From IMG/VR virus record IMGVR_UViG_2897369580_000002: DNA of 40,110 nucleotides; one strand, given 5' to 3'. The DNA comes from a virus. Taxonomy: Duplodnaviria; Heunggongvirae; Uroviricota; Caudoviricetes. Each line of letters starts with the position of its first letter. Positions within the stretch are counted from its first letter, which is position 1. This document shows, piece after piece, positions 1 to 40,110 of this stretch. Made by a program: the position numbers and the translations under genes. Below the pieces are notes generated by a model. It saw only the letters and a list, made by a program, of their open reading frames with translations, searched no databases and was not told where the DNA came from.

Positions 1-516
1 ATGAAATTTAAAAAATGTCTTCTGCCTGTGGCAATGTTAGCGTCATTCACTCTGGCAGGATGCCAGTCAAATGCTGATGATCATGCCGCCGATGTTTATC
101 AAACCGATCAACTGAATACCAAACAAGAAACTAAAACCGTTAATATTATTTCCATTCTTCCCGCAAAAGTTGCCGTAGACAACGCCCAAAATAAACGGAA
201 CGCACAAGCCTTCGGCGCGCTTATTGGCGCTGTCGCTGGCGGTGTTATCGGCCACAACGTCGGGTCTGGCAGCAATTCCGGAACGACGGCAGGTGCAGTT
301 GGCGGCGGAGCTGTAGGCGCGGCAGCGGGTTCTATGGTGAATGATAAAACCTTAGTGGAAGGTGTTTCTTTAACATATAAGGAAGGCACCAAAGTGTATA
401 CCTCCACCCAAGTGGGTAAAGAGTGCCAGTTTACGACAGGTTTAGCCGTTGTTATTACCACGACGTATAACGAAACGCGTATTCAGCCAAATACCAAATG
501 TCCTGAAAAGAGCTAA
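1..516 (+). CDS. yfgH: outer-membrane lipoprotein with glycine-zipper domain (YfgH-like, host)
   Basis: Lipobox LAGC after signal peptide; Gly/Ala-rich zipper GALIGAVAGGVIGHNVG; followed by a 179-aa partner as in the yfgH-yfgI pair. Symbol is tentative, assigned from size, order and the guaA remnant downstream. Confidence 0.6.
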   Translation: MKFKKCLLPVAMLASFTLAGCQSNADDHAADVYQTDQLNTKQETKTVNIISILPAKVAVDNAQNKRNAQAFGALIGAVAGGVIGHNVGSGSNSGTTAGAVGGGAVGAAAGSMVNDKTLVEGVSLTYKEGTKVYTSTQVGKECQFTTGLAVVITTTYNETRIQPNTKCPEKS

Positions 517-531
517 TAATCAGGAGGAGTC

Positions 532-1071
532 ATGAAGAAAGTTTTTCTTTGCGCCATCTTAGCCTCCTTAAGCTATCCGGCTATCGCCTCATCATTGCAG
601 GATCAACTCTCGGCTGTCGCAGAAGCGGAACAGCAAGGTAAAAATGAAGAGCAAAGGCAGCATGACGAATGGGTCGCGGAGCGCAACAGGGAAATCCAGC
701 AAGAGAAGCAACGTCGCGCAAACGCCCAGGCCGCGGCTAATAAAAGAGCGGCAACGGCAGCAGCGAATAAGAAAGCTCGTCAGGATAAACTGGACGCCGA
801 AGCCACTGCGGACAAAAAACGCGATCAAAGTTATGAAGATGAGCTACGTAGCTTAGAGATTCAGAAACAAAAACTGGCGCTGGCGAAAGAAGAAGCCCGC
901 GTTAAGCGCGAAAACGAATTTATCGATCAGGAACTGAAGCACAAAGCTGCGCAAACCGATGTGGTGCAATCTGAAGCTGACGCAAACAGAAATATGACTG
1001 AAGGCGGTCGCGATCTGATGAAAAGCGTGGGTAAAGCAGAAGAGAATAAATCAGATAGCTGGTTTAACTAA
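532..1071 (+). CDS. yfgI: secreted coiled-coil protein (YfgI-like, host)
   Basis: ATG with strong RBS CAGGAGGAG; N-terminal signal peptide; charged coiled-coil body; 179 aa. Symbol tentative (synteny-based). Confidence 0.55.
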   Translation: MKKVFLCAILASLSYPAIASSLQDQLSAVAEAEQQGKNEEQRQHDEWVAERNREIQQEKQRRANAQAAANKRAATAAANKKARQDKLDAEATADKKRDQSYEDELRSLEIQKQKLALAKEEARVKRENEFIDQELKHKAAQTDVVQSEADANRNMTEGGRDLMKSVGKAEENKSDSWFN

Positions 1072-1110
1072 ACGATGTTAGTAACTTCAAACCTATAATT
1101 CTTTAGGATA

Positions 1111-1142
1111 AAAAACCCTCTGTAGTAACAGAGGGTTTTGTT
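1111..1142. terminator. bidirectional rho-independent terminator
   Basis: AAAAA-CCCTCTGT-agta-ACAGAGGG-TTTTGTT: 8-bp perfect stem flanked by A-run and T-run. Confidence 0.8.
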
Positions 1143-1163
1143 CATTCATAGTGCAGGGTCAAA

Positions 1164-1178
1164 TCATTCCCACTCAAT
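1164..1178 (-). other. guaA 3'-terminal codons (att core remnant at left prophage junction)
   Basis: TCATTCCCACTCAAT is the reverse complement of ATT GAG TGG GAA TGA (I-E-W-E-stop), recalled as the GMP synthase C-terminus; phage genes start immediately to the right. Confidence 0.6.
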
Positions 1179-1288
1179 TATTTACGGATACCATAACCAA
1201 TTGAGTGATAACATTTTTCCAAAACTCAATTTTCCTCGTACCGTTTTATATACCGTCACCGGAAATCAGTACCATGAAAAATGCCATG

Positions 1289-1771
1289 CTATCTGGTCAG
1301 GGTGTCGTACTGTTTTTCACAGACTCTTCCGGCTTCGGCTGCCCGGTCAGCATACTCTGCCAGTTGTCTGTTTCTCTCGAGAGATTTACTGAGCACGTCG
1401 GCAAGCAAAACTCCGGTGTCTGCGGCTGACGTCCCAGCGCCGACAATGGCGTTATACTGCCTGAGCTGCTCACGGATGGCAACGAGCTGTTGCTGCAACC
1501 GGCCAGCGCGAGCGGCAGCATCAAGAGCATCATTGCGCGCCTGGTCGATCCTCTGCTGCGCTTCACGTTCATTGATCGCTTTCTCCTGTTCGTAGTGCTG
1601 ACGAATTCTCTCATCTTCGGTTTTGCGGTCTTCTTTCGCCTGCGCATACCCGGCGTCGTACTGACGACTGCCGTGTACACTCCAGGCAGCAACTCCTGAT
1701 ATGACCAGAACAGCAAGCACCGCCATGATAATCAACTGTTTCCGGTATGCTTTTACGAATGCCCAGATCAT
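1289..1771 (-). CDS. i-spanin (Rz-like)
   Basis: ATG start; N-terminal TM segment [18 protein letters not shown]; charged coiled-coil periplasmic domain; last gene of lysis cassette. Confidence 0.75.
1297..1533 (-). CDS. o-spanin (Rz1-like lipoprotein) embedded in +1 frame of Rz
   Basis: Internal ATGATG at 1533-1528 gives [14 protein letters not shown] with lipobox LAGC; Pro/Ser-rich mature part; wholly inside the Rz gene. Confidence 0.5.
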   Translation of the reverse strand: MMLLMLPLALAGCSNSSLPSVSSSGSITPLSALGRQPQTPEFCLPTCSVNLSRETDNWQSMLTGQPKPEESVKNSTTP

Positions 1772-2397
1772 ACCGCCAGCACCTTACTGGCAGCGATGTA
1801 CCGCGCGCGCCGGTCGTCGATGCCGTTCCGGCCACCATTGATAATCAGAGTTACACGTGCAATATCGCCGGTATACTTCATGCATCCTTTGCTGGCGAAG
1901 AACCACGCCGCGCTACGAGCCGCATATTCGTCCTGCGCCAGCAGTTCAGGGCTCTCCAGCAGGTCAACCTTCAGACCGTTTCCGCAATCACGATAGTTAT
2001 TCAAACCGGTAATCTGGATAAGTCCGCGCCCTCGGTAATTCCAGCCATCACCAGGGGCATTGTTCCCCATGCGTTTGCTGTATACCAGATTTGCGATCGC
2101 GCGCTGGCGCTCAAGTGGCAATGGTGGTTCACCAGCACGGCGCCCCAGTGCATTAGCCTGCCCCTGAGTGAGACGCCCAGCCCGAACGAAGTTAGCCAGT
2201 CCGCTGACACTGTAGTTGAAATTCTCCTGCAACCTGGTGAAGCCCCCAGACTCATGCCCGACTTGAGCAATAAACATTGCCTGATCTTCTGCTTTGCTGA
2301 TACCAAACTCTTTCATCGCAGAAGTTATATGCGAGAACCAGCGTGCGGCCAGCGCCTCGCTAATACCAGCAGCTCGCTGGAATTGTTTAATCTCCAT
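1768..2397 (-). CDS. endolysin, glycoside hydrolase family 19 (chitinase-like lysozyme)
   Basis: GH19-like motif [12 protein letters not shown]; ATG with RBS GAGGT; sits between membrane proteins and spanins. Confidence 0.8.
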
Positions 2398-2695
2398 GTT
2401 TAGACCTCGTTATCTTGAAAATCTGAACGACGTTACCGCGAGTTTTAAGAACCGCAGCAAGCATGACAGCGTTGATAATGACCTCAGATAAATCCACAGC
2501 CATTGGCGTGCGTAACCAGATTGCATAGGCGACTCGAACAGGAATACTGGCCGCAGCAACAATCAGGAAATAAGCAAGCCATCCTCCCCACCTTCGATGT
2601 TGAGAGCCGTTACGCCGGAATGTGACAACGCGAATTGCTATGCCAGTGCAAATAACTGCATTGGTGATAAGCAAAAAAAACTCATGCGTTACCAT
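2387..2695 (-). CDS. lysis-associated small membrane protein (holin or antiholin candidate)
   Basis: ATG preceded by GGGGAG; multiple hydrophobic segments; overlaps endolysin start. Confidence 0.55.
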
Positions 2696-3086
2696 CGTCT
2701 TTTCTCCCCGGAATTAACTCGCGTGGATTATCGGAACGGTGATAGAGCCATATACCAATACGCACAGCGACAATTGCTGACACGAATGCGCCTGCAGAGA
2801 AAACAATCCCTTTTTCAAAAGAGTCCTGCGTGATGGTAGGGATCAGGCTGGCTATGCCGATAAGAATTGATGCTGCTGGTTTGTAAAAGAGAAGGCCGCA
2901 AAGAAAGCTGAGCATCGACAGGAGCACCCGGCGACGGATGGGGTACTCTACTGCAGAGGTAACAAAAATTACCGCCCCAGCCAAAGCCCCTAAAGCAACC
3001 TCCGGAGGGACACCTGCAATAACCGCAGCAAGAGAACTAACACTAAGCCACTGATTTGAAGTTTCATTGGTTAGTTGGAATGACAT
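2682..3086 (-). CDS. putative holin (multi-pass membrane protein)
   Basis: Several predicted TM helices, charged C-terminus; first gene of lysis cassette downstream of tailspike. Confidence 0.55.
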   Translation of the reverse strand: MSFQLTNETSNQWLSVSSLAAVIAGVPPEVALGALAGAVIFVTSAVEYPIRRRVLLSMLSFLCGLLFYKPAASILIGIASLIPTITQDSFEKGIVFSAGAFVSAIVAVRIGIWLYHRSDNPRELIPGRKDDGNA

Positions 3087-3158
3087 AACGAAACCCGTTT
3101 ATTTGCAAACACCCTGCTTCAGGAAAAGTATACCGCGCAACAACACACCATTTACGGT

Positions 3159-5621
3159 TCAATTCCCTGTTAATTGCAAAACTTGCTCTTCCAGCTTTTT
3201 AACCCTGCGTCTCATCATCGCAGATTCCAGAATCAGAGCCTCTTCATAACGGATACCGTAACATTCACCAGCCTCGACGGCTTCGCGTACCAGAACCTTT
3301 GTCTGTATAAGTGGGTAAACTCCTGCAGAATGCTCTTCTTCCGTCACATCCCTGTATTCTGCCGGGGTCTCATTCCACTTGTCATAACAGATAAATGCCA
3401 GTCGTGACACATCTATGCCTTCATTCTGAAATACACTGATAACATGCTGCGCAACTGCACCAAAGTGCCATCTTGCTCCGTCTTTACCTTTCACTTCGAT
3501 CCTGTCAAGGTACTGGTATGAAACCCATTCCACTCTTTCCCATGCGTCCAGTATTTTCTCATCAATAACCTCTGGAGCAGTCTTGAAACGCGCATCGGAC
3601 AGCACCGTAAACGCTGACTGGGTAAATCCCCCCGACCATGCACGACCAGCCAACCCAAGAGAATAAGTATTCGTTGTCGATGGTGTCATGGCTGAATCAG
3701 AAAACTGTATATATTCTGAATTTCCAGTAGATATTCGAATATTTCCATTTATTAGCGACATAGTGCCTTTAGTATTATCACTATTGAATAATTTCAATTG
3801 CGAACTTATACCGCCTCCCACAGCCAGAGATACATCGCCTTCAGCAAGCATTCTGAATTTATCTGCAGAAACAAGCGTCTGGTTAGCAAGGTTAAAATAT
3901 TTAACCCACCATTCAAAACGCCCTGACATAGTCCCAACGTACTGACCAAGCGCAGGGACGTGAACAACATTGCTATTTGTAGTGCCGTCTATACTGGAAA
4001 TACCAGTCACCGCTGATGCAGAACTCAGAATATTATTTCTGTCACCCGGATGTTTAATTTCAACAAAGTTCCTGATACACCCTTCCTCGAAGGTAACCAC
4101 GCCGGAAGAACTATACATGGGGAATATTGACGCATAATTACTGCGTGCAGCATCTAAGAAACGAATGGTTGTAGATGTCTGCAGATCTCCTGATTCATTT
4201 TTCCCATCACACCCAGTCATTAGAATATTACTGGCAATATTATTATTTCCCTGAACGGTGACTCCGTGCGCCTGCTTTGCGTCCGATTCAGAGTAATCAA
4301 CCAGCACATTCGAAATCAGGTTACCAGTCCCCTTGCCAACAACTACTGCGGCGTATTTTGGGTTGTTAGCCATTACACTGCTAATGATATTATTCGTTGG
4401 GGCAGTTTCCGTCTCAGTTCCATTGTAAACAACGTGCTGACACTCTTCACCAATAACATTGCTGACAATGTTATATTTTGCTGCTGTTTTAAGTTCCACT
4501 GCACCAAACTGAGGATAATTTCTGGCTATCACACCATCAATTAGCGTATTTTGCGATGAATCAAAAAGCACACAACCTGCTTTTTTATTATTTGCGAACC
4601 CTAAATACTCTCCTCTTATATCTCTAACAATGTAACCTGACGGAATACCATTATTCGGATAAGCGATCAAGCTAAATCCTGTTCCTCGCGTATTTGTAAA
4701 TCTGATATTTTTAACCGATACATCATGGCCACCTGAAAATGACACCTGGTGTCCCTGCACACTATCATCTGATTTATTTCCCATAATTGTTAGCGTACTA
4801 AGCATGCCACCATCGGGCATGTTAAAAACCAGATGATTACCATCTCTGTCATACTGTTTTATCGTTCCCCCACCTGTTCCGTACAAGCCACAACGTGAAA
4901 GAGAAACTAAAGATGTATTGAATACCCCTTCCGGAACAAAAACACTGCTAAACGAATGTAATGATTTTGTAAAAGCATCCTTGTTATCATTTAAGATTCC
5001 ATTTTGAGCTCCAAAATCCTTAATGCTGACACCATCACGCATCTTATCCTGGAACGTTCTGTATACCGCTCCAGAACCATACTGAATAAACCAACCAAAA
5101 CCACCAATAACTCCGGCGATTGCAGCATCGACATAATTACGCATTGAGCGATTATTTACAGCGTCCTGCTCAAGTGATGGATCGGCAAGGTTAGATATTC
5201 TGTTTTGCTTTGCATCGTAATATTTTGCAAGCAAAGATGGTTTCATCAATGCACGTCTGAACCACCCAAAACATCGCTGGATCAGCATCGTCAGGTAGTC
5301 AAATGCATCCTCATGAACTTCGGGGAAAAATTTTCCCTGATTGCGAAGATCAGTCTCCTGCACCACATCAAGCACACGCTCTATCGTGATTCGCCAGCCA
5401 GCAGCAAGCGGCGACGGAAGAACCACTGCACCGCCACTATAAGTTCCCGCCCCTGTTACCGTATAACCAGCATCCAGCACTAGTTTTGTAACGTTACCGT
5501 TAAGGTCAGACACCTGAACAACCAGGTCGGATTTTTTGAAAATACGGAAGGTATACGGAAATGATGTCGTAACGCCGTTACCTGTGTATTCGTTGTGGTC
5601 AACTTCGGTTGAGACCGTCAT
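3159..5621 (-). CDS. tailspike / tail fibre with beta-helix domain and C-terminal intramolecular chaperone (peptidase S74-like)
   Basis: Central pectate-lyase-like signature (GVSIKDFGAQNGILNDNKDAF); C-terminal ~146 aa begin with SDARFK auto-cleavage-type motif typical of self-cleaving chaperone domains; RBS GGAG. Confidence 0.8.
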   Translation of the reverse strand: MTVSTEVDHNEYTGNGVTTSFPYTFRIFKKSDLVVQVSDLNGNVTKLVLDAGYTVTGAGTYSGGAVVLPSPLAAGWRITIERVLDVVQETDLRNQGKFFPEVHEDAFDYLTMLIQRCFGWFRRALMKPSLLAKYYDAKQNRISNLADPSLEQDAVNNRSMRNYVDAAIAGVIGGFGWFIQYGSGAVYRTFQDKMRDGVSIKDFGAQNGILNDNKDAFTKSLHSFSSVFVPEGVFNTSLVSLSRCGLYGTGGGTIKQYDRDGNHLVFNMPDGGMLSTLTIMGNKSDDSVQGHQVSFSGGHDVSVKNIRFTNTRGTGFSLIAYPNNGIPSGYIVRDIRGEYLGFANNKKAGCVLFDSSQNTLIDGVIARNYPQFGAVELKTAAKYNIVSNVIGEECQHVVYNGTETETAPTNNIISSVMANNPKYAAVVVGKGTGNLISNVLVDYSESDAKQAHGVTVQGNNNIASNILMTGCDGKNESGDLQTSTTIRFLDAARSNYASIFPMYSSSGVVTFEEGCIRNFVEIKHPGDRNNILSSASAVTGISSIDGTTNSNVVHVPALGQYVGTMSGRFEWWVKYFNLANQTLVSADKFRMLAEGDVSLAVGGGISSQLKLFNSDNTKGTMSLINGNIRISTGNSEYIQFSDSAMTPSTTNTYSLGLAGRAWSGGFTQSAFTVLSDARFKTAPEVIDEKILDAWERVEWVSYQYLDRIEVKGKDGARWHFGAVAQHVISVFQNEGIDVSRLAFICYDKWNETPAEYRDVTEEEHSAGVYPLIQTKVLVREAVEAGECYGIRYEEALILESAMMRRRVKKLEEQVLQLTGN

Positions 5622-5724
5622 GTTAAATCTCCAGATAGTCGCAGCACCCGTTGCGCCGCATATCTGGTTATTCTATTACCCAAAAAACCATATATGGATA
5701 GAAAGACTGTGAATATGAATAGAT

Positions 5725-5741
5725 ATTACCTTTCAGGTAAT
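5725..5741. promoter_or_regulatory. palindrome ATTACC-N5-GGTAAT (TTACC-N5-GGTAA family, copy 1)
   Basis: ATTACCTTTCAGGTAAT, perfect 6-bp arms; in divergent region between tailspike and the LexA-box gene. Confidence 0.6.
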
Positions 5742-5777
5742 TTGCAAAACGTGCTGGATAGCAAACAAATTATTTGC

Positions 5778-5797
5778 TACTGTATAAATATACAGTT
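5778..5797. promoter_or_regulatory. LexA (SOS) box
   Basis: TACTGTATAAATATACAGTT: CTGT-N8(AT-rich)-ACAG, near-consensus; about 20 bp upstream of the RBS of the 5818 gene. Confidence 0.75.
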
Positions 5798-5817
5798 ATT
5801 GCATGGAGAAGATTAAG

Positions 5818-6075
5818 ATGCAGCAGTATCACTATCCACTGGAAGAGGGATTTACCGAAAGGATTCACACGCCGGGAGGCGTCAGGTCACTGGTGGAGGG
5901 ATCGCACTTGATGAAATTACTCCGGGATCTCGATAAGGATGGATTTAATGTCGATGGCCCACTTGCCGAACTGACTGCACTGATTAACTACGTCACCAGC
6001 TCACAGATGTCTATGCAGGATCTGCAAACACATCTCGACTATTGTGCCGAACAATTACGAAAACAAACCAGATAA
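5818..6075 (+). CDS. small protein homologous to the C-terminal domain of the adjacent antirepressor
   Basis: ATG at 5818 with RBS GGAGAA (alternative ATG at 5803); aligns with the C-terminus of the 6391-7086 product (LMKLLRDLDKDGFNVDGPLAELT vs LMNLLNQLQEDGHDVSGAAAELT; DLQTH vs DIQTH). Confidence 0.6.
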   Translation: MQQYHYPLEEGFTERIHTPGGVRSLVEGSHLMKLLRDLDKDGFNVDGPLAELTALINYVTSSQMSMQDLQTHLDYCAEQLRKQTR

Positions 6076-6106
6076 GGTTTGCAATCACCAAATGGAGTGC
6101 TTATAT

Positions 6107-6121
6107 TTACCTTTGCGGTAA
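6107..6121. promoter_or_regulatory. palindrome TTACC-N5-GGTAA (copy 2)
   Basis: TTTACCTTTGCGGTAAA at 6106-6122. Confidence 0.55.
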
Positions 6122-6390
6122 ATTTACAACGCACTCCTCTTGTGCCATAGTAATCGAGCACTGGCAAAATCCAGTGCCGGGATTGGCGTCCCGGATTACT
6201 AAAAGGCGCATTCACCGCGCAAGCGGTTTTTTTATGCGTATAGCACGGCCACATTCGTATTATGGTGGGCTGTGTGGGGGCACCGAAAGGTGCGCCGGGT
6301 CCTTTTAGCCGGTTACGCCAACCCTGCACAGTTCACCACCAACCGATTGGCGTCGGTAGTGGTGATTAACCAGACTAAAAGGTAACCACT

Positions 6391-7086
6391 ATGACAGCTA
6401 CAAAAAGCACGTCCATTTTTTCTTTCGAATCCCAAGCCGATATACGGGTAATCGTCATTAATGGTGAGCCATGGTTTATCGCTTCAGATGTTTGTCGGGC
6501 TATAGGCATAGCAAACCATCGAGATGCTGTTCGAAAACTTGATGATGATGAGAAGGGCGTCGCTTCAACCGACACCCCTGGCGGTGAGCAAGAATCGATC
6601 ATCATCTCCGAGTCAGGCCTCTACACACTGATCCTCCGCTGCCGCGACGCAGTGACACCAGGCACTATCCCCTACCGCTTTCGTAAATGGGTTACAGGTG
6701 AGGTTCTTCCTCAGATCCGCCGCACCGGAAGTTACATTAAAAACTCGCTCCCGCAGGAAGAACGCATAAAGATGGTTGCCGACCAGGTAGCCAACGCCAC
6801 GGCGTCAGCAGTAATGCAGGCGATGAAGATAGAGAACAAAACCTACAGTGCCCCACTGAAGCCCGGCTACCGCAGCCTGATTCATTCGCCGTCTGGTGTT
6901 CTCGGCCTGACGGAGAACTCACTGCTGATGAATCTGCTGAACCAGTTACAGGAAGACGGGCACGATGTATCGGGCGCGGCGGCGGAGCTGACCACCATGT
7001 TCTGCTACATCGTCGGTGTGAGCAAATGCCTGCGTGATATCCAGACCCACGCGGAGTACATCAACGACAAAGCAGGATTCTTCTGA
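6391..7086 (+). CDS. Bro-N domain antirepressor (Ant-like)
   Basis: N-terminal Bro-N signature (FSFESQADIRVIVINGEPWFIASDVCRAIG); RBS AAGGTAACC; C-terminal domain shared with the upstream small protein. Confidence 0.75.
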   Translation: MTATKSTSIFSFESQADIRVIVINGEPWFIASDVCRAIGIANHRDAVRKLDDDEKGVASTDTPGGEQESIIISESGLYTLILRCRDAVTPGTIPYRFRKWVTGEVLPQIRRTGSYIKNSLPQEERIKMVADQVANATASAVMQAMKIENKTYSAPLKPGYRSLIHSPSGVLGLTENSLLMNLLNQLQEDGHDVSGAAAELTTMFCYIVGVSKCLRDIQTHAEYINDKAGFF

Positions 7087-7158
7087 CGGGCGGCGGCACA
7101 GGGATGTGCCTTTAAATAATTCTGTACAGATTGCAGACCGGGGGTGAATAGCGTACTA

Positions 7159-7173
7159 TTACCTTAAAGGTAA
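7159..7173. promoter_or_regulatory. palindrome TTACC-N5-GGTAA (copy 3)
   Basis: ATTACCTTAAAGGTAAA at 7158-7174, upstream of the 7216 gene. Confidence 0.55.
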
Positions 7174-7215
7174 ACCTGTTTTTATTTTATACCTGTAACT
7201 TACCGGAGATTAAAG

Positions 7216-7542
7216 ATGACAAAACTTGGATTCGTGATGAGAGGTCCGGTAAGAAGCGGAACTCATGCAAAGCGTAGCAAGAGTCGTATTTTTACTGGTA
7301 AGGTTGTAGCACGTAAATCAGCTATTGGCTCGTTCAATAGTGAAAATGCGGCATTGCGCCATATTTTTATCAGCACAAAGCCAAGAGCATCCGCTGATGT
7401 GCATACAATGTCTATTCCTATCACAAAGAATATCAAGCGGATAAAAAAGCTCTCATCTGCAGAATCAAAAGAGATATCTTTCCGCCAGCTTAACTCATTA
7501 GAAACGCATATGAAGGAAGAGGAATTCGATGTTTTTGAGTGA
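7216..7542 (+). CDS. hypothetical basic protein (AT-rich cargo operon, gene 1)
   Basis: ATG with RBS GGAG; Lys/Arg-rich; visibly lower GC than surrounding phage DNA; overlaps next gene. Confidence 0.5.
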   Translation: MTKLGFVMRGPVRSGTHAKRSKSRIFTGKVVARKSAIGSFNSENAALRHIFISTKPRASADVHTMSIPITKNIKRIKKLSSAESKEISFRQLNSLETHMKEEEFDVFE

Positions 7543-8041
7543 GTATAGCGGGAAGGTTATACCTACTGGTGAGTTTAAAACTGATGACTTTCTGATTTCG
7601 CTAAAAGATGCTTTTAAACAACACTGGCGTCATGGTCATCATCCTGATCTGGGAAAAGATACTCTTTTTGAAAGACCAGACGAAGTATTAGGCTTCCATC
7701 TCAGAAAGGTTCATGTCAATATTGGTGAATATGCATCATATTCATACTCATGTACTGAACAGTGTTGGGATGAGTGGTCATATGGATTGATTGATGAACA
7801 AGGAAATTACAGGCCAAAACCAACCAGTAACGCATATCTCATATATGCAGTCAATGAAATAAGAGATGCAGCCTTACTAGCTTATTGGGACCCGCCCGCA
7901 CACACCAAAGCTAACGCAAAAGTTTGGATGGATTCCGTATTGAATTTCACAAAATTATTTCATGAACGAACGAATACAGCTCCACTTAGTAGAAATGTTT
8001 ATCCGTGGGATTATTCGTACAAATCCAAAAAGCCTGCATAG
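7529..8041 (+). CDS. hypothetical protein (AT-rich cargo operon, gene 2)
   Basis: ATG with RBS AAGGAAGAGGAA; start overlaps end of gene 1 (coupled); aromatic and His-rich; no recognisable motif. Confidence 0.5.
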   Translation: MFLSEYSGKVIPTGEFKTDDFLISLKDAFKQHWRHGHHPDLGKDTLFERPDEVLGFHLRKVHVNIGEYASYSYSCTEQCWDEWSYGLIDEQGNYRPKPTSNAYLIYAVNEIRDAALLAYWDPPAHTKANAKVWMDSVLNFTKLFHERTNTAPLSRNVYPWDYSYKSKKPA

Positions 8042-8122
8042 TAGTTTTTTATGGACGAAACAAAAGTCAGTGCTACACTCATTGACGCCACATTGAGGTG
8101 GCTTATAGATGGAAATTTCACA

Positions 8123-8284
8123 ATGAAAAAAGCATTTGCTGCACTGTTCGTTTTGTTGTCTCTGGTAGCTTCAACTCAGGCCTTTGCCGGTCGTTGTCAG
8201 CACGACAGCGACACTGCTGCTGACGGCTCCCGCTGCGGTGGGCGTTCTGCGGATTCCCGCCCGGGTGGCGGTGGCATTCGTTAA
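8123..8284 (+). CDS. small secreted Gly/Ser/Arg-rich peptide with two Cys
   Basis: Internal ATG gives MKKAFAALFVLLSLVASTQAFA signal peptide then ~31-aa mature peptide; weak RBS; alternative TTG/ATG start at 8051 in ORF track. Confidence 0.35.
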   Translation: MKKAFAALFVLLSLVASTQAFAGRCQHDSDTAADGSRCGGRSADSRPGGGGIR

Positions 8285-8306
8285 AAACAAGGCCGCGAAA
8301 GCGGCC
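8281..8306 (-). terminator. rho-independent terminator ending the minus-strand structural transcript
   Basis: GGCCGC-gaaa-GCGGCC hairpin, followed on the minus strand by TTGTTTTTAA. Confidence 0.6.
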
Positions 8307-8307
8307 T

Positions 8308-8319
8308 GTGACATGTCAC
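8308..8319. repeat. 12-bp palindrome GTGACATGTCAC (copy A)
   Basis: Perfect palindrome; identical 12-mer also at 26008-26019 and 28282-28293. Confidence 0.7.
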
Positions 8320-8320
8320 G

Positions 8321-8881
8321 CTACATTGATATATGATTCATAAAGTAGCTTAAAGATTTACTTCCCAGAAAAGAAATTTCTTTTCCTGGATATGTCGCAA
8401 TAATTGAGCATGACTTATCCCCGTTAGAGGTAACAAATCCTGAATAACCTACTTGTTCTTTACCATTTTGTTGCTTGGCTAAAAAGTAGAGGTAGCTTAT
8501 CTTTTTGCCCTCTGGGTAAAACTCTGCCAAACCAGTATCGGTGATTGAATATTTTATTCTCCCGCCTTGAGTAACGTTTTCCATCTCAAGTTTAGCTATG
8601 TCTTTTCTGTTGTATTCAGCATTGATTTTCCTTTCGAAATCAATGTTGTTTTCAAATGAGTAGGAAGCAACAGTCTGAATAGATGGGAACACGTTTATCT
8701 GGATGCCCCCACAGTCGGCACAGGTATAAAGGTATGAATCAGATGGAATCCCCATAAAAGAAAACTGAGTTACCTTAAATTTATCGCTATCTCCAAAGTA
8801 TTGAAGTTCGCATTTAACATTTTGCCCTGCAAAAGAAAATGCAGACATCAATATTGAAACAAAAAATATAATTGCCTTCAT
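8321..8881 (-). CDS. secreted protein of unknown function (AT-rich, end of structural operon)
   Basis: ATG; signal peptide MKAIIFFVSILMSAFSFAG; AT-rich coding; directly follows the 849-aa internal protein. Confidence 0.55.
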   Translation of the reverse strand: MKAIIFFVSILMSAFSFAGQNVKCELQYFGDSDKFKVTQFSFMGIPSDSYLYTCADCGGIQINVFPSIQTVASYSFENNIDFERKINAEYNRKDIAKLEMENVTQGGRIKYSITDTGLAEFYPEGKKISYLYFLAKQQNGKEQVGYSGFVTSNGDKSCSIIATYPGKEISFLGSKSLSYFMNHISM

Positions 8882-8883
8882 TA

Positions 8884-11433
8884 TTATTTACCTAGCATGA
8901 ACTGCGATGGTGGGATCAGAAAGTCGTTCCCCTGCTCACGCTCAACACGGCGCTGATAACGCTCAAGAGAGCCTGGGTCAAGGGCATCTTGTATCCGGTT
9001 CAATATTAAACCATTCATCGCCGTACGAAGCCAGAACACGTTGAGGAATGGCGTATTGTCAAGTGCCGTGCGATACCAGTCACCCAAATCTGCATCCCCT
9101 CTCGTGGTCTGCTGGAGCAGCGTGATAATGCTGTCAGCGTTCGATGCTGCTGGCCCCATTAGCGACGTAACCGGCCCGGCCCCCATGCGGTTGACCTCAC
9201 CAAACATGAAGTCACCCAAGATGCCAAGACCGCCCCCCTGAGATGCGGCTGCGAGAAACGTCTTGGCATCTGCCGGGCGTGGTGTTTGCCCTTTCAGCAT
9301 GAGTTTTGACTGCATGGAGATATAACCAAACATAGTCGCCCAGACAAAGAGGTTTGCAGCACCAAGGAAAGCCCCCTTCCCGTTACGTAGCAGCGCATTC
9401 GTCAGCGATCCGGTTTTCGACTCACCAAGCCCAGCAGGAATATAACCACGCCCGAATACTTCGCGTCCTAGTACGTTCTGCATGAAGCTTGCAGTGAACG
9501 ATTTGTACTGACCAGCGAATCGTATTGCTTCCCCAGCCACCGTTCCTGGCACCGTGCCCATCTTCATAAACGCCTGCGTGCGATCGCCAGGCTCTGACAT
9601 GGCGATATTCAGACGGTCAAGGATGTAGCCGCGCAACTGCCCTTCCAATTGATCGCGTGCGTCAGCGATAGCGCGCTGCGTTGGTTTGATCCCCTTACTC
9701 TCTACATAACCGGCAATCACTTCGTCAGGCACGCCGCGGATGCCGCTGGTCGTCATGAACTTACGACCTTCGCTATCGGCCATGTCCATGTTGCGAAAAA
9801 TTTCCCACTCACGTTCGCCAATACCGTGCAGATCCAGCACGCGTCGCAGGTCTTCCGGTAGCCGCGCATGAGACTGGTCAGCATTCTTTGCAAGCCAGTT
9901 GGTTATCATCATGGCGTTGCTGTTGCGACCGCTCTCGGTCCAGAAGTTCATGAGGTTGTACTTAAAGAAAAGCTGCTGCGCGCGACCAAGCTTTCCATTC
10001 AGCGTGTCATCACCAGATATGCGCCGGATGATTTCCTGCGTCATGGAGTCGGAATAAACTCCGATAGAGGAAAGGATCTCTTTCTGCTCCGCGCTGTTGT
10101 AACGCGTGAAGCGGCCTCTCATAGCACCAAGCAACGCCTGCATAAAATTCTGCCCTTGGTAGCGCATCTCGGTAGCGGCGATAGGCACGTCGTTAAACGA
10201 TGAGATTACCGCGCCACCAAGTTGGCTCATACGCAACCAGCCGCGTACAGCCGCCGACGCATTGGCCCAGCCTACGCTGCCAGGAATATTTAGCGAGCCG
10301 TCAACCTGCGGCATTACGGTACGGTTAATGCGACGCACCTTCGTCATGTAGTCAGCCAACGCTGCCGGTCTTCCGGATTTGCTGATATCTTCAGCAATGG
10401 CGTCCGTCAGGTACTTAAACATGTTCTGTGGGTTAGTGCCCAGTACGCGCATCATGCCCGTTGTGCGGGCAGCGCTGTTTAAGCCACCAAACAGCGCTTC
10501 TCGCAGGCTGCCGGTGCCGAATTGCTGGTTGTACTCGTGCCACGAGATACCATCTTTGAAGTGCAAAATTCGCTCTTGGCTGGCGCGTTTAGCTGCGTTC
10601 GCCGATCCCTTAAAGCCATTCATCCAATCGGGCTTTTCAGATGTAAGATGCACGCCGGAAGCCAGCCCGTTATAAATGTTACGCATGAACTGCTCGCGGT
10701 CAGCCACGCCGTCAAAAGTGCGCTCATCAAGGCGCGGGAGAATAGCATTTCGCCATGCTTCATAACCTGCGGCGCGGATCTTCATGATGTCGTGTGACTG
10801 GCGCACTATATAGCCCGGCTCTTTGCGTATCCATGCCCCGGCGCGGTTCTCATCAATGCGCGCAGTTTCCTGCCATTTCATGATGATTTGTGCAGCGCTT
10901 ACGGATTGCTTTGTCATACCGTCAGTTGACTGCCCGCGCCCTATGCGCCACATTGCATCGGCAATTTCCCGGTCATTGCTGCCGCTGGCGATGAATTGCA
11001 CCAGCCCGGCACGGTCAAAATCGTAGTTGATACCGGAATGATACTTGCCGCGCAGTTGCGCCACCTCCGAAGATACCGACCGGCGGGCGCCGGTACGCGC
11101 ATCGTTGCGGCCAACCAGCATTGCTTCAAGCCCGATATCCGGGCGGTCTTTCCAGATAGTACGAAGCTCTCTAAGTCGTTGTGCGGCAATACGGGCGTCG
11201 ATTGCCTTATTGCGAGCCTCAATCTGTTTTGCCAGCATATCGGCATTGCTCAGTTCTTCCGCTGCGCGCATCGCGGCCTCTTCCAGAGACAGCGCCTCAT
11301 TGGTCGCCAGAATTCGCCTAGTGGTGTCGTTCATGTCACGCACCAGCGACTCCATCTCATCGGAAGAAAGCTCGCGACCAGCGGCAGCATTTACACTGCG
11401 CTCGCACTGCGTCAAAAATTCGTTTGCTGCCAT
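8884..11433 (-). CDS. large internal virion / ejection protein
   Basis: ORF-track start at 11436 is GTG; ATG at 11433 with RBS GGGGGA overlaps the stop of the upstream gene (ATGA); large mostly helical protein in the structural block. Confidence 0.6.
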   Translation of the reverse strand: MAANEFLTQCERSVNAAAGRELSSDEMESLVRDMNDTTRRILATNEALSLEEAAMRAAEELSNADMLAKQIEARNKAIDARIAAQRLRELRTIWKDRPDIGLEAMLVGRNDARTGARRSVSSEVAQLRGKYHSGINYDFDRAGLVQFIASGSNDREIADAMWRIGRGQSTDGMTKQSVSAAQIIMKWQETARIDENRAGAWIRKEPGYIVRQSHDIMKIRAAGYEAWRNAILPRLDERTFDGVADREQFMRNIYNGLASGVHLTSEKPDWMNGFKGSANAAKRASQERILHFKDGISWHEYNQQFGTGSLREALFGGLNSAARTTGMMRVLGTNPQNMFKYLTDAIAEDISKSGRPAALADYMTKVRRINRTVMPQVDGSLNIPGSVGWANASAAVRGWLRMSQLGGAVISSFNDVPIAATEMRYQGQNFMQALLGAMRGRFTRYNSAEQKEILSSIGVYSDSMTQEIIRRISGDDTLNGKLGRAQQLFFKYNLMNFWTESGRNSNAMMITNWLAKNADQSHARLPEDLRRVLDLHGIGEREWEIFRNMDMADSEGRKFMTTSGIRGVPDEVIAGYVESKGIKPTQRAIADARDQLEGQLRGYILDRLNIAMSEPGDRTQAFMKMGTVPGTVAGEAIRFAGQYKSFTASFMQNVLGREVFGRGYIPAGLGESKTGSLTNALLRNGKGAFLGAANLFVWATMFGYISMQSKLMLKGQTPRPADAKTFLAAASQGGGLGILGDFMFGEVNRMGAGPVTSLMGPAASNADSIITLLQQTTRGDADLGDWYRTALDNTPFLNVFWLRTAMNGLILNRIQDALDPGSLERYQRRVEREQGNDFLIPPSQFMLGK

Positions 11434-13130
11434 CACATCCCCCGGTTAATCATACAGGCGGCAAATGCCCGGAAAGCGTTGCTCATGCTATTGTCGCTGG
11501 CGTCGGCACGAATATCATTGAGTTTCTGGCGCAACGTGGTCGCAAGATCAGGGTTATCGACAGCGATATCGTCAAGCAGGGCGTTACTCAGGTTGAGCTC
11601 GTTATCAAGGTCTGCAGCGGCAGCGGTAATTTCATGATCTGCCTTTTGCGTTTCTTGATAAACCCGATCGGCTGTTTCGCTTGCTGGGCGAGCCGTTTCA
11701 TCAACCTGCCGTGCCGGGTTCTGTATGCGATGGATGGCGCGTTCACGCAGTGCTGGTTTGTGCAGTTCATAGAAGGGCTCAACATCTGGGCTACGTCCTT
11801 CCATCATGTGTGCCAGCGCAGCGCGATACGCCTGCTGGTTCACGTTCCAGTCAGCATCCCTGATGGCGCTTGCGGCAGTGCGAACTGCGCCAGCGACCGG
11901 CGACATCTGCATGCCGTCCAGGATCTGCTGCGCACGCTCGGAAATGGTGACTTTCAGGTCGTCGGGGATCTCGCCGCGGGAAATCTGAGACTGGCGCCAG
12001 CGCGCCTGCTCTGCTGTCGCGTTCTGCTCCAGCGATGTGTTGATCTCCTGATTGCGTGCAGCGATGGCGTCTTTCTCGGCCTGAATCTCTTTCAGTGCCC
12101 TAGAGCGCGCATCCTTAAACTTCATCCGCTGCCCCTGATACTTTTTGGTGCGCTGCTGCAGCGTCGCATCAAGCGAGTCAGCATGACGTTGATTAGCCGC
12201 AAGCTCGGCACGCAGGTCGGCAACGTTACCGATCTGCCCGCTCTGTAACTCCTGCTGGCGCGCCATATAGTCAGGAACCACGTCGTCATAAGCTCGGCTG
12301 TATGCGTAGCTCTCCGCTTCACTGGAAATGGCCGCCGCCAGATCTGCGTTAGCGCCAACCTCAGGGATATTCACGCCCGCCGGAATGTTGTCAGGCGTTA
12401 TCACTGGGGTTGGCTGCGCATCGCCAGAAAACGCCGGGGACTCTCCCGTTGCAGCATCGGGAACGCGACGCGGTCGCACGATATCGGCGATAAGGCCGCC
12501 GCCGGCATGCATTAGACCGCCAGCCATCGTGTTAAAGAAAGTACTTTCCAACGCGTTGCTATAGGTGAAGTCGTCACCTTCCGCCGCCGCTGCCAGCCCG
12601 GTAAGCGGCACGGTCACCAACGCCTGCGCTGCCCCCATGCGTGCACCAGCAACAAATCGCTCGCCAAATCGGCCAAGCACAGAAGCCGCCTTTGCTTCTC
12701 CAGCGAACGGAACCAGCGCCAGCGCCACGTTACCAGGATCTGCCATTGAACCAGCTAGGCTGGCTGCGAAATTAAGCGGCGTGGCTACCCACCCGCTCGG
12801 TGCCGACATCGCGATCTGCTGGCGTGCCAGAGAATCTTTGCGTTCGGCAATAACATGATCGAGAAAAGCCTGCGTAACGCCAGAATCTGGCACGTTTATG
12901 CTCTTTACGCCGTACTGCTTCAGGAGCTCATCCGCTTCCTGCTTACTGATAACTGTAGAGTTTGGGTCATTCGCCAGCGAGTCGGCCTGCGCAAAGCGGT
13001 AGCCGGACATGACCGGCCCCTCTTCAAATCCCTGCTTAAGGGAAGAAAGCAGCGATTCGCCAAGCCCTGCTGGCGCGTTGCCAATTGGCTGGTTAATTCC
13101 CTGTCCCGGATCATCTGTGTAAATTGGCAT
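11433..13130 (-). CDS. internal virion / ejection protein
   Basis: ATG start overlapping the upstream stop (TAACATG); Ala/Gly-rich N-terminal part and charged helical C-terminal part. Confidence 0.55.
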   Translation of the reverse strand: MPIYTDDPGQGINQPIGNAPAGLGESLLSSLKQGFEEGPVMSGYRFAQADSLANDPNSTVISKQEADELLKQYGVKSINVPDSGVTQAFLDHVIAERKDSLARQQIAMSAPSGWVATPLNFAASLAGSMADPGNVALALVPFAGEAKAASVLGRFGERFVAGARMGAAQALVTVPLTGLAAAAEGDDFTYSNALESTFFNTMAGGLMHAGGGLIADIVRPRRVPDAATGESPAFSGDAQPTPVITPDNIPAGVNIPEVGANADLAAAISSEAESYAYSRAYDDVVPDYMARQQELQSGQIGNVADLRAELAANQRHADSLDATLQQRTKKYQGQRMKFKDARSRALKEIQAEKDAIAARNQEINTSLEQNATAEQARWRQSQISRGEIPDDLKVTISERAQQILDGMQMSPVAGAVRTAASAIRDADWNVNQQAYRAALAHMMEGRSPDVEPFYELHKPALRERAIHRIQNPARQVDETARPASETADRVYQETQKADHEITAAAADLDNELNLSNALLDDIAVDNPDLATTLRQKLNDIRADASDNSMSNAFRAFAACMINRGM

Positions 13131-13131
13131 G

Positions 13132-15753
13132 TTATCGTCCTGATTGCTGGCCGTTCTGGAAAATGTTAATCAGGTTGTCGCGCTGACTTTCTGCGCTGTA
13201 TTCCTTAGACTGTCCGGGAGTATATTTCACCGGAGTATCAATGAACTTGGTAATGCTGTTCCATACTGATCGGTTGGTTGTTCCCAGTTTCGCCAGATCG
13301 TTGAACGGCACCGTAATCGGGTTGCCGTCGGCACCGTTGACGATCAGCCCGTTGAGCATCAGGGTAAGTCCTGTTTCGTCGCTGTTGGTAACCCACTGCG
13401 CATTATCACGAATGCGGGAGATACTCTGCTCACGGTTGACCTCATCAGGTAGCCTTGGGTCACCAATAAGCGGCATAATCTGATCTGCTGACAGGTTTTT
13501 CAGATACGCATTGGCACCATCGTTAACGTCACGAATATCTATCCCTGCACGCTTAGGTAGCCGCCAAGTGCCATTGGTCTGGTACTGCTCGCCGAGGATG
13601 TCCTGATACGCCTGTTTTGCTGCATCAGACGCCGACATTCCGCGCTGCATGTTGATGTAAGTAAGTCGTTTTCCCTGCTCGTTGAAGTTATTCCACACGG
13701 CAGTGCCACCAGGCTGAACAACCATCGTGCCAGCAAAATCTTTCGATTGGTCATTCCATGACGAGTCGGCGCTATCCGCGTCGGTTTTCTCAAGACTGCC
13801 GCGTAAGTCAGCAGTTTTAACGCTACGGTTTTGCCAGAGCGCATTTGCCGCGCGCGGGTTCTCGGTAGCCATGACAACCTGCAACGCAGGATAAGCGCTC
13901 TTCTGAACCTGCTGCATCACCTGATCCGAGTATTTGCCGAACGACTGCGCCACCGACTGAATGGCCTTTACGCTAGATTCCTGCGTGTTGTCAATACGCT
14001 GCAGTACGTCGTTGACCATGGACTCCGGTAAAACTTTTTTGCTCATTATCCCCAGGCGGTCTTTTTCAGACTGTATGCGGGAAACTAGGTATTCACCAGA
14101 TGAAGGGTCATTCAGGTACTGCTGGAATGCAGCCTGCACAACCGGAGAGTTTTGTTGCAGCCATGCCCCCGGATCCGCTTCCCGCGCCTTCAGTACCTGC
14201 CCAAGCTTGACCTTTGCCGATGCATAAAGCTCTGCTTTGTATTTAAAGTCAGGGTCGTTTTCCTGCGGTGCCATTGCCTGCACGGCGGCGGTACCCTGCT
14301 GGACGTTGCCCTGCATAATGGTCTGATAAACAGGTTGTAGCGTCATTGCCTGCTGGTATTGCTGGAAGGTTTTTTCCATCTGCAGGCGCTCGGCAGGCGC
14401 TGCCTGAAGCGGCATAACGGCGGCCCATTCGTGCGCTGAAATAGGCGTCACCTGCTTACCGGCCTCAATTTTGGATAGGTCGTCCTGCATTCGACTCTGT
14501 AGCGCAACGCGACCGGCTGAAGCCTGCATGTCGTACATGCCAGCAACCTTGCTCATCATCTGCGACTTTTTGTCCGGACTCATGGCGTTCCAGAATGGCT
14601 GTGCGATGAGGTTTTCCATCGTCGCAGATCCAGGAATAGCTCCAGCACTGCCAGTTACTTTTGCCACATAATTGCGCGTCTCGTCGTATGGGATAGCTGC
14701 GGCAAACTGGGCGTTACTGACTTCGCCTGTGCGCGGATCGCCAATCTGTTTAATCCAGCCGTCAACCTTTCCTGGGCCAGCGTTATAGGCAGCTACTGCC
14801 AGAACCGGGTTATTGTCGTATTTCTTCATCTGCGCGCCGAAATAAGCTTGCCCCAAGCGGGCATTATAGCGCGGGTCATTCAACCATTTATCTCGGTCCC
14901 ACGGCACGCCAGCAAGGCGGGCAGCTTCGGGGCCAGTATCTTCCGTCACCTGCGCTACGCCAACAGCGCCTTTTGGCGACACCAGAGGTGTTCCGTCCTT
15001 TCCGTACTGATTTCCGCCACTCTCCTGCCAGATTATTGCAGAGAATAACTGCGCCTCACTCGGTGTATCGGTTACCTCAATCTTGCCGTTCGGACCCATC
15101 ATCTGTTGATACATCGGCACATACCACGCCTCCGCCGCACCGTTCGCGGCATTCTCGCGCCACGAAACCCAGTTCTGTTCGATCTCTTCCTGACTCTGGC
15201 CGTGGGCTTCGCCGTAAGCGATGATGCTATGATATGCCTTCAATCCTGCCTGGTTTGCCATTGTCGGGTTACGGAACTGCATCGATAGGTTTTTTAGTGT
15301 CGCATCCTGCATATCCGCCTCATACTGGCGAACCTGTCCTATTTCGTACCTCCCGGCCTGCGTAGTGAACTGAATGCGCTGCTGCTGCGCCTGCTGCATG
15401 AAAGCATTACGAGCCTGTTCATCCGGCAGCGACATAGCCAGTTGTTCGACCTGAGCATCAAACTGCTGCGTATACTCATGGCCTTTTCCAATAGCATTTT
15501 TCCCTTTCAGGTTAAGCAATCCTGTTTCAGGATTATTCAGCAGATCGCTGCTTATCTGACTGAGGTTAAGAGATGCCTCCTGAGCCAGAGCGATATTGGC
15601 ACGCTGTTTTGCCTGCCCCAAAACATCAATTGCCTCTGTCCCTGCCCGAACAAAAGCATCACCAATACCTGGCTGAGAAAACGTCTGCAAGCCTGCTGAC
15701 TGAACTCCACGACTCTCAACCTGACGTCCGGATACTGTTGGTACGACTGGCAT
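13132..15753 (-). CDS. internal virion protein with lytic transglycosylase (SLT) domain
   Basis: SLT signature IIWQESGGNQYG ... AYNAGPGKV; start corrected to ATG at 15753 (RBS GGAGG, TAATG overlap with upstream stop) rather than 15828. Confidence 0.75.
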   Translation of the reverse strand: MPVVPTVSGRQVESRGVQSAGLQTFSQPGIGDAFVRAGTEAIDVLGQAKQRANIALAQEASLNLSQISSDLLNNPETGLLNLKGKNAIGKGHEYTQQFDAQVEQLAMSLPDEQARNAFMQQAQQQRIQFTTQAGRYEIGQVRQYEADMQDATLKNLSMQFRNPTMANQAGLKAYHSIIAYGEAHGQSQEEIEQNWVSWRENAANGAAEAWYVPMYQQMMGPNGKIEVTDTPSEAQLFSAIIWQESGGNQYGKDGTPLVSPKGAVGVAQVTEDTGPEAARLAGVPWDRDKWLNDPRYNARLGQAYFGAQMKKYDNNPVLAVAAYNAGPGKVDGWIKQIGDPRTGEVSNAQFAAAIPYDETRNYVAKVTGSAGAIPGSATMENLIAQPFWNAMSPDKKSQMMSKVAGMYDMQASAGRVALQSRMQDDLSKIEAGKQVTPISAHEWAAVMPLQAAPAERLQMEKTFQQYQQAMTLQPVYQTIMQGNVQQGTAAVQAMAPQENDPDFKYKAELYASAKVKLGQVLKAREADPGAWLQQNSPVVQAAFQQYLNDPSSGEYLVSRIQSEKDRLGIMSKKVLPESMVNDVLQRIDNTQESSVKAIQSVAQSFGKYSDQVMQQVQKSAYPALQVVMATENPRAANALWQNRSVKTADLRGSLEKTDADSADSSWNDQSKDFAGTMVVQPGGTAVWNNFNEQGKRLTYINMQRGMSASDAAKQAYQDILGEQYQTNGTWRLPKRAGIDIRDVNDGANAYLKNLSADQIMPLIGDPRLPDEVNREQSISRIRDNAQWVTNSDETGLTLMLNGLIVNGADGNPITVPFNDLAKLGTTNRSVWNSITKFIDTPVKYTPGQSKEYSAESQRDNLINIFQNGQQSGR

Positions 15754-16298
15754 TATAATCCTCCGGGTAATCTGGTTCCTGCTGCTGCCCCGATTGGCGC
15801 AGGAGTGCTTTGAGTAAACGGACTCCACGTCCCACCAAACATCTGGTACGCACCGTATGCCTTCAGAGGCGCAGTGAGCAATGTTGTTGCTGCTCCCACA
15901 TTCCCCTGTTTACGGGCTGAACTGGCTTCTGCTTTATAGTTGGCAGCCTGAACCTGATAACCGTAAGCCTCGCGTTGCGCGTTATTCACCGTCGTCAGCG
16001 AATCAAGAGCGCCGAACTGAGCAGTGTCACCAAATATATCCAGCGCGTTACCTGTAGATAAATCAGCGCCGGTAGCCCCCATTGTCGCCGCCTGTGTACC
16101 AAGCCGCTGTCGGGTCTCTCTGCGCCGTTGCTCAGCTTCAGCGTTACCTCTGTTTATTGCATCATTTGCCTGAGCTGTGGCTATATCTGCGTTCGCTTCT
16201 GCAACCTTCGAGGCATACTTTCCCTGTTGGTACTGGGTGTATGCCTGAATGCCACTCATGGCGAGCATTGCGCCACCAGCAATAACCGGATCGCACAT
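15753..16298 (-). CDS. virion structural protein (unknown function)
   Basis: ATG with RBS GGAGAGAA; translationally coupled on both sides. Confidence 0.5.
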   Translation of the reverse strand: MCDPVIAGGAMLAMSGIQAYTQYQQGKYASKVAEANADIATAQANDAINRGNAEAEQRRRETRQRLGTQAATMGATGADLSTGNALDIFGDTAQFGALDSLTTVNNAQREAYGYQVQAANYKAEASSARKQGNVGAATTLLTAPLKAYGAYQMFGGTWSPFTQSTPAPIGAAAGTRLPGGL

Positions 16299-16762
16299 TA
16301 TTTTCTCTCCATGTGAAATCTGTGGAAATTAAGACCAAGAGCACCATAAGGCGCGGCTTCTTCAAGCCTGAATCCAAGCCAGTGCAGCCATGCTTTGGCA
16401 ACATGGTTTCGCTCGTCGACGTAGTTTTCCAGGCGCGGATAAACTGCCAGCATCTGCTGCAATACAGGGCGGCAGTGGCGAAGAAATGTCTTCTGATATT
16501 TTTCAATACGGCTGGTTCCTACCAGCCAGGGCGTACCATTGCCACCGATCATTGACGCCGGAGATACGCCAAACATGGTTACCAGTTCTCCGTTCGCAAA
16601 TCCTGACCAGGCCATAGTCGCAGTGCGAAGACCAACACGCAGCGCATCTTCGGTAGTCATCAGTGATACCGCATACAGTTCGTCAATATCAGCCTGACGA
16701 ACATCCGGCAAAATCATCTGAAGATGCTCTTCGGTTGCGGGAATAATTTGAACATCGATCAT
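16298..16762 (-). CDS. hypothetical structural-module protein
   Basis: ATG overlapping upstream stop (ATGA); 154 aa; no confident domain call. Confidence 0.45.
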   Translation of the reverse strand: MIDVQIIPATEEHLQMILPDVRQADIDELYAVSLMTTEDALRVGLRTATMAWSGFANGELVTMFGVSPASMIGGNGTPWLVGTSRIEKYQKTFLRHCRPVLQQMLAVYPRLENYVDERNHVAKAWLHWLGFRLEEAAPYGALGLNFHRFHMERK

Positions 16763-19233
16763 CAGAACCCACCAACAGTAAGGCGAGGAATAACGGCAAG
16801 AACAGACAGCGGCAACGGATCAAGCTGACGGATTTTTACACGTCCGTTTTTGCCCCAGTTACTGTCCAGTTTCACTTCTACTTTTCCGGTAGCATCATCA
16901 ACAGGATCATCGTAGAACTCGAATTCACGCTGTGGATATTCGTACCATTTGCCGCCGGGCGTAGTCGCCCAGATGCCGCGGCTGGCATTCACAACCAGAG
17001 TAACGGAGGGGATCACCTGTTTTTTGTCCAGCAGCGTTTCCTGTCCGTTAATGTTGATATCCAGTGTTTCGAATTCAGCAGTTATTGGCAGGCCGATGTG
17101 CACAACAGCCCCCGGAGATTCCAGCGTGACGGCACCTCCGGAAACAACTTTCTGTGGTTCCACGTTCGCATCAGAGAGAATGTTTACGGTCTGGCCTTCA
17201 AGATGAGACAGGCCTCCAAATGTCCGGCGCGCCATCTGCCAGTTCGTGGTGGCCACATTCCTGAGGGATGGCGGGACGTTCCTGTTAGCACGAACCACTA
17301 CAGCGGTGTTGCTGGTTACAGAAATAATGTCGCAACGTAATTCTTTTGACACTTCATCGCCAGTATCAGGATCAGTTCCGGTATAAGGGAACTGTAGTTG
17401 CGCACCGACATCACTACTGGTGAAGTACGCACCACCAGAAACACTGATTGTATATTCCTCGCGGTAATCCCATTCGCCAGAACCACCAGTGATGATCATC
17501 GTTCTGTCAGACGTATTTCTTCCATCATAGCTAAGGCCAGAATCAACAAAGAAAGCATCTTCATCGCTGGTAAATAAACGGCTGGACAGTCGCTCGATGT
17601 ATCTCACTGTTTGCCCGTTAACGGTTCGGTTAACGACGAAATACACCGCATCTTCATTGCCTTCACTGATACTGCATGTGCTTTCATATTTTCCGGTACT
17701 GGATTGTGGTGCCCATGCAAAAACCTGCTGATCACGCAAATAGGTCATCACCAGTAATTTACCGTCATCACGAATGCAGAAGGCGCTGGAGTAAGGGACA
17801 ATAGAGAAGCACCAGTCAACAATGCTGTGCTTCTGAAAAAGATGATTGGCAAGGATGGTCAGGTCGTTCCCCTGATAGCCGTCAACATCGAATGAGTAGG
17901 CCAGATCACGGACAACACTGCCTTTCTCCTGGACGAACAGAGCAATATTCGCCACGGCAATTGGTGGGACATTGCTCGAGCCATTTGATCCCTGAGAGCT
18001 GAATGCAAATGATGATGGGGTAAGCACTTTGTTCTGGTCGCCAGTGATGACGTACTCACCTCCGGAAGTCAGCGCCACCAGCGAACCAACATCAATCAGG
18101 TGACGGATCTCATTAACCTGACGCCCGGCATAGGTGTAGATAATTCTGTCGTCATCCTGCGTAGGGTTGCTTTTGCCAAAATCCTTATAATCCCCGGTAC
18201 GGCTGGCCCAGATAGTCTGAGGAAACGCAGTCGATGCGGCGAAGTAAAGACGTTGTTGATAATAAACAACAGTGCCAGGATAACCATTAACACTGTTCCA
18301 GGCATATTTAGCCCATTTATAGCTGGCATTATCCTCGCCAACTACCTGCGAAGGGATATAGGAAATCACCTCGGCAGTTGCAGTAGTTCCATTTGCAGCA
18401 GAGATACGGGCAATGCCAAAACCACTGTGCAGATACTCCCACTCAATGCCGGTATCATCATCACCGGATCCGCCCCAGCCATCCCATGATGTGCCTTCTG
18501 TATGCGAAGGGCGCAAAGTGCCTGTTTTGCCTACTGTAACGGCGCGATAGTAGTTACTGTCTGCACGGCGAATATCGCCAATTGACGTACTCTTACTGGT
18601 TTCCCATACCGGCACAGAATCCACTGCAGGCTGTTCCAGATAGAACAATTTGCCTACCTGCTCCGCGCCAAAAATAGAGGCGCTTGCCGTTAGCGTAATT
18701 GTCCCGGTGCTGGCGCTGGCATAAACCGTCACTGACTCGTCAATATTGATATCTTCAAATGGCCCGTTCTTCGTTACCACATCAACCAGTTGCCAGTTGT
18801 CATGCGCATAGCGGCGCAACTCTTTCGGCGGGTATGCCGGATGAACCAGCGTAAGCACGTCTGCGCTTTGCGTGAATTTAATTCGGAACAGATCGGCTTC
18901 AGTATATGGCGTGGAAATTTCATAAATAACATTGCTGCTGTTCAGCACCAACGCACCATCTTTGATAACGCGCATGTACTGGTGTCCGAACTCCAGAGCA
19001 TAAGTCTGAACCGTCGAGAACTGGAACGGGATCAGGCGGCATTTCCGATTTGGATATTTGGCGGCACCGACAAAACGCGTACCAGGTCGATTCTCAACGC
19101 CGCCATACTGCCGCACGATAAAGTTATCGCACTTGCGCAATGCCACCTGGTACTTCGCCATGTCGATACGTCCGTACAACGACGGTCCAATCTCACCACC
19201 AGCAAAGCTGGGCTGGATCCAACTGATAGCCAT
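16762..19233 (-). CDS. large virion structural protein (tail hub/tube candidate)
   Basis: 823-aa ORF, ATG overlapping upstream stop; position between head-completion genes and internal proteins. Confidence 0.5.
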   Translation of the reverse strand: MAISWIQPSFAGGEIGPSLYGRIDMAKYQVALRKCDNFIVRQYGGVENRPGTRFVGAAKYPNRKCRLIPFQFSTVQTYALEFGHQYMRVIKDGALVLNSSNVIYEISTPYTEADLFRIKFTQSADVLTLVHPAYPPKELRRYAHDNWQLVDVVTKNGPFEDINIDESVTVYASASTGTITLTASASIFGAEQVGKLFYLEQPAVDSVPVWETSKSTSIGDIRRADSNYYRAVTVGKTGTLRPSHTEGTSWDGWGGSGDDDTGIEWEYLHSGFGIARISAANGTTATAEVISYIPSQVVGEDNASYKWAKYAWNSVNGYPGTVVYYQQRLYFAASTAFPQTIWASRTGDYKDFGKSNPTQDDDRIIYTYAGRQVNEIRHLIDVGSLVALTSGGEYVITGDQNKVLTPSSFAFSSQGSNGSSNVPPIAVANIALFVQEKGSVVRDLAYSFDVDGYQGNDLTILANHLFQKHSIVDWCFSIVPYSSAFCIRDDGKLLVMTYLRDQQVFAWAPQSSTGKYESTCSISEGNEDAVYFVVNRTVNGQTVRYIERLSSRLFTSDEDAFFVDSGLSYDGRNTSDRTMIITGGSGEWDYREEYTISVSGGAYFTSSDVGAQLQFPYTGTDPDTGDEVSKELRCDIISVTSNTAVVVRANRNVPPSLRNVATTNWQMARRTFGGLSHLEGQTVNILSDANVEPQKVVSGGAVTLESPGAVVHIGLPITAEFETLDININGQETLLDKKQVIPSVTLVVNASRGIWATTPGGKWYEYPQREFEFYDDPVDDATGKVEVKLDSNWGKNGRVKIRQLDPLPLSVLAVIPRLTVGGF

Positions 19234-19838
19234 CAGGACAACCTCGCAATGGTAAACTCGTCAACCGGTGGCTGTGGTTCCTGTGATTCATTCTGGCTAT
19301 GCGAGCCAGCACTAAGAATCACGCGATTGTACATATTGAGGGCAAACGTACCGAGGTCTGCATTCCCAGTCAGCGCCATGTTAATAGCTGCCGCAAGACG
19401 CCAGGCCAACGCCTCCATAAAAATGGCATCAAACATGTTCACATCTGTAACGCGAGAGACATACTTGAGCCATGCCTGAGGCTGGTCTGTGTAGATCAAC
19501 TTTCCTGTTCCGTTGGTGTCTGCACCAACTTCGTACTGAACGCGCATTGCTGCTGTTGGATTGCGTACACCAGGAAGCATAATTTCAGTAATGCGCAGAC
19601 AATCTGACGGGTACTGGTACGCATATTCCCAGTCAGGCGGTGGATTGCTCGTATCTGCAAGCGCCACGCGTTTGGTAGCAAAGTTCCAGTCAAAATCAGA
19701 AAGCACAGTATCACGGCAGGCCTCAAAGTGCAGCGAACATTCCCCCGCTTCCTTGCTGGCTTCCGTCAGGCTGTTAATGCTGCGGCTGTTGCCAATATTG
19801 GACAGCGCACGATTACAGATCTCTACTACAGAGGCCAT
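19233..19838 (-). CDS. virion protein (head-tail adaptor candidate)
   Basis: ATG at 19838 with RBS GGAGGT (ORF-track start at 19841 is GTG); coupled to flanking genes. Confidence 0.45.
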   Translation of the reverse strand: MASVVEICNRALSNIGNSRSINSLTEASKEAGECSLHFEACRDTVLSDFDWNFATKRVALADTSNPPPDWEYAYQYPSDCLRITEIMLPGVRNPTAAMRVQYEVGADTNGTGKLIYTDQPQAWLKYVSRVTDVNMFDAIFMEALAWRLAAAINMALTGNADLGTFALNMYNRVILSAGSHSQNESQEPQPPVDEFTIARLS

Positions 19839-20161
19839 CACTCACCTCCGTTACCGTACAGAGTTTCAGCCGCTGATTTTTCTACATCCCCGGAAACAGG
19901 AGCGATCGCCATATCAGTGATCTGCAGATCGGCGCTGCGATTAACGCCATCGTCAGTTTCTCTGGCAGACAGGCCTCGGATAACAGCCTTTGCAGTTATC
20001 ATCACTTCTGTTCCGACGCCCTGAGGTTGCGCCTTCAGCTTATTCAATGTGTCGTTATTCAGCGTGATGCACAGCCCCCACGGGTATTCATCGCGAGTTC
20101 TGGTTTCTCCGCTCTCATCCTGGTAGCTGTCAGTGCCGGTTTTGAGGTTTACGAGTTCCAT
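19838..20161 (-). CDS. small virion-module protein
   Basis: ATG at 20161 with RBS AGGAG (ORF-track start at 20167 is GTG). Confidence 0.45.
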   Translation of the reverse strand: MELVNLKTGTDSYQDESGETRTRDEYPWGLCITLNNDTLNKLKAQPQGVGTEVMITAKAVIRGLSARETDDGVNRSADLQITDMAIAPVSGDVEKSAAETLYGNGGE

Positions 20162-20211
20162 ATACACTCCTGCAATAAAGGGGCCGAAGCCCCTTGTCTC
20201 ATCCGCGAGGC

Positions 20212-20547
20212 TTACACGCCCAGTTCTTTACGCTTATCTGCGATCTTCTCGCGGAGCGTTTCTGCTTTGGCGTTATGGTGTGGCTTCTCGTTAAAGAGCA
20301 ATTCGTACTCTTCACGGAGCTTATCCAGTTCACCATCATCTGACACATCGTTGATGATTTTGGTGCTGGTTGCTGCCATAGACACCTTTCCTGCTACCTT
20401 TGCTTTTGCCTGTCTGGCTGCATCGTTAACAGGTTCCAGTGCGCTACCAGGCTCACCTTCGTATTCGATTTCTGCCCCCTCCGGCCACAGAGTGTTATGG
20501 ATATGAGAGAGGCGCAGAACGCGGTATCTTGGTTTCTCACCTGACAT
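20212..20547 (-). CDS. hypothetical head-module protein
   Basis: ATG at 20547 with RBS AAGGTGA (ORF-track start at 20556 is GTG); charged protein. Confidence 0.45.
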   Translation of the reverse strand: MSGEKPRYRVLRLSHIHNTLWPEGAEIEYEGEPGSALEPVNDAARQAKAKVAGKVSMAATSTKIINDVSDDGELDKLREEYELLFNEKPHHNAKAETLREKIADKRKELGV

Positions 20548-20557
20548 CAATATCACC

Positions 20558-20995
20558 TTAACCAGTTACTTTTGAGCGGATCGGATACGGCGTATTGGCA
20601 TCAACATCAAGACTGATACCAGCAGTGAATTCGCCAGCCGTTAGTGGGCCAGTTGCGACGGAGTAGTTAACACGCAGATATCGCTGAACACCGGCAGGCA
20701 CCTTTGCAGAAACAACTCGTTTACCTGCTGTCAGGGCGGTCTTTGCCAGTGCGCCACTATCATAAATAGTGGTCCATGAGCTGTTATCCTCACTCGTCTG
20801 CAACTGGATGTTTACAGTTGCATCACCGCTTGCCGCGGCGGCTGTGTTAACCAGCGCCCAAAACTCAAGCGGGTAACCCACGCCGATATCACGACGTTTT
20901 CCGTCAATTGGACCGAGATCGATTACGTCAGTAGAAGCCGCGGTATTCGTAACCGCCTGAGCTTCGGAGAACATCAACAGTTTGTCGGTGATCAT
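20558..20995 (-). CDS. capsid-associated protein (decoration candidate)
   Basis: ATG with RBS GGAG; directly downstream of major capsid gene; 145 aa. Confidence 0.4.
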   Translation of the reverse strand: MITDKLLMFSEAQAVTNTAASTDVIDLGPIDGKRRDIGVGYPLEFWALVNTAAAASGDATVNIQLQTSEDNSSWTTIYDSGALAKTALTAGKRVVSAKVPAGVQRYLRVNYSVATGPLTAGEFTAGISLDVDANTPYPIRSKVTG

Positions 20996-21046
20996 CTTCT
21001 TTCTCCATTAGTGGGTCTGTTACGACCCACAGGTTAATAACAGGCG

Positions 21047-22039
21047 TTACACCACGCGGGCTTCTGTTTCCAGAAGCGCATCAGTCTCACGGATTGGTAC
21101 ACCACGGAATGAAGTCCACCACTCGCCTTCTGTCTCTTTTACGCTGATCGCCAGAGATGTTTTCTCCAGAGATTGCAGATCAAGCGCCTGGCCTACAGTG
21201 CGGTTCATGTAGAACACCGGGCTGCCCATGCCACGGTTTGGAATGCGATGCAGTGCTTTAACCATCAACTTCGCAATATTTGCTGCAGAGGAAGGTTCTG
21301 AAAGATTGCTGACATCGATGTTTGCAATGCGAACAACATAACGCCAGTCACGGAGAGCAAGCCCGTTGTCCCATTTGTAATGGGTACGGTAGCCTTCGTA
21401 CTTGCCGCCATCCGCATCTTTCAGTGTCACCTGGCCTTTATCTTCCATCTGGATGCCAGCCTTCTGCCCTTTCGGGAAGATGCCATGCACGGTGTTTTCG
21501 CCCCACACCACTAACCAGATTGAGGTGTTATCTGTACCCGTGCCACCAGCATCAATGATGTTCTGAGCATTACCCGCAGACAGGCTGGAATAGCGGGAGG
21601 ACAGTCCCATAAACTGCTGAGGGTTAACGCTGGAATCACCATAAAACAGCGTCTGCGCCATCTGCTGATTCATCGCTTCAATAAATGCGCGGTCTTCAGA
21701 CAGGCGGAATTCGGCGGTATTGCCGTTCAGATCAGCCAGTGACTTATCGACTTCAGCATAGGTTTCCAGCATGCCAACGGAATCGGTTACCTGCACTGTG
21801 GTTGATTTGCTTGGCTGTACGCCATAGTTCAGCAAACGCCAGGTAGCTGAAGGTAAACCAGAACGAATGGTGGTTCGGTGTCCGGTAGGAAGGTTCCCTT
21901 CGACAAAAGGCATATCCTGAAGGATCGGGTTAGTTTGACCGAGAAGCTCGATAATCTTATCGACTTTCCCGTTTGGATCGACGCGCTTACCCCAGTCAGC
22001 CAGCGTTAGCGCAGTTAAGCCTTTAACAGCCATTGTCAT
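21047..22039 (-). CDS. major capsid protein (HK97-fold candidate)
   Basis: 330 aa, ATG with RBS AGAGAGGAA; follows scaffold-like gene; order terminase-portal-scaffold-capsid. Confidence 0.75.
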   Translation of the reverse strand: MTMAVKGLTALTLADWGKRVDPNGKVDKIIELLGQTNPILQDMPFVEGNLPTGHRTTIRSGLPSATWRLLNYGVQPSKSTTVQVTDSVGMLETYAEVDKSLADLNGNTAEFRLSEDRAFIEAMNQQMAQTLFYGDSSVNPQQFMGLSSRYSSLSAGNAQNIIDAGGTGTDNTSIWLVVWGENTVHGIFPKGQKAGIQMEDKGQVTLKDADGGKYEGYRTHYKWDNGLALRDWRYVVRIANIDVSNLSEPSSAANIAKLMVKALHRIPNRGMGSPVFYMNRTVGQALDLQSLEKTSLAISVKETEGEWWTSFRGVPIRETDALLETEARVV

Positions 22040-22047
22040 TTCCTCTC

Positions 22048-22743
22048 TTATTTGCCATAGAGCACTTCGGCCGCACTACGCTGGCCTTCATTACCACCGG
22101 TGACCATGCCATCTTCAGACATCGCCTTTCCGATTTTCACGAACGTCTTGACCAGATCAGGGTGATTACCCAGTCCGGTGGTGTTCAGATATTCTTTGAG
22201 CTCAGGTGTCCCGAACTGGTCAAGCGCACGCTGCGCGGCGCTAAGGTTAGAAATCAACTTGTCGCCACCGATTTCTTTGTCAGCTTTTACATCCGCAGCC
22301 CACTGCTCGGTTGTTTTCTGCCAGGCTTCTGCCTGGCGCTGCTGAACACCTGCCAGAATCTTCGGATAAGCATCAACCAGCTTTTGCGCTTGCTCGTTGG
22401 TCAGGTTAAGTTCTCGCGCCACCGGCTCGAATTCCTTCAACGCTTCTGTATCCAGCTCTACGCCTTCGGCAGCCTGAAACTCGTACTTCTCAGGCGCACC
22501 CTCTGGTTTATCGCCGTCCTTTTTTTCATCCTGCTTATCGTTTTCAGGCTTTTTGTCATCAGCAGGTTTATCGCCATCAGCAACAGGTTGTGGCTTATCA
22601 CCTTCCTGTTGTGATGGATCACCAACTGGAGCAGGGTTATCACCTGCAGGAGCTGACGGTTCTGACGCAGCCGGAGCTGCTCCACCATCGACTGGTTGCT
22701 CATTGCAAAGACGGCTATACAGCAAACGCTCAAATAAATTCAT
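22048..22743 (-). CDS. scaffolding protein
   Basis: ATG at 22743 with RBS AGGAG (ORF-track start at 22749 is GTG); acidic low-complexity region with repeated GDKP; helical C-terminus. Confidence 0.65.
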   Translation of the reverse strand: MNLFERLLYSRLCNEQPVDGGAAPAASEPSAPAGDNPAPVGDPSQQEGDKPQPVADGDKPADDKKPENDKQDEKKDGDKPEGAPEKYEFQAAEGVELDTEALKEFEPVARELNLTNEQAQKLVDAYPKILAGVQQRQAEAWQKTTEQWAADVKADKEIGGDKLISNLSAAQRALDQFGTPELKEYLNTTGLGNHPDLVKTFVKIGKAMSEDGMVTGGNEGQRSAAEVLYGK

Positions 22744-22745
22744 GA

Positions 22746-23042
22746 TCACTCCTGTTCACTGGCCTCTTTGGCCATCTTCAAATACTGTTCAGGGCAATGC
22801 GCCATAACGCGCTGAAACAGTTCCAGCGCCAGATTGCGTTGCCCCTCATTAAATGCCATTGCCATAGCGTCCATCGGTGAGATAGCGGAAAACACACGGC
22901 CTTTCTCCAGCACCGACCAGACAACGCGACGCCCTTGTTCACTGCTCATGACAAAGCGAATGTCATCAATTTCACGCTGCGCCATGTCACGTTGCTTACG
23001 GGCGTTTTCTTCTTTCAGTTGATCGTCTTCGTAATCTGTCAT
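22746..23042 (-). CDS. hypothetical head-module protein
   Basis: ATG overlapping portal stop; 98 aa. Confidence 0.45.
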   Translation of the reverse strand: MTDYEDDQLKEENARKQRDMAQREIDDIRFVMSSEQGRRVVWSVLEKGRVFSAISPMDAMAMAFNEGQRNLALELFQRVMAHCPEQYLKMAKEASEQE

Positions 23043-24718
23043 TGTGATTGCCCACCCTGACCACTAACTGCATTCGCCATAGCTGTCAAAACACTCGGAT
23101 CCGAAGTTTTAGCTTCGCTTAGCGTCTTGGCACCCTGTGCCGCCGCCATCCCCACCGCCATCATTTGTTGTTGCTGTTGCTGCTGTGCCCGTTGCTGGCG
23201 AGCCTGCTCAACCTGTTCCTGCGGAACAATGACGGTTGGAGACACTCCGGACATATCAGCGAATGCATCGATCGCCTGATCAACGTTGAGTTTGTCGAGA
23301 GCTTCTGGTTTCGCTTGCGCAAGTTGACCAATGAAGTTAACCGTGGACGCCAGACTGGACAGGCCGATAGACTTCTGCGCCTGAGCCATGACGGAAATGT
23401 ATTCGACCTTCAGGGGCATACCTTCCATCACGTCTGGCGGTGGCGGCAGCATGTTTTTACGCACCATCATCGAGAAAGCGCGGTCAATGAGAGGATTAAG
23501 ACATTCGTCGTTCAGGCGCTCCAGAACCGGCCCCAACATCAGAAGTTTTTCTTCTTTCATTTCGATCACCGCTTCAACAGGCATCGAGCGGGTATTGATG
23601 TTCTGCAACATCATGAACAGATCGACAAAGTAGGCGCTGTTAATGATTTGACGAGTGTCCTGAATGTCTGCTACCAAATCTGCTGTACTGGGGTTAACCA
23701 GATAAGCAGGCCTGAAGCCATCCTGACCAGTAATCTGATCGATATACGTGATGTCGCCAGGAAGAAGGGAGGCGCGCTGATTCTTGAGGGAAGTCGGAGC
23801 AACCATCGGCGGATTGGTGGCTTTATCAATCAACTGCGACTTGCGCTTCTGGAGAAGCTGCAATGCCTTAACAGGTCCAAGCGCCAGCATACCCGGGCAT
23901 GATGATCCATAAACATCTTCGCCGTTAACTTCCCAGCGCGGAGCCATAATTGGAAACTCATCAAATCCGGACTCACGCAACAACTTGTCGTTATCGCCAC
24001 CAACCTCGTAATAAACCGATTTGAATGGCTTGTTCTTGCTATCCAGCTTCGATGTATCGCGGTCAATGTTCGGGTAAACCGAATGCATCACGTCAATCCA
24101 CTTCTCGTAGGTGCCGCTTTCCCACATGCTTTTTACGGATTCGCTGACGTTATTTAGCCCGAACTCCTGAACAAGCTGACGAACAGTCATAGAGAACTTG
24201 CGAAAACAGGTGTCCACACTGCCACGAGGTGAGTTAGCCAGGTAGTAACTGCCTATCGGGAATGGCATTGTGCGAATGATGTCCTCGTCATCCTCCAGCA
24301 CCGCCATTGCACCAGTGCTGTATGTGCCGAGGCTTCCGTATAACTGCGGAAGAGACTGGTAGAGATTCGACTTATTGAACATATCGTTCATGCGGTTCTG
24401 CACCGCCTCGAGCCACAACTTAACAGGACCATAATCCATCATTTCAGGATCTGGCGTAGCCAGGCGAAACCACGGACGCGCAGGGCTTGTGATGCCTGAC
24501 ATCATGCCGCTGGCGAGAGTGCGCGCCGCCATAGTCCCGGTCGAATCAATAATGCGTGTATTGCGTCGATCGTTACGGTTGACCTCAGAAGTCAGAAAGC
24601 GGGAACCACGCGGGTTGATGTAATCACTCAACTCGCGCCAGTGCGGCTCGAACGACTGACGCTCGCTTTCAAGTTGTGCGAACTGTTTGTTCAATCGCTC
24701 TTTAGTTGTTTCCGCCAT
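23039..24718 (-). CDS. portal protein
   Basis: 559 aa directly downstream of terminase region; poly-Gln tract near C-terminus; ATG with RBS GGAG. Confidence 0.8.
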   Translation of the reverse strand: MAETTKERLNKQFAQLESERQSFEPHWRELSDYINPRGSRFLTSEVNRNDRRNTRIIDSTGTMAARTLASGMMSGITSPARPWFRLATPDPEMMDYGPVKLWLEAVQNRMNDMFNKSNLYQSLPQLYGSLGTYSTGAMAVLEDDEDIIRTMPFPIGSYYLANSPRGSVDTCFRKFSMTVRQLVQEFGLNNVSESVKSMWESGTYEKWIDVMHSVYPNIDRDTSKLDSKNKPFKSVYYEVGGDNDKLLRESGFDEFPIMAPRWEVNGEDVYGSSCPGMLALGPVKALQLLQKRKSQLIDKATNPPMVAPTSLKNQRASLLPGDITYIDQITGQDGFRPAYLVNPSTADLVADIQDTRQIINSAYFVDLFMMLQNINTRSMPVEAVIEMKEEKLLMLGPVLERLNDECLNPLIDRAFSMMVRKNMLPPPPDVMEGMPLKVEYISVMAQAQKSIGLSSLASTVNFIGQLAQAKPEALDKLNVDQAIDAFADMSGVSPTVIVPQEQVEQARQQRAQQQQQQQMMAVGMAAAQGAKTLSEAKTSDPSVLTAMANAVSGQGGQSQ

Positions 24719-24732
24719 TTCAATGACTCCGG

Positions 24733-24939
24733 TTACTGACCAAGCAGCGTTTTACCGCTGGTATTAGCGGTTGATGTGTCGCCCTGAGAACCGGTAAGCA
24801 GCGTAGAACTACGACCAGCAGCAGCGCGACGGCGACGTGTTTCTTCGTCGCGGGCATCAACAACGGCGGCATCCTGCTCCTGTGGTGCTGCCTGAACTTC
24901 TGGTGTTGCAGGCACTGATGGTGAGCTACCCATGCACAT
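24733..24939 (-). CDS. small hydrophilic protein upstream of portal
   Basis: ATG; shares the 12-nt initiation-region sequence CGGAGTCATTGA with the portal gene. Confidence 0.35.
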   Translation of the reverse strand: MCMGSSPSVPATPEVQAAPQEQDAAVVDARDEETRRRRAAAGRSSTLLTGSQGDTSTANTSGKTLLGQ

Positions 24940-25029
24940 ATCAATGACTCCGTACGCAATTAAATTATTACCAATTTAACCACATATGATTTATTTATCG
25001 TAGAAGGTTGACATTTGACGCGCGAATTA

Positions 25030-25044
25030 TTACCTTTCAGGTAA
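25030..25044. promoter_or_regulatory. palindrome TTACC-N5-GGTAA (copy 4)
   Basis: ATTACCTTTCAGGTAAC at 25029-25045; TTGACA hexamer at 25008-25013 just upstream. Confidence 0.55.
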
Positions 25045-25366
25045 CTAAAGAGCTCATTCCGGCTACTAACCTGACTGGCTTGTCGTTAAATTGAACAGGT
25101 GGAGTGAGATTTTATTTTGAGCAGTACGGCGTATGGCACATGCGCCGATAGCGGTCTGGATACGTTTAAGGGGCACCCTCCCTTGCTCGGGCAAACGAAC
25201 CAGGTAGCCGGAATGTGCAAGTCGAGCGGTTTTATTCCGCGCACGGGGATTCACCATCCTGGCGATTCGGTGTGACGCCTCGGAAGAGACGAGAGTACAA
25301 CGATGAGAGCATTTATGGAGCCGCGACAAAGTGTGGCGCCTTAACAGGCTAAGTGCTCTCAGCGTT

Positions 25367-25443
25367 GTGGTATTAGCTCAGTTGGACAGAGCAACCGCCT
25401 TCTAAGCGGTTGGTCGCAGGTTCGAATCCTGCATGCCACGCCA
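25367..25443 (+). tRNA. tRNA-Arg (anticodon TCT), phage-encoded
   Basis: Hand-folded cloverleaf: acceptor GTGGTAT/ATGCCAC, D-arm GCTC..GAGC, anticodon stem ACCGC/GCGGT with loop CTTCTAA, T-arm GCAGG-TTCGAAT-CCTGC, discriminator G, encoded CCA. Confidence 0.9.
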
Positions 25444-25486
25444 GAATCACGCCTAAGGACCGTGATACCAGAAGTTCCAGGTGCTT

Positions 25487-25528
25487 GGCGGTGATGGTTT
25501 CCCTTGAAGGACTATCACCGCCCTTTTT
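25487..25528 (+). terminator. rho-independent terminator downstream of tRNA
   Basis: GGCGGTGAT ... ATCACCGCC stem followed by CTTTTT. Confidence 0.6.
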
Positions 25529-25606
25529 ACAGCAGGACGCCATTGCGATGACTTCATGCTGTAAACCCGTACAGCCACGGAAGGCATAACTCATTGCTTC
25601 CAGTTC

Positions 25607-25630
25607 GCCCGGTTCGCCGGGCATTTTTTT
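25607..25630 (+). terminator. terminator/attenuator hairpin immediately upstream of the 25642 gene
   Basis: GCCCGG-ttc-GCCGGGC followed by ATTTTTTT; RBS AAGGTGAG begins right after the T-run. Confidence 0.5.
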
Positions 25631-25641
25631 AAGGTGAGATT

Positions 25642-26013
25642 ATGAACGACCAGCAAATCGAAAAAGAAATCGTTGAGAAAGGCAAAACGGCACCGCGCGT
25701 TACGCCAGACCATATCGAAGGCATTATTGCTCAGGAGGCATATTTCACAGCAGAAGATGGTGCCTTTGGCAAAGCCATAAAAGCGAAACATACTGGCGGA
25801 GAGGTAAACTACCAGCCGCACGAATCACTTTCTCTGCTGACGTTCTGCGTCCTGGTGCTGCGCAACGGCTTCACCGTCACCGGAGAGAGCGCCTGTGCAA
25901 GCCAGGAAAACTTTGATGCAGAAATTGGTCGGAAGATTGCCCGGCAGAATGCTGTAAACAAAATCTGGATGCTCGAAGGTTACTTGCTGAAGCAGAAGCT
26001 AAGCGAGCAATAA
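25642..26013 (+). CDS. hypothetical phage protein (cargo gene between terminase and portal)
   Basis: ATG with RBS AAGGTGAG; 123 aa; opposite orientation to flanking late genes; own terminator. Confidence 0.6.
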   Translation: MNDQQIEKEIVEKGKTAPRVTPDHIEGIIAQEAYFTAEDGAFGKAIKAKHTGGEVNYQPHESLSLLTFCVLVLRNGFTVTGESACASQENFDAEIGRKIARQNAVNKIWMLEGYLLKQKLSEQ

Positions 26014-26019
26014 CACCGT
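26008..26019. repeat. 12-bp palindrome GTGACATGTCAC (copy B)
   Basis: Overlaps the stop codon of the 25642 gene; lies just beyond the 3' end of the terminase large-subunit gene. Confidence 0.7.
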
Positions 26020-26023
26020 GACA

Positions 26024-26050
26024 TGTCACAAACAGCCAGCCGATGAGCTG
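26024..26050 (+). terminator. rho-independent terminator
   Basis: AGCCAGC-cgatg-AGCTGGCT followed by TTGTTTT. Confidence 0.65.
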
Positions 26051-26103
26051 GCTTTGTTTTATCCTCATCAGAGGATATCAACGACATTATCCCCACCAGC
26101 GGA

Positions 26104-27579
26104 TTAAGCATATGGATCGTAATCTGTGATGGCCTTGCCTTGCTGGTTCTGCTGCCCGGGAATTCGCAGACGCTTCGACACAGGGAACGCAAACGTCAGC
26201 AGTAGCGCATCGCCTTTACCAGGAGAACGCCCAAGCCGCTCCTTGATATCTTCCTTCGGTTCGATAACGATTTTACCGTCCACTCGAACTTTGTACTCTG
26301 CCGCAGACAGGTCGTCCGCTGTTTCCTGGTCATCCAGCATGCCGCCCAGCCTCAGCCATGTCTTGCATGAGTTGAACATCTCCCCACGCTTGTTGAGCAT
26401 CTGCGGGTCAGTAGACGCGCCACCGAACGGAACAAGTTGCCATGTACGACCCCAGCCATCACCGATTGACTTCAGACCAGTTCCGTAACCGAAGTCGATG
26501 AACACCGCGTCAGCCTGGTACTGGTCTTCAAAGTCAGCGATACGCTTCGCCATAATCAGATCGTCGGTGGTCTTGTTACCAGTCCATAGCACCTTACTGT
26601 GCAGCCCCTGCCGCAGGTATATCACCGCGTCATCAACGCCTGAATATGCCGGGTCAACACCGATTATCACCGGAGCATGCGCCACCTGCGCAGCGGTTAC
26701 CACCCGTTTCATTGCCTCATCAGTAAGACCGGTAGGGATAAACTGCAATTCAGATGCATCAGGGAATATGCCGCGCACACGGATTTTAACGAAGTCGCTG
26801 TCTTCCCCGTAGTCATCAACCCATTTCTGCAACTGCTGTTTGTTAGTGCCTTCCACCGTCCGGCTGTCAATCTGCGCAGTTTTCCAGCGGTGTTTATATT
26901 TGCGGAAACATTCACGGAATCGCCCGGTATTACGCGTCGGGTTTCCGAACGCCACCCAGATAATCTCAGTGTCTTCGTCCGTTAGCGCACCTTCGGCAAC
27001 TTCCCACACCAGATCCGCAATATTCGACGCTTCATCGAATACCACGATGATGCGTTTGCGCTCGTTGTGTAGTCCGGCGAATGCCTCAGTGTTGTGCTCA
27101 GACCAGGGGATTGCGTCAGCTCGCCACCGCTTGTCGTGTCCAGGGTCATTGCTGTACATCGCGGTAGCTGTACAGGTAAACCAGTCTTTCGTGATAGCAA
27201 GGTTTGACCACTTGATAATTTCCGGCCAGGTCTTCGTTCGTAGCTGGTTGTCGGTGTTGGCGGTCACCACGACCTTACAATCCTCGCAAGTGGACATGCC
27301 CCAGTTGATCAGCATTGAGATGAATGCGGATTTACCAATACCGTGACCCGAAGCACGTGCCAGCATAAGCGGCTGATAGCGCGTCTCTGGATTCTGCAGG
27401 TGATCACGTATCTCTCGGAACGCATCAGCCTGCCACTTACGTGGGCCGGTAGCATGTGCCAGTTCAGTCCCCTCTTCCCCCCACGGGAACGCATAGAGGG
27501 CATAGCCAAGCGGATCGTGAGTGAACCCTGCAATATCCTCGATCAACTGCTCTTCAGGAGATAACGCTGTATCTGTCAC
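26104..27579 (-). CDS. terminase large subunit
   Basis: 491 aa; GTG start overlapping small-subunit stop (GTGA); ATPase P-loop-like GHGIGKS and C-terminal nuclease region. Confidence 0.85.
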   Translation of the reverse strand: MTDTALSPEEQLIEDIAGFTHDPLGYALYAFPWGEEGTELAHATGPRKWQADAFREIRDHLQNPETRYQPLMLARASGHGIGKSAFISMLINWGMSTCEDCKVVVTANTDNQLRTKTWPEIIKWSNLAITKDWFTCTATAMYSNDPGHDKRWRADAIPWSEHNTEAFAGLHNERKRIIVVFDEASNIADLVWEVAEGALTDEDTEIIWVAFGNPTRNTGRFRECFRKYKHRWKTAQIDSRTVEGTNKQQLQKWVDDYGEDSDFVKIRVRGIFPDASELQFIPTGLTDEAMKRVVTAAQVAHAPVIIGVDPAYSGVDDAVIYLRQGLHSKVLWTGNKTTDDLIMAKRIADFEDQYQADAVFIDFGYGTGLKSIGDGWGRTWQLVPFGGASTDPQMLNKRGEMFNSCKTWLRLGGMLDDQETADDLSAAEYKVRVDGKIVIEPKEDIKERLGRSPGKGDALLLTFAFPVSKRLRIPGQQNQQGKAITDYDPYA

Positions 27580-28172
27580 TGATTACCATCCTGACGTTCT
27601 TTGAGTCGCTTCCTGGCTGCTGCTATGCGATCAGCAATTGTCACATTCACATTAACATCCAGACGTTCTTTGAACGCGTTGACATCAACATGCTTACCAA
27701 TCAGCTCAAGGTTCTTCACCTTGTCAGGCCATTTAATTTTTTTGAGGATTGTCTCTATCGAATCCTCGTTCATGTTCATGATGGTCGATGACAGATCAAA
27801 GCCACTAAGCGTAGTGCGCCAGATTTTCGGCCACTCACGGATTGGTTTAAGGCTCCCATCGTCGTTGAGGATGTCGATCACGTCCATCTGGTCGATCTCC
27901 ACCAGGCGCATGAGAACGTAATCAGCACTGACGCGCATTCGTTTGTTGCGCTCCTCCATCAACTCGGCAATCCGTTTTTGAATGCGTTCATCGCGCATCA
28001 TGACGCTGGCTTTAACTGCCGCTGTATTTGGGGAGAATCCTGCGTTAATCGCTGCCTGAGTCTGGTTTTCAGGCGTTTTGATGTATGACTGGCAATAAGC
28101 CTCCTGCATTGCTGTTAGTGGCTTAAATTGCGTTGATTTGCGTTTATAGGTTTTAGGTTCAGCAGGCATCAT
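27576..28172 (-). CDS. terminase small subunit
   Basis: Small-terminase-like helix-turn-helix region (AMQEAYCQSYIK...QTQAAINAGFSPNTAAVKAS); start placed at internal ATGATG (28172/28169) because the ORF-track N-terminal 32 codons are encoded by palindromic GGTAATAGTTACC repeats; alternative start 28268. Confidence 0.7.
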   Translation of the reverse strand: MMPAEPKTYKRKSTQFKPLTAMQEAYCQSYIKTPENQTQAAINAGFSPNTAAVKASVMMRDERIQKRIAELMEERNKRMRVSADYVLMRLVEIDQMDVIDILNDDGSLKPIREWPKIWRTTLSGFDLSSTIMNMNEDSIETILKKIKWPDKVKNLELIGKHVDVNAFKERLDVNVNVTIADRIAAARKRLKERQDGNQ

Positions 28173-28189
28173 AACCACCGTGGTAATAG

Positions 28190-28204
28190 TTACCGTTTTG
28201 GTAA
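28190..28204. promoter_or_regulatory. palindrome TTACC-N5-GGTAA (copy 5) within nested GGTAATAGT(T)ACC repeats
   Basis: GTTACCGTTTTGGTAAT at 28189-28205; flanked by GGTAATAGTTACC (28182-28194) and GGTAATAGTACC (28200-28211). Confidence 0.5.
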
Positions 28205-28281
28205 TAGTACCATGCAAAATAAAGCCGCCATAGTTGGCGGCAGTATCCAAAACCGTCAAATTCATCATGCATAATCTACTC

Positions 28282-28293
28282 GTGACATGTCAC
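28282..28293. repeat. 12-bp palindrome GTGACATGTCAC (copy C)
   Basis: Overlaps stop codon of the 28290-28637 gene, upstream of terminase small subunit. Confidence 0.7.
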
Positions 28294-28637
28294 ACTATTA
28301 ATTTCGTTTCATGCCAGCCTTTAGTCACCCAGCATTGCGAGTCACCATTACACGGGCATGAATTAACTGGAACTCTCTCGCCGCACTTACCGCAACGTTT
28401 TCTGCTGATCGATTTTATACGCCCGCGCACACGTGCATCATCCTGGCGGATCAGCAGCGCGATGTACTCGGCCATTTCATAGGGATCGCGACCAGGGCGC
28501 CGGGCGGCGCAGTTCCGCGCCAGCATTTCCTGCTCCTGCTTATCCAGCACCAGTTCAATTTTGCGCTCACCGGCGGCGGACTGCCGAGCGCGCTGCGCGG
28601 CTTTGCGTTCTGCGGGGGATTTAGCCACGAATCGCAC
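28290..28637 (-). CDS. hypothetical protein with C-terminal Cys-rich (zinc-ribbon-like) motif
   Basis: GTG start; basic helical N-terminus; C-terminal CGKCGERVPVNSCPCNGDSQC; directly upstream of the terminase genes. Confidence 0.5.
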   Translation of the reverse strand: MRFVAKSPAERKAAQRARQSAAGERKIELVLDKQEQEMLARNCAARRPGRDPYEMAEYIALLIRQDDARVRGRIKSISRKRCGKCGERVPVNSCPCNGDSQCWVTKGWHETKLIV

Positions 28638-28743
28638 TCCACGCCAGATTGATTAATGACTCCCAGGTAATATAAACCCGGATACCAGCAGCCAGGCCGA
28701 AACCAATCACCATGGCATAAAGCAGAGCGTTGCACTTGTTCAT
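28621..28743 (-). CDS. small single-pass membrane peptide
   Basis: ATG at 28743 overlapping upstream stop, strong RBS GGAGGTGAAG; 40 aa hydrophobic (MNKCNALLYAMVIGFGLAAGIRVY...). Confidence 0.45.
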   Translation of the reverse strand: MNKCNALLYAMVIGFGLAAGIRVYITWESLINLAWSAIRG

Positions 28744-29651
28744 CACTTCACCTCCTGCGGCGGTTCTGGTAGCGGCATCCAGTGTGACGGTTTCCACGAC
28801 GCACCAGGAATTATCCACCCATCATTAGCGTCAGGATGCCCCGGGATGTAAGTCGCCCATTTCATTCGCCAGTCACCTTTCCTGTCAAACTCCACGGCAA
28901 CAAGAACGGCTGTTTTGGTATCCGGCATTCGCTCACTACAGCTTATCAAACCATCCGGAGTTACCGGATAGTTGCCAGCCAGTCTACGCAAAACAGTCTT
29001 AACCGCCTCAATACGGTCATCATCGCAACTTTCCAGCGTATCTATGCGATCGAGCATGATGATGGCGTTATCAATATCAGGATTGCCGGTCCACTCATTA
29101 CCGCGATTGGATTCGGCAGCCTGGTTGCCGCGTACTGGTTGATTATCGGCTTTACCCAGTCTGTCGTTGCTGCATGAATGCCCTTCCAGCAAGGCCAATG
29201 CTTGTCGCATGAAATACGCAATATGTTTGCCGTGGTAATCGTCTTCATCGATGTGAAAAGCGATACTGCGGATGTATTCAATTGCGTTTTCAATGGCCTC
29301 AGGCGTTATCGGAGTTGGTCCATCGAATTCGGGCATGTCAGGACCTTTTCTGATAGCTTTAGCCAGCTCCAGCGGGTCATCGTAAAGCCAGTCGCCAGTT
29401 TGTGGGTGATTTGCTTCTGCAAGCTGCGCAGCCCATTCAAGACCATCTTTTTGACCTTGGAGATAATCAAGTGGCAACTCTTCATGATTACTTGCAGGTT
29501 CGGCACTATCAGCTTCGCGCCGCTTCTGTAGCTCTGCTGCCATTGCTCTCACGACTTCAACTGGTGCCCTTGCAGCAAACTCTATGTTGGTGATCAGCTC
29601 ATTAAGATATTGCTCGCCTGGATACTGTTTCTTATCGGTTATAGTGGTCAT
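28743..29651 (-). CDS. hypothetical protein with DUF551-like C-terminal domain
   Basis: Start corrected to ATG at 29651 (RBS AAGGAGAG; ORF-track start 29672 is TTG); C-terminal region with conserved Trp/Pro pattern (WMPLPEPP) resembling DUF551. Confidence 0.5.
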   Translation of the reverse strand: MTTITDKKQYPGEQYLNELITNIEFAARAPVEVVRAMAAELQKRREADSAEPASNHEELPLDYLQGQKDGLEWAAQLAEANHPQTGDWLYDDPLELAKAIRKGPDMPEFDGPTPITPEAIENAIEYIRSIAFHIDEDDYHGKHIAYFMRQALALLEGHSCSNDRLGKADNQPVRGNQAAESNRGNEWTGNPDIDNAIIMLDRIDTLESCDDDRIEAVKTVLRRLAGNYPVTPDGLISCSERMPDTKTAVLVAVEFDRKGDWRMKWATYIPGHPDANDGWIIPGASWKPSHWMPLPEPPQEVK

Positions 29652-29652
29652 A

Positions 29653-30012
29653 TCACTCTCCTTTGATGCCAATGTTTACAGCTTGGCAAGCCTCTCTGAG
29701 CACCCAGTCAACAGCATCCTTCCATGCTCCTGTTTCGACTGGCGGATTCTCACGCTTTACCTGTTCATAAAAGCGCACGGCTTTAACCAGTCCTTCTGAT
29801 GTCACCGGGACTGGCGGGCCGATGAATAAGGCCTGAATTTCATAGTTCGGCCTGTCGTTACAATCCTCTTTTGTCGGTACATATTTCCAGTCACCAGCCC
29901 ACGGCTTCCCCTGAAAGTCTGTAACGTCTTTTTTCACGTAGCGATATCGCCATGCAACTGGTTTTGCCTGCCCTGCCGTTTCATGCCCTTCCTGATAATT
30001 AATCTCGCTCAT
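29653..30012 (-). CDS. hypothetical protein
   Basis: ATG start; 119 aa; coupled to flanking small genes. Confidence 0.45.
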   Translation of the reverse strand: MSEINYQEGHETAGQAKPVAWRYRYVKKDVTDFQGKPWAGDWKYVPTKEDCNDRPNYEIQALFIGPPVPVTSEGLVKAVRFYEQVKRENPPVETGAWKDAVDWVLREACQAVNIGIKGE

Positions 30013-30185
30013 TCATCGCCCCACTCATCACAATATGCTTCGACCGGAGTTTTTCCTGCTTCATAATCATCACGCCATGCTTCAGCATCAGCAGCACTGC
30101 CACCACGTAACTCTGCATAGTCCATTAACAGTTCATGCCATGCTTCAAAACTGACGTTGTATTTAGTTGAACCAAAATCAGCCAT
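30009..30185 (-). CDS. small hypothetical protein (below ORF-track length cutoff)
   Basis: ATG at 30185 with RBS GAGGAAGAG; 58 codons; stop overlaps the next ATG (ATGA). Confidence 0.3.
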   Translation of the reverse strand: MADFGSTKYNVSFEAWHELLMDYAELRGGSAADAEAWRDDYEAGKTPVEAYCDEWGDE

Positions 30186-30265
30186 TTTGCTCTTCCTCTT
30201 CGTCTTTTATTTCGTGATATGAGTAATTGCAGTAGTTAAAAATCGCGGCATCGACAAGCTCTCTG

Positions 30266-30580
30266 TTAGTCATTCTTTTTCCGCTCACTGGCTGCCTCCT
30301 TTACTGGGCTTTCGAATGTATCAAACTCAAACAACTTAACTACGTCATCAAACAGGACATAATCGCCATCAGAATCTTCAGTCATGTCAGCGCCACAATC
30401 CTGACCGAACGAGTCACAACCATCCATATCAAGCTCGTATCGCTTCAGGTTTGCGATATTTGATAAATTCAGCGCCAGTACAGCCAGGTCATAAACCTCA
30501 TCAGCGGTATACCCGGCACCATGCCCATACATTTCAATGCGGGATATGATTTCTTCTACACGTTGTTTTGTGATCGTCAT
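30266..30580 (-). CDS. hypothetical acidic protein
   Basis: ATG with RBS AGGAAGGTGAG; 104 aa. Confidence 0.45.
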   Translation of the reverse strand: MTITKQRVEEIISRIEMYGHGAGYTADEVYDLAVLALNLSNIANLKRYELDMDGCDSFGQDCGADMTEDSDGDYVLFDDVVKLFEFDTFESPVKEAASERKKND

Positions 30581-30582
30581 TT

Positions 30583-31107
30583 TTACTCACCTTCCTGTTC
30601 TTCCAGAAAAATACGCATAGCCTCAAGCATCTCTTCGGTGTCATACGGTGACAACTTGTCACGCAGGATGTGTTCAATGCTGTTAATGAACTTGCGGATT
30701 GCTTTGCGTTCAATTTCAGCCAGAAAAGCATCGGTGGCTGGAGTTTCGCTGTGGTGCAGGGCATCGTTGATAATCATTGCAGCAACTCCGGCCTGCCCTG
30801 CATCCGTGACCGACACATGCTCAAGAGTTACAGCCATTGCATGTTTCAGCCCCGCATTCTCCGCTGCCAGCGCCGAAAACTTCTCGTGTGCCAACTTAAC
30901 AGCTGCATCAGCCTGCTTAATTGACTCAATCGCTTTCTGCTGGTCTTCGGCCAGCGCATTAGCACGCACCAGTTGCACTTCCAGTTGCGTTGCCAAATCG
31001 CTGATCAGCTTTGCCACACTGCGCATATCAACGGCACCACATTCTGCTTTCAGTTCCGAAGCCATCTCATGCCCGGCGGCAACTAACCCTTTGATATTAC
31101 TTTCCAT
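30583..31107 (-). CDS. hypothetical protein
   Basis: ATG with RBS GAGGGTAAAG; 174 aa, helical. Confidence 0.45.
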   Translation of the reverse strand: MESNIKGLVAAGHEMASELKAECGAVDMRSVAKLISDLATQLEVQLVRANALAEDQQKAIESIKQADAAVKLAHEKFSALAAENAGLKHAMAVTLEHVSVTDAGQAGVAAMIINDALHHSETPATDAFLAEIERKAIRKFINSIEHILRDKLSPYDTEEMLEAMRIFLEEQEGE

Positions 31108-31119
31108 CTTTACCCTCGC

Positions 31120-31128
31120 TTATCCACA
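31120..31128. promoter_or_regulatory. DnaA-box-like 9-mer TTATCCACA
   Basis: Exact match to the DnaA box consensus in the intergenic region upstream of the 30583-31107 gene; tandem TTGATAAC repeats at 31136-31152 nearby. Confidence 0.3.
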
Positions 31129-31168
31129 TAACTTATTGATAACATTGATAACTAAAAAGATCGTCGAT

Positions 31169-31513
31169 TCAGAACTCTTCGATATTCCAGCCACCACCTG
31201 CTTTCTTTGGTTTAACCGTTACCCCGATGATTCGGAACGGATACTGATCTGCGGCGACTTTGGTTTTCACCCTGGCGTCGTCGGTCCAGAAACCTTTCAC
31301 TTCGTGCAGTTCCATCTCGCCGGTGGCGAGCATCACAGCAAAATCGGGCGTATAGAACGTGTTGTCAGCTAACCGCAGCTTGATACCCTCAAATCGATAC
31401 CAGACGATTTCTCCTGCACGTTTACGCAGCTCAAGGTGCTGGCAATACGCAGATTCTGTTTTGTTCATCTGACCTGTTTTGAGTCGACCAAGAGCCTGTA
31501 TCTGTTTTCTCAT
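31169..31513 (-). CDS. DUF1064-like phage protein (putative nuclease)
   Basis: ATG with RBS GAGGTAAATC; pattern ...ELRKRAGEIVWYRFEG...FYTPDFAV...ELHEVKG resembling DUF1064 phage proteins. Confidence 0.5.
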   Translation of the reverse strand: MRKQIQALGRLKTGQMNKTESAYCQHLELRKRAGEIVWYRFEGIKLRLADNTFYTPDFAVMLATGEMELHEVKGFWTDDARVKTKVAADQYPFRIIGVTVKPKKAGGGWNIEEF

Positions 31514-31516
31514 GAT

Positions 31517-31531
31517 TTACCTCTGAGGTAA
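31517..31531. promoter_or_regulatory. palindrome TTACC-N5-GGTAA (copy 6)
   Basis: TTTACCTCTGAGGTAAT at 31516-31532, 4 nt upstream of the DUF1064 start codon (one arm doubles as Shine-Dalgarno). Confidence 0.55.
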
Positions 31532-31578
31532 TTAAAAACCACATAAGACACGAAATCAATAGATTTTAGAATATTTTA

Positions 31579-31593
31579 TTACCTAACAGGTAA
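31579..31593. promoter_or_regulatory. palindrome TTACC-N5-GGTAA (copy 7)
   Basis: ATTACCTAACAGGTAAT at 31578-31594, perfect 6-bp arms. Confidence 0.6.
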
Positions 31594-31630
31594 TTGTCGA
31601 GGCGTAAAAAAATGCGCTATCGCGCTGGTA

Positions 31631-32416
31631 TTACTTGATAAATCCTGCCGCCTTTCCCCGCCTGTATTCCTCCATCAGCCACTGCGCCGGTGTTATTCCC
31701 CCAAGGGTGGCGGCGTTAGGCATGCACCCGAAACTTCGCCCTGGTGGATGGTAAACGTCTCTCCCTGTGTCCGGAGGCGTACTCATGGGCTCTGGCTTTG
31801 CCTGTATGCTGATCACCGGATCGGGTATCTGCTGTCCGGAAGCCACCTTTTTCGCCCAATCATCGAGCAGCCTGCGTGCGTGTTTCTCAACCTCAATCTC
31901 GCTAAGCTGGCGCTGATACATTGCACGGCGGGTATCACATACGACCCAGTACATAACCGGATGTCGCCACGGGAATCTTTCGGGACCACCAGGATATAAA
32001 CTTTTTTCCTTGCTGTACCGGTGAAACTCCGCCATCACATCGTCAATGGTGACGCCAAGAACCATCTTGCTGTCTTTGCACCACTTGATAAATTGCCCTG
32101 GAGACGGCCAGAACGGAGATTCACTGGCGCGGGCGTGGCGCATACCAGCAGAAACCTGTTCACGGGTTCGGATCCCCCCTTCGGCAAACGCAGCAATCCA
32201 CTGCTGTTTTGCAGCAACTTCCTGCTCTGGCGTCTTCAGGTTGGTTACCACTGCCGCCGGAAACAGTTGTTTCAGCTGTTTAAAAAGGGCATCAACAAGC
32301 CTCTCTGCTGACATGTTCACCACATTGTCATTGTTGACGTACTGATGCTCATAACCTGACATGCGAGAAAGGGCTTCTCCGTCACGGTTTTGTATCGCGG
32401 TAAAAACGTTGTTCAC
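31631..32416 (-). CDS. replication protein P-like (helicase loader)
   Basis: Matches recalled lambda P motifs (FWPSPGQFIKWC vs FLPSPGQFVAWC; GIRTREQVSAGMRHAR vs GITTMEQVNAGMRVAR); likely GTG start at 32416 with RBS GGGAGG overlapping the O-like stop. Confidence 0.75.
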   Translation of the reverse strand: MNNVFTAIQNRDGEALSRMSGYEHQYVNNDNVVNMSAERLVDALFKQLKQLFPAAVVTNLKTPEQEVAAKQQWIAAFAEGGIRTREQVSAGMRHARASESPFWPSPGQFIKWCKDSKMVLGVTIDDVMAEFHRYSKEKSLYPGGPERFPWRHPVMYWVVCDTRRAMYQRQLSEIEVEKHARRLLDDWAKKVASGQQIPDPVISIQAKPEPMSTPPDTGRDVYHPPGRSFGCMPNAATLGGITPAQWLMEEYRRGKAAGFIK

Positions 32417-33204
32417 AAGAAATCCTCCCATGCTTCAGGGCTGTTCCAGTGCGGAACGTTGTTATCAGGTAATGTTGATTGCTTCTGTCTGCTAATCTGC
32501 AGCCGCCTTGCCAGCTTCTGCTCCCACTGTGCCTGATGGTATGCCTTACCCTCAGCCATCCAGTAAATTCTGAACTCTGCAAGTTCCTGTGCCGTTGGCA
32601 GACTGTCCAGGTAGATCCCCTGCAATGAGCTTTTCCGAAGAAAGTCATCTGATGGCTGCCATTGTTCATGCATGACAAATTTGCCTAATTGCCCTGGCCC
32701 ACCAGGAGGAACAAAGTTATTCATCACGGCGTTGTTTGCGCCGGGGTCATGAGGCACAGAATCCCCGCTTTTTGTCCTGCTCTCCCTCTCTTGGTTAAAT
32801 GACTGGTTATATGACTGGTTCTGGATCCCGTTTTTGGGATCATTCAACATCCCGTTTTTGGGTATATTCCCGTTTTCGGTAACATTACCGTTTTCGGGTT
32901 CATTGCCCCCCTCCCGGTTGCCTTTAATGTTCCCGTTTTTGGTTATATTAAGAGAGAAAACCCGCACTCTTTTTGTCGCTCCCTTTCTCTCTCCGGTATC
33001 TGAAATAAGCCCCATTTTCATGAGCGATATAAGCCCGGCCTGCACGGTTTTTTTATTCAGGCAAGTGTCTTTAACGAGGCGTTCTATGCTGGGGTAGCAG
33101 AGGTTATATTCATCGGCTCTGTCAGCCATCGAGAGCAGTATGAGCTTTAATGATGAGCTACCTGGATCTGTCTCCCAGGCCCAATCTGTTGCATGTCTGC
33201 TCAT
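32413..33204 (-). CDS. replication initiator (lambda O-like) with internal iterons
   Basis: ATG with RBS GGAG; N-terminal winged-helix-like region; central repetitive peptide (NGNIKGN..NGNVTENGNIPKNG) encoded by iteron repeats; upstream of P-like gene. Confidence 0.65.
   Translation of the reverse strand: MSRHATDWAWETDPGSSSLKLILLSMADRADEYNLCYPSIERLVKDTCLNKKTVQAGLISLMKMGLISDTGERKGATKRVRVFSLNITKNGNIKGNREGGNEPENGNVTENGNIPKNGMLNDPKNGIQNQSYNQSFNQERESRTKSGDSVPHDPGANNAVMNNFVPPGGPGQLGKFVMHEQWQPSDDFLRKSSLQGIYLDSLPTAQELAEFRIYWMAEGKAYHQAQWEQKLARRLQISRQKQSTLPDNNVPHWNSPEAWEDFL
32825..32946. repeat. iteron array (candidate origin of replication) inside the O-like gene
   Basis: Five direct repeats of about 16-18 bp with core CCCGTTTT(T/C)GG at 32826, 32850, 32869, 32888 and 32931. 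Confidence 0.65.
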
Positions 33205-33219
33205 GATTAATCTCCGCTA

Positions 33220-33420
33220 TCAGCTTGAGTGTTGTGGGGAGGAATTAATCATGATCTGCTTAATCTCTGCCCTGATGCGACGGTTTGATTCCATGGTGCA
33301 CTCAACACAGTGTCCGTTGTAAACCCAGCGTTCACTGTCATGTCCGTGCTTACATGGTTTTCCGGTGTAGTAGCGTTTAAGTCCGCGCTTTGCGGCATCA
33401 ATACGTGTAATGATTTCCAT
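33220..33420 (-). CDS. small protein with Cys/His motif (CKHGH...CVEC)
   Basis: Probable ATG at 33420 (MEIITRIDAAKRG...); ORF-track start 33483 adds a hydrophobic extension; between Cro-like and O-like genes. Confidence 0.4.
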   Translation of the reverse strand: MEIITRIDAAKRGLKRYYTGKPCKHGHDSERWVYNGHCVECTMESNRRIRAEIKQIMINSSPQHSS

Positions 33421-33500
33421 GGTAAGCCCTGTTATTAGTATTGGGATTACGGTTATTTTGTGCTGACACAAAAAAAAGATCAACCATATTTGGTTTTTTA

Positions 33501-33515
33501 TTACCTTTAAGGTGC
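33501..33515. promoter_or_regulatory. degenerate TTACC-N5-GGTGC palindrome (copy 8)
   Basis: ATTACCTTTAAGGTGCG at 33500-33516; right arm GGTGC instead of GGTAA. Confidence 0.4.
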
Positions 33516-33570
33516 GAATAGATATGAAAAGACCGCCGGGTGGCGGTCTACAGAGGGGTGTAGCTGGATA

Positions 33571-33801
33571 TCATGAGTAGAAGAAGTATGCCAGTTCTGC
33601 TTTTGAGCGCAACCATTGTCTTGTTTTACAGGCTTTAAAAAGCCCATTCATCAATACTTTACCTGGCATTTTGCGCTTACCTGTTAAGTGAGTCTGGATA
33701 TAGTGACTCGTCGTTCCGGCTTCCTGTGCGAAGGCTTCACGCTCATCCGGAGTAAGTGCAAGCCAGTGCTTTTTGAAATCGAAATGTCCGTTATCGCTCA
33801 T
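33571..33801 (-). CDS. Cro-like small HTH regulator (first gene of rightward/early-replication operon)
   Basis: 76 aa, divergent from the repressor gene; HTH-like segment EAFAQEAGTTSHYIQTHLTG. Confidence 0.5.
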   Translation of the reverse strand: MSDNGHFDFKKHWLALTPDEREAFAQEAGTTSHYIQTHLTGKRKMPGKVLMNGLFKACKTRQWLRSKAELAYFFYS

Positions 33802-33813
33802 AGCTATTGCCTG

Positions 33814-33837
33814 ATATTTATTTCAGATAATAAATAT
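33814..33837. promoter_or_regulatory. AT-rich inverted repeat in the immunity-region divergent promoter
   Basis: ATATTTATT-tcagat-AATAAATAT, perfect 9-bp arms. Confidence 0.5.
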
Positions 33838-33868
33838 TCACCCATAAGGTAACAAAAATCAAGGATAG

Positions 33869-33883
33869 TTACCTATGAGGTGC
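33869..33883. promoter_or_regulatory. degenerate TTACC-N5-GGTGC palindrome (copy 9)
   Basis: GTTACCTATGAGGTGCA at 33868-33884. Confidence 0.4.
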
Positions 33884-33885
33884 AT

Positions 33886-33900
33886 TTACCCGTTGGGTAA
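33886..33900. promoter_or_regulatory. palindrome TTACC-N5-GGTAA (copy 10)
   Basis: TTTACCCGTTGGGTAAT at 33885-33901, between divergent Cro-like and repressor genes. Confidence 0.55.
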
Positions 33901-33955
33901 TATTGCTTTAAATTGAATCATCTACTGATTCATATATGAGGCGATTTTCCAGAAA

Positions 33956-34540
33956 ATGAAAAGTATCCAGGACGTCCGCAGGCAAAATCTCAACGACTTG
34001 ATCGACCGTGAATTCAATGGTGTTCAGACGCGGATGGCAGAAAAACTTGGAACTCAGGCAAATCTGGTAAACCGCTGGGCTCTTGGCAAGAAGGTTATCG
34101 GCGACCAGGTTGCGCGAAAAATTGAAGCTGCCGCCAATAAACCACGTAACTGGCTTGATATCGATCGCTCGCTTTCTCAGGAAGGTTTTCAGCCTGTCGG
34201 CCCAAGCGACATTGGTCAGCTGGCGGCTCACAACCTGGAACGCTGGATGAGCGAAAGCCGCGACCTTTCAACACAGGGAAAACTTCACCGCGCATCCGGC
34301 GTCGCCCAGGTGACAATCAGCCGCCTGTTAAACAATGAGGTCAGCGTTTCCATTTCCACCCTGGAGAATGTTGCATCCGCATTCGGGCGTCACGGCTATG
34401 AATTACTGATTCACCCGCACGACCCTGCGACCATCAACTATGACCGCTCGCGCTACGCATTGTTACCCGAAACCGAGAAAGCAAAGATCGAAAGTTATAT
34501 TGAATTTGTCATCAACCAGAACGAAAAAAACAAACAATAA
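33956..34540 (+). CDS. prophage repressor candidate with tandem HTH domains, no autocleavage domain
   Basis: Two HTH-like regions (QTRMAEKLGTQANLVNRWALGKK and GKLHRASGVAQVTISRLLNNEVSVS); no Ala-Gly / Ser-Lys peptidase S24 signature seen; own terminator. Confidence 0.55.
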   Translation: MKSIQDVRRQNLNDLIDREFNGVQTRMAEKLGTQANLVNRWALGKKVIGDQVARKIEAAANKPRNWLDIDRSLSQEGFQPVGPSDIGQLAAHNLERWMSESRDLSTQGKLHRASGVAQVTISRLLNNEVSVSISTLENVASAFGRHGYELLIHPHDPATINYDRSRYALLPETEKAKIESYIEFVINQNEKNKQ

Positions 34541-34560
34541 AATCATACTTTTCAGTAAGT

Positions 34561-34586
34561 AAGCCGCCTTCTGGCGGCTTTTTTAT
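34561..34586 (+). terminator. rho-independent terminator after repressor gene
   Basis: AAGCCGCC-ttct-GGCGGCTT followed by TTTTATT. Confidence 0.8.
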
Positions 34587-34597
34587 TGCCTATACTA

Positions 34598-34612
34598 TTA
34601 CCTAATAGGTAA
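34598..34612. promoter_or_regulatory. palindrome TTACC-N5-GGTAA (copy 11)
   Basis: ATTACCTAATAGGTAAT at 34597-34613, perfect 6-bp arms. Confidence 0.6.
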
Positions 34613-34632
34613 TTTTTTTTAACTCATATCTA

Positions 34633-34659
34633 TTGACATCAAACCAAATACGCATAATT
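34633..34659 (+). promoter_or_regulatory. sigma70-like early-left promoter
   Basis: TTGACA (34633-34638), 15-16 bp spacer, CATAAT/ATAATT (34654-34660); operator-like palindrome begins at 34660. Confidence 0.55.
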
Positions 34660-34660
34660 A

Positions 34661-34675
34661 TTACCTCAACGGTAA
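34661..34675. promoter_or_regulatory. palindrome TTACC-N5-GGTAA (copy 12), overlapping early-left promoter -10/+1
   Basis: ATTACCTCAACGGTAAC at 34660-34676. Confidence 0.6.
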
Positions 34676-34694
34676 CAGACCGAGGTAACAAGTT

Positions 34695-34847
34695 ATGCAG
34701 TGGAAAATCATCAACGGTTGGTACTGCGTTACTGCATGCGGATTCATGAGCTGGAAGTTCCGCACCTTACAGGAAGGCATTAAGTGGGCTTTCGTCAGCA
34801 AAGAAGCTCGCGATGTGGCCAACGATAACGAGATATGGGAGGGCTGA
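34695..34847 (+). CDS. small Trp/Cys-rich peptide, first gene of early-left operon (Kil-like candidate)
   Basis: ATG with RBS GAGGTAACAAGTT; 50 aa; stop 3 nt before next start. Confidence 0.45.
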   Translation: MQWKIINGWYCVTACGFMSWKFRTLQEGIKWAFVSKEARDVANDNEIWEG

Positions 34848-34849
34848 TA

Positions 34850-35149
34850 ATGAACGTTAATCAGCAGAAAAATCTTCAAAAAATCATGCTGGCATTCGAC
34901 AAGGACTACCGCCTGTCAGAACAGCTATATGACCGACAAGTTGAACTGATCGAGAGCATCCGGCTTCATCAACTGGCCTCAACTTTTGACGCTGTAACAG
35001 GCAAAGGAGTTCGCCAGGAAGTGCTGGAGGCAGCTAAAGACAGCCATGAGTTCGAAGAACTTATGGATGCCTACCGGCGCGAGGCAATGGCAATTATCGC
35101 CCGCTGGGATCTGGCGGATCGGATTGATGGGCAGAGGGAAGCGGCATGA
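34850..35149 (+). CDS. hypothetical early protein
   Basis: ATG at 34850 with strong RBS GGGAGGG (ORF-track start 34835 lacks an RBS); 99 aa. Confidence 0.55.
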   Translation: MNVNQQKNLQKIMLAFDKDYRLSEQLYDRQVELIESIRLHQLASTFDAVTGKGVRQEVLEAAKDSHEFEELMDAYRREAMAIIARWDLADRIDGQREAA

Positions 35150-35967
35150 AACCGGGAATTTATTTCGACATCAGCAACGAAGACTACCACGCCGGTGACG
35201 GCGTGAGTAAGTCGCAACTGGACATGGTTGCCAAGAATCCGGCGCTTCTTAAATGGGTTCAGGCAGCACCAGAAGACGAAGAGAAAAAGTCTGCACTGGA
35301 TATGGGAACCGCATTGCACTGTCTGCTTCTGGAGCCTGGAGAATTCGACAAACGCTTCATTGTTTCACCGAAGTTCGATCGTCGGACAAAACAAGGTAAA
35401 GCTGACGAAGAAGCATTTCTTCGTGATGTGGCGGATATGGGTATTACGGTACTTGATGTCGAGCAGTGGCGAAAACTGGAGCTGATGCGTGATAGCGCAA
35501 TGGCTCATCCGGCGGCACGCTGGATGCTGGAAGCACCTGGTTACTGCGAAGCATCAATGTACTGGAACGATGAAGAGACGGGTGAGTTGTGCCGAATTCG
35601 TCCAGACAAATGGCTGAACGAGCACAACGTGATCGTCGACGTGAAAAAGGTTGCAGATATGGACCGTTTTGCACGCCACATCGAGGAATTCCGCTACCAC
35701 GTGCAGGACGCAATGTACCGCGAAGGCGCAATGAGGGTTACTGGTCAGCCGCATGGTTTTTTCTTTCTTGCCGTCAGCGAAAGCATTGATTGTGGTCGGT
35801 ATCCGGTACGCGTGTTCGAGCTGGATGCGCCAGATGTCGATGCCGGGCACGCTCTGTTCCGCCGGGATCTGAATACCTATCACGAATGCCGCATCAACGA
35901 TGAATGGGGCGGAGTGGAAATTATTAAACGCCCTGACTGGGCACGTAAACAGGATATGTACGTATGA
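35146..35967 (+). CDS. PD-(D/E)XK family exonuclease (RecE-like C-terminal domain type)
   Basis: N-terminal GIYFDISNEDYHAGDGVSKSQL and Asp/Glu/Lys pattern typical of phage exonucleases paired with RecT; ATGA overlap with upstream gene. Confidence 0.6.
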   Translation: MKPGIYFDISNEDYHAGDGVSKSQLDMVAKNPALLKWVQAAPEDEEKKSALDMGTALHCLLLEPGEFDKRFIVSPKFDRRTKQGKADEEAFLRDVADMGITVLDVEQWRKLELMRDSAMAHPAARWMLEAPGYCEASMYWNDEETGELCRIRPDKWLNEHNVIVDVKKVADMDRFARHIEEFRYHVQDAMYREGAMRVTGQPHGFFFLAVSESIDCGRYPVRVFELDAPDVDAGHALFRRDLNTYHECRINDEWGGVEIIKRPDWARKQDMYV

Positions 35968-36845
35968 GCAATGATATCGCAATCACATCACAACCAGGCG
36001 CAACTGTAGGCACTGCTGCGGCAATCTTCAGCCCCGAGGGCATGAATCAACTGGTGCGTTTCGCTGAGTTGATGTCACAAAGCAAAGCGACTGTACCGAA
36101 ACATCTTGAAGGCAAACCTGCCGATTGCCTGGCGGTGACCATGCAGGCGGCACAGTGGGGAATGAACCCTTTCGCCGTGGCGCAGAAAACGCATGTGGTA
36201 AACGGAACGTTAGGCTACGAAGCACAGTTGGTAAACGCGGTCGTATCCTCTTCCAGCCTGCTAGCGACACGCCTGAATTATCGCTGGAGCGGTGACTGGT
36301 CGAATGTTAACGGCAAAACAGATAAATCACCGAATCTGACGGTAACTGTGTCAGCAGTCCTTAAAGGAGAAGCAGAACCACGTGAGCTTACCATCAGTAT
36401 GGCGCAAGCCGGAGTGCGTAACTCTCCATTGTGGGAACAGGATCCGCGCCAGCAACTTGCCTATCTTTGCACGAAACGATGGGCTCGCCTGCACGCTCCT
36501 GATGTACTTCTTGGTGTTTACACCCCTGACGAATTACAGGAAACGGCACCGCGCGTTGAGCGAGACATTACTCCGCAAACAACTACTGCTGCGGGAATGA
36601 ACAGTCTGATCAACGCTAAACCAGTGAAAAAGCCTGATGAGCAAACGCGTAAAGCGGATAGCCGTGATCCAGAAGAAATGCTGATGGCCTTTACCAGCGC
36701 AGCGATGAATTACAGCACTGTCTCCGAACTGGATAAGGCTTACAAATACATTGCACAAAAACTTTCAGATGATGACGAACTGCTGGCAAAAGCCACCGAC
36801 GTTTACAGCGTTCGTCGGGAAGAATTAAACGAAACATCTATGTAA
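35964..36845 (+). CDS. RecT-family single-strand annealing recombinase
   Basis: Conserved core CLAVTMQAAQWGMNPF...VNGTLGYEAQL; immediately downstream of and overlapping the exonuclease gene. Confidence 0.75.
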   Translation: MSNDIAITSQPGATVGTAAAIFSPEGMNQLVRFAELMSQSKATVPKHLEGKPADCLAVTMQAAQWGMNPFAVAQKTHVVNGTLGYEAQLVNAVVSSSSLLATRLNYRWSGDWSNVNGKTDKSPNLTVTVSAVLKGEAEPRELTISMAQAGVRNSPLWEQDPRQQLAYLCTKRWARLHAPDVLLGVYTPDELQETAPRVERDITPQTTTAAGMNSLINAKPVKKPDEQTRKADSRDPEEMLMAFTSAAMNYSTVSELDKAYKYIAQKLSDDDELLAKATDVYSVRREELNETSM

Positions 36846-36894
36846 CCACCACCGCGGCGCCACACGCGCCGCACTGCAACCAAGAGAGGTATTT

Positions 36895-37143
36895 ATGAAA
36901 GGTGCATTAGGTAAGAAGGAACTCCTGGCGGTGGTGCCACTGTCATGGAGCACTATCGACCGTATGGAGCGCGCAGGGGAATTTCCTAAACGCTGGTATA
37001 TCACTGACAAACGCTGCGCATGGAACCGTGACGAAGTTGAGCGTTGGCTTGATGAACGTCAGGCAGCAAGCCCGGCAGAGTTCCAGGGTAAAAAACCTCC
37101 TGTTCAGCAACGTGTATATCGTCCCGTGAGCAACGCTGCATGA
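36895..37143 (+). CDS. AlpA-family HTH regulator / excisionase candidate
   Basis: LLAVVPLSWSTIDRMERAGEFPKRWYITDKRCAWNRDEVERWL matches the AlpA/Xis-type motif; RBS AGAGAGG. Confidence 0.65.
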   Translation: MKGALGKKELLAVVPLSWSTIDRMERAGEFPKRWYITDKRCAWNRDEVERWLDERQAASPAEFQGKKPPVQQRVYRPVSNAA

Positions 37144-37252
37144 GTGCGCTGCTAAGGCACTGGATCAAATGGTCAGGATGGTACTTATTCCTGGCCTCTG
37201 TTTCAGCATGGCTTTATCTGCTGGCATTAATTTTCAGAGAGGGTTGGATTAA

Positions 37253-37552
37253 GTGAGAAAGTTAAGCCGACTTGAAAAATATCACATGAATAAGGTTTCA
37301 ATGCGCAGTCCGTCAAAGATTGTCGCCGTTACTCCTGCGGCGATAGAGATCGAAAAACGCGCGATTGAAAGAGAGAAAAAAGGGCAGTTCCGCATTGCCG
37401 CCCACCTTTGGCTTCAGTGTATGGATGTTGCTTCTGGTGATGTTGAACGTGCAAGGATCGCGATTCTCAGGGACCAATGTATCACAAAAGGTAACGGACT
37501 TCGCCGTGGCGACTATAGCGGCATAGGATGTTGTGGGGTGGTTTATGACTAA
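37253..37552 (+). CDS. hypothetical small protein
   Basis: GTG start with RBS GAGGG upstream; alternative internal ATG; 99 aa. Confidence 0.4.
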   Translation: MRKLSRLEKYHMNKVSMRSPSKIVAVTPAAIEIEKRAIEREKKGQFRIAAHLWLQCMDVASGDVERARIAILRDQCITKGNGLRRGDYSGIGCCGVVYD

Positions 37553-38195
37553 GAAATACACACTAATCTATGCAGATCCACCCTGGGCATACCGGGACAA
37601 AGCCACAGATGGTAATCGCGGTGCCGGTTTTAAATATCCGGTTATGAGTGTGCTGGATATCTGCCGCCTTCCTGTGTGGGATTTGGCCGGTGAAAACTGT
37701 CTGTTGGCCATGTGGTGGGTGCCAACACAACCACTCGAAGCACTAAAAGTTGTTGAAGCCTGGGGATTTCGTCTGATGACGATGAAGGGCTTCACGTGGA
37801 TAAAATGTGGTAGTCGACAACCAGATAAACTGGTTATGGGTATGGGACACATGACTCGCACCAATAGTGAAGATTGCCTGTTTGCGGTAAAGGGAAAACT
37901 ACCTACGCGCATTAATGCAGGGATCGTTCAGTCATTTACCGCACCGCGGCTTGAGCATTCAAGAAAGCCAGATATCGTTCGTGAAAAACTTGTGCAATTA
38001 TTAGGCGATGTTTCTCGCATTGAACTGTTCGCCCGCCAGACGTCTCATGGCTTTGATGTTTGGGGTAATCAGTGCGAAGACCCGGCAGTGCAACTACACC
38101 CTGGATACGCGTTGGATATTGGCGGATTAACAAATGCATTCAGCAATGCTCCGCTGTCACCAATAGACAACCAGGGGCGGGAGCGTGCAGCATGA
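37545..38195 (+). CDS. DNA N6-adenine methyltransferase, MT-A70 family
   Basis: Catalytic DPPW motif ([10 protein letters not shown]); start placed at ATG 37545 with RBS GGGGTGG (ORF-track start 37533 is GTG). Confidence 0.8.
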
Positions 38196-38851
38196 GCCTA
38201 TATCAACGCATCAATGGCGCTGACTGGTGCAATATCTTCGTCGTCGGCGATCTGCATGGGTGCTACACGCTGCTGATGAACGAACTCGACAAAGTTTCAT
38301 TCGACCCGGCGCGCGATTTACTTATTTCCGTTGGTGACCTTGTTGACCGCGGCGCTGAAAACCTCGAATGCCTGGATTTGATTACTATGCCGTGGTTCCG
38401 AGCTGTTCGTGGCAACCATGAGCAGATGATGCTGGATGCACTGGTCAACGGCGGAAGTTTCGGACATTGGATGTCAAACGGCGGTGGATGGTGGCACCAA
38501 CTTGATTCTGAGCAGGATGTGCAAATCAAATACCTTCTGCCAAAGATTGCCAACCTCCCGATGATTATCGAACTGGTTACCGGCAATAAGAAGGTCGTCA
38601 TCTGTCACGCAGACTACCCGCACAACGAATACGCATTCGATAAGCAAGTACCAGAAGAAATGGTGATATGGAATCGTGAGCGGGTTAGCGACGCGCAGGA
38701 CGGTATTGTCTCGGAGATAACCGGTGCCGATTTGTTCATCTTCGGTCATACGCCAGCACATCACCCACTGGTGTATGCAAACCAGATGTACATCGACACC
38801 GGCGCAGTGTTCTGCGGAAATCTGACGCTTATCAAAGTCCAGGAAGGATAG
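38192..38851 (+). CDS. Ser/Thr protein phosphatase (lambda PPase-like metallophosphatase)
   Basis: Metallophosphatase motifs GDLHG, GDLVDRG, GNHE; ATG overlaps methyltransferase stop (ATGA). Confidence 0.85.
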
Positions 38852-38853
38852 AA

Positions 38854-40110
38854 TTATTTATTACTGTCTTCCATCCACTTCTCAAACTTCGACGGGGAGA
38901 ACGGAATCAGATCCGTATGCTCCCCGTCAATCCAGGAATCAATCATATCTGCCCACTGCTGCAACATGTAGGCGCGCTGTCTGGCGTATTCCGCTTTGTT
39001 ATATACGGCGCGCACACCTTTCTGCTCATGTGCCAGAGCCTTTTCAATCCAGTCTGAAGGATAACCAGCCTCATGCAACAACGTACTGGCTGTACGGCGC
39101 ATATCGTGTACGGTGAAGTCCTGAATATGCTCACCATCTTCATTTATTATTTTCACCGTTCTGTCGATCAGAGAGTTCAACGCGGCATTAGATAATGGCT
39201 TCCGGAAATTGTAACGACCAGGAACCAGGTATTCACTTCCACCAGCGCACATCTGCAACCCAACCAATATATCCTGTGCTTGTTTAGGCAGGTAAATAAC
39301 GTGCGCCCGGCTTCCCTTCATGCGGCCTGAAGGAATTGTCCATGTCCATTTTTTAAAATCTATTTCATCCCACGTTGCATTGGTGAATTCGCCTTTACGA
39401 ACCATAGTGATAAGCACCAGCTTTAAAGCCATTTTCATAGTGCCCATAGCACCAATGGCATCCAGCGTGCGGAAGAACAGACCAATTTCTTCTGGTGTCA
39501 GTGTTCGCTCTCGTGGTTTAAATATGGCGATAGACGAAGGTTTAATGTCAGCAGCAGGATTAAACAAACCATGACCACGGTCATTGGCGTGACGGTATAC
39601 GCTGCTGATGATCTCCCTGGCCTGTACTGCTGTTGCCCGACCACCGCGTTCGACAATCCGGTCACACAAATCACGAACCATCGATGTGGTAATTTCAGCC
39701 ATCATTTTGTTGCCAAGAACCGGAAGTATGTCACGGTCGATCACCGCCTGCTTCATTGCGCGGGTACTTTCAGCCAGGATGACGTGTTTCATATAACTGT
39801 CGGTATGTACCGCAAACGTCTCGGCACCACGAATCTTTTTGATACCGTCACGTTTAGCCGCAGCCGGCGACTGGCCTGCTTTAAGCAGCTTCTTTGCAGC
39901 AATCAGTTCTTCTCGCGCTTCTGCCAGGCTGATACCGTCACGCCCATACTGCCCGATTACCAGTGTTTCGCGGCGACCGTTGATACGGTAGTCATAGCGA
40001 AACGAGACCGTACCTGACGTAAGCACAGCTACATACAGCCCGTCACGATCGGAAACTTTGTACAGTTTGTCCTGTGGCTTGAGGTTTTTTAATTTTGTAT
40101 CGGTAAGCAC
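38854..40110 (-). CDS. tyrosine integrase (P4/CP4-57-like, N-terminal arm-binding domain); 5' end at or beyond window edge
   Basis: Catalytic residues in HDMRRTAST and ALAHEQKGVRAVY; N-terminal DGLYVAVLTSGTVSFRYDY arm-binding-like domain; ORF touches window end (GTG at edge). Confidence 0.9.
   Translation of the reverse strand: MLTDTKLKNLKPQDKLYKVSDRDGLYVAVLTSGTVSFRYDYRINGRRETLVIGQYGRDGISLAEAREELIAAKKLLKAGQSPAAAKRDGIKKIRGAETFAVHTDSYMKHVILAESTRAMKQAVIDRDILPVLGNKMMAEITTSMVRDLCDRIVERGGRATAVQAREIISSVYRHANDRGHGLFNPAADIKPSSIAIFKPRERTLTPEEIGLFFRTLDAIGAMGTMKMALKLVLITMVRKGEFTNATWDEIDFKKWTWTIPSGRMKGSRAHVIYLPKQAQDILVGLQMCAGGSEYLVPGRYNFRKPLSNAALNSLIDRTVKIINEDGEHIQDFTVHDMRRTASTLLHEAGYPSDWIEKALAHEQKGVRAVYNKAEYARQRAYMLQQWADMIDSWIDGEHTDLIPFSPSKFEKWMEDSNK

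Follow-up and report, generated by a model that had tools for sequence, protein, structure and literature searches.

The window, by which we mean the whole stretch of 40,110 nucleotides that was analysed, contains a prophage of the epsilon15/phiV10 type (genus Uetakevirus) inserted beside yfgI. The operon on its - strand encodes, in this order, the terminase, portal, capsid and tail tube proteins, a T7-gp14-like protein, an SLT-domain protein, a 565-aa protein, an 850-aa protein and a 186-aa protein, whose gene, referred to hereafter as ORF186, has an ATG start in the open reading frame list (8321..8881, - strand) and is followed by a terminator. The 850-aa protein (8884..11436, - strand; phrog_684, virion structural protein) is the counterpart of epsilon15 gp17, a homologue of the internal virion protein D of T7 according to Hardies et al. 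(PMC4819975). We call it the gp17-like protein, or IVP-D (the analogue of T7 gp16); its gene is the fixed 5' boundary of the slot that ORF186 occupies, and lies itself outside the cassette. A tRNA-Arg gene (anticodon TCT; 25367..25443, + strand) is present between the head and terminase genes, in the direction opposite to that of the structural operon.

The junction between the gp17-like gene and ORF186 (8882..8893, - strand) reads ...GGT AAA TAA TA ATG: the stop codon TAA (8886-8884) is separated by a 2-nt spacer (8883-8882) from the ATG of ORF186 (8881-8879), with a weak Shine-Dalgarno-like AGG(T) at 8893-8890, 9 nt upstream of this ATG. Such a junction leaves no room for an intergenic promoter. 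On the other side, the intrinsic terminator of the late/internal-protein operon (8280..8307, - strand) has a GC-rich stem of 7 bp that closes a loop of 4 nt, and a T-run follows it; the hairpin AGGCCGC-TTTC-GCGGCCT plus TGTTTTTAAC, at 8307..8290 on the - strand, lies 13 nt beyond the stop codon of ORF186 and is the fixed 3' boundary of the slot. phiV10 has the same hairpin, annotated there as a terminator, and in epsilon15 a near-identical copy follows gp18.

An earlier note, made from the letters of this DNA alone, had described ORF186 as a gene of clearly lower GC, coupled to the last internal-protein gene and preceding the operon terminator. The 2-nt spacer and the position of the hairpin bear out the last two points, and the composition bears out the first: the GC content of ORF186 is 35.7% (GC3 34.8%), against 55.2% (GC3 60.9%) for the 850-aa gene upstream, 57.9% for the gene before that and 50.1% for the window.

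Consensus sigma-70 promoters were sought on the - strand between 8882 and 10000, that is, over 1.1 kb upstream of ORF186, and none was found; a relaxed scan returned a single 8/12 match, 173 nt upstream. The same kind of scan found no promoter for the slot genes of epsilon15 and phiV10, and no conserved internal promoter was detected in the 3' end of gp17 of the window, phiV10 and epsilon15. These scans use the sigma-70 consensus, so that a weak or non-sigma-70 promoter may have escaped them. Since ORF186 has no detectable promoter of its own, the sequence predicts that it is co-transcribed with the late operon and hence expressed at a late stage of the lytic cycle. ORF186 is thus predicted to be appended to the late operon both transcriptionally and translationally. 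The missing promoter is the chief uncertainty about the function of this gene.

The product of ORF186 is identical to RefSeq WP_000643933.1, annotated as "hypothetical", and an identical CDS occurs in E. coli ATCC BAA-2469, whose chromosome matches the window at this place with 100% identity over 901 bp. The exact sequence is present on at least 1000 contigs, from E. coli, Klebsiella, Citrobacter and Salmonella, clinical strains among them, and the PHROGs assignment is phrog_11983 (unknown function). At the base composition of ORF186, the calculated probability that a stop-free run of 186 codons arises by chance is about 1e-6, and dN/dS against homologues of 93-94% identity is 0.10-0.15, which indicates that the gene is under purifying selection. 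For these two reasons, we consider that ORF186 is a real, selected gene.

A predicted periplasmic protein of PsbP/Mog1-type fold

The first 18 codons of ORF186 (8828..8881, - strand), which encode MKAIIFFVSILMSAFSFA, are predicted to specify a Sec/SPase I signal peptide, based on a rule-based reading and on the conserved layout. The N-terminus consists of M-K, 15 hydrophobic residues and then S16-F17-A18|G19; the Kyte-Doolittle mean of residues 1-19 is 1.85, and Ser at -3 and Ala at -1 agree with the -3/-1 rule, so that cleavage is predicted at SFA|G. The n-h-c layout of a signal peptide is kept in 19/19 members of the family, although little of its sequence is conserved. The predicted mature protein, G19-M186, has a mass of about 18.9 kDa. 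There is no lipobox; the possibility that the protein is a lipoprotein was considered and rejected for this reason, and also because it is a Lys that precedes Cys24.

Four cysteines, Cys24, Cys54 and Cys57 (which form a CxxC motif) and Cys158, are invariant in the family down to 29% identity. From these features we infer that the product of ORF186 is exported, cleaved after Ala18 and before Gly19, and disulfide-bonded in the periplasm. The secretion proposed in the earlier note is therefore in keeping with the predicted n-h-c layout and SFA|G site, and its periplasmic placement is supported, at the level of prediction, by three features: the signal peptide, the invariant cysteines and the fold, which periplasmic binding and immunity proteins also have.

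This fold was obtained by structure prediction, which the note had suggested. AlphaFold gave a pLDDT of 86.1 and a pTM of 0.80; residues 1-19 alone are not confidently modelled, and confidence begins at about residue 21. The confident model was computed with 18 sequences, including five of 29-44% identity that came from an exhaustive HMM search, while an alignment of 14 close homologues gave a pLDDT of only 44. ORF186 is predicted with confidence to fold as a PsbP/Mog1/DUF1795-type alpha-beta(-alpha) sandwich, which carries the four invariant cysteines. The best fold match is to cyanobacterial PsbP (11.8), followed by plant PsbP/PnsL1 (about 10), the T6SS Eag chaperone SciW and Mog1 (9.7 each), LpqN (8.9), the T6SS immunity proteins Tsi3 (8.1) and TplEi (8.0), the inner-membrane lipoprotein DcrB (7.8) and the T6SS immunity protein PA3488 (7.2). 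Foldseek returned the same set, and the two significant viral matches are phage lipoproteins. The PsbP/Mog1/DUF1795 sandwich is a non-enzymatic protein-binding scaffold; in bacteria, its periplasmic members occur in association with membrane complexes (PMC7716261). The kinship of ORF186 with PsbP and Mog1 is at the level of the fold, with nothing detectable in the sequence: none of 18 members of the family was matched by the Pfam DUF1795, PsbP and Mog1 models, even at E<=10. Since this fold is functionally promiscuous, it does not point to any particular target of ORF186.

The family is small. Its sequences among 5.8 billion proteins group into 17 clusters at 90% identity. When 1.84 billion representatives were scanned exhaustively by HMM, 8 clusters at 50% identity were recovered, and one further relative (P0043), from another profile search, raises this number to about 9. 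The family is represented in E. coli, Klebsiella, Citrobacter, Salmonella, Cronobacter, Enterobacter, Hafnia, Yersinia and Aeromonas, that is, in Enterobacterales and Aeromonas. Its members are all 185-191 aa long with a signal peptide, and the genes all have a low GC content (0.31-0.43). The most divergent relatives, 29% identical, are found at loci L185 (1263..1829) and L013 (861..1421).

No family match was found for ORF186 in Pfam, NCBIfam and PADLOC, nor was there any significant match to known exclusion, immunity or defence proteins in Pfam, NCBIfam, PADLOC, PHROGs and PDB sequences. According to a tblastn search of 50,697 phage records (INPHARED), no isolated phage encodes it, and a scan of genome contigs with one single peptide pattern gave no confirmed relative. 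Two weak similarities were discarded: that to NlpE (E 0.033, 13.6 bits against a cut-off of 243) is noise from the signal peptide or the CxxC motif, and that to Llp of T5 (E 0.23) is an alignment that covers the signal peptide only.

A variable slot at the end of the late operon

The slot between gp17 and the terminator was surveyed in 149 IMG/VR contigs that contain either type of gp17; the gp17 match reached the 3' end of the gene in 146 of them, and the sequence downstream was readable in 144. A tightly coupled gene, which starts 1-16 nt past the stop codon of gp17, is present in 140 of these 144 contigs. The GC content of these slot genes is 0.33-0.46, against 0.50-0.60 at the 3' end of gp17, and they encode peptides with 2-3 TM segments, signal-peptide proteins or lipoproteins. 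An all-against-all BLASTP comparison sorts the products into at least 15 mutually unrelated families. The number of families is a sturdier figure than the counts of contigs, because many of the contigs are near-identical prophages. The ORF186 family occupies the slot in 16/64 contigs of its own gp17 type and in 0/80 of the phiV10 type; among complete E. coli genomes, 55 contain ORF186 and 62 the gp17 type of the window.

In epsilon15, the slot is occupied by gp18 (64 aa, 2 TM), whose gene overlaps the stop codon of gp17, in phiV10 by p21 (46 aa, 2 TM), in phiv142-3 by Orf12, a polytopic membrane protein, and in E. coli N21 by a 123-aa secreted protein, next to a gp17 3' end that is 98.5% identical to that of the window. 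The slot is empty in two distant phages of the same gp17 type, Pseudomonas Ab31 and Vibrio phage 1.182.O. Megablast matches of the window to other Uetakeviruses stop at 8320-8323, at the stop codon of ORF186. ORF186 is an exchangeable accessory cassette in a hypervariable "envelope-protein slot" of epsilon15/phiV10-like temperate podoviruses. The view that it is accessory rather than a core component of the virion, already suggested as a possibility in the earlier note, therefore holds: unrelated genes sit in the same slot beside a near-identical gp17.

Among the other occupants, one deserves to be described separately. In contig L072 (IMG/VR 2834917809_000002), the slot protein is a 118-aa signal-peptide protein whose reading frame starts 2 nt past gp17; it occurs in two contigs and belongs to the Rap1a/Tai4 family of periplasmic T6SS immunity proteins (PF18602, E 1.3e-12, 48.5 bits against a cut-off of 27.7). 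It is a T6SS immunity homologue that rides on a phage late operon. The other slot alleles that were tested carry the PHROGs label "unknown function". Lipoproteins of 137-160 aa with four spaced cysteines (phrog_8691, unknown function) recur in the slot behind both types of gp17, at loci L162, L077 and L011 (10636..11049) and related ones. In L011, the lipoprotein gene is downstream of a homologue of ORF186, which means that the slot can take two cargo genes.

The history of ORF186 can be compared to that of its neighbour. In the six loci with enough flanking DNA (34-92% identity), the homologue of ORF186 is always found directly 3' of a gp17-like gene. Between L007 and the window, the gp17 proteins are 86.5% identical and the slot proteins 43.5%; conversely, the gp17 of L005 is of the unrelated phiV10 type (25% identity) and its slot protein is 69% identical to ORF186. 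Between the window and L027-L029, dS is 0.27-0.32 for ORF186 and 1.2-1.4 for gp17. These comparisons indicate that the evolutionary history of ORF186 differs from that of its gp17 neighbour. Relatives also exist as stand-alone genes: P0043, 29% identical, with the signal peptide and the cysteines kept, is placed after a 350-nt intergenic region near TraI_2 and MPTase-PolyVal genes, and P0023 is found directly after a SymE toxin gene and a terminator. The TraI_2 relaxase/MPTase-PolyVal neighbourhood of the former looks like a conjugative element. Since P0043 and P0023 are outside phage operons, a protein of the ORF186 type works without a virion module. The different history and these two relatives in non-phage mobile elements, which give further backing to the accessory reading, lead us to conclude that ORF186 is an exchangeable envelope cargo gene and most probably not a part of the virion.

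The ejection proteins of the window themselves form a set that differs from that of phiV10 and epsilon15: in the region 8884..13130 (- strand), the gp17-like protein is ~23-25% and the gp16-like protein ~22% identical to the phiV10 type. The isolated phages whose internal virion proteins are nearest to those of the window are Stenotrophomonas BUCT708 (49%) and Pseudomonas Ab31 (45%). It appears, from the comparison of the gp16- and gp17-like genes, that otherwise similar Uetakevirus-type prophages swap their ejection module.

A Salmonella enterica island at the yicC locus (L006/L007, 1233..16709) contains an integrase gene, a split SLT gene, gp16- and gp17-like genes, a 185-aa homologue of ORF186 (ORF185, 43.5% identity), AlpA and a DUF927 primase-like gene. 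Its gp16-like and gp17-like genes are intact (75% and 86.5% identical to those of the window). We considered that this island may be a satellite that purposely carries an ejection module and a slot gene, which would have spoken for a functional link between the two, and rejected this idea because the SLT gene is 5'-truncated and split (554 + 299 aa). The island looks like a remnant of a Uetakevirus prophage fused to a satellite-like integrative element.

Last, we note that other accessory genes lie on the + strand, between the terminator and the tailspike gene; this block encodes a gp19-like protein, a Bro-N antirepressor, a 108-aa ORF, a YafO-like toxin and a 53-aa secreted peptide. The 108-aa ORF (7216..7542, + strand, GC 0.41) overlaps the 170-aa YafO-like ORF (7529..8041, + strand, GC 0.39), which matches Pfam YafO with an E value of 9.5e-4, below the cut-off, and is a YafO family toxin in RefSeq; the two look like a toxin-antitoxin pair. 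The 53-aa peptide, rich in Gly, Asp, Ser and Arg (MKKAFAALFVLLSLVASTQAFA|GRCQHDSD...; 8123..8284, + strand, or 8051..8284 from an upstream ATG), is encoded by a gene that converges on the terminator of ORF186, and matches phrog_14503, a membrane associated protein of the moron category. Its similarity to the His-Xaa-Ser repeat protein HxsA3 is sub-threshold (E 0.021, 14.6 bits against a cut-off of 65); the HxsA3 family was recently tied to the blocking of phage DNA entry in the periplasm (PMC13128918). This gene may be a second envelope cargo gene.

Possible functions of ORF186

We propose that ORF186 plays a protective role, and we estimate the probability of this reading at roughly 45%. The periplasmic exclusion or host-interaction factor suggested in the earlier note is a reasonable guess, for which the argument is one of analogy, in position and function, with sieA. 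The protein would bind or inhibit another protein that enters the periplasm from outside, in the first place the ejection or SLT proteins of superinfecting relatives. Once exported to the periplasm, cleaved and disulfide-bonded, ORF186, which has no enzymatic motif, would act as a stoichiometric binder or inhibitor of a periplasm-acting protein. Its likeliest targets would be the ejection proteins that cross the envelope or cut the cell wall when related phages superinfect the cell, which would result in superinfection exclusion, or an "immunity-like" state; a periplasm-acting toxin delivered by competitors may be a second possible target. The evidence that we count for a protective role consists of the variability of the slot, the separate history of the gene, its low GC in every homologue, the Rap1a allele, the stand-alone relatives and the positional parallel with sieA. 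The late expression expected for ORF186 counts against it, because known exclusion and immunity genes are expressed by the prophage or early in infection. Also, no co-variation is seen between the slot protein and the ejection proteins of the phage that carries it, although a specific inhibitor might be expected to show it; SieA likewise lacks this sort of specificity for ejection proteins (PMC10883804).

One may go further and consider that the whole slot after IVP-D is a hotspot of an arms race, filled with at least 15 interchangeable envelope-defence genes, of which ORF186 would be the first soluble periplasmic one, a protein of PsbP fold that prevents the trans-envelope ejection conduit of superinfecting phages from assembling or functioning, or blocks their SLT enzyme. 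The mechanism of ORF186 would then be unlike that of the membrane-embedded SieA, Imm and gp15. We regard this broader proposal as speculative, and are inclined to doubt it in this complete form.

Another hypothesis is that ORF186 is an orphan immunity protein against a periplasm-acting T6SS effector, a bacteriocin or a T4SS toxin that competitors deliver, in which case the benefit to the host would be one of lysogenic conversion and be unrelated to phage entry. The PsbP/Mog1 fold and the presence of a Rap1a allele in the slot are in its favor. However, the sequence of ORF186 matches no immunity family, no effector gene is found near its homologues, whose contexts are all phage operons or other mobile elements, and no promoter was found from which the gene could be expressed in a lysogen. 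Moreover, most of the other slot alleles are tiny 2-TM peptides, which are unlike immunity proteins. We find this explanation unlikely.

The coupling of the gene to the late operon, with gaps of 1-16 nt and no promoter of its own in every lineage examined, and the targeting of its product to the envelope, would be explained if ORF186 were a helper of the late cycle, made along with the virion proteins, that conditions the envelope of the infected cell, for example by blocking lysis-from-without or secondary injections shortly before lysis, by tuning the timing of lysis or by limiting the loss of progeny on debris. The Llp protein of T5, for instance, is thought to limit the loss of progeny on cell debris. 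On the contrary, ORF186 is dispensable, being replaced by unrelated proteins beside the same lysis cassette and gp17, its distant relatives work as stand-alone genes outside phages, and a soluble periplasmic protein is badly placed to mask receptors on the outer surface. Such a role is, in our opinion, quite improbable.

It is much harder still to see in ORF186 a part of the ejection apparatus, as a fourth internal virion protein, or an Eag/DUF1795-like chaperone that would shield the hydrophobic segments of the internal proteins before packaging. The signal peptide and the four invariant cysteines of 19/19 members point to a periplasmic protein, while the cytoplasm is where capsids are assembled; 75% of the phages with this gp17 type lack the gene or have another in its place, and neither Ab31 nor Vibrio phage 1.182.O has it; homologues of ORF186 are found behind both of the unrelated types of gp17, and relatives stand alone. 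As to a chaperone, the gp17-like neighbour contains no 19-mer with a Kyte-Doolittle mean >=1.4. In all likelihood, ORF186 is not a building block of the virion. Finally, a non-functional or decaying hitch-hiker ORF, which truncated or frameshifted copies (P0017, P0022) might bring to mind, can be practically dismissed, considering the dN/dS of 0.10-0.15, the length and the four cysteines kept down to 29% identity, the confident prediction of the fold and the exact sequence on at least 1000 contigs.

The protein is common, yet it is annotated as hypothetical everywhere. If ORF186 does protect the cell, by blocking the entry of phages or neutralising periplasmic toxins, it should affect the host range of phages used in therapy and the competition between Enterobacteria, and a soluble periplasmic mechanism would be added to a class of defence that is known mostly from membrane proteins. 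If it has no phenotype, ORF186 is an ordinary accessory ORF. The slot itself, from the stop codon of gp17 to the conserved terminator, offers a simple genomic criterion by which candidate envelope-defence genes can be collected from the prophages of podoviruses, and this criterion may be more useful than the single ORF186 gene.

Comparison with known systems

Proteins that share the fold of ORF186 differ from it in several respects. In the DUF1795/PsbP-Mog1 superfamily, ORF186 is singled out by its four invariant cysteines, including the CxxC motif, and by the lack of any Pfam match. DcrB is an inner-membrane-anchored lipoprotein; ORF186 lacks a lipobox. The T6SS immunity proteins Tsi3, TplEi and PA3488/Tli have a Mog1/PsbP fold like that of ORF186, but ORF186 has no sequence homology to them, belongs to a phage late operon, and has no cognate effector gene next to it in the loci examined. 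The Eag/DUF1795 chaperones are cytoplasmic binders of the transmembrane helices of a neighbour, unlike the members of the ORF186 family, which all have a signal peptide. Nor does ORF186 have the lineage-wide conservation of the internal proteins of podoviruses, since it is present in 16/64 and 0/80 contigs of the two gp17 types.

Closer parallels are found among exclusion proteins (SieA, Imm, Sp, HK97 gp15, Llp, Cor, Ltp), with which ORF186 shares a predicted location in the envelope or periplasm; homology to a characterised member was sought and not found. Spackle (Sp) of T4 is a small periplasmic protein, exported by means of a signal peptide, that binds and inhibits a cell-wall-degrading protein of superinfecting virions, the tail lysozyme gp5. 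The operon upstream of ORF186 encodes an SLT-domain protein, which is a candidate target that would parallel that of Spackle. However, Spackle has a helical fold, which is different from that of ORF186, and is the product of an early gene of a virulent phage; the Pfam T4_Spackle model does not match ORF186.

The P22 gene sieA resembles ORF186 in that it is an optional gene of a temperate podovirus, located past the last ejection-protein gene, whose product is in the envelope. In P22-like phages, sieA is optional and highly diverse, and is found after the last ejection-protein gene and before the tailspike gene; SieA targets ejection proteins, which blocks the delivery of DNA (PMC10883804). P22 SieA is a polytopic inner-membrane protein expressed by the prophage; sieA is read from a promoter of its own and converges on gene 16. 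ORF186, in contrast, encodes an exported protein that is soluble, runs in the direction of the late operon, to which it is fused, and is related to SieA neither in sequence nor in fold.

Morons such as HK97 gp15, lambda lom and bor, and the cor/llp lipoproteins are, like ORF186, extra genes of deviant composition that are inserted between conserved structural genes and encode envelope products; some relatives have them, while others lack them or have a different gene instead, and several confer exclusion. ORF186 is similarly present or replaced between conserved flanks, and has a distinct base composition at all homologous loci. Classic morons are autonomous, with a promoter of their own, and are expressed by the prophage, whereas the sigma-70 scans of ORF186 gave no promoter apart from the single 8/12 match 173 nt upstream, and its terminator is the conserved one of the operon. 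Taken together, ORF186, a candidate exclusion or immunity factor that belongs to none of the defined families, is a new, uncharacterised family within a known kind, that of the accessory, moron-like envelope proteins of temperate phages.

Follow-up and report, generated by a model that had tools for sequence, protein, structure and literature searches.

A conserved double-pseudoknot RNA precedes a tRNA-Arg(UCU) and a putative anti-CBASS gene in a plus-strand unit of a Uetakevirus prophage

Why does the late operon of a tailed phage carry, between its terminase and portal genes, a unit that is read in the opposite direction, and what does this unit do? The window, i.e. the whole 40,110-nt stretch of IMG/VR record IMGVR_UViG_2897369580_000002 that was analysed, holds such a unit. 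An earlier note, made from the letters alone, had described it as inserted cargo with a phage tRNA and an anonymous gene.

A plus-strand unit is conserved between terL and the portal gene

The window belongs to a Uetakevirus (epsilon15/phiV10-like) prophage, in which the plus-strand unit lies between terL and the portal gene and runs opposite to the flanking minus-strand genes (terL, 26104-27579; gp3/portal, 24733-24939 and 23039-24718). It is 100% identical to the unit of the prophage beside guaA in E. coli ATCC BAA-2469, where the RefSeq annotation already contains the tRNA and a "Gp49 family" gene. The tRNA-Arg(UCU) at 25367-25443, the three terminator hairpins and the 123-aa gene that had been claimed were all found. 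From 5' to 3' the unit consists of a promoter/operator, a noncoding leader of about 330 nt (core and P7), the tRNA, a trailer made of a hairpin and terminator T1, a second terminator (T2), the Acb4-family gene and a third terminator (T3), as listed here:

25009-25037, plus strand: predicted sigma-70-type promoter, read from sequence and conservation (-35 TTGACA 25009-25014; 17-nt spacer; -10 TACCTT 25032-25037)
25030-25044, no strand: operator-like palindrome TTACCTTTCAGGTAA, overlapping the -10 hexamer and recurring in the window
25045-25124, plus strand: 5' leader spacer, its 3' part resembling the 3' half of the P7-type hairpin of relatives (alignment with epsilon15, Tyrion and L012)
25125-25297, plus strand: conserved structured RNA core (covariance model R1, 135.9 bits, E 7e-42)
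25298-25366, plus strand: long hairpin P7 (CAACGAUGAGAGC ... GCUCUCAGCGUU) with a variable apical insert, linking the core to the tRNA
25367-25443, plus strand: tRNA-Arg, anticodon UCU (ARAGORN, tct; Rfam RF00005; RefSeq in the identical prophage)
25444-25528, plus strand: 3' trailer, with hairpin AUCACG/CGUGAU at 25446-25466, then predicted terminator T1 at 25487-25522 and a U run
25529-25630, plus strand: conserved spacer with a hairpin, then predicted strong terminator T2 (GCCCGGTTCGCCGGGC and 7 T, 25607-25630)
25631-26013, plus strand: RBS and 123-aa gene (ORF 25642-26013), Acb4/Phage_gp49_66 family, PF13876
26034-26053, no strand: predicted terminator T3, in the gap where the cargo gene and terL converge, annotated in phiV10 as a rho-independent terminator

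The unit is common to Uetakeviruses of E. coli, Salmonella, Klebsiella and Enterobacter. It is a conserved genus feature and not a recent insertion. In epsilon15 the core RNA and the tRNA are gone, with T2 and the cargo gene kept; the absence of the tRNA is due to a secondary deletion.

The promoter-like TTGACA is the -35 hexamer of a predicted promoter whose 17-nt spacer and -10 hexamer are conserved with it in epsilon15, SPN1S and Tyrion; a consensus scan made no call at 25009-25037 because the -10 hexamer TACCTT is weak. The palindrome over it, TTACCT-N3-AGGTAA, has 18 matches at up to 2 mismatches in the window against 0.88 expected, a count reached by none of 100 shuffles. The copies cluster in the immunity region, three of them between a cro-like gene and an HTH repressor gene (33838-33900), and the homologous site of epsilon15 carries the annotation "repressor binding site". 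This distribution and the epsilon15 annotation indicate that the palindrome is likely a repressor operator. A copy over the promoter, together with those of the immunity region, makes it probable that a repressor controls the unit and that its expression is early.

The leader contains a previously undescribed structured RNA

The stretch from promoter to tRNA is not mere spacer; it is filled by a conserved structured RNA, which the earlier note had overlooked. Its core is built of helices P1, P2 (which surrounds a variable hairpin), P5 and P6 (with the loop GGAAGAGA); to these are added two pseudoknots, GGCACAU:AUGUGC and CACC:GGUG. A 19-mer within it, GGTAGCCGGAATGTGCAAG, was invariant among the blastn-identified relatives that were read, and then served to collect further loci. 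In the covariation test 95.1% of cells were paired and 10 pairs had changed on both sides, with a score of 0.252 versus 0.110 in shuffles (0 of 500) and at most 0.068 in slid controls; a separate set of sequences from bacterial genomes gave 98.8% paired cells and a score of 0.370 versus 0.159. G-U pairs fall on the plus strand only, pair 32-92 being U-G in 27 of 27 sequences.

The core had no Rfam match at E <=1 (Rfam 15), the tRNA being the only family found in 24600-26300, and in seven related loci it was likewise covered by no Rfam family. A literature search found no description of this RNA; one possibly relevant 2026 preprint on noncoding-element mining lay outside its scope. The core is a previously undescribed, widely conserved double-pseudoknot RNA. 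Other candidates were discarded on the way: a weak RyhB-like match at T2 (18 bits) and an antisense Plastid-ycf2 match on the tRNA were due to chance, and the Pas sRNAs of pathogenic E. coli, which are located in the Q/lysis region, bear no relation to the core RNA (bioRxiv 2026.05.13.724894).

Of 5426 complete E. coli genomes, 1836 (34%) carry the core, and it is annotated in none. It is limited to phages of Enterobacterales, across whose genera the 19-mer is conserved. Model R1 found a single copy each in the window and in cdtI (complete records) and in the 8-kb ban region of P1; a second, putR-like copy was thus rejected for these sequences. The order in the lambdoid phages cdtI, mEp460, 2H10 and Stx2a_WGPS2 is cI, terminator, promoter, RNA module, T1-type terminator and early-left genes, so that the core lies in the early-left (PL) leader. 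The promoter there, TTGACA-16-CATAAT (11/12), has an operator-like palindrome and is the only one that a scan shows, and neither the complete cdtI record nor the viewed 5-kb regions of mEp460, 2H10 and Stx2a_WGPS2 contain an annotated N gene. Relative L012 has the same arrangement, its terminator having 7 G-C pairs and 7 U. The core begins about 10 nt after the -10 hexamer in several phages, a terminator follows within 900 nt in 69 of 94 distinct loci, and, as judged by inspection, the next true gene almost always shares the strand of the core. In P1 the core lies between trnI and ban, starting 15 nt after trnI and just upstream of ban; in P1 and L073 no terminator was found downstream of the core.

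The P7 hairpin abuts a phage-type tRNA

P7 and the tRNA adjoin without a gap, the 3' strand of the hairpin running right up to the first tRNA base. Among 34 distinct relatives the two P7 strands form a duplex with a mean energy of -20.1 kcal/mol, compared with -9.4 kcal/mol when the 3' strands are shuffled. The variant stems are complementary (GAGAGC/GCUCUC, AAGAGC/GCUCUU, AAGCGC/GCGCU and AAGGCG/CGCCGUU), and the sequence at which P7 meets the tRNA or tRNA-like domain, GUUG|UGG, is invariant among them.

ARAGORN (anticodon tct) and the covariance model (RF00005, 71.1 bits, E 4e-15, gathering score 29) both accept the tRNA. A comparison with K-12 argU bore out the earlier statement that acceptor and anticodon stems differ between the two; the tRNA is phage-type and no copy of the host gene. 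Overall, AGA codons are enriched about threefold (6.15 per 1000 codons), and they are absent from the 1468 codons of the flanking host genes. By gene class, the tailspike is AGA-rich (15.9 per 1000), as are the early/accessory genes (8.5), but the head and terminase genes are AGA-poor (1.7). A supply of AGA decoding for late genes therefore fits poorly.

A lambda-type nut site, that is, a single-stranded boxA (GCUCUUUA-like) beside a boxB hairpin, was not found in the window, where the only boxA-like sequence, GUGCUCUC, is paired inside P7. Right after its core, L092 has a perfect boxA (UGCUCUUUAACAA), and L036 and L049 have boxA-like sequences behind theirs. A perfect boxA at this place, as in some relatives, hints at Nus-factor-based antitermination in them.

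Conserved predicted terminators precede a variable cargo gene

T1, T2 and T3 are predicted intrinsic terminators, with a G+C-rich hairpin, a U run and conservation in relatives. The number of terminator-like hairpins is not significant by itself (4 found versus 1.8 +/- 1.3 expected). T1 and T2 recur in relatives, where T2 precedes different cargo genes, and the trailer architecture recurs after a tRNA or tRNA-like domain in many of them. The stem of T2 has undergone a compensatory change, GCCCGG..CCGGGC versus GCCCAC..GTGGGC, in the comparison with epsilon15. Its hairpin (25607-25622), followed by 7 T, stands 12 nt upstream of the RBS, as had been pointed out. The conservation in relatives of a terminator so close to the RBS lends support to the proposed regulated read-through.

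The 123-aa gene is far from anonymous. Its product matches PF13876 with 118.5 bits (cut-off 27) over profile positions 1-82 of 82, and PF13876 is the family of the anti-CBASS sponge Acb4, whose homologues from Gram-negative hosts also bind 3'3'-cAA (PMC11722364). A match to Acb4 in the PDB (9e4w, E 0.006) includes the motif ENFxxEIGR in both proteins, so that PF13876 and this segment are common to the protein and Acb4 of Bacillus phage SPO1. Against these likenesses, the protein is 27 residues longer. Eight of the ten SPO1 ligand contacts (K36, F48, E49, V56, Y57, F62, N63, I66, T70 and K81) could be mapped through the HMMER alignment: three are the same (F48, F62 and I66), one has a conservative replacement (C for V56), N63, which contacts the ligand via its backbone, is D, and three of the eight are replaced non-conservatively (E49T, Y57A and T70I). 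Owing to these three replacements, the ligand specificity may differ from that of SPO1 Acb4. A single-sequence AF2 model was unusable (pLDDT 39.4), PADLOC returned nothing for the protein, and PHROGs gave only matches of "unknown function". On the family match, the 123-aa protein is a predicted cyclic-dinucleotide sponge, likely directed against CBASS.

In relative L097 the same module with T1 and T2 is followed by a Tad2-like gene (PF11195, 85.7 bits), and the position therefore looks like an anti-defence cargo slot. The other cargo proteins in the slot have no relatives in Pfam or the PDB. As in Acb/Tad anti-defence islands, a fixed regulatory frame would be combined with variable cargo, Acb4-like here, Tad2-like in L097 and uncharacterised proteins elsewhere; the difference lies in the frame, in which a long noncoding RNA/tRNA module and two terminators stand before the cargo. 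We know of no other anti-defence locus with such a frame. Elsewhere in the window, an Arg-rich 115-aa ORF upstream of terS, considered as a possible late regulator, matched nothing in Pfam.

A proposed role for the unit

We consider it probable that the plus-strand unit, with the above readings of its cargo and its RNA, is a repressor-controlled early accessory operon of the Uetakevirus prophage. On infection or induction, host polymerase would transcribe the unit and RNase P would cut at the P7/tRNA junction, freeing the leader RNA and the tRNA. The latter may serve to decode the many AGA codons of the early/accessory and tailspike genes. Some polymerases would pass T1 and T2, upon which the sponge would be expressed and CBASS signals would be sequestered. 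Tentatively, we favour the view that the leader RNA could act in cis on its own polymerase and render it terminator-resistant, by analogy with put of phage HK022 and EAR of B. subtilis. On the same tentative footing, the core might constitute a class of phage regulatory RNA of its own, without kinship to described families, being either a protein-independent processive antiterminator (a third type) or an anti-defence/host-takeover factor released by RNase P.

The put elements (putL/putR) act on their own polymerase and need no protein (PMC9378689). The core resembles them as a noncoding RNA located after a repressor-controlled early promoter and before intrinsic terminators in lambdoid phages without annotated N; the window has the promoter/operator and the terminators of this arrangement. 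It differs in size and fold, put having about 70 nt and two stem-loops, the core about 170 nt and two pseudoknots, and it also occurs outside PL leaders, in the P1 ban region and the Uetakevirus unit. Antitermination is a candidate role. Homology to put was rejected: when the element and the cdtI module were compared by blastn with the complete HK022 genome, nothing beyond chance matches of 11-13 nt appeared, and R1 gave no credible match there (best 5.7 bits, E 2.4, a 33-nt fragment). This lack of sequence similarity and of a core copy in HK022 speaks against antitermination, as do the single core copy per phage compared with putL and putR together in HK022, the position in P1 upstream of ban with no terminator after the core, the perfect boxA behind the core of some relatives, and the state of epsilon15, which is without core and tRNA yet retains T2 and the cargo gene.

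The invariant P7/tRNA junction would be explained no less well by a discrete RNA being released than by antitermination. In this main alternative, which we judge rather unlikely, the leader RNA would be a discrete, stable, trans-acting noncoding RNA cut from a polycistronic precursor. RNase P, cutting where it joins the tRNA or tRNA-like domain, would make its 3' end; its 5' end would be the transcription start or, in P1, given by the upstream tRNA. Such an RNA might bind a conserved host or defence component, e.g. as an anti-defence decoy or host-factor sponge, with T1 and T2 as ordinary, partly leaky terminators. Consistent with it are the gapless and invariant contact of P7 with the following tRNA or tRNA-like domain, the start of the P1 core close behind trnI, the location in an anti-defence locus and the contexts without a downstream terminator (P1 and L073), and conservation of the 19-mer across genera is what binding of a conserved partner predicts. 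However, a free-standing RNA gene need not lie, as the core nearly always does by inspection, upstream of same-strand genes and usually near an early promoter.

A ligand- or factor-sensing leader of the riboswitch kind, setting termination at T1/T2 or Rho access according to host physiology, would account for the 5' leader position, the complex pseudoknotted fold, the invariant unpaired stretches and the terminators that follow. But variable inserts and a complete tRNA or tRNA-like domain, 100-250 nt in all, separate the core from T1, which makes direct competition between aptamer and terminator implausible, and several contexts have no terminator at all; we regard this reading as improbable. 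Still less probable is the simple moron of the earlier note, in which a phage tRNA serves the AGA codons of late genes, the cargo is anonymous, the 360 nt upstream hold no more than a promoter with spacer, and T2 acts as an attenuator. The tRNA, gene and terminators, the overall enrichment of AGA and the conservation of T2 agree with it, but the supposed spacer is a covarying structured RNA common to lambdoid and P1-like phages, the head and terminase genes make little use of AGA, and the cargo gene is an Acb4 family member. Finally, the region upstream of the tRNA might encode small proteins, from a 52-aa plus-strand ORF (25117-25275) or an 87-aa minus-strand ORF (25066-25329). These ORFs are present, and some records annotate hypothetical proteins over homologous DNA. 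Yet the replaced segments of relatives (39 versus 35 nt) differ by a non-multiple of three, many variants lack the ATG of P7, and variation tracks base pairing, including the plus-strand G-U pairs. We rejected the small-ORF reading of the leader on these indel lengths and this pairing pattern, and hold it to be extremely improbable.

Implications and likeness to other tRNA-linked RNAs

If confirmed, these results would add a widespread RNA family that 34% of complete E. coli genomes, Stx-converting phages and P1 carry without annotation; under either reading, antiterminator or released RNA, it would be a very common functional RNA hitherto without annotation. Early antitermination in N-less lambdoid phages is an acknowledged gap, for which Casjens and colleagues suggest only "a put-like mechanism" (PMC12315714), and the core RNA is a concrete, directly testable candidate for it. 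Were it an antiterminator, it would explain read-through of the early-left terminators in cdtI, mEp460, 2H10 and Stx2c/Stx2a phages (SfV-like early-region type, with no annotated N in those viewed) as well as expression of the Uetakevirus anti-defence cargo. A fixed noncoding frame that drives interchangeable sponges (Acb4-like/Tad2-like) would, if confirmed, allow new anti-defence genes to be found by position, and would bear on the evasion of CBASS and Thoeris by prophages of clinical E. coli.

Structured RNAs joined to a tRNA or tRNA-like domain, which may define an RNA end, are known from several systems. T4 species 1 and 2 are stable RNAs co-transcribed with phage tRNAs, GOLLD and ROOL are structured RNAs near prophage tRNAs, and the 3' end of MALAT1, next to mascRNA, is defined by RNase P. 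The core RNA shares this linkage; it is much smaller than GOLLD and ROOL, belongs to no Rfam family and occurs in Enterobacterales phages only. The trailer, with its hairpin and predicted rho-independent terminator directly after the tRNA, is similarly reminiscent of 3'ETS-leuZ, a tRNA 3' external transcribed spacer acting as an sRNA, and of RprA (RF00034). The window trailer had no match to RprA at E <=10 and has other sequence at the seed position, whereas the trailer of relatives resembles RprA, in L012 with 50.2 bits, below the gathering score of 70, and matches it nearly base for base over AAUUGCUGUGUGUAGUCUU.

Organization and origin of the unit

The plus-strand block at 25008-26050, between the minus-strand genes terL and gp3/portal, appears from sequence comparison to be an anti-defence locus that is expressed early under repressor control and has Acb4-family cargo. 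The analysis adds three things to the known annotation: this locus, a recurring frame with variable cargo, and a widespread RNA family. The earlier note had claimed a promoter-like TTGACA, a tRNA-Arg, three terminators and one 123-aa gene on the plus strand, and each was recovered by the methods given below.

Features of the unit, with the method of detection
25009-25014, plus strand, TTGACA, -35 of the unit promoter (sequence)
25367-25443, plus strand, tRNA-Arg(tct), sole tRNA in the window (ARAGORN; Rfam covariance model, 71.1 bits)
25487-25522, plus strand, T1, terminator-like hairpin (pattern scan)
25607-25622, plus strand, T2, terminator-like hairpin followed by seven T (pattern scan)
25642-26013, plus strand, 123-aa ORF, strong PF13876 member (Pfam)
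26034-26053, plus strand, T3, terminator-like hairpin (pattern scan)

Over 24940-26103, the sequence matches a prophage adjoining guaA in E. coli ATCC BAA-2469 at 100% identity, and phiV10 and O157 typing phages 9 and 10 at ~95%. Its gene order (terS, terL, unit, gp3, portal, protease, GP7-type capsid protein) is that of Uetakevirus (epsilon15/phiV10). In its bare form, the observation of a tRNA and a gene is real yet already annotated, because RefSeq labels both "tRNA-Arg" and "Gp49 family protein" on the identical prophage. The phiV10 record leaves the tRNA unannotated and carries PhiV10p04 (3434-3685; window 25373-25624, minus strand), an ORF that runs opposite to the tRNA and T1 and is very probably spurious. 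Directly upstream of the minus-strand gp3/portal, a stretch of ~65 nt at 24940-25008 has hardly changed between the prophage, epsilon15, SPN1S and Tyrion. It could serve as a late promoter, or as the binding site of a regulator, from which transcription of the head genes resumes past the antisense unit.

The tRNA differs from host argU, as the earlier note stated, both in the acceptor stem (GUGGUAU, against GCGCCCU in K-12) and in the anticodon stem. AGA makes up 6.15 per 1000 codons over the window ORFs, and none of the 1468 codons in the neighbouring host genes (guaA, guaB and xseA) is AGA. Its distribution among phage genes is uneven, with 15.9 per 1000 in the tailspike, 8.5 in early/accessory genes, 3.9 in internal and tail proteins, and 1.7 in head and terminase genes, so that supply of early, accessory and tailspike genes by an early-expressed tRNA-Arg(UCU) would fit better than supply of "late genes" in general. 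As a whole, the interpretation in the earlier note was partly right. Conceivably the tRNA replaces tRNA cut by host anticodon nucleases; argU has the same anticodon loop, which lends this idea no support.

Promoter and predicted repressor regulon

The -10 hexamer TACCTT (25032-25037) is overlapped by a perfect palindrome, TTACCTTTCAGGTAA, at 25030-25044. Allowing up to two mismatches, TTACCT-N3-AGGTAA has 18 matches in the window versus 0.88 expected, a number reached by none of 100 shuffles. Perfect copies lie at 5726, 7159, 25030, 31517, 31579 and 34598, and three imperfect ones at 33838-33900, between a cro-like gene and an HTH repressor gene. Others are found at 6107 and 34661, and the copies sit upstream of accessory/early genes and in the immunity region. 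The epsilon15 record labels the homologous site as a repressor binding site. We infer that the palindrome is the operator of the prophage repressor, a role whose expected pattern its distribution matches. The unit promoter is probably repressor-controlled, and the unit is predicted to be silent in the lysogen and to be one of several early units derepressed together. The scattered palindromes suggest a regulon of several units under the prophage repressor.

At 6391-8041, between the tailspike and internal-protein genes, the accessory region contains genes for a Bro-N protein and for a toxin of the YafO family, the latter with a small partner gene upstream of it; an operator-like palindrome precedes each of the two. 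Just upstream of terS, a 115-aa minus-strand ORF (28290-28637), rich in arginine at its N-terminus (AERKAAQRARQSAAGERK) and with a cluster of Cys residues, had no match in Pfam; it may encode a late regulator or an antiterminator that binds RNA.

An Acb4-family gene in a variable cargo slot

The Acb4 (anti-CBASS 4) family of Chang and colleagues corresponds to PF13876 and has 1,331 homologues; its founder, from phage SPO1, is a tetrameric sponge for 3'3'-cGAMP, and 8 of 8 tested homologues bound this ligand (PMC11722364). A PDB sequence search with the 123-aa protein found the Acb4 structure 9e4w (E 0.006), and both contain an ENFxxEIGR segment. Eight ligand-contact residues of SPO1 Acb4 could be mapped onto the 123-aa protein: three are unchanged (F48, F62 and I66), two carry conservative replacements (V56 and N63), and E49, Y57 and T70 become T, A and I. 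Membership in the Acb4 family is firm by sequence, and the ligand specificity of this predicted sponge may differ from that of SPO1 Acb4.

The frame of leader, T1 and T2 recurs in relatives with different genes after T2, and in one IMG/VR relative (L097) this gene encodes a Tad2-like protein (PF11195, 85.7 bits). Because of this variation, the position after T2 is best read as an anti-defence cargo slot. No known relatives were found for the post-T2 proteins of the other relatives (89-290 residues), and these uncharacterised proteins are candidates for new anti-defence genes. Those in the IMG/VR relatives L118, L014, L033, L128 and L047 fall in PHROG families 4846, 4780 and 11049 and include a membrane/coiled-coil protein of 262-292 aa.

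A widespread structured RNA upstream of the tRNA

Used as a query, the 427 nt upstream of the tRNA gave, besides the expected Uetakevirus matches, ~82% identity over 240 nt in the lambdoid phages cdtI, mEp460, 2H10, Ayreon and Stx2c and Stx2a phages, and ~80% over 165 nt in phages P1, P7, D6, SJ46 and RCS47, with no annotation on any of the lambdoid or P1-type copies. The invariant 19-mer GGTAGCCGGAATGTGCAAG occurs in >120 IMG/VR contigs and in 24 species-representative genomes, all Enterobacterales except two metagenome bins, and the core (25125-25297) is present in 1836 of 5426 complete E. coli genomes by blastn. Rfam 15 holds no matching family, and no published description was found.

The fold rests on A2, an alignment of 27 diverse core copies. 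It comprises a 5' hairpin P1, a helix P2 around a variable hairpin, a helix P5 of 4 bp that closes the conserved loop YUCACCA, and a hairpin P6 with loop GGAAGAGA. One pseudoknot joins GGCACAU in the P1 loop to AUGUGC in the 19-mer and, being invariant, lies outside the covariation test; another joins CACC in the P5 loop to a downstream GGUG and covaries to AACC:GGUU in the cdtI type. In A2, 95.1% of cells are paired, 10 pairs change on both sides, and the covariation score is 0.252 versus 0.110 when shuffled (0/500), with slid partners at ≤0.068. The covariance model built from A2 (R1) scores the window at 135.9 bits (25125-25297); 23 copies in bacterial-genome loci, in an alignment fitted to the model, gave 98.8% pairing and covariation of 0.370 versus 0.159. 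The plus strand is the functional RNA, because conserved G-U pairs are confined to it. On these alignments, the core is a widespread RNA family with strong covariation, whose function and processing we infer. The copy in phage P1 (NC_005856, 71023-71191; 137 bits with R1) is unannotated and is flanked by trnI and ban, within the ban operon that C1 controls; phages P7, D6, SJ46 and RCS47 carry the core as well.

Modules downstream of the core

A long hairpin, P7 (25298-25366), with variable inserts at its apex, follows the core in the window and in most relatives. Complementarity of its two strands is kept in every variant (-20.1 kcal/mol versus -9.4 for shuffled strands), the variant stems covary, and the 3' strand ends exactly where the next domain starts. 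That domain is tRNA-Arg(UCU) in 26 of 127 loci and elsewhere a tRNA-like minihelix (GUGGUG ... GCCGG-loop-CCGGC-CACCAC-A) or a visibly decayed tRNA. A trailer with the hairpin AUCACG/CGUGAU (window 25446-25466) and T1 follow. Because core, P7, tRNA-type domain, trailer and T1 recur in order, the stretch from promoter through T1 reads as a single modular noncoding unit.

In relatives, the trailer has almost the same sequence as the 3' half of RprA, an sRNA (RF00034, 50.2 bits, below threshold), and the window, with a different sequence at that position, gave no match to RprA. Such a trailer (AAUUGCUGUGUGUAGUCUU plus terminator) is seen at 1631-1750 of L012 and in many IMG/VR loci and suggests phage-borne RprA-like sRNAs or a common origin. 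At 1370-2480, L012 also repeats the motif GGAAAGACC many times, at some places in hairpin loops and at others RBS-like before ATG; its labelled host, Stenotrophomonas, may be doubtful because the record contains enterobacterial-type sequence too.

Several variants depart from this order. In phage P1, the core begins 15 nt past trnI and continues straight into ban; in L073, an ORF follows immediately; and in L092, L036 and L049, a hairpin and boxA follow (perfect, UGCUCUUUAACAA, in L092 and boxA-like in the others). Epsilon15 has neither core nor tRNA, and retains only hairpin P1, fused to the T1 loop (2700-2960, compared with SPN1S). It appears to have lost both through deletion between two TTCCCTTGATGCT repeats, which in SPN1S-type phages lie in the P2-enclosed loop and the T1 loop. 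The annotated RNase III site of epsilon15, a 100-nt feature, lies mostly just upstream of the remnant, its 3' end overlapping the remnant's start by ~40 nt (2688-2728).

Possible roles of the RNA

The order cI, terminator, promoter, RNA module, T1-type terminator and early-left genes is shared by cdtI, mEp460, 2H10 and Stx2a_WGPS2. An operator-like palindrome overlaps the near-consensus promoter (TTGACA-16-CATAAT), and the half-sites of this palindrome occur again between cI and cro; these phages have no annotated N gene, and a scan gave no further promoter. The same logic holds in L012, with a very strong terminator. In the window, the RNA likewise follows a promoter that is probably under repressor control and precedes two terminators ahead of the cargo gene, for which the promoter scan detected no promoter of its own. 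Casjens and colleagues considered early antitermination in N-less lambdoid phages unexplained and guessed at a put-like RNA (PMC12315714). As this promoter-RNA-terminator arrangement recurs, we tentatively favour, short of an even chance, a put/EAR-like role in which the RNA would act in cis as a processive antiterminator on the polymerase. Unlike put, the antiterminator RNA of HK022, the core occurs as one copy per phage, which counts against this reading, and it has no similarity to put. Further points against it are the missing terminator downstream of the core in phage P1 and L073, the boxA after the core in some relatives, and the survival of epsilon15 without the core.

The main rival reading, somewhat less likely in our estimate, is that RNase P cuts free a discrete RNA acting in trans, perhaps in anti-defence; its strongest argument is the invariant P7/tRNA junction, and the anti-defence neighbours hint at such a role. 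Cis-acting antitermination and a released RNA are not mutually exclusive; put activity itself is described, in the introduction of PMC9378689, as independent of tethering to the elongation complex.

Follow-up and report, generated by a model that had tools for sequence, protein, structure and literature searches.

The presence of iterons within the gene for the replication initiator is a textbook feature of bacteriophage lambda, in which the origin module comprises the O protein, four iterons, an A/T-rich region, and the P protein. The annotated lambda iterons, read directly from the lambda sequence, are ATCCCTCAAAACGAGGGA, ATCCCCTAAAACGAGGGA, ATCCCTCAAATTGGGGGA, and ATCCCTCAAAACAGGGGG. Origins within gene 18 represent a further arrangement, proposed for P22 and for phage L, in which the putative ori carries six TGTCCAACGGA repeats (PMC8022706). 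A domesticated pair of O-like and P-like proteins, DopC and DopE, has been described in Cellvibrionales and some Oceanospirillales (Brezellec et al. 2017, PMC5509034); the authors reported an absence of iteron-like sequences from dopC and concluded that this gene no longer acts as an origin (PMC5509034). In addition, the C-terminal domain (CTD) of DnaT has been shown to form filaments on single-stranded DNA (ssDNA), for which the authors draw parallels with DnaA (PMC13377028).

In the present study, a stretch of 40,110 bp (hereafter referred to as the window) from a phiV10/epsilon15-type (Uetakevirus) phage or prophage of Escherichia coli was analysed. The initiator gene of the window (792 bp) shares 95-99.7% identity with the genes of Escherichia phages BP9, EC.W1-9, phiv142-3, PAS61, and phiV10, and the versions in relatives are named either "replication initiation protein" or "primosomal protein I". 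Two small open reading frames (ORFs) lie 5' of the initiator gene, followed by a divergent repressor-like gene with two helix-turn-helix motifs. The layout in phiV10 is the same, including the upstream ORFs, the repressor-like gene, and a P-like gene after the initiator. The GTG start codon of the P-like gene overlaps the stop codon of the initiator (GTGA), likewise in phiV10, and the P-like gene is probably translationally coupled to the initiator. No origin is annotated in the initiator region of the phiV10 RefSeq record. Within the literature, for which full-text coverage was incomplete, we found neither a description of this origin or iteron family, although a prior one is possible, nor experiments addressing binding or initiation, whether in this phage or in any other member of the N-domain family described below. 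The positions of the relevant features are given in Table 1.

Table 1. Features of the replication region and their positions in the window.
Feature	Position	Strand	Description
Initiator gene, 263 aa	32413..33204	-	Winged helix at the N-terminus, DnaT-like domain at the C-terminus, and an iteron-encoding linker between them
N-terminal winged-helix coding region, aa 1-87, presumed iteron-binding	32944..33204	-	AlphaFold2, Pfam
C-terminal DnaT-CTD-like coding region, aa 172-257	32434..32691	-	phmmer against PDB
Lambda-P-like helicase-recruitment gene	31631..32416	-	Pfam Phage_lambda_P PF06992, E = 1.5e-56
Whole iteron array	32824-32945	-	Five copies, falling between residues 87 and 128 of the initiator
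Iteron 1, first in gene direction	32930..32945	-	TAACCAAAAACGGGAA
Possible decayed iteron	32908..32917	-	Coding strand CCGGGAGGGG, plus strand CCCCTCCCGG; weak; read from the sequence
Iteron 2	32885..32900	-	AACCCGAAAACGGTAA
Iteron 3	32867..32882	-	TTACCGAAAACGGGAA
Iteron 4	32849..32864	-	TACCCAAAAACGGGAT
Iteron 5	32824..32841	-	GATCCCAAAAACGGGATC; perfect 6-bp inverted arms; fits the family consensus GTCCC-AAAAAC-GGGAC
Array of 12-nt units, after the last iteron	32792..32823	-	TRF, period 12, 2.4 copies
Purine-rich tract, next to the 12-mers	32765..32791	-	Coding strand AAGAGAGGGAGAGCAGGACAAAAAGCGGGG; read from the sequence; role presumed

Two global features of the window were considered and discounted. 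The cumulative GC-skew minimum falls at approximately 33-34 kb, which is also the site at which the direction of transcription switches, and it was set aside as evidence for an origin because of this coincidence. The scan for promoters and terminators returned counts no higher than background, and one "terminator-like" match at 32835-32854 corresponds to an iteron palindrome together with the T-run of the next unit.

The initiator consists of two recognizable domains, with Pfam matches to HTH_36 at aa 18-67 (E = 1.7e-10) and to DnaT at aa 176-244 (E = 1.1e-15). The AlphaFold2 model of the N-domain (mean pLDDT 87) contains four helices and a beta-hairpin wing. The search of this model against the PDB using Foldseek returned only generic winged helices of the MarR/ArsR/Fur type, none of them at E <= 0.001, and provided no link between the N-domain and a particular initiator family. 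At the other end of the protein, phmmer against the PDB aligned aa 172-257 (86 residues) with residues 85-170 of E. coli DnaT (E = 6e-21; entries 9zbt, 6aep, 4ou6, and 2ru8). The identification of the whole protein as DnaT (primosomal protein I) was nevertheless rejected, as only these residues match DnaT and the N-terminal half is a winged helix in place of the DnaT N-terminal oligomerisation domain; the annotation "primosomal protein I / DnaT" is a misleading name derived from a partial match. A first-pass annotation, made from the window before the present analysis, had described the initiator as "O-like". This term is suitable with regard to presumed function and position, but not with regard to family: the window initiator did not match Phage_rep_O (PF04492), which lambda O matches at E = 5.7e-36 in the same library, and BLASTP against lambda O returned nothing significant. 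Membership in the lambda O family was rejected on the same grounds, as the N-domain is HTH_36 rather than Phage_rep_O and the C-terminus is DnaT-like rather than of the lambda O type. Instead, the window initiator has both domains of the HTH_36 + DnaT-CTD initiators (the DopC architecture), together with the P-family partner gene. The P-family gene follows all nine initiators that combine this N-domain with a DnaT-like C-domain; it is also found in Tyrion, and SPN1S is without it. The extreme C-terminal tail of the initiator varies with the P subtype, being PHWNSPEAWEDFL with close P relatives and of the LD..W.DD type with distant ones.

The repeats of the initiator gene are unique within the window. 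The exact core, CC(A/G)AAAACGG on the minus strand or CCGTTTT(T/C)GG on the plus strand, occurs five times in 40,110 bp, always within 32828-32942 and on one strand, whereas approximately 0.15 occurrences are expected by chance (our own arithmetic, treating the core as a 10-mer in which a single position is two-fold and counting both strands of 40 kb). When one mismatch was allowed, only two extra, scattered sites were observed (16844 and 27972), compared with a random expectation of 4.9, and no other local direct-repeat family with at least three copies was detected in the 40-kb window. Five direct repeats within 32825-32946, inside the initiator gene, had been claimed by the first-pass annotation, and all five were located. 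The leading C of the core it proposed, CCCGTTTT(T/C)GG, is shared by four copies, whereas the fifth, at 32887, has ACC, and the spacing of approximately 19-24 bp it gave needs correction: the plus-strand units start at 32825, 32849, 32867, 32885, and 32930, with distances of 24, 18, 18, and 45 bp. The 45-bp gap is filled by the possible decayed iteron, which is in register at 25 and 20 bp from its neighbours, and phage PAS61 has CCTAGATGGG at this position. The five cores are in one reading frame on the minus strand and encode (P/T)(K/E)NG, as expected from the "NG-rich linker" of the earlier description, and this Asn/Gly-rich linker is probably flexible.

To compare the array with those of relatives, we assembled 84 loci whose N-domain is homologous to that of the window (40-87% identity). 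Four of these belong to phages (PPompW, Vibrio phage H20, Edwardsiella phage GF-2, and Acinetobacter phage AP22), and 80 lie in bacterial genomes, which cover Gamma-, Beta-, and Alphaproteobacteria as well as Desulfovibrio. The loci are non-independent and many are from Acinetobacter; nonetheless, the repeat pattern was seen again in every clade. In the 330 nt following the N-domain, the best 10-mer (<=1 mismatch) was present in a mean of 4.45 copies, compared with 1.7-2.2 copies in three control segments, namely upstream, further downstream, and the N-domain itself (Mann-Whitney p = 3e-41). At least three related repeats were observed at the corresponding place in 75 of the 84 loci. The consensus over the non-redundant loci is a 16-bp dyad, GTCCC-AAAAAC-GGGAC, in which 5-bp inverted arms flank an A-tract. 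Sites of the form CC-N6-GG with an A/T-rich centre occur 4.6 times per 330 nt in the linker versus 0.38 times in the controls, and among 392 sites the three positions outside CC/GG show complementarity at rates of 42%, 68%, and 60%, where chance would give 25%. The A-tract is on the coding strand in 336 of these sites, a bias that may be due in part to codon constraints and not to function. The centre of the core varies with the lineage of the N-domain; for example, enterobacterial and Vibrio loci have AAAAAC, many Acinetobacter loci have AACAAT or AACGTT, and others have AAAAGT, and the arms are CCCCC/GGGGG in the loci of Marinomonas and Pseudoalteromonas. The dyad form of the sites suggests dimer binding, and the initiator may therefore be bound to each dyad as a dimer.

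The iterons are followed by another repeated element. The coding strand of the 12-mer array reads CAGAACCAGTCATA TAACCAGTCATT TAACCA, the units at 32792-32823 being TGGTTAAATGAC, TGGTTATATGAC, and TGGTTCTG, and phiV10 has one 12-mer more than the window. This repeat adjoining the iterons was absent from the first-pass annotation. Among the homologues, 53 of 60 loci have C(A/G)GAAYC only a few bases beyond the last iteron. Across 38 non-redundant loci, the 45 nt that come next contain GAAYC 2.45 times, compared with 0.078 times expected from the rest of the ORF, and the units are spaced by 12 nt (30 cases) or 13 nt (20 cases). Because 13 is not a multiple of three, the GAAYC element also occurs in different reading frames. 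The A+T content after the iterons reaches 60-62%, compared with 54% in the whole ORF (38 loci; Wilcoxon p = 6e-8), and an A-run or a GATC-containing stretch lies beyond the GAAYC units in many loci. By our own count, the 12-mers of the window are approximately 63% A+T, that is, only moderately A/T-rich. Within the gene, a single 40-bp stretch is less stable than the array, and several nearby intergenic stretches are less stable as well. A strong strand asymmetry was also observed, with an AT skew of -0.45 to -0.56 over 32730-32940. The 12-mer array is a candidate for an unwinding element, for a set of half-sites, or for a second recognition element, perhaps one read as a single strand.

The number of iterons varies among close relatives. 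Among 74 viral contigs with an N-domain 99-100% identical to that of the window, the core count ranges from 3 to 9, with a mode of 6 and with five as the second commonest number. The search with the full-length protein returned at least 120 matches, those listed all being near-identical E. coli prophage proteins; among the matches listed, proteins of 263-311 aa are otherwise approximately 100% identical and differ solely in how many PKNGMLND units they have, of which there are up to eleven. The unit that varies in number is the 24-bp unit of iteron 4, which encodes PKNGMLND, and the overall copy range among near-identical prophages and phages, with the contigs and the matches listed taken together, is 3-11. 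The search with the N-domain returned mostly short proteins, either truncated or frameshifted, many of which end or shift inside the array. These short forms, which are the exceptions to a change by whole units with the frame kept, could represent assembly or sequencing error or real decay, and the frameshifted proteins were excluded from the structure alignment.

The repeats occur with the N-domain irrespective of the type of C-domain, which is DnaT-like in 9 loci, lambda-O-like in 1, and of another type in 72. SPN1S and Tyrion, Uetakeviruses that have in common with the window only the DnaT-like C-domain and that differ at the N-terminus, have no iteron repeats, and the search for repeats of their own yielded only chance-level two-copy pairs in SPN1S and none in Tyrion. 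The repeats are co-inherited with the DNA-binding domain at the N-terminus, and they do not follow the C-terminal domain. The initiator of Edwardsiella phage GF-2 is particularly informative, as it contains this N-domain, approximately five CCCAAAATTGGG iterons, and the 12-mer array, and from TCGTCCGAGAATTCTGACGAATCCTCAGAC onward it aligns with the right ori arm of lambda. The C-domain of GF-2 shows 62% identity to that of lambda O over 144 residues, and GF-2 is the only relative with a lambda-type C-domain. This phage is a natural chimera, in which the N-domain, iterons, and 12-mers are found where lambda has its N-domain, iterons, and A/T-rich tract. The position of the module in GF-2 therefore argues for functional equivalence with the lambda module, which is the strongest argument of the present study, and the window-type and lambda modules look interchangeable in nature.

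Several other explanations of the repeats should be weighed against an origin. Because the five copies of the window share one frame, the window taken alone is compatible with a purely peptide repeat, and the homologues were needed to decide the matter. The repeats would then be a by-product of the (P/T)(K/E)NG linker, generated by slippage and with no role as DNA; in alleles with an intact ORF, the number does change by whole 18- or 24-bp units with the frame kept, as slippage of a coding repeat would give. However, in 62 of the 75 homologous loci with at least three repeats the copies do not all share one reading frame, and the spacings peak at 17 nt (66 cases), 24 nt (49), 22 nt (45), and 18 nt (15). 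The encoded peptide changes radically among relatives (PKNG, PKIG, PIYG, PKFG), yet CCC-W6-GGG is kept. Third codon positions of the window cores are also better conserved than first positions, since C, A, and C are fixed at the third positions and only the last varies (G/T), whereas two of the first positions vary (A/C and A/G). In addition, the dyad symmetry of the units would be meaningless for a peptide, and the domesticated DopC is reported to be without iteron-like sequences (PMC5509034). The differing frames and the retention of the core despite the change in peptide therefore show that the repeat is under selection as DNA, and not as peptide, across the homologues. We consider an origin of the repeats in the peptide alone extremely unlikely and hardly tenable.

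If the repeats are DNA elements, they might still be recognized by a different protein, either a host factor or another phage protein, and serve in packaging, partition, or recombination. Direct repeats are also found at pac and partition sites, and the binding of the initiator to the present repeats is a prediction. On the other hand, the repeats travel with the N-domain through many genomic contexts and through hosts that range from Acinetobacter and Vibrio to Sphingomonadales and Desulfovibrio, at a constant place in the gene, and the core variants differ between the N-domain lineages. A host factor, or a phage protein not linked to the initiator, would hardly account for these observations, and such a binder is very unlikely. 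It is also conceivable that the repeats are genuine sites for the initiator and function in control, through autoregulation, titration or handcuffing, or a transcription roadblock, with opening of the strands elsewhere. Plasmid iterons also function in copy control, and around the replication genes the lowest stability is seen in intergenic DNA and not within the gene; opening could for example occur in the A/T-rich intergenic regions at approximately 33.45-33.5 kb or 31.5-31.6 kb. However, neither a second iteron cluster nor a single consensus copy is present near those intergenic regions, the GAAYC array and the rise in A+T are directly beside the iterons in 38 non-redundant loci, and in GF-2 the module is joined directly to the right ori arm of lambda. 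A role restricted to control is improbable in our opinion, and so is strand opening in these intergenic regions. The reading that we prefer, and regard as likely, is that the five iterons and the 12-mer array constitute a theta-replication origin inside the initiator gene, with the iterons as the binding sites of the initiator. The features of a lambdoid origin are present at this locus, namely a cluster of repeats between two domains, conservation at the DNA level, and a P-like gene immediately downstream. Several independent comparative lines thus speak for the lambda-like origin within the initiator gene that the first-pass annotation had suggested, and the assignment is of the ordinary lambdoid type, previously unannotated.

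Herein, we propose a sequence of events for initiation at this origin, in which binding, melting, ssDNA capture, and helicase delivery are steps that we infer from the organization of the locus. The initiator would be translated from the early rightward operon, and its N-terminal winged helix would bind each dyad of approximately 16 bp, probably as a dimer. The filling of five or six adjacent sites would generate a nucleoprotein complex resembling an "O-some", and strain from this complex might melt the neighbouring, A/T-richer 12/13-mer element. The clustered C-terminal DnaT-like domains could then capture the exposed single strand, and the lambda-P-like protein, encoded directly downstream, would deliver the host DnaB helicase. 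Because an array of bound iterons would concentrate DnaT-like domains beside the 12-mers, the capture of the melted strand is a reasonable expectation.

The same elements might form a DnaA-like two-step machine, in which the iteron-bound winged helices template a DnaT-CTD filament and the 12/13-mers act as a conserved, sequence-specific recognition element and not simply as A/T-rich DNA; we offer this reading tentatively, as one that is possible and rather unlikely. The filament would then be formed on one strand of the GAAYC array, and the 12/13-mers would be read as ssDNA or as half-sites, a detail that is just as doubtful. With the same reserve, binding to the iterons might replace the PriA/PriB localisation of cellular DnaT. 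The 12/13-mers also occur with non-DnaT C-domains (GF-2, H20, and AP22), and the reader of these units would therefore have to be the N-domain or the DNA structure itself.

These results have several implications. The analysis assigns a probable position to the replication origin in phiV10-type (Uetakevirus) phages and in a class of E. coli prophages that is very common, and it corrects the annotation of the initiator gene as "primosomal protein I / DnaT". The combination of an HTH_36 N-domain, GTCCC-A5C-GGGAC dyads, and GAAYC 12/13-mers provides a searchable signature that may mark origins in prophages across the Proteobacteria. The fusion of a presumed iteron-binding domain to a DnaT CTD, the type of domain that forms filaments on ssDNA, hints at a way, open to testing, in which recognition of the origin could lead to capture of the strand. 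Moreover, the variation in iteron number among near-identical initiator genes, from 3 to 11, represents a natural series in which copy number could be related to origin function.

Among the known systems, ori-lambda is the closest in organization. The order of N-domain, iterons, easily melted element (a putative one in the window), C-domain, and P-like gene is common to both, and in both the iterons are in the linker-coding part between the N-terminal DNA-binding domain and the C-terminal domain. Towards the C-terminal side, the iterons are succeeded by a strand-asymmetric element of lower stability, for which the GAAYC array is the candidate in the window and occupies the position of the lambda unwinding region, and the P-family gene comes next with an overlapping start. 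The iterons of both are TCCC..A-tract..GGGA dyads, as seen from ATCCCTCAAAACGAGGGA in lambda and GATCCCAAAAACGGGATC in the window. The differences concern the number of iterons (four in lambda, five in the window), the distance between the CCC and GGG arms, which is 9 bp in lambda and 6 bp in the window, and the neighbouring element, which is a plain A/T-rich run in lambda and the GAAYC 12/13-mer array in the window. The proteins differ as well, with Phage_rep_O and the lambda O C-domain on one side and HTH_36 and the DnaT CTD on the other.

The resemblance to gene 18 of phage L and P22 is more limited. Direct repeats within the initiator gene are followed by an A/T-rich stretch and have been interpreted as an origin, as in the window, where the stretch is only moderately A/T-rich. 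In contrast, the repeats of phage L are abutting 11-bp units without the CC-N6-GG dyad, and a DnaB-type helicase takes the place of the P-like protein as partner. The TGTCCAACGGA repeats look similar to those of the window, and phage L gp18 was considered as a member of the family; it was rejected, as it has no sequence similarity and no HTH_36 match. E. coli DnaT shares the C-terminal segment of 86 residues aligned above, whereas the window initiator is built of a winged helix and an iteron-encoding linker in addition, and it belongs to a phage early operon with a P-like gene. The domain composition is closest to that of DopC/DopE, in which an HTH_36 N-domain and a C-terminal DnaT motif are likewise followed by a Replication-protein-P homologue. 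The gene of the window carries five iterons and the 12-mers, whereas dopC, by its published description, is without iterons. The window gene can therefore be regarded as the non-domesticated, origin-bearing counterpart of DopC, and DopC/DopE, reported to have lost the iterons, as a natural contrast to it, with DopC, in view of that report, serving as a natural negative control.

A GAAYC-containing array of 12/13-nt units follows the last iteron directly, and this arrangement is conserved in nearly all of the homologous phage and bacterial loci compared (L006-L170). The reading frame of the units varies among these loci, and an A-run or a GATC-containing stretch is often found next after the array. 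The array is a candidate for an unwinding element, for half-sites or for single-stranded DNA recognition. Within the iteron array itself, where a 45-bp gap separates iteron 1 from iteron 2, a decamer (CCGGGAGGGG on the coding strand) lies in register with the repeats and may represent a decayed sixth iteron; the matching position in the Escherichia phage PAS61 reads CCTAGATGGG.

Coordinates of the features considered here
Feature	Location	Position
GAAYC 12/13-nt unit array, adjoining the iterons	window	32792-32823
Candidate decayed iteron	window	32908-32917
Initiator C-terminal tail (last ~13 residues)	window	32413-32455
Initiator-related gene of Salmonella phage SPN1S	L005	1048-1863
TTACCT-N3-AGGTAA, exact copies	window	5726, 7159, 25030, 31517, 31579, 34598
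TTACCT-N3-AGGTAA, degenerate cluster	window	33838-33900
Exonuclease-like ORF	window	35146-35967
RecT-like ORF	window	35964-36845

Many database entries for the initiator (among proteins P0001-P0036 from the N-domain search) break off or shift frame inside the iteron array. Two such forms, of 119 aa and 97 aa, comprise 48 and 62 member sequences respectively, and the iterons are translated in another frame in P0005 and P0009. Such entries could be the product of assembly or sequencing error at A5 runs, or could reflect real prophage decay.

At the C-terminus of the protein, the tail PHWNSPEAWEDFL is common to initiators encoded with a closely related downstream P-like protein (49-86% identity), whereas a different acidic tail is carried by those whose P-like partners are distant (27-33% identity), as observed when L010, L091 and L159 were compared with L006, L143, L144, L148 and L155. 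The initiator of SPN1S, which has no P-like gene, ends in a DnaT-like tail. The C-terminal tail may be the P-contact peptide. The SPN1S protein, also from a Uetakevirus, shares the DnaT-like C-domain of the window initiator but differs at the N-terminus; no iteron cluster was found inside its gene and no P-like gene downstream, where a DUF1064 gene is directly next. The origin and helicase-recruitment route of SPN1S must differ from those of the window.

Outside the replication genes, the 15-bp palindrome TTACCT-N3-AGGTAA was matched 18 times in the window with at most two mismatches, compared with 0.88 matches expected by chance. The copies are intergenic, and three degenerate ones are flanked by a cro-like gene (33571-33801, minus strand) and a repressor-like gene (33956-34540, plus strand). 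These look like operator or regulator sites scattered across the genome. Finally, the exonuclease-like and RecT-like genes of the window are two separate ORFs overlapping by 4 nt, whereas a single RecE/RecT fusion of 1761 nt is annotated at the corresponding place in the phiV10 record.

Follow-up and report, generated by a model that had tools for sequence, protein, structure and literature searches.

The region between positions 33802 and 34676 of the window (the whole stretch of 40,110 nucleotides that was analysed) raises the question of whether one or two DNA-binding specificities act in its immunity switch. The initial annotation described a temperate-phage switch with divergent Cro-like and repressor genes, and proposed that an AT-rich palindrome and a set of TTACC-type dyads form two operator classes, read either by the repressor (Rep) and the Cro-like protein or by two HTH domains of Rep. 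The switch and its divergent genes are present as described. The window shares 98% DNA identity with phiV10, ZX5 and others (98-99% with phiV10 / ZX5 in the region 33400-34900) and, judging from its sequence, is a phiV10-like (Uetakevirus) E. coli prophage with its lysis-lysogeny control at 33802-34676. The corresponding gene pairs, phiV10 gp40/gp41 and vB_EcoP_ZX5 ORF21/ORF4, are essentially the same element; the operators are unmapped in the phiV10 and ZX5 papers and records, and in the words of the ZX5 paper the mechanism 'remains to be unraveled' (PMC9782041).

The Cro-like gene lies on the minus strand (33571-33801) and encodes a 76-aa HTH regulator, a homologue of phiV10 gp41 and epsilon15 gp39, which matches PHROG 35 'transcriptional repressor' (E 5.6e-13), has no match in Pfam, PDB or NCBIfam, and is 76% identical to SPC32H_042 with an identical HTH. 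An intrinsic terminator follows it directly on the same strand (33530-33549; terminator scan) and is annotated in the phiV10 record. The gene appears to open the rightward (here minus-strand) early operon, and its Cro function is inferred from position alone. On the plus strand, rep (33956-34540) has its own terminator, as had been proposed, which consists of a hairpin at 34561-34580 and a T-run (34561-34587, plus strand) and is also annotated in the phiV10 record. The separate early-left promoter and operator that had been postulated beyond it were likewise recovered: a promoter scan places PL on the plus strand at 34633-34661 (TTGACA at 34633-34638, a 17-bp spacer and AATTAT at 34656-34661; 10/12 consensus match), and a perfect TTACC-N5-GGTAA dyad, OL1 (TTACCTCAACGGTAA, 34661-34675), overlaps the PL -10/+1 region. 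The motif scan added a second perfect dyad, OL2 (TTACCTAATAGGTAA, 34598-34612), overlooked by the initial annotation, which starts 63 bp upstream of OL1 and is centred at about -63 from the PL start. An extra GGTAAC half-site is found at 34684-34689 near OL1.

Between the divergent genes, the two TTACC-type dyads noted earlier at 33869 and 33886 hold in the motif scan as OR2 (TTACCTATGAGGTGC, 33869-33883; 2 mismatches to TTACC-N5-GGTAA) and OR3 (TTACCCGTTGGGTAA, 33886-33900; perfect), 17 bp apart, a spacing also present in SPC32H and epsilon15. A third and previously overlooked dyad, OR1 (TCACCCATAAGGTAA, 33838-33852; 1 mismatch), lies within the predicted PR and has the same position in all relatives compared. 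PR itself (33827-33862, minus strand) has two options by consensus matches only, TTGTTA (33855-33850)-17-TATTAT (33832-33827) and TTGATT (33862-33857)-18-AATATT (33838-33833); PR and PRM are thus placed by consensus guess, and either -10 is mutated in one relative or another. A 13-nt repeat at PR and PL, CTCATAnCTATTG, was considered as a second motif and dropped, as it is not conserved in SPC32H.

The dyad is dispersed over the phage. Ten perfect copies are present in the 40 kb window vs ~0.04 expected (4^-10 per position), all of them outside the ORFs or annotated genes checked, and at <=2 mismatches there are 41 matches vs 10.5 +/- 3 in shuffles. Apart from OR3, OL1 and OL2, perfect dyads are located at 5726-5740, ~40 bp ahead of the ant LexA box, where SPC32H has an equivalent at 20013 and epsilon15 has one at 19896 that its record labels as a repressor site; at 6107-6121, over the -10/+1 region of a plus-strand promoter (TTGCAA-17-TATATT; 6079-6121 with the dyad); at 7159-7173, after the Bro-N antirepressor gene and before the accessory genes that follow it; and at 25030-25044, in the interval that separates the head genes from a tRNA gene (25367-25440), where the equivalent is annotated at 2931-2947 in epsilon15. 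Two dyads 18 bp apart, at 28172 (1 mismatch) and 28190 (perfect), abut the minus-strand terS start codon (28172-28204); this pair is conserved in phiV10, Tyrion and epsilon15, and its first member is an annotated repressor site in epsilon15. Another perfect pair with OL-like geometry, 62 bp apart (31517-31531 and 31579-31593), lies between the replication genes and a DUF1064 gene, and it recurs with this spacing in phiV10, Tyrion, SPC32H and epsilon15. Overall, these four phages share the motif, its positions and its spacings, and in the GenBank record of epsilon15, 7 sites with ATTACC-N5-GGTAAT bear the annotation 'protein_bind: repressor', the equivalents of the OL sites among them. When promoters were sought by consensus at each dyad, only PL and the promoter at 6079 were convincing and the others were weak.

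Natural variation indicates that the half-sites are constrained. Among 44 natural OR haplotypes, 6 positions vary in 33838-33900, and every one of them falls within the 15 spacer positions (P ~7e-5 by C(15,6)/C(63,6)): the sole natural SNP of OR1, the SNPs of OR2 (33874-33876 and 33878) and that of OR3 (33891) are all in spacers. OL2 varies in its spacer and flanks, and the OL pattern resembles that of OR except for singleton variants in the GG of OL1. Between clades the half-sites are invariant and do not co-vary, while the spacers differ. The TTACC half-site and the Rep recognition helix NLVNRW (alignment) are both common to the phiV10, epsilon15/SPC32H and Klebsiella clades; distant Rep homologues with the N-terminal domain only (Hydrogenovibrio, Paraburkholderia) differ in their helices and lack clear dyads. 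The Cro-like HTH (AGTTSHYIQ-HLT) is invariant across the same three clades and as conserved as the Rep helix, so that by conservation alone the dyads fit binding by Rep, by the Cro-like protein or by both, as in lambda. The dyads might be sites of the Cro-like protein only, or they might be small RNA hairpins or terminators, the one at 33886 having been flagged as terminator-like in a simple scan. However, a stem of 5 bp whose loop varies and which shows no compensatory changes does not make a terminator, and the sites overlap promoter -10/+1 regions. The epsilon15 record gives the motif to the repressor, SPC32H Rep is reported on palindromic sites (PMC9638917), and Rep overexpression shuts down lysis-gene transcription (PMC9782041), which makes it extremely unlikely that Rep does not act through these sites. 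As far as sequence can tell, the TTACC-N5-GGTAA dyads are real Rep operators.

The same repressor is found in 13 phages: it is 100% identical to phiV10 gp40 and ZX5 ORF21, and in an IMG/VR scan used for SNP mapping it was identical in all 80 loci. Rep aligns in full length with chain A of PDB 5D50 (phmmer E 4e-42, query 1-190 to chain 2-197), and its residues 89-190 are covered by a match to PDB 5D4Z; both entries belong to the Rep-Ant switch of Salmonella phage SPC32H. It is only 42% identical to SPC32H Rep, with a conserved N-terminal helix and a diverged middle domain, and a single-sequence AlphaFold model had a mean pLDDT of 44.9. Only HTH families were matched in Pfam, PHROGs and NCBIfam, with no Peptidase_S24, and the C-terminal S24 peptidase with a cleavage site that marks lambda-type CI was not found in Rep. 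Therefore, the earlier reading of Rep as a repressor without an autocleavage domain is upheld with regard to its sequence, and its homologue SPC32H Rep is, according to a review, among the repressors inhibited by an antirepressor via protein-protein interaction (PMC7380047). The SPC32H Rep that binds palindromic DNA is a tetramer, which an Ant tetramer takes apart (PMC9638917). In the ZX5 study, overexpression of the same repressor blocked lytic / lysis-gene transcription (PMC9782041).

Pfam gives HTH signals in both halves of Rep, the second being an HTH_3 match at residues 106-147, in line with the suggestion of two DNA specificities within one protein. The C-terminal half, however, aligns with the oligomerisation domains of SPC32H Rep, and the second HTH_3 region maps within the tetramer construct Rep(92-198) of 5D4Z. 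In SPC32H Rep the N-terminal domain is the sole DNA-binding domain, the middle domain serves dimerisation, and a tetramerisation/Ant-binding domain follows (PMC9986798). By this homology, Rep would consist of an N-terminal HTH DNA-binding domain, an HTH-like middle dimerisation domain and a C-terminal tetramerisation/Ant-binding domain. The suggestion is not supported for the second HTH, which aligns with what is given as the dimerisation domain of a solved homologue.

Induction appears to be explained by elements elsewhere in the window, namely a LexA box with an Ant homologue and a second, C4/isrK-RNA-gated Bro-N antirepressor. Immediately upstream of ant lies a consensus LexA box, TACTGTATAAATATACAGTT (5778-5797; perfect CTGT-N8-ACAG), whose core CTGTATAAATATACAG (5780-5795) ends 8 nt before the first ATG at 5803; with a matrix of 23 E. 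coli LexA boxes, it is the best match in the window (27.5 bits vs 10.4 for the next). The ant gene (5818-6075, plus strand) encodes a small antirepressor of 85 aa if translation starts at the ATG at 5818, preceded by GGAG, or of 90 aa if it starts at 5803. Ant matches chain E of PDB 5D50, 'Anti-repressor protein' (E 1.7e-47), and is 89% identical to SPC32H Ant, against only 42% for Rep and its SPC32H counterpart; the Ant-Rep pairing in this phage is assumed.

The second antirepressor module is driven by the promoter at 6079-6121 and, like ant, lies outside 33802-34676. On the plus strand it comprises a full-length isrK-like RNA (6158-6233; Rfam RF01394, 77.9 bits) with a terminator at its end, a full-length C4-type antisense RNA (6258-6343; Rfam RF01695, 77.7 bits) and the antirepressor gene (6391-7086). 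The product has a Bro-N domain and an Ant-like C-terminal domain, matches PHROG 130 'anti-repressor Ant' (E 4e-63), and its C-terminus is 42% identical to Ant. In C4, the loop sequence CCUUUUAG is the complement of CUAAAAGG, which covers the RBS (6375-6382; 8-nt perfect match), and its ACGCCAA is complementary to 6347-6353 (7-nt match). Overexpression of the ZX5 Bro-N antirepressor promotes lytic growth (PMC9782041).

The AT-rich 9-bp inverted repeat is present where it had been annotated, at 33814-33837: sequence reading and a pattern search gave ATATTTATT-N6-AATAAATAT (33814-33822 and 33829-33837), with 0 mismatches in the inner 7+7 positions, overlapping the predicted PR -10 (TATTAT, 33832-33827) and the start region. 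Its departure from chance is marginal, as a perfect 9-bp inverted repeat arose in ~2% of Markov-1 simulations (P ~0.02) in a post hoc test on copies of the 154-bp region with spacers of 0-12 bp. No second copy beyond chance is present in the window at <=3 mismatches (2 matches vs 1.2 expected); the other match is in the tailspike gene, and OL is without a copy. The palindrome occurs in the phiV10 clade only and is absent from the epsilon15, SPC32H and Klebsiella clades; at its position the Klebsiella phages have TTAGTCC-c-GGACTAA and epsilon15 has ATTCA-N4-TGAAT. Within the phiV10 clade its arms hold 4 of 5 variable positions, each of which breaks the symmetry and none of which is compensatory, and in Tyrion, BUCT554, L009 and L010 only 7-8 of 9 positions remain symmetrical.

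A second operator class at this place would be sensible in that the repeat shares the divergent region with the dyads, covers the predicted PR -10/start and, together with the rest of the 36 bp that separate OR1 from the start of cro, is invariant in the 44 natural haplotypes and well conserved in Tyrion. Neither the Rep nor the Cro-like specificity tracks the palindrome, however, because both recognition helices are invariant across clades while the palindrome is confined to one. With the second HTH-like region of Rep placed in its dimerisation domain, the symmetry lost by uncompensated substitutions in relatives, and a single copy of marginal significance that has no counterpart at OL, it is very unlikely that Rep and the Cro-like protein, or two HTHs of Rep, read two operator classes; this part of the initial annotation is not supported. 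The AT-rich repeat is probably AT-rich core-promoter or 5'-leader sequence of PR and not a second-specificity operator, although the cro-OR1 stretch may have some function beyond a bare promoter.

One such function would be a site for another factor of the phiV10 clade, such as the Bro-N domain or a nucleoid protein of the host, or a hairpin formed by the leader of the cro mRNA. The conservation of the region within the clade is consistent with this, as are the different small palindromes that sister clades bear at the same place; moreover, phiV10 and Tyrion have both the repeat and the Bro-N antirepressor, while epsilon15 and SPC32H have neither. That co-occurrence amounts to one phylogenetic event, though, and the decay of the symmetry in four relatives and the single copy in the phage speak against a dedicated site. 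A hairpin in the cro leader RNA was rejected, since the fold is no better than that of shuffles (z -1.27) and the repeat plays no part in the minimum-energy fold. Overall, a site for another factor is unlikely, and it is somewhat less likely again that the palindrome is specifically the operator of a third, clade-specific protein such as the Bro-N domain, with a P1-immI-like module layered onto an SPC32H-type switch. If true, a Rep-repressed, C4/isrK-gated Bro-N-Ant fusion would remove Rep from the DNA and also have a direct action at PR, giving a feed-forward lock on induction. A direct SOS response of PR was also considered, as CTG-N10-CAG (33811-33826) overlaps the repeat over the PR start with the correct 16-bp spacing and an AT-rich centre. 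As a LexA box it was rejected: its match to CTGT-N8-ACAG is far below that of functional boxes (0.16 bits, heterology index ~20.6, rank 101 in the window vs 12-27 bits for known boxes), and it is not present in SPC32H or epsilon15, so that the probability of a weak box here is practically negligible.

The closest known system is the SPC32H Rep-Ant lytic switch, reportedly described by Kim & Ryu (2013, J Virol) and Kim et al. (2016, PNAS). Both phages have the same gene order, a full-length homologous Rep without an autocleavage domain, a small Ant homologue with a LexA box before its gene, and palindromic operators at the early promoters. TTACC-N5-GGTAA is found in both at OR (3 sites with 30/31 and 17 bp spacing), at OL, before ant, at terS and as the pair after the replication genes; that this is the SPC32H operator sequence is taken from the epsilon15 annotation and the comparative analysis here. 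The window phage differs in its Bro-N-fused second antirepressor behind isrK/C4-type RNAs, in having two dyads at OL where SPC32H has three, and in the cro-OR1 sequence with its AT-rich repeat. In epsilon15 (AY150271.2; repressor gp38) the sites annotated as (A)TTACC-N5-GGTAA(T) are dispersed over the genome in the same manner, i.e. at the terS end, upstream of the head operon, upstream of gp19/ant, three times at OL and in the post-replication region, whereas its OR sites are present but unannotated, its repressor is 42% identical and the Bro-N/C4 module is lacking.

In lambda, CI and Cro act at OR1-3 and OL1-3, with divergent PR/PRM and the repressor gene between OR and OL. The window phage likewise has three dyad operators in the divergent PR/PRM region, rep between OR and OL, operators over PL and, likely, multi-site cooperative binding. 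It departs from lambda in that Rep is without the S24 domain and would oligomerise via the HTH-like middle and a p53-like tetramerisation domain, that induction would proceed by antirepressor, and that operators are also found at late and accessory units. The second module recalls P1 immI, which consists of the c4 antisense RNA, icd and ant, and isrK-anrP of Gifsy-1: C4-family and isrK-family RNAs lie directly upstream of the antirepressor gene, C4 has two complementary sites, one of them the RBS in the translation start region, and the promoter is under the main repressor's operator. As a difference, no icd-like leader ORF is listed in the 47 nt between the end of C4 (6343) and the antirepressor ATG (6391), and the antirepressor is a Bro-N/SPC32H-Ant-like fusion.

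From the sequence features, homologies, conservation and constraint patterns observed, we infer binding, promoter start sites, looping and a feedback step as follows. Rep would bind the TTACC-N5-GGTAA dyads via its N-terminal HTH, as suggested by homology and sequence, and its middle HTH-like and C-terminal domains would assemble a tetramer with two DNA-binding pairs. Such a tetramer fits the conserved site pairs of 17-18 bp (OR2/OR3, terS) and 62-63 bp (OL, post-replication), the latter being about six helical turns. Since OR1 is inside PR and OL1 is over the PL -10/+1 region, bound Rep would shut both early operons, while OR2/OR3 beside rep presumably serve its autoregulation. Dyads also precede ant, the second antirepressor, the tRNA/accessory unit, terS and the post-replication genes, which suggests that Rep represses transcription throughout the phage. 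Upon DNA damage, by homology, LexA would leave the box at 5778-5797 and Ant would be made and take the non-cleavable Rep off the DNA; removal of Rep would also derepress the promoter of the C4-RNA-gated Bro-N antirepressor. Altogether, OR, rep, its terminator and OL/PL very probably form a central immunity switch that works like SPC32H Rep-Ant.

A non-cleavable repressor, TTACC-N5-GGTAA operators and a LexA-controlled antirepressor make up an already solved system; the locus repeats this characterised immunity system in almost textbook form, in a family with a crystal structure, and its discovery value is little. Its value lies in annotation: the epsilon15/SPC32H operator motif can be transferred to the phiV10 group, where operators are unmapped in published work, the second "HTH" of Rep is not to be taken for another DNA-binding specificity, and the SOS input is placed at the distant LexA-ant cassette, ~28 kb off in the prophage map. 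The ~14 Rep sites across the phage, paired at fixed distances of 17-18 bp and 62-63 bp, and the stacked antirepressor modules extend known biology and would offer a handy test bed for tetramer and looping models. The phiV10-type locus is carried by 560 of 5426 complete E. coli genomes (~10%).

The segment at 33400-34900 is 97-99% identical over its full length by megablast to Escherichia phages phiV10, vB_EcoP_ZX5, PAS61, TL-2011b and others, about 77% identical to Enterobacter phages Tyrion and BUCT554, and is carried by 560 of 5426 complete E. coli genomes. phiV10 is also collinear with the whole window, in reverse orientation. Therefore, judged by identity and collinearity, the window is an almost complete phiV10-like prophage (genus Uetakevirus, epsilon15-like). 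Its 194-aa repressor (Rep) is 100% identical to the repressors of phiV10 and ZX5 and to those in eleven further phage records. When overexpressed, the ZX5 repressor eliminated free phage and reduced the transcripts of endolysin and holin by >99.9%, the lytic cycle was favoured by the Bro-N antirepressor of ZX5, and the operators were left unmapped in that study (PMC9782041). In the GenBank record of epsilon15, seven dispersed ATTACC-N5-GGTAAT sites carry the label 'protein_bind: repressor'. Since the immunity locus is shared with published phages and the operator motif stands in public annotation, the finding is already known.

Each feature of the switch region in the initial annotation is present where it had been placed, as read directly from the sequence. 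The repressor ORF (33956-34540, plus strand) is followed, as claimed, by its own terminator (34561-34580 and a T-run), and a divergent 76-aa ORF, the Cro-like gene, lies on the minus strand (33571-33801). The early-left operon has its separate promoter and operator, a predicted PL-like promoter TTGACA-17-AATTAT at 34633-34661 overlapped by a dyad at 34661-34675 (OL1). Pattern search recovered the two TTACC dyads already noticed, OR2 (33869-33883, TTACCTATGAGGTGC) and the perfect copy OR3 (33886-33900, TTACCCGTTGGGTAA); the operator list was incomplete, as OR1 (33838-33852, TCACCCATAAGGTAA), inside the predicted promoter PR, and OL2 (34598-34612, TTACCTAATAGGTAA), 63 bp upstream of the PL operator, had been overlooked. 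A 13-nt direct repeat (CTCATAGCTATTG / CTCATATCTATTG) occurs at the cro start codon (33797-33809) and at the PL -35 (34623-34635); Tyrion keeps it and SPC32H does not, and the related TCATATCTATTC is found after the cro terminator, at about 33517-33528 on the minus strand.

The perfect dyad, TTACC-N5-GGTAA, occurs ten times in the window (5726, 6107, 7159, 25030, 28190, 31517, 31579, 33886, 34598, and 34661), where about 0.04 copies are expected, with near-copies at 28172, 33838, 33869, and 33501. With up to two mismatches allowed, there are 41 dyads as against 10.5 +/- 3 in shuffles, and in an unbiased census of all 5-mer dyads the TTACC dyad ranks first in the window, in phiV10 (eight perfect copies), and in SPC32H (ten). 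The perfect copies and near-copies all lie outside the ORFs or annotated genes checked, being placed at OR and OL and ahead of ant, a second antirepressor, accessory genes, a tRNA, terS, and post-replication genes. Their positions and spacings are kept in phiV10, Tyrion, SPC32H, and epsilon15: pairs 17-18 bp apart are found at OR2/OR3 and, except in SPC32H, at terS, and pairs 62-63 bp apart at OL and after the replication genes in all four phages. These fixed spacings suggest that a Rep tetramer may bind both adjacent and looped sites. Both terS dyads (28172/28190) abut the terS start codon. Downstream of the dyad at 25030 is the tRNA gene (25367-25440, plus strand, Rfam 71 bits), matched in SPC32H by a tRNA-Arg in the corresponding position. 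An 11-bp insertion at the upstream OL site of Tyrion (L002, 3700-3730) places one more TTACC half-site a helical turn ahead of the dyad (TTACCTGACAATTACCCCACAGGTAA).

Across four clades (14 OR regions), the half-sites are fixed and the 5-bp spacers freely variable. Among 80 IMG/VR loci, all with identical Rep, 44 distinct OR haplotypes vary within 33838-33900 at six positions (33843, 33874-76, 33878, and 33891), all six among the 15 spacer positions and none among the 30 half-site positions (P ~7e-5 by C(15,6)/C(63,6)). The OL pattern is similar, save for singleton variants in the GG of OL1. As judged from these alignments, the dyad half-sites appear to be under selection. The recognition helix NLVNRW, invariant in the repressors of phiV10, Tyrion, BUCT554, Klebsiella phages, epsilon15, and SPC32H, matches the invariant TTACC half-site.

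Rep appears to be non-cleavable, as had been proposed, since a Pfam search found no S24 peptidase in it, and it does not have the feature that defines autocleaving repressors of the lambda type. Its HTH_3 match at residues 106-147 is significant, and a YdaS-like match at 21-61 is sub-threshold. Residues 1-190 align with the SPC32H 'Repressor' (PDB 5D50 chain A; E 4e-42) and residues 89-190 with 5D4Z, the Rep(92-198) tetramer construct. According to one secondary source, SPC32H Rep binds DNA through an N-terminal domain, dimerises through a middle one, and tetramerises and binds Ant through a C-terminal one (PMC9986798); a second states that tetrameric SPC32H Rep binds palindromic sites with DNA-binding pairs drawn from different dimers and is disassembled by tetrameric Ant (PMC9638917). 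Because the 106-147 match falls in the middle-domain region, the claimed second HTH corresponds, by alignment, to the dimerisation domain of this solved homologue; of the tandem-HTH description, the two HTH-type signals hold, and a second DNA-binding domain is not supported. The sole match of the 76-aa protein is PHROG 35, 'transcriptional repressor', and it is taken as Cro by position alone. The HTH of this protein (AGTTSHYIQ-HLT) does not vary among the clades aligned (epsilon15, SPC32H, Klebsiella).

The AT-rich 9-bp inverted repeat (arms ATATTTATT, 33814-22, and AATAAATAT, 33829-37) had been regarded as a second operator class, suggesting two DNA-binding specificities. Simulating the 154-bp region under a Markov-1 model yields such a repeat in about 2% of copies, and a pattern search of the window found no other copy. 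Only 7-8 of its nine pairs remain in the four diverged phages of the phiV10 clade, and four of the five variable positions in the cro ATG-OR1 interval of same-clade members fall in its arms, none compensatory. The epsilon15/SPC32H, Klebsiella, and Scandinavium relatives have unrelated sequence in its place with the Rep helix unchanged, as is the Cro-like HTH where aligned (epsilon15, SPC32H, Klebsiella). Therefore, two specificities are highly improbable. The repeat overlaps the best predicted PR -10 (TATTAT, 33832-27) and start region. Since natural phiV10-type haplotypes show no variation in the stretch, it is, on this conservation, functional sequence, and a promoter and leader role explains the invariance sufficiently; a role as the target of another factor, clade-specific or from the host, is unlikely. 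RNA folding of the repeat is no better than that of shuffles. An overlapping CTG-N10-CAG is not credible as a LexA site by matrix score. Other small palindromes occupy the same position in sister clades, TTAGTCC-c-GGACTAA in the Klebsiella clade (L006/L011) and ATTCA-N4-TGAAT in epsilon15/SPC32H, and could reflect a recurring structural element in the cro leader or at the PR start. Further perfect inverted repeats of at least 9 bp lie at 1112-1135, 4453, 8368 (a spacer-less 18-bp palindrome inside a minus-strand accessory gene), 8620, and 10471; the window has ten register hits overall, against about 2.5 expected, several of which are nested registers of one hairpin.

The sole consensus LexA box in the window, TACTGTATAAATATACAGTT (5778-5797), lies directly before the ant ORF (5818-6075) and scores 27.5 bits, the next match reaching 10.4, with a matrix built from 23 E. 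coli boxes. Ant aligns with 5D50 chain E, 'Anti-repressor protein' (E 1.7e-47), and shares 89% identity with its SPC32H counterpart, whereas Rep is only 42% identical to SPC32H Rep, which suggests that an antirepressor/Rep C-terminal domain module may have been exchanged, or that induction may cross between phages. A perfect Rep dyad (5726) stands 40 bp upstream of the LexA box, as in SPC32H and epsilon15, and this SOS input (LexA box and ant, 5726-6075) is about 28 kb from the repressor gene. In SPC32H, Rep is reportedly uncleaved and the ant promoter LexA-controlled. Every defining feature of the SPC32H-type Rep-Ant switch that can be tested in sequence is present here.

In the proposed mechanism, for which we infer binding, looping, and start sites, a Rep tetramer would sit with its two N-terminal-domain pairs on dyad pairs. 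OR1 would lie within PR, OR2/OR3 would adjoin the rep promoter region, OL1 would cover the PL -10/+1 with OL2 six helical turns upstream, and the terS and post-replication sites would repeat the OR/OL pair geometries. Rep occupancy would silence all transcription units, which would be held apart by the terminators that follow rep and the Cro-like gene, and DNA damage would lead through LexA cleavage and Ant synthesis to Rep release.

A second antirepressor module, P1-immI-like and lacking in epsilon15 and SPC32H, occupies 6079-7086. It comprises a predicted promoter TTGCAA-17-TATATT from 6079, overlapped by the perfect Rep dyad 6107-6121, a full-length isrK-family RNA (6158-6233) with a terminator at its end, a full-length C4 antisense RNA (6258-6343), and, at 6391-7086, a gene for a Bro-N/Ant-like fusion. 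Two C4 segments have complements downstream: for the loop CCUUUUAG the RBS of the fusion gene (6375-6382), and for ACGCCAA positions 6347-6353.
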